This document shows positions 1 through 19,277 of a stretch of 19,277 nt of DNA, in pieces. Within the stretch, counting starts at the first letter, position 1. The number at the start of each line of letters is the position of its first letter. A model generated the notes under the pieces. It searched no databases. It saw only the letters and a list, made by a program, of their open reading frames with translations, and had not been told where the DNA came from. The stretch comes from an uncultured euryarchaeote. GTDB taxonomy: Archaea; Thermoplasmatota; Poseidoniia; Poseidoniales; Poseidoniaceae. The stretch is from assembly GCA_937899865.1 (NCBI GenBank), contig CALBRH010000030.1, forward strand, positions 1-19,277. The letters run 5' to 3'. The position numbers and the translations under genes are program-made.

Positions 1-27
1 TTTATGATAAGTTGATTACTATTTAAT

Positions 28-95
28 TGGCGCCGAGAGGGAGATTTGAACTCCCGTGGGAAGATCCCACGCGATTTCCAGTCGCGCGCACTACC
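28..95 (-). repeat. Partial copy (3' 68 nt including CCA) of the tRNA-Ser(GGA) gene; att-like direct repeat
   Basis: 28-95 aligns without gaps to 872-939 (offset 844) at 64/68 identity; mismatches at 40/884, 42/886, 52/896 and 57/901. The intact 5' acceptor strand GCCGAGA is absent. Confidence 0.93.
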
Positions 96-871
96 CAATT
101 CGATGCCATTCGGGAAAAATATAATGTGATTATTTAGCAATCATCACGACAATGGATGAGGTATCTATTGAAGGAGCAGAGGTAGTTCCCAAGAAATTCA
201 CTAGCGTATCTAAAAAACCAATAATACTGTTGTGTGTATTTGGTTTGGTCCTAGCACCAATCGCGGTGTACGACGATAATTGGTTGAACGCAAATATTGA
301 CACAGATGATTTTTGGGGGACCATTATGAAACAAAACGTGTACATAAGTCTGGACACATTCCAAATGGAGTATTGTGCTGATGATGATTGTGAGATCGAA
401 GAGAAGCAAAAATTAGGCGAATTATACCAATTATGTTACGATGAGGTAATTGAGGAAGAAGGAGATGATGAAGTAGATGATGATGAGATGGAAGAACTGT
501 GCGGCCCATGGAATGAGCTTGACAAGGCCGGTAAGACTACGAAGACGTTAATTTTTACAAGTATGTTCATCGTTCTTGCTGGAATTTTAGTTAGCCTATC
601 GCCAATTTCTACCCAATATCGAATACTACCATATTCAATGATCACTGCAGGCGGTGGAGTGACTCTTGCTTCTATCCTCAACTGGAAGCGAATGCTACCA
701 GAATTTACAGAAAATTTAGACAATGGTAGTGGACAAGCAATAGCCATATTTTCAGGAATTCTTTTCCTTCTTGCCGGAATTATTGGAATAATACAATCTA
801 GAAAGTTGATTAAACAAGAACTACAAATCGACAGCATAGCCGAAGAGTAAGCGGTTATTGAGATTAGTTTT
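96..871. mobile_element. Putative tRNA-anchored single-gene islet between tRNA-Ser and its 3' duplicate
   Basis: Bounded by direct repeats of the tRNA 3' end, the usual signature of tRNA-targeted integration. Contains one CDS and no integrase. Confidence 0.55.
152..850 (+). CDS. Uncharacterised four-TM membrane protein with Cys-containing, highly acidic first loop (claudin/PMP22-like topology)
   Basis: 232-aa ORF with hydrophobic segments PIILLCVFGLVLAPIAV, TLIFTSMFIVLAGILVSL, ILPYSMITAGGGVTLASIL and IAIFSGILFLLAGIIGII. The loop has four Cys (YCADDDC, LCY, LCG). AT-rich TATA-like AAATATAA lies ~30 nt upstream. Confidence 0.8.
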   Translation: MDEVSIEGAEVVPKKFTSVSKKPIILLCVFGLVLAPIAVYDDNWLNANIDTDDFWGTIMKQNVYISLDTFQMEYCADDDCEIEEKQKLGELYQLCYDEVIEEEGDDEVDDDEMEELCGPWNELDKAGKTTKTLIFTSMFIVLAGILVSLSPISTQYRILPYSMITAGGGVTLASILNWKRMLPEFTENLDNGSGQAIAIFSGILFLLAGIIGIIQSRKLIKQELQIDSIAEE

Positions 872-957
872 TGGCGCCGAGAGAGGGATTTGAACCCCCG
901 AGGGAAGATCCCACGCGATTTCCAGTCGCGCGCACTACCAGGCTATGCGATCTCGGC
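872..957 (-). tRNA. tRNA-Ser(GGA), 86 nt, encoded CCA, no intron
   Basis: Reverse complement folds as a cloverleaf: acceptor GCCGAGA/TCTCGGC, discriminator G plus CCA, D-stem GCAT/GTGC, anticodon stem CGCGA/TCGCG with loop CTGGAAA, long variable arm GGGATCTTCCC, T-arm GGGGG-TTCAAAT-CCCTC. Confidence 0.97.
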
Positions 958-985
958 CTAAACCGTGCGGTGGTTATTCTCCGTT

Positions 986-991
986 TAACAT
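986..991 (-). promoter_or_regulatory. Probable TATA box of tRNA-Ser (TTAAAC)
   Basis: TTAAAC on the minus strand ~29-34 nt upstream of the mature tRNA 5' end; position only. Confidence 0.35.
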
Positions 992-1056
992 TCACGCCAT
1001 TAAATCGCCAACCAATTTAGCGAAAATACTCAAAGGTGATTCGACTAGCGTTAGCC

Positions 1057-2181
1057 ATGACCGAGCCATCCGGTGAGTCAACTGAGACAGAAGATGGCAT
1101 GCAATTTAGATTGCGTGATATGGAATTAAAGGTTAAAGTTGGCGATATCCACCCAATTTTCAATAGAATTGATGATTTGAGAAAACAATGGAAATTTATG
1201 ATCTTACTCGCATTGAATGATTGGAAGAAAGCAAATTACTTGATGCTTGGTTTTGGTATTATTGCTTTTACACTTGGGTCTATTTCCACCGATATTATTT
1301 CTGGAGGTGATTCCCTCTCCACCGGCATGGATGGTTTGATGGGAGTTGGTTCATTTTCTTTCTTTCAAATGTTACTATCTGTAGTTGCTTGGGTAGTATT
1401 TCTCTACTTTGTATGGATAGAATTCCCAGTTATGCGAATTCACTCAATAACAATGATGTTGATTTGGAATGGCATGGTATTTGCCAATGTATTTTTTCAC
1501 CAAAACAATCCAGATTGGCCAACCGATATGGCTCTATCAGACATGATGTATGGAACACTGATTATGCTAGTAGTTGTGTTCTTCACATACTTTTTCTGGA
1601 AAGCAGTTAGTGACACAAGGGATTTACACGTCCAAGTTCATCACGTCCATGAAGATGTTCGAATCATGGAGCGAGATATGTATGAGCACTCATTAGGTGG
1701 CTGGGGTTCAATGTTGTTTGTGTGGTTTTCAGCAACTTTCATTTCTGCGTGGAGTGGAGTTAACTTCGTTGCTTCGAGAAACAATGAGGCATACTTCACA
1801 CTATTTTTGCATGTATTAACTGGAATTATAATTATACCACTGTTTTTGATGATAATATGGTACCCGCAAAGAATGCTTGGCACGGCTACTAAAATTAGTA
1901 CTTCAGCTGCACTAACAGCAGAAATTGAAATGAGTCAAGGACAACTTAACATCACTACAGATGCAAAATGCCCAGAATGTGATGCTCCAGTAAAACTAAC
2001 AATGGAAATGGATGGTCAAATCTCTGTACCATGTTTCAATGAAGGTTGTGAAACTTTTAGTGGCATCATTGGCTCAATTTGCTCTGGGTGTGAAAAAGAA
2101 TTCCCATCTAGATTCAATTGTCAATCTTGCAATACCAATATCCCATACATTGACACGATTCCGGATTCGGAGGCTTGGTGA
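1057..2181 (+). CDS. Uncharacterised polytopic membrane protein with C-terminal double zinc-ribbon-like Cys cluster
   Basis: ORF track 1036..2181 (GTG); ATG at 1057 is an equally plausible start. About seven hydrophobic segments, His-rich loop DLHVQVHHVHED, and C-terminal CPEC..CFNEGC..CSGC..CQSC. Confidence 0.85.
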   Translation: MTEPSGESTETEDGMQFRLRDMELKVKVGDIHPIFNRIDDLRKQWKFMILLALNDWKKANYLMLGFGIIAFTLGSISTDIISGGDSLSTGMDGLMGVGSFSFFQMLLSVVAWVVFLYFVWIEFPVMRIHSITMMLIWNGMVFANVFFHQNNPDWPTDMALSDMMYGTLIMLVVVFFTYFFWKAVSDTRDLHVQVHHVHEDVRIMERDMYEHSLGGWGSMLFVWFSATFISAWSGVNFVASRNNEAYFTLFLHVLTGIIIIPLFLMIIWYPQRMLGTATKISTSAALTAEIEMSQGQLNITTDAKCPECDAPVKLTMEMDGQISVPCFNEGCETFSGIIGSICSGCEKEFPSRFNCQSCNTNIPYIDTIPDSEAW

Positions 2182-3395
2182 TGTTCTCACATCTTAGGGA
2201 AGATTTCCCTACACTTAGAGGTGAAAATTCACCGGCATACTTAGACAATGCTTGTGTAACGTTGAAGCCTGATTCTGTCATTAAGTCAATTAGTGATTAC
2301 TACAACATGTATCCTGGATGTGGTGGTAGGTCTGTTCATCGTTATGGCACACAGGTGTCACGTTTGGTATCCCAATCAAGAAAATCAATTGCTAATTTTA
2401 TCAATGCAAATTCTGTAAATGAAGTAGTATTTACTCGTAACACAACTCATTCGATTAATCAAATTGCTAAAGGTTTGTCTTGGAATAAGGGTGATGTAAT
2501 CATAACTGGTGACAGAGAACATAATTCCAACCTTGTACCTTGGCTACAACTTGCTGAAGAGCAAGGAATCGAACATCGTATTGTTGAATCTAATCCCGAT
2601 AACACATTCAATCTCGAAAATTTTGAACAACTTTGCGAAGAGGTTGGAGACCGATTAAAAATGGTCTCTCTAAGTCAAGTTGGAAATCTAGATGGCATTT
2701 CAATACCGATTAAGAAAATCGCTAAGATTACTCATCAATATGATGCATTGATTGCTGTTGATGGTGCGCAATCAACACCTCATATGCGAGTAGATGTTCA
2801 AGATTTAGATATAGACTTCATTTCTTTTTCAATTCACAAGATGTGTGGTCCATCTGGCATGGGTGGACTTTGGGGTCGCTATGAATTACTTGATTCTCTT
2901 CGCTCGATTCAATCTGGCGGACAAACCGTTGAAACCTCTCATTATGATTCAATCAAATGGGCTGCTCCACCTTCAAAATTTGAAGGCGGCTTAGGCAATT
3001 TTGCTGGCATGATCGCTAGTGGCAAAGCAATTGACTATCTATCAAAATTAGATATGAATGCAGTTCATGAACATGAAATAAAGTTAAACAAGATAATTAC
3101 TAACAAAATAAAGCATCTTGATGCTATCGAAATTATTGGTCCTGAAGATGCGAGTCATCGAGGTGGAATTTGTTCGATTTTAATGGGCGACTTACCATCT
3201 CATGATATTGCAATCTTGTTGGATGAAGCTGCTGGCGTAATGGTAAGAAGTGGCCAACACTGTGTTCACTCATGGTTCAATGCTCGTGGTCATGTTAACG
3301 GTTCGCTAAGAGCATCTGCTTATTTTTATAACACTGAAGAAGATGCAAATCTATTTGCTGATACCTTCACTGAAGCAGTTGAAGCATTTGGTTGA
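2181..3395 (+). CDS. sufS: Cysteine desulfurase, SufS/CsdA-like (class V PLP aminotransferase)
   Basis: Motifs YLDNAC, FTRNTT, EHNSN, DGAQS, FSIHKM (PLP lysine), RSGQHC (catalytic Cys), RASAYFYNT. GGAGG SD at 2169-2173 favours ATG 2181, which overlaps the upstream stop (TGATG). Confidence 0.9.
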   Translation: MFSHLREDFPTLRGENSPAYLDNACVTLKPDSVIKSISDYYNMYPGCGGRSVHRYGTQVSRLVSQSRKSIANFINANSVNEVVFTRNTTHSINQIAKGLSWNKGDVIITGDREHNSNLVPWLQLAEEQGIEHRIVESNPDNTFNLENFEQLCEEVGDRLKMVSLSQVGNLDGISIPIKKIAKITHQYDALIAVDGAQSTPHMRVDVQDLDIDFISFSIHKMCGPSGMGGLWGRYELLDSLRSIQSGGQTVETSHYDSIKWAAPPSKFEGGLGNFAGMIASGKAIDYLSKLDMNAVHEHEIKLNKIITNKIKHLDAIEIIGPEDASHRGGICSILMGDLPSHDIAILLDEAAGVMVRSGQHCVHSWFNARGHVNGSLRASAYFYNTEEDANLFADTFTEAVEAFG

Positions 3396-4534
3396 TTCTT
3401 ATGGATGAATTATTAGATATTGTGACCAGTGATGTGATTCCTGAAGCCACTTTGTTGTCACATCAACAATCAACAAGAAAATTTGTTGGCTTTATGGTTG
3501 TTATATCACTGATTCTGGTTTTTTCGACTGTATATTTGGCTAATGTTTTTTCTGAAAACAATCCATTTGCAGTCCGGCCAACAGATGGGGCTTTGGAATC
3601 TCAAGAAGTATATAGTGAATTAATCCAAACTGATGCTACTAAATTGGACGGTTCCGGTGTAAAAGTGTGTATTGTCGATTCTGGGATTGATACAAGTCAC
3701 AAGGATTTAGATGGTATGAACTTAGTTGCATGGCGTGATTTTGTCAATAATCAAGAACAACCCTATGATGACCAAGGGCATGGAACAAGTATGGCTGGAA
3801 TATTAGTTGCTGATGGTTGGATAGAAGGTGTAGCACCTGAAGTCGAATTAGTTGTGGCTAAAGCACTATCAAGTGATGGTAGTGGCGATGATGGAATTGT
3901 TGCCGATGCAATAGACTGGTGTGTTGAACAAGGAGTCCAAATCATCTCATTATCGCTTGGAGGGGCACCCGGATTGATTCCATTCAATCCATTTGGTGGC
4001 CGTGATTCTGGAGATGCTGCAGATGATGCGATTAACCAAGGTATAGTAGTAATTGCAGCAGCAGGTAATGATGGAGGCCCTGATGATGATGGAGATGTTG
4101 CCCATCCATCAAGTGAAAGATTAGTCATCTCTGTTGGAGGAGTCACTGAAGATGGTAGTCATTGGAGCGGTTCATCAATAGGTGATAATAATGGCAATTT
4201 ACTGCCATTGATACTGCCAAGACAAGACCCTCACAAGAAGCCAGAGGTTGTTGCCCCAGCAGAGGGAGTACCAGTGATCAACAATGATGGAACATGGTCA
4301 ATAGTTGATGGAACAAGTGCTGCAACAGTATTCGTTACCGGTGCTATAGCTTTACTTTTAGAAGCCAATCCAAGTCTTGCTGCTAACGAATCTTCGGGTT
4401 CTTCTGACACGGTAGTTCAAATAAAACAGGCAATAATGAATACATCAAAACCGCTACCAAGTCAAGATGGACATGATGACAACTATGGTTATGGAATGTT
4501 ACAGGTTGAAAACTTGATTGCTTCTTTTGCCTAA
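3392..4534 (+). CDS. Membrane-anchored subtilisin-like S8 serine peptidase
   Basis: Catalytic triad motifs IVDSGID, DQGHGTSMAG and DGTSAAT; oxyanion AAAGND; N-terminal hydrophobic helix FVGFMVVISLILVFSTVYLA. Start may be ATG 3401. Confidence 0.92.
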   Translation: MILMDELLDIVTSDVIPEATLLSHQQSTRKFVGFMVVISLILVFSTVYLANVFSENNPFAVRPTDGALESQEVYSELIQTDATKLDGSGVKVCIVDSGIDTSHKDLDGMNLVAWRDFVNNQEQPYDDQGHGTSMAGILVADGWIEGVAPEVELVVAKALSSDGSGDDGIVADAIDWCVEQGVQIISLSLGGAPGLIPFNPFGGRDSGDAADDAINQGIVVIAAAGNDGGPDDDGDVAHPSSERLVISVGGVTEDGSHWSGSSIGDNNGNLLPLILPRQDPHKKPEVVAPAEGVPVINNDGTWSIVDGTSAATVFVTGAIALLLEANPSLAANESSGSSDTVVQIKQAIMNTSKPLPSQDGHDDNYGYGMLQVENLIASFA

Positions 4535-5269
4535 TTATTTTTTAAGAAACGTAACAATAGTTCCTTCAAAGACCGGAATAAAGGCTACATAGTATTCCAT
4601 TTGTGATTTTTTAATCAATTCAATCCAATTATTAAATCCATTAACCAATGCCATCTTTAATTCATCTGTTTCATCAACATCTCCTGTCGGAACCATTGGT
4701 TCAGTAGATACTAGAACTCCATTTTTTGATAACAAAGGTAAACAATTTTCGATCGATTTCGCTAAATCTTCAGGCTTCTCATCTACAATAATCACATCAT
4801 AATTTGTCAAAAGTGGCGCATCTCCAGATTCAAGACCTGATATTGTTGCTGCTTTCCAAGCCATTGTTTCTGCGGCGAGATTTTGTAACTCTCCAAGTTT
4901 GATATTGGTCCATGATGACGCATCATATCTATCGACTAATCGCTTTATGATAATTGCAAATTTGCTACCTTGTTCAATAATATCATACCTGTTTGGTTTT
5001 GATTTACTATCAAATAAATCCAACATCCAAGCACTACGATGGCCAATGCCTCCACCAACCTCAAGCACATTTTTCGGCTCGATACGATATAATCCGTCTC
5101 TAACTCTACGCATTACAGAAATTGGCCATGTTTCAAGACCCATGTGTTGTAATTGCTCATTGATATTAGCAGCAATTTGTGGTTCATCTTTTGGTAAATC
5201 TGCAGGCTTACCAAATAGATTACCAAGCAATTCAGAACGGTCAGGTAAAACCGTATCATCTTCGCTCAT
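4535..5269 (-). CDS. Class I SAM-dependent methyltransferase-like protein (O-methyltransferase-like)
   Basis: Motif I VLEVGGGIGHRSAW, acidic end of beta2 (YDIIEQ), YDVIIVD strand and LLSKNGVLV post-motif. Substrate unknown. Confidence 0.72.
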   Translation of the reverse strand: MSEDDTVLPDRSELLGNLFGKPADLPKDEPQIAANINEQLQHMGLETWPISVMRRVRDGLYRIEPKNVLEVGGGIGHRSAWMLDLFDSKSKPNRYDIIEQGSKFAIIIKRLVDRYDASSWTNIKLGELQNLAAETMAWKAATISGLESGDAPLLTNYDVIIVDEKPEDLAKSIENCLPLLSKNGVLVSTEPMVPTGDVDETDELKMALVNGFNNWIELIKKSQMEYYVAFIPVFEGTIVTFLKK

Positions 5270-5360
5270 GATTTGGCCACATATTAGCGATTGATGAATG
5301 CTCGTATCGGTATTTTAGGCGATTACTTGAAACCTAATGGGCTGTGGGAGAGACGATAGC

Positions 5361-6128
5361 ATGACTGATGAAGTAGCTGAGGATGACTATGAAGAGGTCG
5401 TCGAAAATGTTGCTCTATGCAGTGAATGTGATGATTATATGGAACATGAAATATTGAAAGAACGCAAGGTTGGAACTGGTCGTGACCTTTTGCTGAAATG
5501 TATATCATGTTCAGCAATTAATAATTTACAGATTAGAGAGCCAAAGTCAATATCAATTCCATTTATCTTAACTGATGGCCCCCATTCAGCACGTGTTGAA
5601 TTAGCAATTGATGAAGATGAAGTATTCAATATTGGAGATGTCTTTGAAGAGGATGAAATGTTATGGACAATAAACCAAATTCTCGACAAGGACAAGCGTA
5701 AAAAGAAGACTATTTTGGCAATAGATGCCTCATCAATTTCAGCCTTACGCACTGACATGGTACGTGTCAAAATAACAGCAACTAGAGGCGAGCAATCAGA
5801 CTCCTCTTCGATGCTAGTTGAATATGGAACCAAATTTACTGCAGATACCAAAATCGATTATCAAGGTGAAGTTTGGCGCATTAGAGCAATTCACACTGGC
5901 GCTGGAAGAACACTGAAGGGTACTGTGGAATCTCAAGATATCAAACGGATTTACTTGCATGAACCACCTAACCCTGAACATTTTGAGCCAAAGACTCCTA
6001 GAGAACGTAGACAAGCATGGAAAGAAGGTAGATTAGGGTACAATCCTAATCCGGAAATTCCCAAAGAGATTACCAAAAAAAGAGTTACTCCAAGTAATAA
6101 GCGTAAGAAAAAGCGCCCAAGAAAGTAA
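5361..6128 (+). CDS. Archaeal zinc-finger protein, HVO_0476/COG1326-like
   Basis: N-terminal CSEC..HEILK..LLKCISC pattern typical of this family; very basic C-terminal tail. ATG 5361 preferred over 5337. Confidence 0.7.
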   Translation: MTDEVAEDDYEEVVENVALCSECDDYMEHEILKERKVGTGRDLLLKCISCSAINNLQIREPKSISIPFILTDGPHSARVELAIDEDEVFNIGDVFEEDEMLWTINQILDKDKRKKKTILAIDASSISALRTDMVRVKITATRGEQSDSSSMLVEYGTKFTADTKIDYQGEVWRIRAIHTGAGRTLKGTVESQDIKRIYLHEPPNPEHFEPKTPRERRQAWKEGRLGYNPNPEIPKEITKKRVTPSNKRKKKRPRK

Positions 6129-7106
6129 TCAAGGACGGTTTGTCCATGGCATTAAGAATGCCTTAGCAACTTGTGCCCCAACTGTTGGATTTTCTTGTAA
6201 TCTGCGAATACTGTATTCATACCACTTCTCCCCGTAAGGGATGTATACCCTAGTTCTGTGACCTTTCGCTGCTAATTTTCTTCTTAGAGGCCCTCTTACA
6301 CCCAACAACATTTGGAACTCATAACCAGGACCTTTTCCAGTTCGAGGCTTACCAGCATTTTCCCTTGGGTCTGCAATATTTGGACCCATGCCATATGATT
6401 CAAGAGCAGATAATGCATGATTGATTACTGGTTTGTCATGAGATGCAACTGCACAGTAAGCACCAGCAGCTAACATCTTGTCAATGCTGGCATTTGTAGC
6501 GCTAACAATCTCATCATATCCTATGTGAGCAATATCTTCTGGTTCAAGATAAATTCCCTTACAAATTCTATAATCGGCAGCCGAACCAAGTTTTTGCTCT
6601 AAATAATCGATATCATCAAGGGTTCTGAACAATCGCCCTTGGTATACAGTTCCAACATTGGTTAAACCTTCATTATGTAAATCAACCACTACATCGATAG
6701 TAGCTTGTGTTACACGATGATCTTCCATGTCTAGTCGAACAAACATGTCATGCTGTGATGCCATTTGTACTAGGCTACGAATTTTCTCAAATCCTTTATC
6801 TCTATCTATTAACAAACCAAATGCAGTCGGTTTAATACTAAGATTGGAGTCGAGTTCATGCTCGATAATTTGATCAATTAATTTAGCATACTCATCATAG
6901 AAATATTGTGCTTCATCCATTGAAGTAATTTCTTCGCCAAGAACATCTACTGTAAAGCAAGCATTCTCCTTGCTCAAACGCTTCATCACTTTTATTGCAT
7001 CCTCAATATTATTTCCTGCAACGTATCGACGAGAAACCCATCCTACAAACCATTTAGGCATCCGAATTGTCATGCCAACTACAAGTTTTGAAAACCAGCC
7101 GGTCAT
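6129..7106 (-). CDS. Monofunctional proline dehydrogenase (FAD)
   Basis: Motifs RRYVAG, DVLGE, SIKPTAFG, RLDMED, RICKGIY, ASHD, EFQMLLGVR and RVYIPYG..WYEYSIRRLQENP. Confidence 0.93.
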   Translation of the reverse strand: MTGWFSKLVVGMTIRMPKWFVGWVSRRYVAGNNIEDAIKVMKRLSKENACFTVDVLGEEITSMDEAQYFYDEYAKLIDQIIEHELDSNLSIKPTAFGLLIDRDKGFEKIRSLVQMASQHDMFVRLDMEDHRVTQATIDVVVDLHNEGLTNVGTVYQGRLFRTLDDIDYLEQKLGSAADYRICKGIYLEPEDIAHIGYDEIVSATNASIDKMLAAGAYCAVASHDKPVINHALSALESYGMGPNIADPRENAGKPRTGKGPGYEFQMLLGVRGPLRRKLAAKGHRTRVYIPYGEKWYEYSIRRLQENPTVGAQVAKAFLMPWTNRP

Positions 7107-7137
7107 AGCAACCCCAACATAGGCTCAATGAGGAGAT

Positions 7138-8118
7138 TCATGAGGCTTGTGTTTTTTTGCCCAAGGCCTCTACAATCTGTTTGGTTGTTAGTAATGGAAC
7201 TTTAACATCTGACAAGAAATCTCTAATTGCCTGTCGTTGCCACCCCCTAAACGCTTTTTTATCCATGGAACAAATGATTTGCCCTTGTGGAAATGCTTGT
7301 TTTGTTGCTGCTATTGCTGATTCTAAAGCCTGTTTCCAATTACCACCAGGCTGTTCATTTTCATCTTCTGGTTTTTCAAATGGAAGAGCATAAGTTGCTA
7401 ACATATGACCTAACCAAACCCCATCCATCGATGCTAATTTATTTGCACGTGGAGCATAATGGCCACCACCTAATGTTACCAATACCAAATCACCTGAATT
7501 TGCTTTTTCATCCCAAAGGCCAATGTTATTTTCCCCACCTAATGCCATTCCATCCGCAATAATTCTGGCCAGTAATTCAGCAGCCTCCTCATTTGGCCAT
7601 GTTTTCTCAGTTGAGCCAATTTCAATGAACATTGCAGGAACATTAAGCCATGGCCCATGGTGAGTTACTTCTAATGTAAGTTCAAACTGTTCAGCAAGTT
7701 CTGTTCCTGAAACATATTCTTGCAACATTTTCCACCATGAGGAAAGCCTTGTTGAAGGTGGTGGTGCAAATCCAGCCTTACCGCCAAATTGAGGCTTTTC
7801 GGCTTTATTTAACTGTGGCACACCGATTGGATGGAGTGTTAAAGATGGCTTACCGCTAGCTGCTGCATGTCGTGAAGGAAAAATCACTTCGGTAACGACT
7901 TCCCCAGTATTATCAAACCATCTTTGATCAATATCATCTTCAAAAAGTATACCTCGTTCAAACATCCAAATTCTAACATCATTTAGTTGATAAGCTAATT
8001 TTCCTTCAACCTTGCCAATTGATTGCCATGGAAATTTTTCAAGTAGATATTTGGCTTGGTTATATGATGCTATATCATCGGCATTCACAGCAATAATGGA
8101 AACTTGCTGGCTGCCCAT
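7138..8118 (-). CDS. dtdA: Archaeal D-aminoacyl-tRNA deacylase (DTD2/GEK1 family)
   Basis: Motifs SRHAAASGKPSLTLHPIG, LEVTHHGP, FIEIGS and GGGHYAP. Confidence 0.92.
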   Translation of the reverse strand: MGSQQVSIIAVNADDIASYNQAKYLLEKFPWQSIGKVEGKLAYQLNDVRIWMFERGILFEDDIDQRWFDNTGEVVTEVIFPSRHAAASGKPSLTLHPIGVPQLNKAEKPQFGGKAGFAPPPSTRLSSWWKMLQEYVSGTELAEQFELTLEVTHHGPWLNVPAMFIEIGSTEKTWPNEEAAELLARIIADGMALGGENNIGLWDEKANSGDLVLVTLGGGHYAPRANKLASMDGVWLGHMLATYALPFEKPEDENEQPGGNWKQALESAIAATKQAFPQGQIICSMDKKAFRGWQRQAIRDFLSDVKVPLLTTKQIVEALGKKTQAS

Positions 8119-8142
8119 AATTACCTGTCACAGTAGACATTT

Positions 8143-9126
8143 TTGATTCCTTTCCATACGAGATTTGACAAACCACAGTCGTTTCGACTTACCATGGCGT
8201 GGGGAATACCAGAGGATTTGGATTTTACGCCAAAGCAAATTCTGCGCTATAATGAGGGATATATTGCAATTGGTGTTGACGGTGATTTGCAAAAAATTAG
8301 TTCAGATGGTAAGTTAGTTGGCATACCCATCAAGCCATTTCCAACACAAATTAGAGACGCTGTAATAATTGATGACACGTTAATTGCAACATGGTTAGAC
8401 CAAGAGTTATTGCTTGCAAGAATGGCAGCATTGGATTTGAAAAATGACTTTTCTGAAGGAGTCAATCGAGGTGATTTGAGAGTTAGAAGAACTATCGATA
8501 AATCTCTTCATCCAGCAGGTAATGATTGGTCTCATGTATTAGATGCTGAACCGATATCACTCAATGCTAATAGTGATTCATTCTCATTTGTTTTATGGAA
8601 AAAAGGTGTTTACAATTTAGCAGTTAATTCGGTGGAAAATTGGCGATCTGCAGAACCAAAGTGGCCTAAATTAGCTAAAATTCCACGTGCTATGGAAACG
8701 ATTGCTACGACATGTGATGATGAAATATACGAAATTTGGTCAAAAGGTGGAGGAGTAATCAGATATGATGTCAAAACTGGAGAAAAAATTAGCCAAGAAG
8801 TTTTACCATTGGATGGATTTCTCAATCAAGTCTACAAGTGTGGCGAACATTATTTGCTACTATTCAATAATTCCAACATTGCTCTATATGAAAATGGCAA
8901 TGTTTTGCTTAATGCTAAACTATCAGGTCCAATCAATTATGCAGAATGGAGTGAAACAGAGCAAGGTTGGCATATAGCTGGTTGGAGAGAATTAGCGTTT
9001 ATTTCTACTGAAAAACAAAATAGAATACAACTAAAGGAATTAGCTGTATTTGTTGATTCACAGAACGGTTTGTATCTGTGTAATGATGGTAAGTGGGATA
9101 TTATTGATGGTACTGAAGAACAGTGA
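8143..9126 (+). CDS. Hypothetical protein, Trp-rich and probably beta-rich
   Basis: 327-aa ORF filling the space between dtdA and rps27ae; no family recognised. The real start may be ATG 8194 (MAWGIPEDL). Confidence 0.7.
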   Translation: MIPFHTRFDKPQSFRLTMAWGIPEDLDFTPKQILRYNEGYIAIGVDGDLQKISSDGKLVGIPIKPFPTQIRDAVIIDDTLIATWLDQELLLARMAALDLKNDFSEGVNRGDLRVRRTIDKSLHPAGNDWSHVLDAEPISLNANSDSFSFVLWKKGVYNLAVNSVENWRSAEPKWPKLAKIPRAMETIATTCDDEIYEIWSKGGGVIRYDVKTGEKISQEVLPLDGFLNQVYKCGEHYLLLFNNSNIALYENGNVLLNAKLSGPINYAEWSETEQGWHIAGWRELAFISTEKQNRIQLKELAVFVDSQNGLYLCNDGKWDIIDGTEEQ

Positions 9127-9306
9127 TTATTCTTCTTTCAACATCTCAGTATATCCGCATCGACCACAAGATTTGCGGTTTGCGTGAACTGCAAGGAAAA
9201 CACCTGGGCCACATGTAGGGCAGAATTCTGCCTTACGCTCTAATTTTCCATCTTCTCCAATTGAATATTTGCTCCACTTTGCTGCAGCGTTTGGTCCGTC
9301 TCCCAT
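9127..9306 (-). CDS. rps27ae: 30S ribosomal protein S27ae (eS31); absent from the supplied ORF track (59 aa)
   Basis: Manual translation: [59 protein letters not shown]. Contains the [26 protein letters not shown] signature; TAATG overlap with the rps24e stop and a GGAGG SD. Confidence 0.95.
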
Positions 9307-9695
9307 TATTCATCGCCTCCTTCTTCAGCAGCCTCTTCTTCAGCAGGTGCTTCTTCCTCAGCAGCCTCTTCTTCAGCAGGTGCTTCTTCCTCTGCAGCTG
9401 CAGGTTTTTCAGCAGTACTACGGAATCCTTCATGACGCTTGTGAATATATTTTGGTTCAACCTTCATTGATTCTTCATCATCATAAATGTAAGCAAGTCC
9501 TGTGGTCAAAGGTTGCCCAAATCTAGTATTACAATCCTTGATAATAATATAATCTGGATTAGATTTTGGTTCAAGTGTCTTAACTAAATCCATTACTTCT
9601 TGACGTGATGGAGTAGCTTTTCCACTATGCCTCCAACTGAATTTAATTTCTACACGGTTCAATAGTTTGTTTTCCATTCTCTCAACAATTTCCAT
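9306..9695 (-). CDS. rps24e: 30S ribosomal protein S24e (eS24) with acidic C-terminal tail
   Basis: [42 protein letters not shown] signature. GAGGTGA SD 5 nt before ATG 9695. Confidence 0.93.
9325..9390. repeat. Two tandem 33-bp repeats encoding ([11 protein letters not shown]) units in the eS24 tail
   Basis: tcagcagcctcttcttcagcaggtgcttcttcc at 9325-9357 and 9358-9390. Confidence 0.85.
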
Positions 9696-9705
9696 ATTTT
9701 TCACC

Positions 9706-9924
9706 TCATCTAATGTTGACTTTTAACGCATACTTACCTGGTCGATCTACATTCAAACGCTTTGCAATCTCTGAACGTTCAGGGTCCATGATAATGACAT
9801 ATCCCTGCCAATCTGTTGTAACTTGAGCAGATGGGCAACGGTTACATTGTGGAATATCATTTTTCTTTTCAGGATCTGGTAGAATAATACTACATTCTGC
9901 ACAGGCAAACGGATTCTTAGCCAT
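9706..9924 (-). CDS. spt4: Transcription elongation factor Spt4 (RpoE'')
   Basis: ACAECSII..CNRC..TTDWQGYVIIMDPERSEIAKRLNV..PGKYALKV. GAGGTGA SD 5 nt upstream of ATG 9924; the 9975 start in the track overlaps rpoE'. Confidence 0.93.
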   Translation of the reverse strand: MAKNPFACAECSIILPDPEKKNDIPQCNRCPSAQVTTDWQGYVIIMDPERSEIAKRLNVDRPGKYALKVNIR

Positions 9925-9934
9925 CATTTTCACC

Positions 9935-10492
9935 TCACTCATTATTATCTTCATCAATCCAAGCATGGCAACCAAGACCTGGTTGCTTACTTGTTAGACC
10001 GATCTTTGACCTTCTTGGATCACTGGTATCTGGAGATAATGAAACTATTCTTGCTCTAATTGAATCACCAATCGAGACTCTGCGGCCAGTTTGCTTTCCT
10101 TCAATCCATCCCATGCCAACATTGGCATCAACTGTGTCATCCATAATCTGAGACTTGTGCAAAAGTGCTTCCATAGGTCCAATTCTCACGAAAGCACCGA
10201 ATTCGTTTACTTCTGAAACTACACCTTCAACCACTTCATAGTCATCCATACAGAACAATACTGCATCAAATCTTACCTTTTGATAAATTGCGCCATCACC
10301 ATGAATGATTCTTCCACGACCGAGTGGTTGGTGGTTACTAGTTACTAAAACAAACCGATTATCATCATCAAAACGACCTTCGAAGGCTGTCATAGACAGT
10401 CTGTCGATGTGCTGGTCGAGTGATTGTCCTTTACGCATATATTCTGCCGGGATACGTATTGTATCCTCTTTGGTGACAATTTTGTACATCAT
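9935..10492 (-). CDS. rpo7: DNA-directed RNA polymerase subunit E' (Rpo7)
   Basis: GRGRIIHGDGAIY..F..EVVEGVVSEVNEFGAFVRIGPMEALLHKSQIMDD..GD.IRARIVSLS..KIGLT.KQPGLG signature. Confidence 0.96.
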   Translation of the reverse strand: MMYKIVTKEDTIRIPAEYMRKGQSLDQHIDRLSMTAFEGRFDDDNRFVLVTSNHQPLGRGRIIHGDGAIYQKVRFDAVLFCMDDYEVVEGVVSEVNEFGAFVRIGPMEALLHKSQIMDDTVDANVGMGWIEGKQTGRRVSIGDSIRARIVSLSPDTSDPRRSKIGLTSKQPGLGCHAWIDEDNNE

Positions 10493-10504
10493 TTCACATC
10501 CTTA

Positions 10505-10582
10505 GACCGATTCAAAGGAACGTGGTGAAGAATAGCATGCTATTCTGTCCTTCACCGGTGTTACCTCGGGATAGAATCGACC
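10505..10582 (-). ncRNA. Candidate structured RNA / 5' leader of the rpoE' operon
   Basis: Four nested helices found by eye: GGUCGAUUC/GAAUCGGUC, AGG(U)AAC/GUUCCU, GGUGAAG/CUUCACC and AAUAG-CAUG-CUAUU. Region is ~52% GC by hand count over 10505-10609, clearly richer than its flanks. Confidence 0.5.
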
Positions 10583-10609
10583 GTAGTCGTTCTGTCCACC
10601 GACGACCCC

Positions 10610-10616
10610 TATTTAA
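10610..10616 (-). promoter_or_regulatory. Probable TATA box (TTAAATA) for the rpoE' operon
   Basis: Consensus-like TTAAATA predicts a start near 10586, just 5' of the structured element. Confidence 0.4.
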
Positions 10617-10733
10617 TGGAAACGGAATTATCTGGTATACATCTATTGGCTGTTTAACAAACATAGCAAATTTGATGCATTAAACATACGAATTGCCATA
10701 AGTCATAACAACCCCTTTGACACACATGATGCT

Positions 10734-13700
10734 ATGTCACCTGCGCATGCCTTGAATATATGGCGTGGAAGAAAGGCATTTGCGTTAGTGATTTTACTGT
10801 TTTTGACGCCATTAACAGGATTTTTCTCAAACGTTCAAAATGATACTTTTGATGATGATGAAGTCATTTCTTACACCTCTTCAAATCCATGGGATTCCAT
10901 AGCACAGCCGTGGGGACAATATTCGAGAGTCCCTACGCACAATGGGACTATGCCGCCTCATGGACCAAATGGTGGACCTGGACAAGATATTGTAGCAAAT
11001 GTTACTGAATTTGGTATAATTGATTCACCCACAGTAAATTGGGTTGCGTTAGATGATCTGGATGGAGCTGATGCTTATGGATCTATTATTGGTGATTTTT
11101 CTGCTAGCATTGTTTCTACTCCTGCTGCAATTGAAAGGTGTGGATATGGAGAATTATTTGCAGTAATTATCTCAAGTGAATCCGGCAGTAGCACTTTAAG
11201 CATAGTTACTGGAGATGATGCAAAGGTAGCATGGGAAGTGGATGTTGGTCAAACGCAGACAATTCGTTCAACACCAATGCTAACTGACATCAACGGAGAT
11301 GACAAGCCTGAAATTATCTTAGTTTACGACACAGATTCATCCTTAGAAATTGATGTTTGGTCACCAGAATTGTCCTGTTCAGAATCAGGTTGGGTTAAAT
11401 CTGGACATGAAAATGAAAAATTATGGTCTTTGAGTGATTCTGATTACTCAATTGGCATCAATAGCCCACACTTTGCGACTTCGCAAAGCAATCATAAATC
11501 AGTCACACAACCACTATTGGCTGATTTAGATTTAGATGGTGATGCTGAATTAGTTGTTGCTGCAGTTGACAGAAATTCAGATAATCCAACTGTAATTGCT
11601 CTATCACTCACTACTTCTACACCTAATGATTTTGATTGGGAAGTTGTACTTGATCGAGGAACTCATCCCTCAGACCCTTCATGGGGTATGTTAGATGATG
11701 ATTCAACTGCAATTGTCCTTACAACTATTGATTCAAACTCAGGTAATATGTGGATTTGGCGAATCGATGGAGCATCTGGTTCTCTTGATTGGGAAAGAGT
11801 TTCATTAGATGGTACAGACTCTGATTCCGATTCTCCACGTCTTCGTTTACCTGGCCCTGTAATTGTTCAATTGGACAATGATGATGCTCCAGAAATGATT
11901 CTAACTATACCTACTGATGCTAACGGAAGAACTCCTGGAAATGGCGCAAGATTTGTAGCAATGGAAATGACATCTACCGATGAAATATTTGAATTCCGCA
12001 CACCTAATGGTTACTCAGATTCGCAACCATTACCAATCGATACAGACGATAATGGCATTCATGACAGATTATGTTGGGTAACATGGTATTCAGAATCAAG
12101 TGTTTCTTTCAATAGAAAGGGTATGGCTGGATGTCATGATATTTCTTCAGATCCACCAATCAAAGAATGGTCTAAAGATATGCAAAGAGGCAGTGGTAAT
12201 GACAATGATGAAATTGGCGTTGCTCCTCCTATTTGGATGGACATAAATGGAGATTCATTTGTAGAACTTATTGTCCCATTTGGCAAACGTCTTTGGGCGT
12301 TTGATGGAGATGACGGCACTTCCTCTGAAGTCTCAGACGGATGGTCATCACCTCTTGGAATGCCACACCGTGTTTGGTCTGCTCCTGCAGTTGCAGATAT
12401 GGATAATGACGGAACATTGGATATATTGATTGGAGATACATTGGTATCTCAAAATGTAGCAGATTTCTCTCCACTTAGTGACAATAGGGGTATTAGTTTC
12501 AACCCTAGCCAACCTGACCCGGGTGAAACTGTTACTGTTACAGGCCAGTTTAGCAATATAGGTACACTTGATAATGAAGATGACCTTGATGTTGTGATTA
12601 AGCAAAATGGTAACGAAATCACTCGACAACGGTTTACAGATGTCGAACCTGTGGCTCCATCAGGCAACGGAGGACCATACACATTTAGTGTAGACATTAC
12701 TGCAGAACTTGGCATTCATAACTTTGAATTAATTCTTGATATCAATGGAAATTTAACTGAAGCAAGGGAAGATAATAACTATGCCCAAATTGATTTGATA
12801 GTTGTTGAACCTTATGAAGCGCAAATTGACATCCCTCCTCAAATTCCAAGAATTGCTCCTGGAACGAGTGAAATTATCTCTGTTTCGTTAGTAGCAACTG
12901 GTTCACGAACAGAAGACTGGACATTTACTTGGGATGACTCAAATCTACCAAGTGGCTGGTCTCTCACGCCAAATACCAATCAGGATACAAATCCAAACCT
13001 AATACCAGGAATATCACAACAGTTTGAGTTTGTAGCTTCAATTCCACAGACGGCATTAGGTGATGACAATTCATATGCGATTCTAACATTAACACTAGAT
13101 AGCGACCCAAGTATATCGTTTGATTCAATATTACCATTGGAAGTTCTTCGTACTAGAGGGTTATCTATAGCTGGGCCAAGCGGATTAGACAATACTGAAG
13201 GATTTGGCAGACCTGGTCATACTGCTACTGCATGGATAATAGTCGAAAATTTAGGCAATGCATATGAAACAACCACTTCAATTGATTGGACTGCGCCATC
13301 TTGGGGTGGTAATCCAACTTTACATGATTCAAGTGGAACAGAAATATTCTCTCTAAATTTAGCACCTAGTGAACAAAAAGAATTGTTTGTAAATCTAAAC
13401 ACACCAATCGGAGTGCAACTCGGTTCAGTGACTTCTACAACTATGACTATGTGTATTGGCAGTGGAGAAGAGACATTGTGTGAAGATTTGTTTGTTAACT
13501 TAACTGCAGCCTCTGTTACTGTGCAAAACATTCATCAAAGAACTCTACCAAATCAATCACTACAATGGACTGTTGAAGGTTTGATCCCTGATGATGGTTT
13601 GATGTCGTGGAACACTGTTTCTGCTAACATGGTACATACAAACTGGGTATGGAGTGTTGATGGAGATTTGTCATTTGATGGAAGTAACATAGAAGCAAGT

Positions 13701-16439
13701 GGCAGTTCAGGAGCACCATTTACTGGAAACATTTACCTGGACTTACCGGTAAATGCTGTACCTCAACGTCATTATTTCACGACTGATTCTGATTCTGATG
13801 ACAATCACAGCCTATACTTCACATTACATGTACTTCAGGTTTATCGAAGTGCATCAACTATTGTTCAGCCTACACAAAATTCTCAAGGTGAGCCAGTTTC
13901 AATGTTTGTTGAGATTACCAATCAAGTATTACTTAGATTAGAAAACCCTGGCAATGGGCAAGATGAATTTTTATTGACAAGTGAAGTAATTGAAGGCCCT
14001 AATATGACTAGTTCCCCTGTTGTTGAATTAATCGAATATAATCCTCAGCGTACTCTTGGCCCACTTGCAAGCACTATCGCTACTGTAGATGTTACTTTAT
14101 CAGAAGACACACCCGCACAAGAACCATTCATTCTAAGATTTAAGTGGCAATCGTTAGGTGGAGAAAATGTTCAATCAGTAGTGGATTTATTAGTTGAAGC
14201 AGAACCTGATCACGGTTGGGATTTGACTTTTGAAGATGGCTTAGAACACAACATTGTACCCTCTGAAACATTAACTTTGAATTATACAGTGAAGAATACA
14301 GGAAATGCAGTTGATAATATCATTGTAAAGCCAATATTTTCGATAAATTATTTTGGTAGCGATTCAAGCATATGGACAGCAGAAAACAATTCATTTGCGG
14401 ATATTGAAGTAAATGGTACAGCTTCCTTAGATTTTTCAATTACTGCACCAAGTGATACATGGAGTGGTACTATTGCAACGGTAATATTTGAATTGTATTC
14501 AGATGAACTTTATGTCAGTAATTTGTCATTAAACCTAACCGTTCAACAAGTTTCTGGCTGGAGACTAAATCTTTCTGAAACTAACCTGATTATCGAGCCA
14601 GATGGGCAAAATCTAACTCTTAATGTTGAACACTTAGGGAATTTAGCTAGACAGCCATGGTACAGCAAAGCAGGTGAAGGATGGAACATATCAGTGCCAC
14701 AAAATGGTGACATTATACAACCGTTTGGCGAATCTACTGTTACCATTTTTGTTACACCGCCGGAAAATTCTGTAGCAGGTGAAGTAGGTGTTCTAAGACT
14801 TAGAGTATCTGATGGGGATGGTTCTGGACAAACTATTCAAGAAGTCCCAGTTAGAGTTGGTACATCACCAAGTATCGAATTATTCGCTAAAGGAAATTGG
14901 TTAGTGAACTCGACAATCGAAAGTATGCCAACTGCATGGGTTGAGAATACAGGTAATGATTTAGCAATACTATCAATTGATGTTACAGGTCTACCTGAGG
15001 GATGGACAGCAAACCATCCTGAAAGTTTGATTATTTCTCCCAACCAAGTGATTGGTCTACCTATTAGTTTGCTTCCTGACCCTTCATGGGATAGTACACC
15101 GATATCTGTCACTATAGAGGTGATTCACCCTATTATTGGTCTACAAACAATTTCAATACCTGTTGAAGCATCAAGTTTTGCCTTTACCTCTTCACCAGTA
15201 ATTTCAGGAGTTGTAGGAGACACAGCAAGCGTCTCGGTAACAAATAATGATGTTGATTTACCAAGTAATGTGCAACTTTCATCCTCAACATTACTAGTTT
15301 CAATACCTAATGGTAAACAAAATCTAACCCTTACATCAAGTGATGGCGTGACTGAATACTACATACATTCAGCAGGTTATTTATTGCCTGAATATTCAGC
15401 AAGTTGTAGTTTTATCTCCGCTGCAATGGATGAACTTGGCATTAAAACCATCAATGACAAAATAGGTACATGTACATTAGTTGCAACAAGTGATGACAGT
15501 TTTTCTGGAACCGTAGTGCTACTCACCAACGATGGCAACAATGTTGCGCTTGAACAAAATCAATTTTCAGTTTCTAAAGGTGGCAGTTTATCACTTGACA
15601 TTAACACAACTAATTGGAAACCAGATGCTGGAGAACTAACTGTAACTCTAATTGTAATTGACTCATTTGGAAGACAAATTACAGAAAGAAGTACTGAAGT
15701 AATATCTAGAGCAAGTGGTTGGAATATTGGAATTCAAGAAATTACAGCAGAACAAGACATTAGAATCTCAATTATTCGTACTTCATACGAGAGGTTAGCC
15801 GGTGTAACATGCTTGATTTCACTAGATTCACCAGATAACGATTGGAGTGAAACTATCATTATCGACATAAATGGATTCGATTTTGCACCTATTATTGAAA
15901 TTGATGACCCTGGTGTATTTGACAATGATGATTTAATTCGAGCTGAATTAAAATGTGCTTCACCCTATGACATCGATGATGTTTTAGATGACGATACGGC
16001 GCAAGTTTACTACAAATCTGCAAAATCTGAAATTATTGATAGTTCCCAAATGATCTATGGCATAATGACAACAATAATTGTCATTGCAATAGCTTATTTC
16101 GCTGGACTACTAACACCAAATGCAACTAGAAAGCAAAGGCCTCAGAAAACTAATCAAAACAAAGAACCTGTGGTTGAAACAGAACAATCTGAAGACATTC
16201 AAGAAACACCTGAACAGGAGTTAGATGATTTCAGTATTGAAATTGAAGAAGATGGTTTGGAAAAAGAGGTCATTGAAATTCAAGAGGAAGAAGATATAGA
16301 AGATTCTCAAACTAATTTGATTGATGAATCTTCTGCATCAGGAAGACTTGCATCTCTAAGGGATGAAATGATGTCTGATGATAAGCCTGTAGATTCTAGA
16401 CCGATTACTGATAGAATGGCTGATTTCTTCAAAGACTGA
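10734..16439 (+). CDS. Giant (1901 aa) acidic cell-surface protein: signal peptide, FG-GAP-like Ca-binding propeller, CARDB domain, serial Ig-like (NEW3/COG1470-like) domains, C-terminal TM and acidic tail
   Basis: N-terminal RRGRK+hydrophobic helix. Repeats DINGDDKPE, DLDLDGDAE, QLDNDDAPE, DTDDNGIHD, DINGDSFVE and DMDNDGTLD. CARDB-like FNPSQPDPGETVTV..SNIG..EAREDNN. Repeated ENLGN/ENPGNG/KNTGN/EHLGN/ENTGN strands. TM YGIMTTIIVIAIAYFAGLL. Confidence 0.9.
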   Translation: MSPAHALNIWRGRKAFALVILLFLTPLTGFFSNVQNDTFDDDEVISYTSSNPWDSIAQPWGQYSRVPTHNGTMPPHGPNGGPGQDIVANVTEFGIIDSPTVNWVALDDLDGADAYGSIIGDFSASIVSTPAAIERCGYGELFAVIISSESGSSTLSIVTGDDAKVAWEVDVGQTQTIRSTPMLTDINGDDKPEIILVYDTDSSLEIDVWSPELSCSESGWVKSGHENEKLWSLSDSDYSIGINSPHFATSQSNHKSVTQPLLADLDLDGDAELVVAAVDRNSDNPTVIALSLTTSTPNDFDWEVVLDRGTHPSDPSWGMLDDDSTAIVLTTIDSNSGNMWIWRIDGASGSLDWERVSLDGTDSDSDSPRLRLPGPVIVQLDNDDAPEMILTIPTDANGRTPGNGARFVAMEMTSTDEIFEFRTPNGYSDSQPLPIDTDDNGIHDRLCWVTWYSESSVSFNRKGMAGCHDISSDPPIKEWSKDMQRGSGNDNDEIGVAPPIWMDINGDSFVELIVPFGKRLWAFDGDDGTSSEVSDGWSSPLGMPHRVWSAPAVADMDNDGTLDILIGDTLVSQNVADFSPLSDNRGISFNPSQPDPGETVTVTGQFSNIGTLDNEDDLDVVIKQNGNEITRQRFTDVEPVAPSGNGGPYTFSVDITAELGIHNFELILDINGNLTEAREDNNYAQIDLIVVEPYEAQIDIPPQIPRIAPGTSEIISVSLVATGSRTEDWTFTWDDSNLPSGWSLTPNTNQDTNPNLIPGISQQFEFVASIPQTALGDDNSYAILTLTLDSDPSISFDSILPLEVLRTRGLSIAGPSGLDNTEGFGRPGHTATAWIIVENLGNAYETTTSIDWTAPSWGGNPTLHDSSGTEIFSLNLAPSEQKELFVNLNTPIGVQLGSVTSTTMTMCIGSGEETLCEDLFVNLTAASVTVQNIHQRTLPNQSLQWTVEGLIPDDGLMSWNTVSANMVHTNWVWSVDGDLSFDGSNIEASGSSGAPFTGNIYLDLPVNAVPQRHYFTTDSDSDDNHSLYFTLHVLQVYRSASTIVQPTQNSQGEPVSMFVEITNQVLLRLENPGNGQDEFLLTSEVIEGPNMTSSPVVELIEYNPQRTLGPLASTIATVDVTLSEDTPAQEPFILRFKWQSLGGENVQSVVDLLVEAEPDHGWDLTFEDGLEHNIVPSETLTLNYTVKNTGNAVDNIIVKPIFSINYFGSDSSIWTAENNSFADIEVNGTASLDFSITAPSDTWSGTIATVIFELYSDELYVSNLSLNLTVQQVSGWRLNLSETNLIIEPDGQNLTLNVEHLGNLARQPWYSKAGEGWNISVPQNGDIIQPFGESTVTIFVTPPENSVAGEVGVLRLRVSDGDGSGQTIQEVPVRVGTSPSIELFAKGNWLVNSTIESMPTAWVENTGNDLAILSIDVTGLPEGWTANHPESLIISPNQVIGLPISLLPDPSWDSTPISVTIEVIHPIIGLQTISIPVEASSFAFTSSPVISGVVGDTASVSVTNNDVDLPSNVQLSSSTLLVSIPNGKQNLTLTSSDGVTEYYIHSAGYLLPEYSASCSFISAAMDELGIKTINDKIGTCTLVATSDDSFSGTVVLLTNDGNNVALEQNQFSVSKGGSLSLDINTTNWKPDAGELTVTLIVIDSFGRQITERSTEVISRASGWNIGIQEITAEQDIRISIIRTSYERLAGVTCLISLDSPDNDWSETIIIDINGFDFAPIIEIDDPGVFDNDDLIRAELKCASPYDIDDVLDDDTAQVYYKSAKSEIIDSSQMIYGIMTTIIVIAIAYFAGLLTPNATRKQRPQKTNQNKEPVVETEQSEDIQETPEQELDDFSIEIEEDGLEKEVIEIQEEEDIEDSQTNLIDESSASGRLASLRDEMMSDDKPVDSRPITDRMADFFKD

Positions 16440-16477
16440 TTACAAGGTATTAATTCACTTGGCCTTCTGCCATCATC

Positions 16478-17161
16478 ATGGACCTAGACCAAGTTGGTGG
16501 AACTACCTCTGCATTCTACACACTTCATTCATGTGATGCTGATATTGCACTGGATATTTCTAACATACTTCATCAAGATGGAGAAACAAAAAATGAATCT
16601 TGGAAAGCACTTTTAGCAGACAATCCTACTCTAAAGCAACGTCTAATTGATCAAGGAATGAGTGAGTCAAGTACTTTTGAAGAAATATCATGGGACGATT
16701 CAATGTTGCTTTTTTTGTGTTCAATAAATATAGATGATGAAGGCAAACCCTTGACTATTGGTGAAAGTTTGAGGCGTGAAAAATTTGGTCGTTTCCCATT
16801 TGGCAACGGTTCTCTAATTAGTTATCTAATTGAATTCTTACGTCCTAACTCAGAAGTCAAAGGTGCTAATCAAATATTTTCACGCATTATTGAATTGCTG
16901 AGTAAATTATCATCATTTAATAATCTAGATGATTACAGTGAGGCGAGATTTACTGGTGGTAAAGGAGGCATGAATATTTTGGGATTTTTAAGTTTGGAAG
17001 AGGTTACTGAAATTAGAAAACTGCTCTCAGGTAGAAACTGGTCTGTCGCCTCAGATGAACCACTTGATGGCGGGGTTAGAGACGCTATCAAGCATTTCTT
17101 AGCAATGTTAAAAGCTGCAGAAAGAATTGATTCTGGCATTATGCACAGAGAACATTTGTAA
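16478..17161 (+). CDS. Hypothetical soluble protein
   Basis: 227-aa ORF with ordinary composition; TATTAAT ~25-30 nt upstream suggests its own near-leaderless promoter. No family recognised. Confidence 0.75.
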   Translation: MDLDQVGGTTSAFYTLHSCDADIALDISNILHQDGETKNESWKALLADNPTLKQRLIDQGMSESSTFEEISWDDSMLLFLCSINIDDEGKPLTIGESLRREKFGRFPFGNGSLISYLIEFLRPNSEVKGANQIFSRIIELLSKLSSFNNLDDYSEARFTGGKGGMNILGFLSLEEVTEIRKLLSGRNWSVASDEPLDGGVRDAIKHFLAMLKAAERIDSGIMHREHL

Positions 17162-18067
17162 TTAGAAATTTTCAGAAGTTAATCTCTCATACATAGAAGC
17201 ATACAACTCAGCAGTTTGGTCAATAACTTCTTGTGGCAATTCAGGGATTGGAGGGTCTTCTGTACCTTCATCTCTCGCTTTCTTCAATTCAGCTTGATGT
17301 CCTGTACCTATGTAATGAGTTCTAACAAATTCTTTGGAAAGTTCGATGCATTCTCCGTTAGCATATGCTTCTGCATCCCACCAGCGGTCTTCATCCAAGG
17401 TTCCAAAGGTATCTACCAAGACTACTTTTCGATTAGGTCCTAGAGCAAATTCTTTCTTACCATCAACATGAATCAAACCATTCTTACCGGCTTCTCTTTC
17501 GATAAGAGCATCAACCTTCAACACTACTTCAAATATTGAATTCAGTTCTTCTTCGGTAATGTTAGATATCTCAAGTGCCTCTTCGACAGTGATGTTACGA
17601 TCAAACTTTTCGAATTTTGTAGTTACTTCAAGGAATGGTTTGCTCAATTTTGCACCATATTCACAATCTTGCTCAACACCAAGTTCTTCTGCTGTCAACT
17701 CTCCACGTTGAAATCTTCTCCATGCAGATCCGGATAAGTAGTGTCGGCAAATTATTTCCAAAGGAACGAAAACCCATTCCATGTCTCTTGGAATTGCTCC
17801 TGGTTCTTTGATTACCTCTACCTTTCTCACCAAACATCTGTCTGGTGCATTTACTTCTACTAAGTGAGTACCACAGATTCCTTCTTCTTCAATCAAGTTA
17901 AACCAGTGGGCTGTAGTTCGGTTTAATGATTCGCCCTTTCTAGGAATAAGTGAAGGAATAATTTGATCAAAAACTGATATCTGATTCGTGAATCTAAATT
18001 CTAGAATATCTGGGTCATCGGTTGACCAAACTTGCTTAACTTTACCTTGATACAGCATCTCGCCCAT
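17162..18067 (-). CDS. purC: Phosphoribosylaminoimidazole-succinocarboxamide (SAICAR) synthase, long type
   Basis: LYQGKVKQV, FTNQISVFD, PRKGESLN, PLEIICRHYLSGSAW, TTKFEKFDRNI, VDGKKEFA, DTFGTLDEDRWW and SKEFVR. AGGTAA SD favours ATG 18067 over 18100. Confidence 0.93.
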   Translation of the reverse strand: MGEMLYQGKVKQVWSTDDPDILEFRFTNQISVFDQIIPSLIPRKGESLNRTTAHWFNLIEEEGICGTHLVEVNAPDRCLVRKVEVIKEPGAIPRDMEWVFVPLEIICRHYLSGSAWRRFQRGELTAEELGVEQDCEYGAKLSKPFLEVTTKFEKFDRNITVEEALEISNITEEELNSIFEVVLKVDALIEREAGKNGLIHVDGKKEFALGPNRKVVLVDTFGTLDEDRWWDAEAYANGECIELSKEFVRTHYIGTGHQAELKKARDEGTEDPPIPELPQEVIDQTAELYASMYERLTSENF

Positions 18068-18112
18068 GATTACCTTTGACCCAATTAGGCCTTTGAACAT
18101 TTCACAGCCAAA

Positions 18113-18775
18113 TTATAGGAATCCTAAGGCATCCTCAATTCGGTTCAACTCAGGACCTGTTGTCTCTGTTCCAGCTAAAGCACCATTGTTTGATGCACAG
18201 ATACCTGCACCGACGTAAGGCGAGCCAAAGCATGCAGTACCAACCATGGGAGGGACTTGCATAACCTGTTCAATCAACATAACTTCTTCCGGAGTTACAT
18301 CAGGATGTAGTAGAACTCCTTGGTCATTTGTCACACCTAGAGAACCTACAACATCTTGCCCAGCAATAGTGGTAGCAAGAACATCCACTTTCATCACATC
18401 AGAAATTATCTCTAAACCTTCTTCAGGTATACTCGGACTTGCAACAACGCCTAATTCATTAACAAGCAATAAATTCCCAGCAGTATTTACTCCACCTTCC
18501 ATTACAATTACATCTCCATATGAGGTTAAAAAATCAATATCAGATTCAGTAGCAATATCAGCAACTGCCATACCATTAGAATTACCAGAGAGTAATGCTC
18601 CAATTAAATTTGAACCACCAATCGACAATTCAATTGATTCAAGACCTAATACACGGTCAATTTTGTCTTTTACAGGTTCAGTAAGTTCTGGAGGATGAAA
18701 TACATATTGACCTACACAAGCCACATGTATGCCTATTTGATCACTACCAAAAATGTCAGCAGTATCTATAGTCAT
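18113..18775 (-). CDS. eif6: Translation initiation factor 6 (aIF-6)
   Basis: 220 aa from ATG 18775 (MTIDTADIFGSDQIG). Pentein repeats GSNLIGALLSGNSNG, GNLLLVNELG, VGSLGVTNDQGVLLHP, GSPYVGAGICASNNGAL.GTETTGPEL.RIEDALG. Confidence 0.95.
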   Translation of the reverse strand: MTIDTADIFGSDQIGIHVACVGQYVFHPPELTEPVKDKIDRVLGLESIELSIGGSNLIGALLSGNSNGMAVADIATESDIDFLTSYGDVIVMEGGVNTAGNLLLVNELGVVASPSIPEEGLEIISDVMKVDVLATTIAGQDVVGSLGVTNDQGVLLHPDVTPEEVMLIEQVMQVPPMVGTACFGSPYVGAGICASNNGALAGTETTGPELNRIEDALGFL

Positions 18776-18830
18776 CTCAATCAAACCTGCTAAATCATGG
18801 AGTTCTAAAAGGAAGCCGTATAATGTGAAT

Positions 18831-18863
18831 AAAAAAAAGGCCGGTGCCATAAAGACACCGGCC
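18831..18863 (-). terminator. Hairpin + U8 terminator downstream of 5S rRNA
   Basis: Minus strand GGCCGGTG-TC-TTTAT-GG-CACCGGCC-TTTTTTTT: 8 Watson-Crick bp (10 with U-G and C-G extension) followed directly by 8 T. Confidence 0.8.
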
Positions 18864-18892
18864 AAGTTTAGAGGAATTCGAGTGAAAGAAGA

Positions 18893-19014
18893 GGGGCACA
18901 GTGACTTCCTTTCCCGTGGACTCTCGTACCACAGTATTGGGATAGACGCAGGTGGGCTTGACTTCTGGGTTCGGAATGAGACCAGGTAAACACCACCGCT
19001 ATGACCGTGCACCC
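18893..19014 (-). rRNA. rrf: 5S rRNA (ends approximate)
   Basis: GGTCATAGCGG..TCTCATTCCGAACCCAGAAGTCAAGCCC..TACTG..GGGAAA conserved 5S motifs; helix I GCACGG/CTGTGC; ~122 nt. Confidence 0.95.
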
Positions 19015-19115
19015 ATCTTCTCTCGAATCGGATATGGATGCGACATATGTCGCAGTGAATTGGCATGAATTACTAGACGAAGAGCACTCGCGGTGCGGAT
19101 ACATACGAAAAAAAG

Positions 19116-19277
19116 ATGCTCGAACATTAGTGCTGCTGGACTGAATACGTCGCCGAAGCTTCGTACTTACATCCGCAGTCTATCATCTCGTCTTTTACGA
19201 GCGTTCTGAGGTGTCTCGTCTATGGGGTGGCTTCGAGCTTAGATGCTTTCAGCTCTTATCCTTCAGGGCGTGGCTAC
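19116..19277 (-). rRNA. rrl: 23S rRNA, 3'-terminal fragment (continues beyond window; 3' end approximate)
   Basis: Minus strand GGATAAGAGCTGAAAGCATCTAAGCTCGAAGCC..GATAGAC..TGTAAG..ACTAAT matches the conserved LSU rRNA domain VI 3' region. Confidence 0.95.

Follow-up and report, generated by a model that had tools for sequence, protein, structure and literature searches.

A one-gene module bracketed by tRNA-Ser(GGA) 3′ parts in uncultured marine archaea of the order Poseidoniales

The tRNA-Ser(GGA) locus and the module

The window analyzed here, that is, the whole of contig CALBRH010000030.1 (C30; 19,277 nt; assembly GCA_937899865.1), stems from an uncultured euryarchaeote (marine group II, order Poseidoniales, family Poseidoniaceae). 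The MAG to which it belongs (G000; 2.01 Mb, 65 contigs, 91% complete) was compared with related genomes (G numbers) and with metagenome contigs (L numbers). The left edge of the window, which is the end of the contig, carries the following features:

1–15, plus strand: the final four codons (F M I S) and the stop codon of Big, a collagen-repeat/DUF7151 surface-protein gene; the frame is continued leftwards in G015:C19 and L090, the rest lies off the contig
28–95, minus strand: Ser′, the lineage's own tRNA-Ser(GGA) 3′ part (68 nt, allele X), displaced and non-functional (repeat; 68/68 to the intact tRNA of L090 and L091; Infernal 25.8 bits; decay in G015)
96–939, no strand: insertion relative to the empty site, 844 bp, consisting of a 776-bp unique module and one 68-nt tRNA 3′ part (the flanks match in L090, the stretch is missing there)
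96–151, plus strand: left arm of the module, conserved beside ORF232 homologues; it contains a BRE/TATA-like box, GGGAAAAATATAAT, at 112–125, ∼27 nt before the ATG
152–850, plus strand: ORF232, 232 aa, the sole gene of the module (from the list of open reading frames)
851–871, no strand: right arm of the module, the 21-nt spacer from the ORF232 stop to the tRNA 3′ end; the same spacer is present in L098, L102, L104, and L110
872–957, minus strand: working tRNA-Ser(GGA), CCA encoded (ARAGORN; Infernal 54.8 bits)
872–939, minus strand: module-borne 3′ part of the working tRNA-Ser(GGA), allele R (GGGGG/CCCTC)
940–957, minus strand: 5′ 18 nt of the working tRNA-Ser(GGA)

A repeat search returned 27–95 and 871–939 as a direct repeat (69 nt, 94% identity, spacing 844). 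The initial annotation had described the 3′ 68 nt of tRNA-Ser(GGA) (872–939) as recurring at 28–95, 844 bp apart and with four differences, which is exactly what was found. Both elements lie on the minus strand, and the repeat extends from nt 19 of the tRNA, in the D-loop, to the CCA. The differences reside at window positions 40, 42, 52, and 57 (partners 884, 886, 896, and 901). Three of them are located in the T-stem and keep it paired, again as described: the stem reads GGGGG/CCCTC in the gene, with one G-U pair, and GGGAG/CTCCC in the copy, where all pairs are Watson-Crick. The fourth falls on the base of the variable arm. In the following, allele R denotes the T-stem GGGGG/CCCTC, and allele X denotes the T-stem GGGAG/CTCCC together with an A in the variable arm.

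The gene at 872–957 is the sole GGA isoacceptor of tRNA-Ser in the MAG, and its sequence is identical in at least nine related genomes (among them G015, G021, G024, G013, G012, G011, G100, and L098). The copy, by comparison, resembles the tRNA at 94% only down to nt 19, where identity drops to chance level, and no further copy of the fragment was present anywhere else in the MAG. ARAGORN reported 28–114 as a tRNA-Ser(GGA), but it also called a tRNA in 19% of constructs in which the 5′ part had been swapped for unrelated natural sequence (randomization control), so that this call carries no weight. The Infernal score of 28–114 (25.8 bits) was under the gathering score of 29, its alignment spanned model positions 7–64 only, without the acceptor stem, and of the seven pairs of that stem, four were formed. 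Infernal score and ARAGORN randomization together rule out a second live tRNA at 28–114. For annotation, caution is therefore advised, as ARAGORN lists a dead tRNA-Ser fragment as a second tRNA-Ser gene.

Between the repeats, the only ORF of the module is ORF232, all shorter frames lying inside it in other frames or on the other strand, and no integrase is encoded; the earlier description of a one-gene, recombinase-free unit between direct repeats of a tRNA 3′ part was thus accurate. In ORF232, an acidic loop containing four cysteines separates a single hydrophobic helix at the N terminus from three at the C terminus, and the protein is predicted to be a four-helix membrane protein. It matched nothing in Pfam or NCBIfam; the protein atlas likewise assigned it to no named family and placed its relatives in Thermoplasmatota only, and a protein search of metagenomes returned 25 homologues (58–97% identity). 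The BRE/TATA-like box of the left arm probably drives a leaderless transcript. This arm is kept next to the ORF232 homologues of G015, G021, G100, L098, L102, L106, and L110, with the homology always starting at (C)AATTCGATGCC. Directly 3′ of tRNA-Ser(GGA) in genus g13, homologues of ∼33% identity are found. Going by these gene neighborhoods, the ORF232 family is an old neighbor of tRNA-Ser(GGA) in the source's archaeal family. The notion that ORF232 is exotic cargo was ruled out, as it is an old neighbor of tRNA-Ser in genera g1 and g13.

The empty site and the two tRNA alleles

Metagenome contigs were scanned for the allele of the copy linked to the variable loop specific to the clade, and each of the eight contigs returned contained an intact tRNA-Ser(GGA). 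One of them, L090 (CEVR01046576.1), is 97.9% identical to window positions 1–95 and 94.8% to 871–5998, possesses a single intact tRNA-Ser with exactly the sequence of the copy (68/68), and lacks 96–939. Thus, it represents a clean empty site, which had been expected to exist in relatives. L091 has the same arrangement of Big and Ser(X), facing each other, with the stop codon of Big 12 nt from the tRNA 3′ end, at a background identity to the window of only 72%. At the level of sequence, this comparison shows 96–939 to be an insertion into a resident tRNA-Ser(GGA) gene that duplicated nt 19–86, and the ancestral arrangement to be Big and Ser (allele X) oriented tail to tail. Because the tRNA of the empty site carries exactly the copy's allele, the copy at 28–95 is the lineage's own displaced 3′ end. 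That one of the repeats is the displaced original tRNA end, as the initial annotation had it, therefore agrees with the intact tRNA of L090. Its further proposal, that the copy derives from a functional tRNA-Ser allele of another lineage, has to be divided: the allele is functional, but it is native rather than foreign (68/68 to L090), and the imported part is instead the 3′ end of the working gene, with its GGGGG/CCCTC stem.

Comparing tRNA-Ser(GGA) from ∼35 relatives revealed three allele classes. The T-arm GGGAG/CTCCC occurs widely across the order, GGGAG/CTCTC frequently in the source's family, and allele R (GGGGG/CCCTC) was confined to one subclade of the genus (G021, G024, G100, G011–G013, and L098; in G000 and G015, it is borne by the working gene). 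Intact tRNAs of allele X are present in L090, L091, and L096. The occurrence of GGGAG/CTCCC in intact tRNAs, on which the earlier interpretation depended, is thus common in both relatives and metagenome contigs. The differences that preserve pairing are accordingly a product of ordinary compensatory evolution in live tRNAs of separate lineages: pairing is preserved because both alleles evolved within functional tRNAs, not because the fragment is constrained. Between G000 and G015, differences numbered 6 in the 68 nt of Ser′, 14 in the 776 nt of the module, and none in the 86 nt of the live tRNA, that is, Ser′ in G015 decays faster than its surroundings; in L102 and L106, Ser′ has suffered deletions. 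An old in-place duplication followed by compensatory change in the live gene, with Ser′ as an ancient neutral copy, was considered and judged implausible, because genomes that match G000 at only 72–75% share allele R, whereas the fragment agrees with an intact allele X at 68/68 positions.

The module and its neighborhood in related archaea

In the source's genus, tRNA-Ser(GGA) and tRNA-Thr(GGT) are convergent. The interval between them measures 16–102 nt in 11 genomes, contains an Ion_trans channel gene in three and ORF232 in four, and has a different arrangement, with a ∼530-aa gene, in two; in L090 and L091, Big adjoins tRNA-Ser. The locus is thus strongly variable across relatives, not invariant, as the idea of an exchanged cassette had presupposed. 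The frame of Big to the left of the window amounts to 112 + 89 aa in G015:C19 and to 689 aa in L090, and the protein (DUF7151 and Collagen in Pfam) is large and secreted. Relatives of its C-terminal 112 aa were not found in 201 family genomes, a set without a positive control. In G000, tRNA-Thr lies on contig C51 and precedes a lipoprotein gene that is cut off by the contig end; the 552 N-terminal aa encoded there contain collagen, DUF7151, and pentapeptide repeats. At these repeats, the G015 assembly is interrupted as well. The features probably follow each other as Thr – Big – (gap between C51 and C30) – Ser′ – ORF232 – Ser, and the two pieces of Big may belong to a single gene. A tandem array of tRNA-fragment cassettes, of which the initial annotation took the repeat to be the first unit, is not supported by this neighborhood: to the left lies the 3′ end of Big, and no extra tRNA-Ser fragment was present in 2 kb of L090, in 600 nt of G015, or in the rest of the MAG.

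Two side observations concern the edges of the interval. In G021, the motif GCACT beside tRNA-Thr could be regarded as a remnant of Ser′; however, this spacer of 11–13 nt has diverged counterparts in L107, L108, L110, and G100 and may therefore be native. On the other side, four SNPs upstream of the tRNA gene, at 958–990, are common to the window and G100, not L090. They hint that the right junction may lie past the tRNA; however, G100 represents the donor poorly, and the identity of L098 stops at the tRNA.

Contigs with ORF232 homologues fell into four context types. Without any repeat, L098–L101 display the order RtcB, tRNA-Thr, a 72-nt spacer, ORF232, Ser(R), and the usual right-hand genes. 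The module of L098 is 97% identical to window positions 97–957, with a backbone that matches G000 at only 76–78%; on the left, the high similarity breaks off precisely at window 96/97, and on the right at the tRNA 5′ end, just past which identity is ∼60%. Also repeat-free are G100, G214, G024, G021, and L107–L110 (tRNA-Thr, short spacer, ORF232 homologue, Ser(R)). In G100, identity is at background level, which points to vertical inheritance; in G021, the module is 90% identical versus 75% for the backbone. The repeat is present in G000, G015, and L104, which have the order Big – Ser′ – module – Ser, in L102 and L103, where it is Thr – 506-aa gene – Ser′ – module – Ser in a backbone resembling genus g12, and in L106, where 27 nt separate tRNA-Thr from the opposing Ser′, followed by the module. 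The module of L102 has a GC content of 39.9% in a backbone of 55–57% GC and is 92% identical to the window versus less than 50% for the backbone, with nothing alignable beyond the tRNA.

Despite the differing left flanks and Ser′ alleles, the junction GCACTACC|CAATT (tRNA nt 19 joined to CAATTCG) was base-identical in G000, G015, L104, L102, L103, and L106, and no other element using the nt-19 junction was found in 248 other family genomes. The alleles of Ser′ were those expected of the respective host, namely X in G000, the g12 type in L102 (variable loop CCCGTT, as in G151), and R in L106. Both tRNA copies of L102 have the host allele, and both copies of L104 (coverage ∼1.3x, many indels) are R-like. 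An assembly chimera is ruled out by the presence of the structure in five independent assemblies (G015:C19, L104, L102, L103, and L106). This concern, which the initial annotation had voiced itself, is answered by G015:C19 in particular, which displays the structure at 98% identity and extends 600 nt further left, with L104, L102, L103, and L106 doing likewise. Going by its sequence, the same module with the same nt-19 junction is thus shown to reside in at least three different backbones, one of them of another genus, and the simplest reading is that resident tRNA-Ser genes received it on at least two occasions, one of which took it from one genus to another. That the module is a real, repeatedly inserted, non-autonomous unit is a conclusion we hold with high confidence. 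The case is unusually complete for metagenomic data, as occupied site, empty site, donor-like native locus, and cross-genus recipient are all at hand for a one-gene unit.

Possible routes of insertion and comparison with known systems

The explanation we prefer, with a probability of roughly 0.5, is a tRNA-bracketed, one-gene, non-autonomous module derived from host DNA that enters via recombination within the shared 68 nt, host homologous recombination included. The module would originate from the ordinary chromosomal neighborhood Thr – ORF232 – Ser(R), carried repeat-free by many relatives. As it carries 68 nt of the tRNA, a copy can recombine with any resident tRNA-Ser(GGA). The mobile copy might be an 844-bp circle, looped out when Ser′ recombines with Ser, or a linear fragment with a repeat at each end; the predicted circle junction would read ...GAGATTAGTTTT, followed by the 68 nt of tRNA and CAATTCGATGCC... 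A single Campbell-type crossover inside the shared 68 nt would result in exactly the structure seen, and if it took place within the 38 nt beside nt 19, which are identical in all alleles, it would leave the native variable and T arms in Ser′ and the module-borne ones in the gene. With the insert came a promoter, ORF232, and the allele-R version of the tRNA 3′ part, and it displaced the resident 3′ 68 nt, which are decaying. Neither a circle junction nor another excised form was encountered among the short metagenome contigs examined. Speaking against this explanation, recombination must act on 68 nt with 4–8 mismatches, in uncultured archaea.

Host homologous recombination is taken as the most likely agent, since neither the module nor its vicinity encodes a recombinase, and we see an even chance that it, rather than an integrase, moves the module. 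The pattern of junction and alleles is predicted equally by host homologous recombination and by a trans-acting integrase, and the host alleles in both tRNA copies of L102 and the R-like ones in both copies of L104 make later gene conversion necessary under both models. More tentatively, the module may be a true non-autonomous mobile “mini-island” that cycles via the 844-bp circle and needs nothing but its 68 nt of tRNA, with recombination supplied by the host or by an integrase that it borrows. For marine group II archaea, an abundant and uncultured group, routes of gene exchange are poorly known; we know of few integrated elements described for them. If the mini-island reading is true, tRNA genes would be general docking sites at which species and genera of these uncultured marine archaea swap single genes. 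The case also shows that a gene neighboring a tRNA can become portable simply by carrying along a piece of it.

The integrase model, in which the 68-nt tRNA segment is the attP of a CIME-like non-autonomous element and a tyrosine or serine integrase supplied in trans carries out site-specific integration and excision, is the best of the alternatives, and we consider it unlikely rather than implausible. The exact, identical end point in independent backbones would be expected from it, and an intact, regenerated tRNA with a displaced 3′ part is the classic outcome of integrase action. Moreover, further 3′ fragments of the same tRNA occur at the locus (an exact 30-nt repeat in G151 and a 26-nt truncation in L106) which resemble att scars of a different element, so that integrases may act on tRNA-Ser(GGA). 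In the Poseidoniales themselves, integrase-bearing elements of Charybdis clade P are reported to be integrated adjoining tRNA genes; these proelements are ∼4.6 kb long and comprise structural and accessory modules and their own integrase (bioRxiv 10.1101/2025.08.03.668216). On the other hand, the tyrosine recombinase sought for the element did not turn up: there is none in the module, and the 91%-complete MAG contains a single PF00589 match, which is XerA/XerC-like. Viral carriage of either allele, which the initial annotation had considered, was not borne out either, as no viral contig in IMG/VR contained the anticodon-arm 22-mer, the T-arm/acceptor 27-mer, or the 40-mer of either allele of tRNA-Ser(GGA). 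The failed integrase search is weak evidence, because MAGs often lose mobile elements. Further arguments against a trans-acting integrase are that the nt-19 junction was used by no other insert in the 248 family genomes, that the arms beside the tRNA segment measure only 56 and 21 nt, and that the module is colinear with an ordinary chromosomal locus.

This same colinearity would also fit a junction that was made only once, by homology-facilitated illegitimate recombination: DNA imported from a relative with the order Thr–ORF232–Ser(R), anchored by the tRNA, would have been joined at nt 19, left flanks would have been replaced and Ser′ gene-converted later, and the module would be immobile. 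The Thr–Ser interval is indeed a hot spot of replacement (empty in 11 genomes, Ion_trans in 3, ORF232 in 4, and Big in L090 and L091). G000 and G015 are 96–98% identical over 1–4172 versus 91% elsewhere, which speaks for a recent exchange of larger pieces, and the SNPs at 958–990, shared with G100 and not L090, hint at an imported tract that passes the tRNA. However, the ORF232 of G100 is only 78% identical, which makes it a poor proxy for the donor of this haplotype, and compared with the best proxy, L098, identity ends at the tRNA 5′ end. L102, in addition, belongs to another genus, has 56% GC and a flank that cannot be aligned beyond the tRNA, and yet its Ser′ has the allele of its own genus, for which a separate insertion is the simplest explanation. 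A single event of this kind is therefore regarded as improbable. Least probable by far is that 28–114 represents another full-length tRNA-Ser, now degenerate, left by a tandem duplication long ago, or that the structure is an artefact of assembly at the contig end: the ARAGORN call and the position of the copy, only 27 nt from the contig end, point that way, but the fall from 94% identity to chance at nt 19, the equal ARAGORN call for 19% of random 5′ replacements, the sub-threshold Infernal score with its missing acceptor stem, and the empty site plus five independent assemblies with the same junction do not.

The preferred reading, a host-derived module entering by recombination in the tRNA, has counterparts among known systems. 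Elements and islands that target tRNA genes (archaeal integrated plasmids and viruses with pNOB8-type integrases; P4-like islands in bacteria) insert within the gene's 3′ part; sequence brought by the element restores the tRNA, the former 3′ part is moved aside and forms a direct repeat, and relatives have empty sites. The module resembles them in being bracketed by direct repeats of a tRNA 3′ part, in the intact tRNA, and in the empty site of a close relative. Unlike them, it lacks an integrase—their defining feature—comprises just one gene in 776 bp of unique DNA, and runs colinear with a normal chromosomal locus found in related archaea. CIMEs (cis-mobilizable elements), known from the ICESt1/ICESt3 family of Streptococcus thermophilus, and comparable islets devoid of an integrase have att-like flanking repeats and are devoid of recombination and transfer genes. 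The module, too, is flanked by att-like repeats, lacks genes for recombination and transfer, and occurs in several genomes at one tRNA site. It differs in its archaeal host and in its probable origin from host DNA rather than from a decayed ICE; in addition, no cognate integrase element sharing the att site was found in IMG/VR, the 248 family genomes, or the MAG, although evidence of this kind from MAGs is weak.

In archaeal integration of the SSV type, which targets tRNA genes and leaves tRNA fragments as footprints, the integrase gene is split upon insertion. An archaeal tRNA gene as target and a tRNA fragment as footprint are shared by the module, but beside its repeats there are no int(N) or int(C) pieces, only ORF232 and the arms of 56 and 21 nt. 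Additive flexible genomic islands beside tRNA genes are known from marine bacteria (Alteromonas and Prochlorococcus), and the locus described here is likewise strain-variable, anchored to a tRNA, and occupied by cargo for membrane or surface proteins; in contrast to these islands, it has one cassette and one fragment and no array, and most variants of the Thr–Ser interval are repeat-free and look like replacement via flanking homology. Charybdis clade P elements, finally, are larger (∼4.6 kb), bring their own integrase, and revealed no sequence link to the module, but share with it the host order and, as reported, the site next to tRNA genes (bioRxiv 10.1101/2025.08.03.668216). Set against these systems, the module is probably a minimal archaeal variant of the tRNA-bracketed island, derived from host DNA, of which the general principle is already known.

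Identity between two related genomes along the contig

The contig was compared with its counterpart in G015, a related genome of another species. Over the first 4 kb (window 1-4172), which comprise the module (ORF232 with the 3′ part of a tRNA-Ser(GGA)) and three downstream genes, the window's own genome, G000, and G015 are 96-98% identical, whereas identity over the rest of the contig (window 4274-18838) is 91%. Because of this difference, the sequences suggest that window 1-4172 was recently exchanged between the two species. Two reading frames of the window are the following.

1036-2181: conserved neighbour of 381 aa, upstream of the tRNA, multi-pass membrane protein
10734-16439: open reading frame of 1901 aa

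The 381-aa protein matched no Pfam family; it carries C-terminal CxxC pairs, which are clear in the G290 homologue.

Further tRNA-Ser fragments

In G151, a genome of genus g12, contig C4 (L055) contains an exact repeat of the last 30 nt of tRNA-Ser(GGA), from the T-stem to CCA, which lies 54 nt downstream of the gene itself.

2006-2035: 30-nt repeat
2090-2176: tRNA-Ser(GGA) gene

This repeat looks like an att scar left by another element that is no longer present. Another contig of the same genus, the GC-rich L088 (G290:C128, CALGEM010000128.1; positions 1-157), opens with 55 nt of tRNA-Ser that correspond exactly to the window's allele X (GGGAG/CTCCC), convergent on tRNA-Thr and separated from it by an AT-rich spacer of 27 nt. 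A second, full tRNA-Ser(GGA) is located 1.7 kb from this piece. The arrangement may reflect a second copy, or a chimera whose parts meet at the conserved tRNA-Thr. In L106 (1161-1377), the tRNA on the module's right side is cut short: 26 nt, from its 3′ end to the T-loop, give way to unrelated sequence. The same tRNA may have received a second insertion, or the end of the contig may be chimeric.

The interval between tRNA-Thr and tRNA-Ser

In three genomes (G017 and G020, L008/L009; G016, L053), the interval between tRNA-Thr and tRNA-Ser contains an Ion_trans gene on the other strand, encoding a single-domain, voltage-gated-type cation channel of 267 aa, and is free of any tRNA repeat. The large collagen-repeat/DUF7151 protein gene (Big) of G015 (C19, L002) has an in-frame TGA in its C-terminal part (271-273), which may indicate a pseudogene, a sequencing error or read-through. 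On contig C51 of G000 (L013), the Thr spacer upstream of Big is followed by 13 nt (1672-1684) that read AATTTAATACCAT, similar to the module's left end, AATTCGATGCCAT (window 97-109). An earlier ORF232 may have been replaced by Big, just inside the module's left end.
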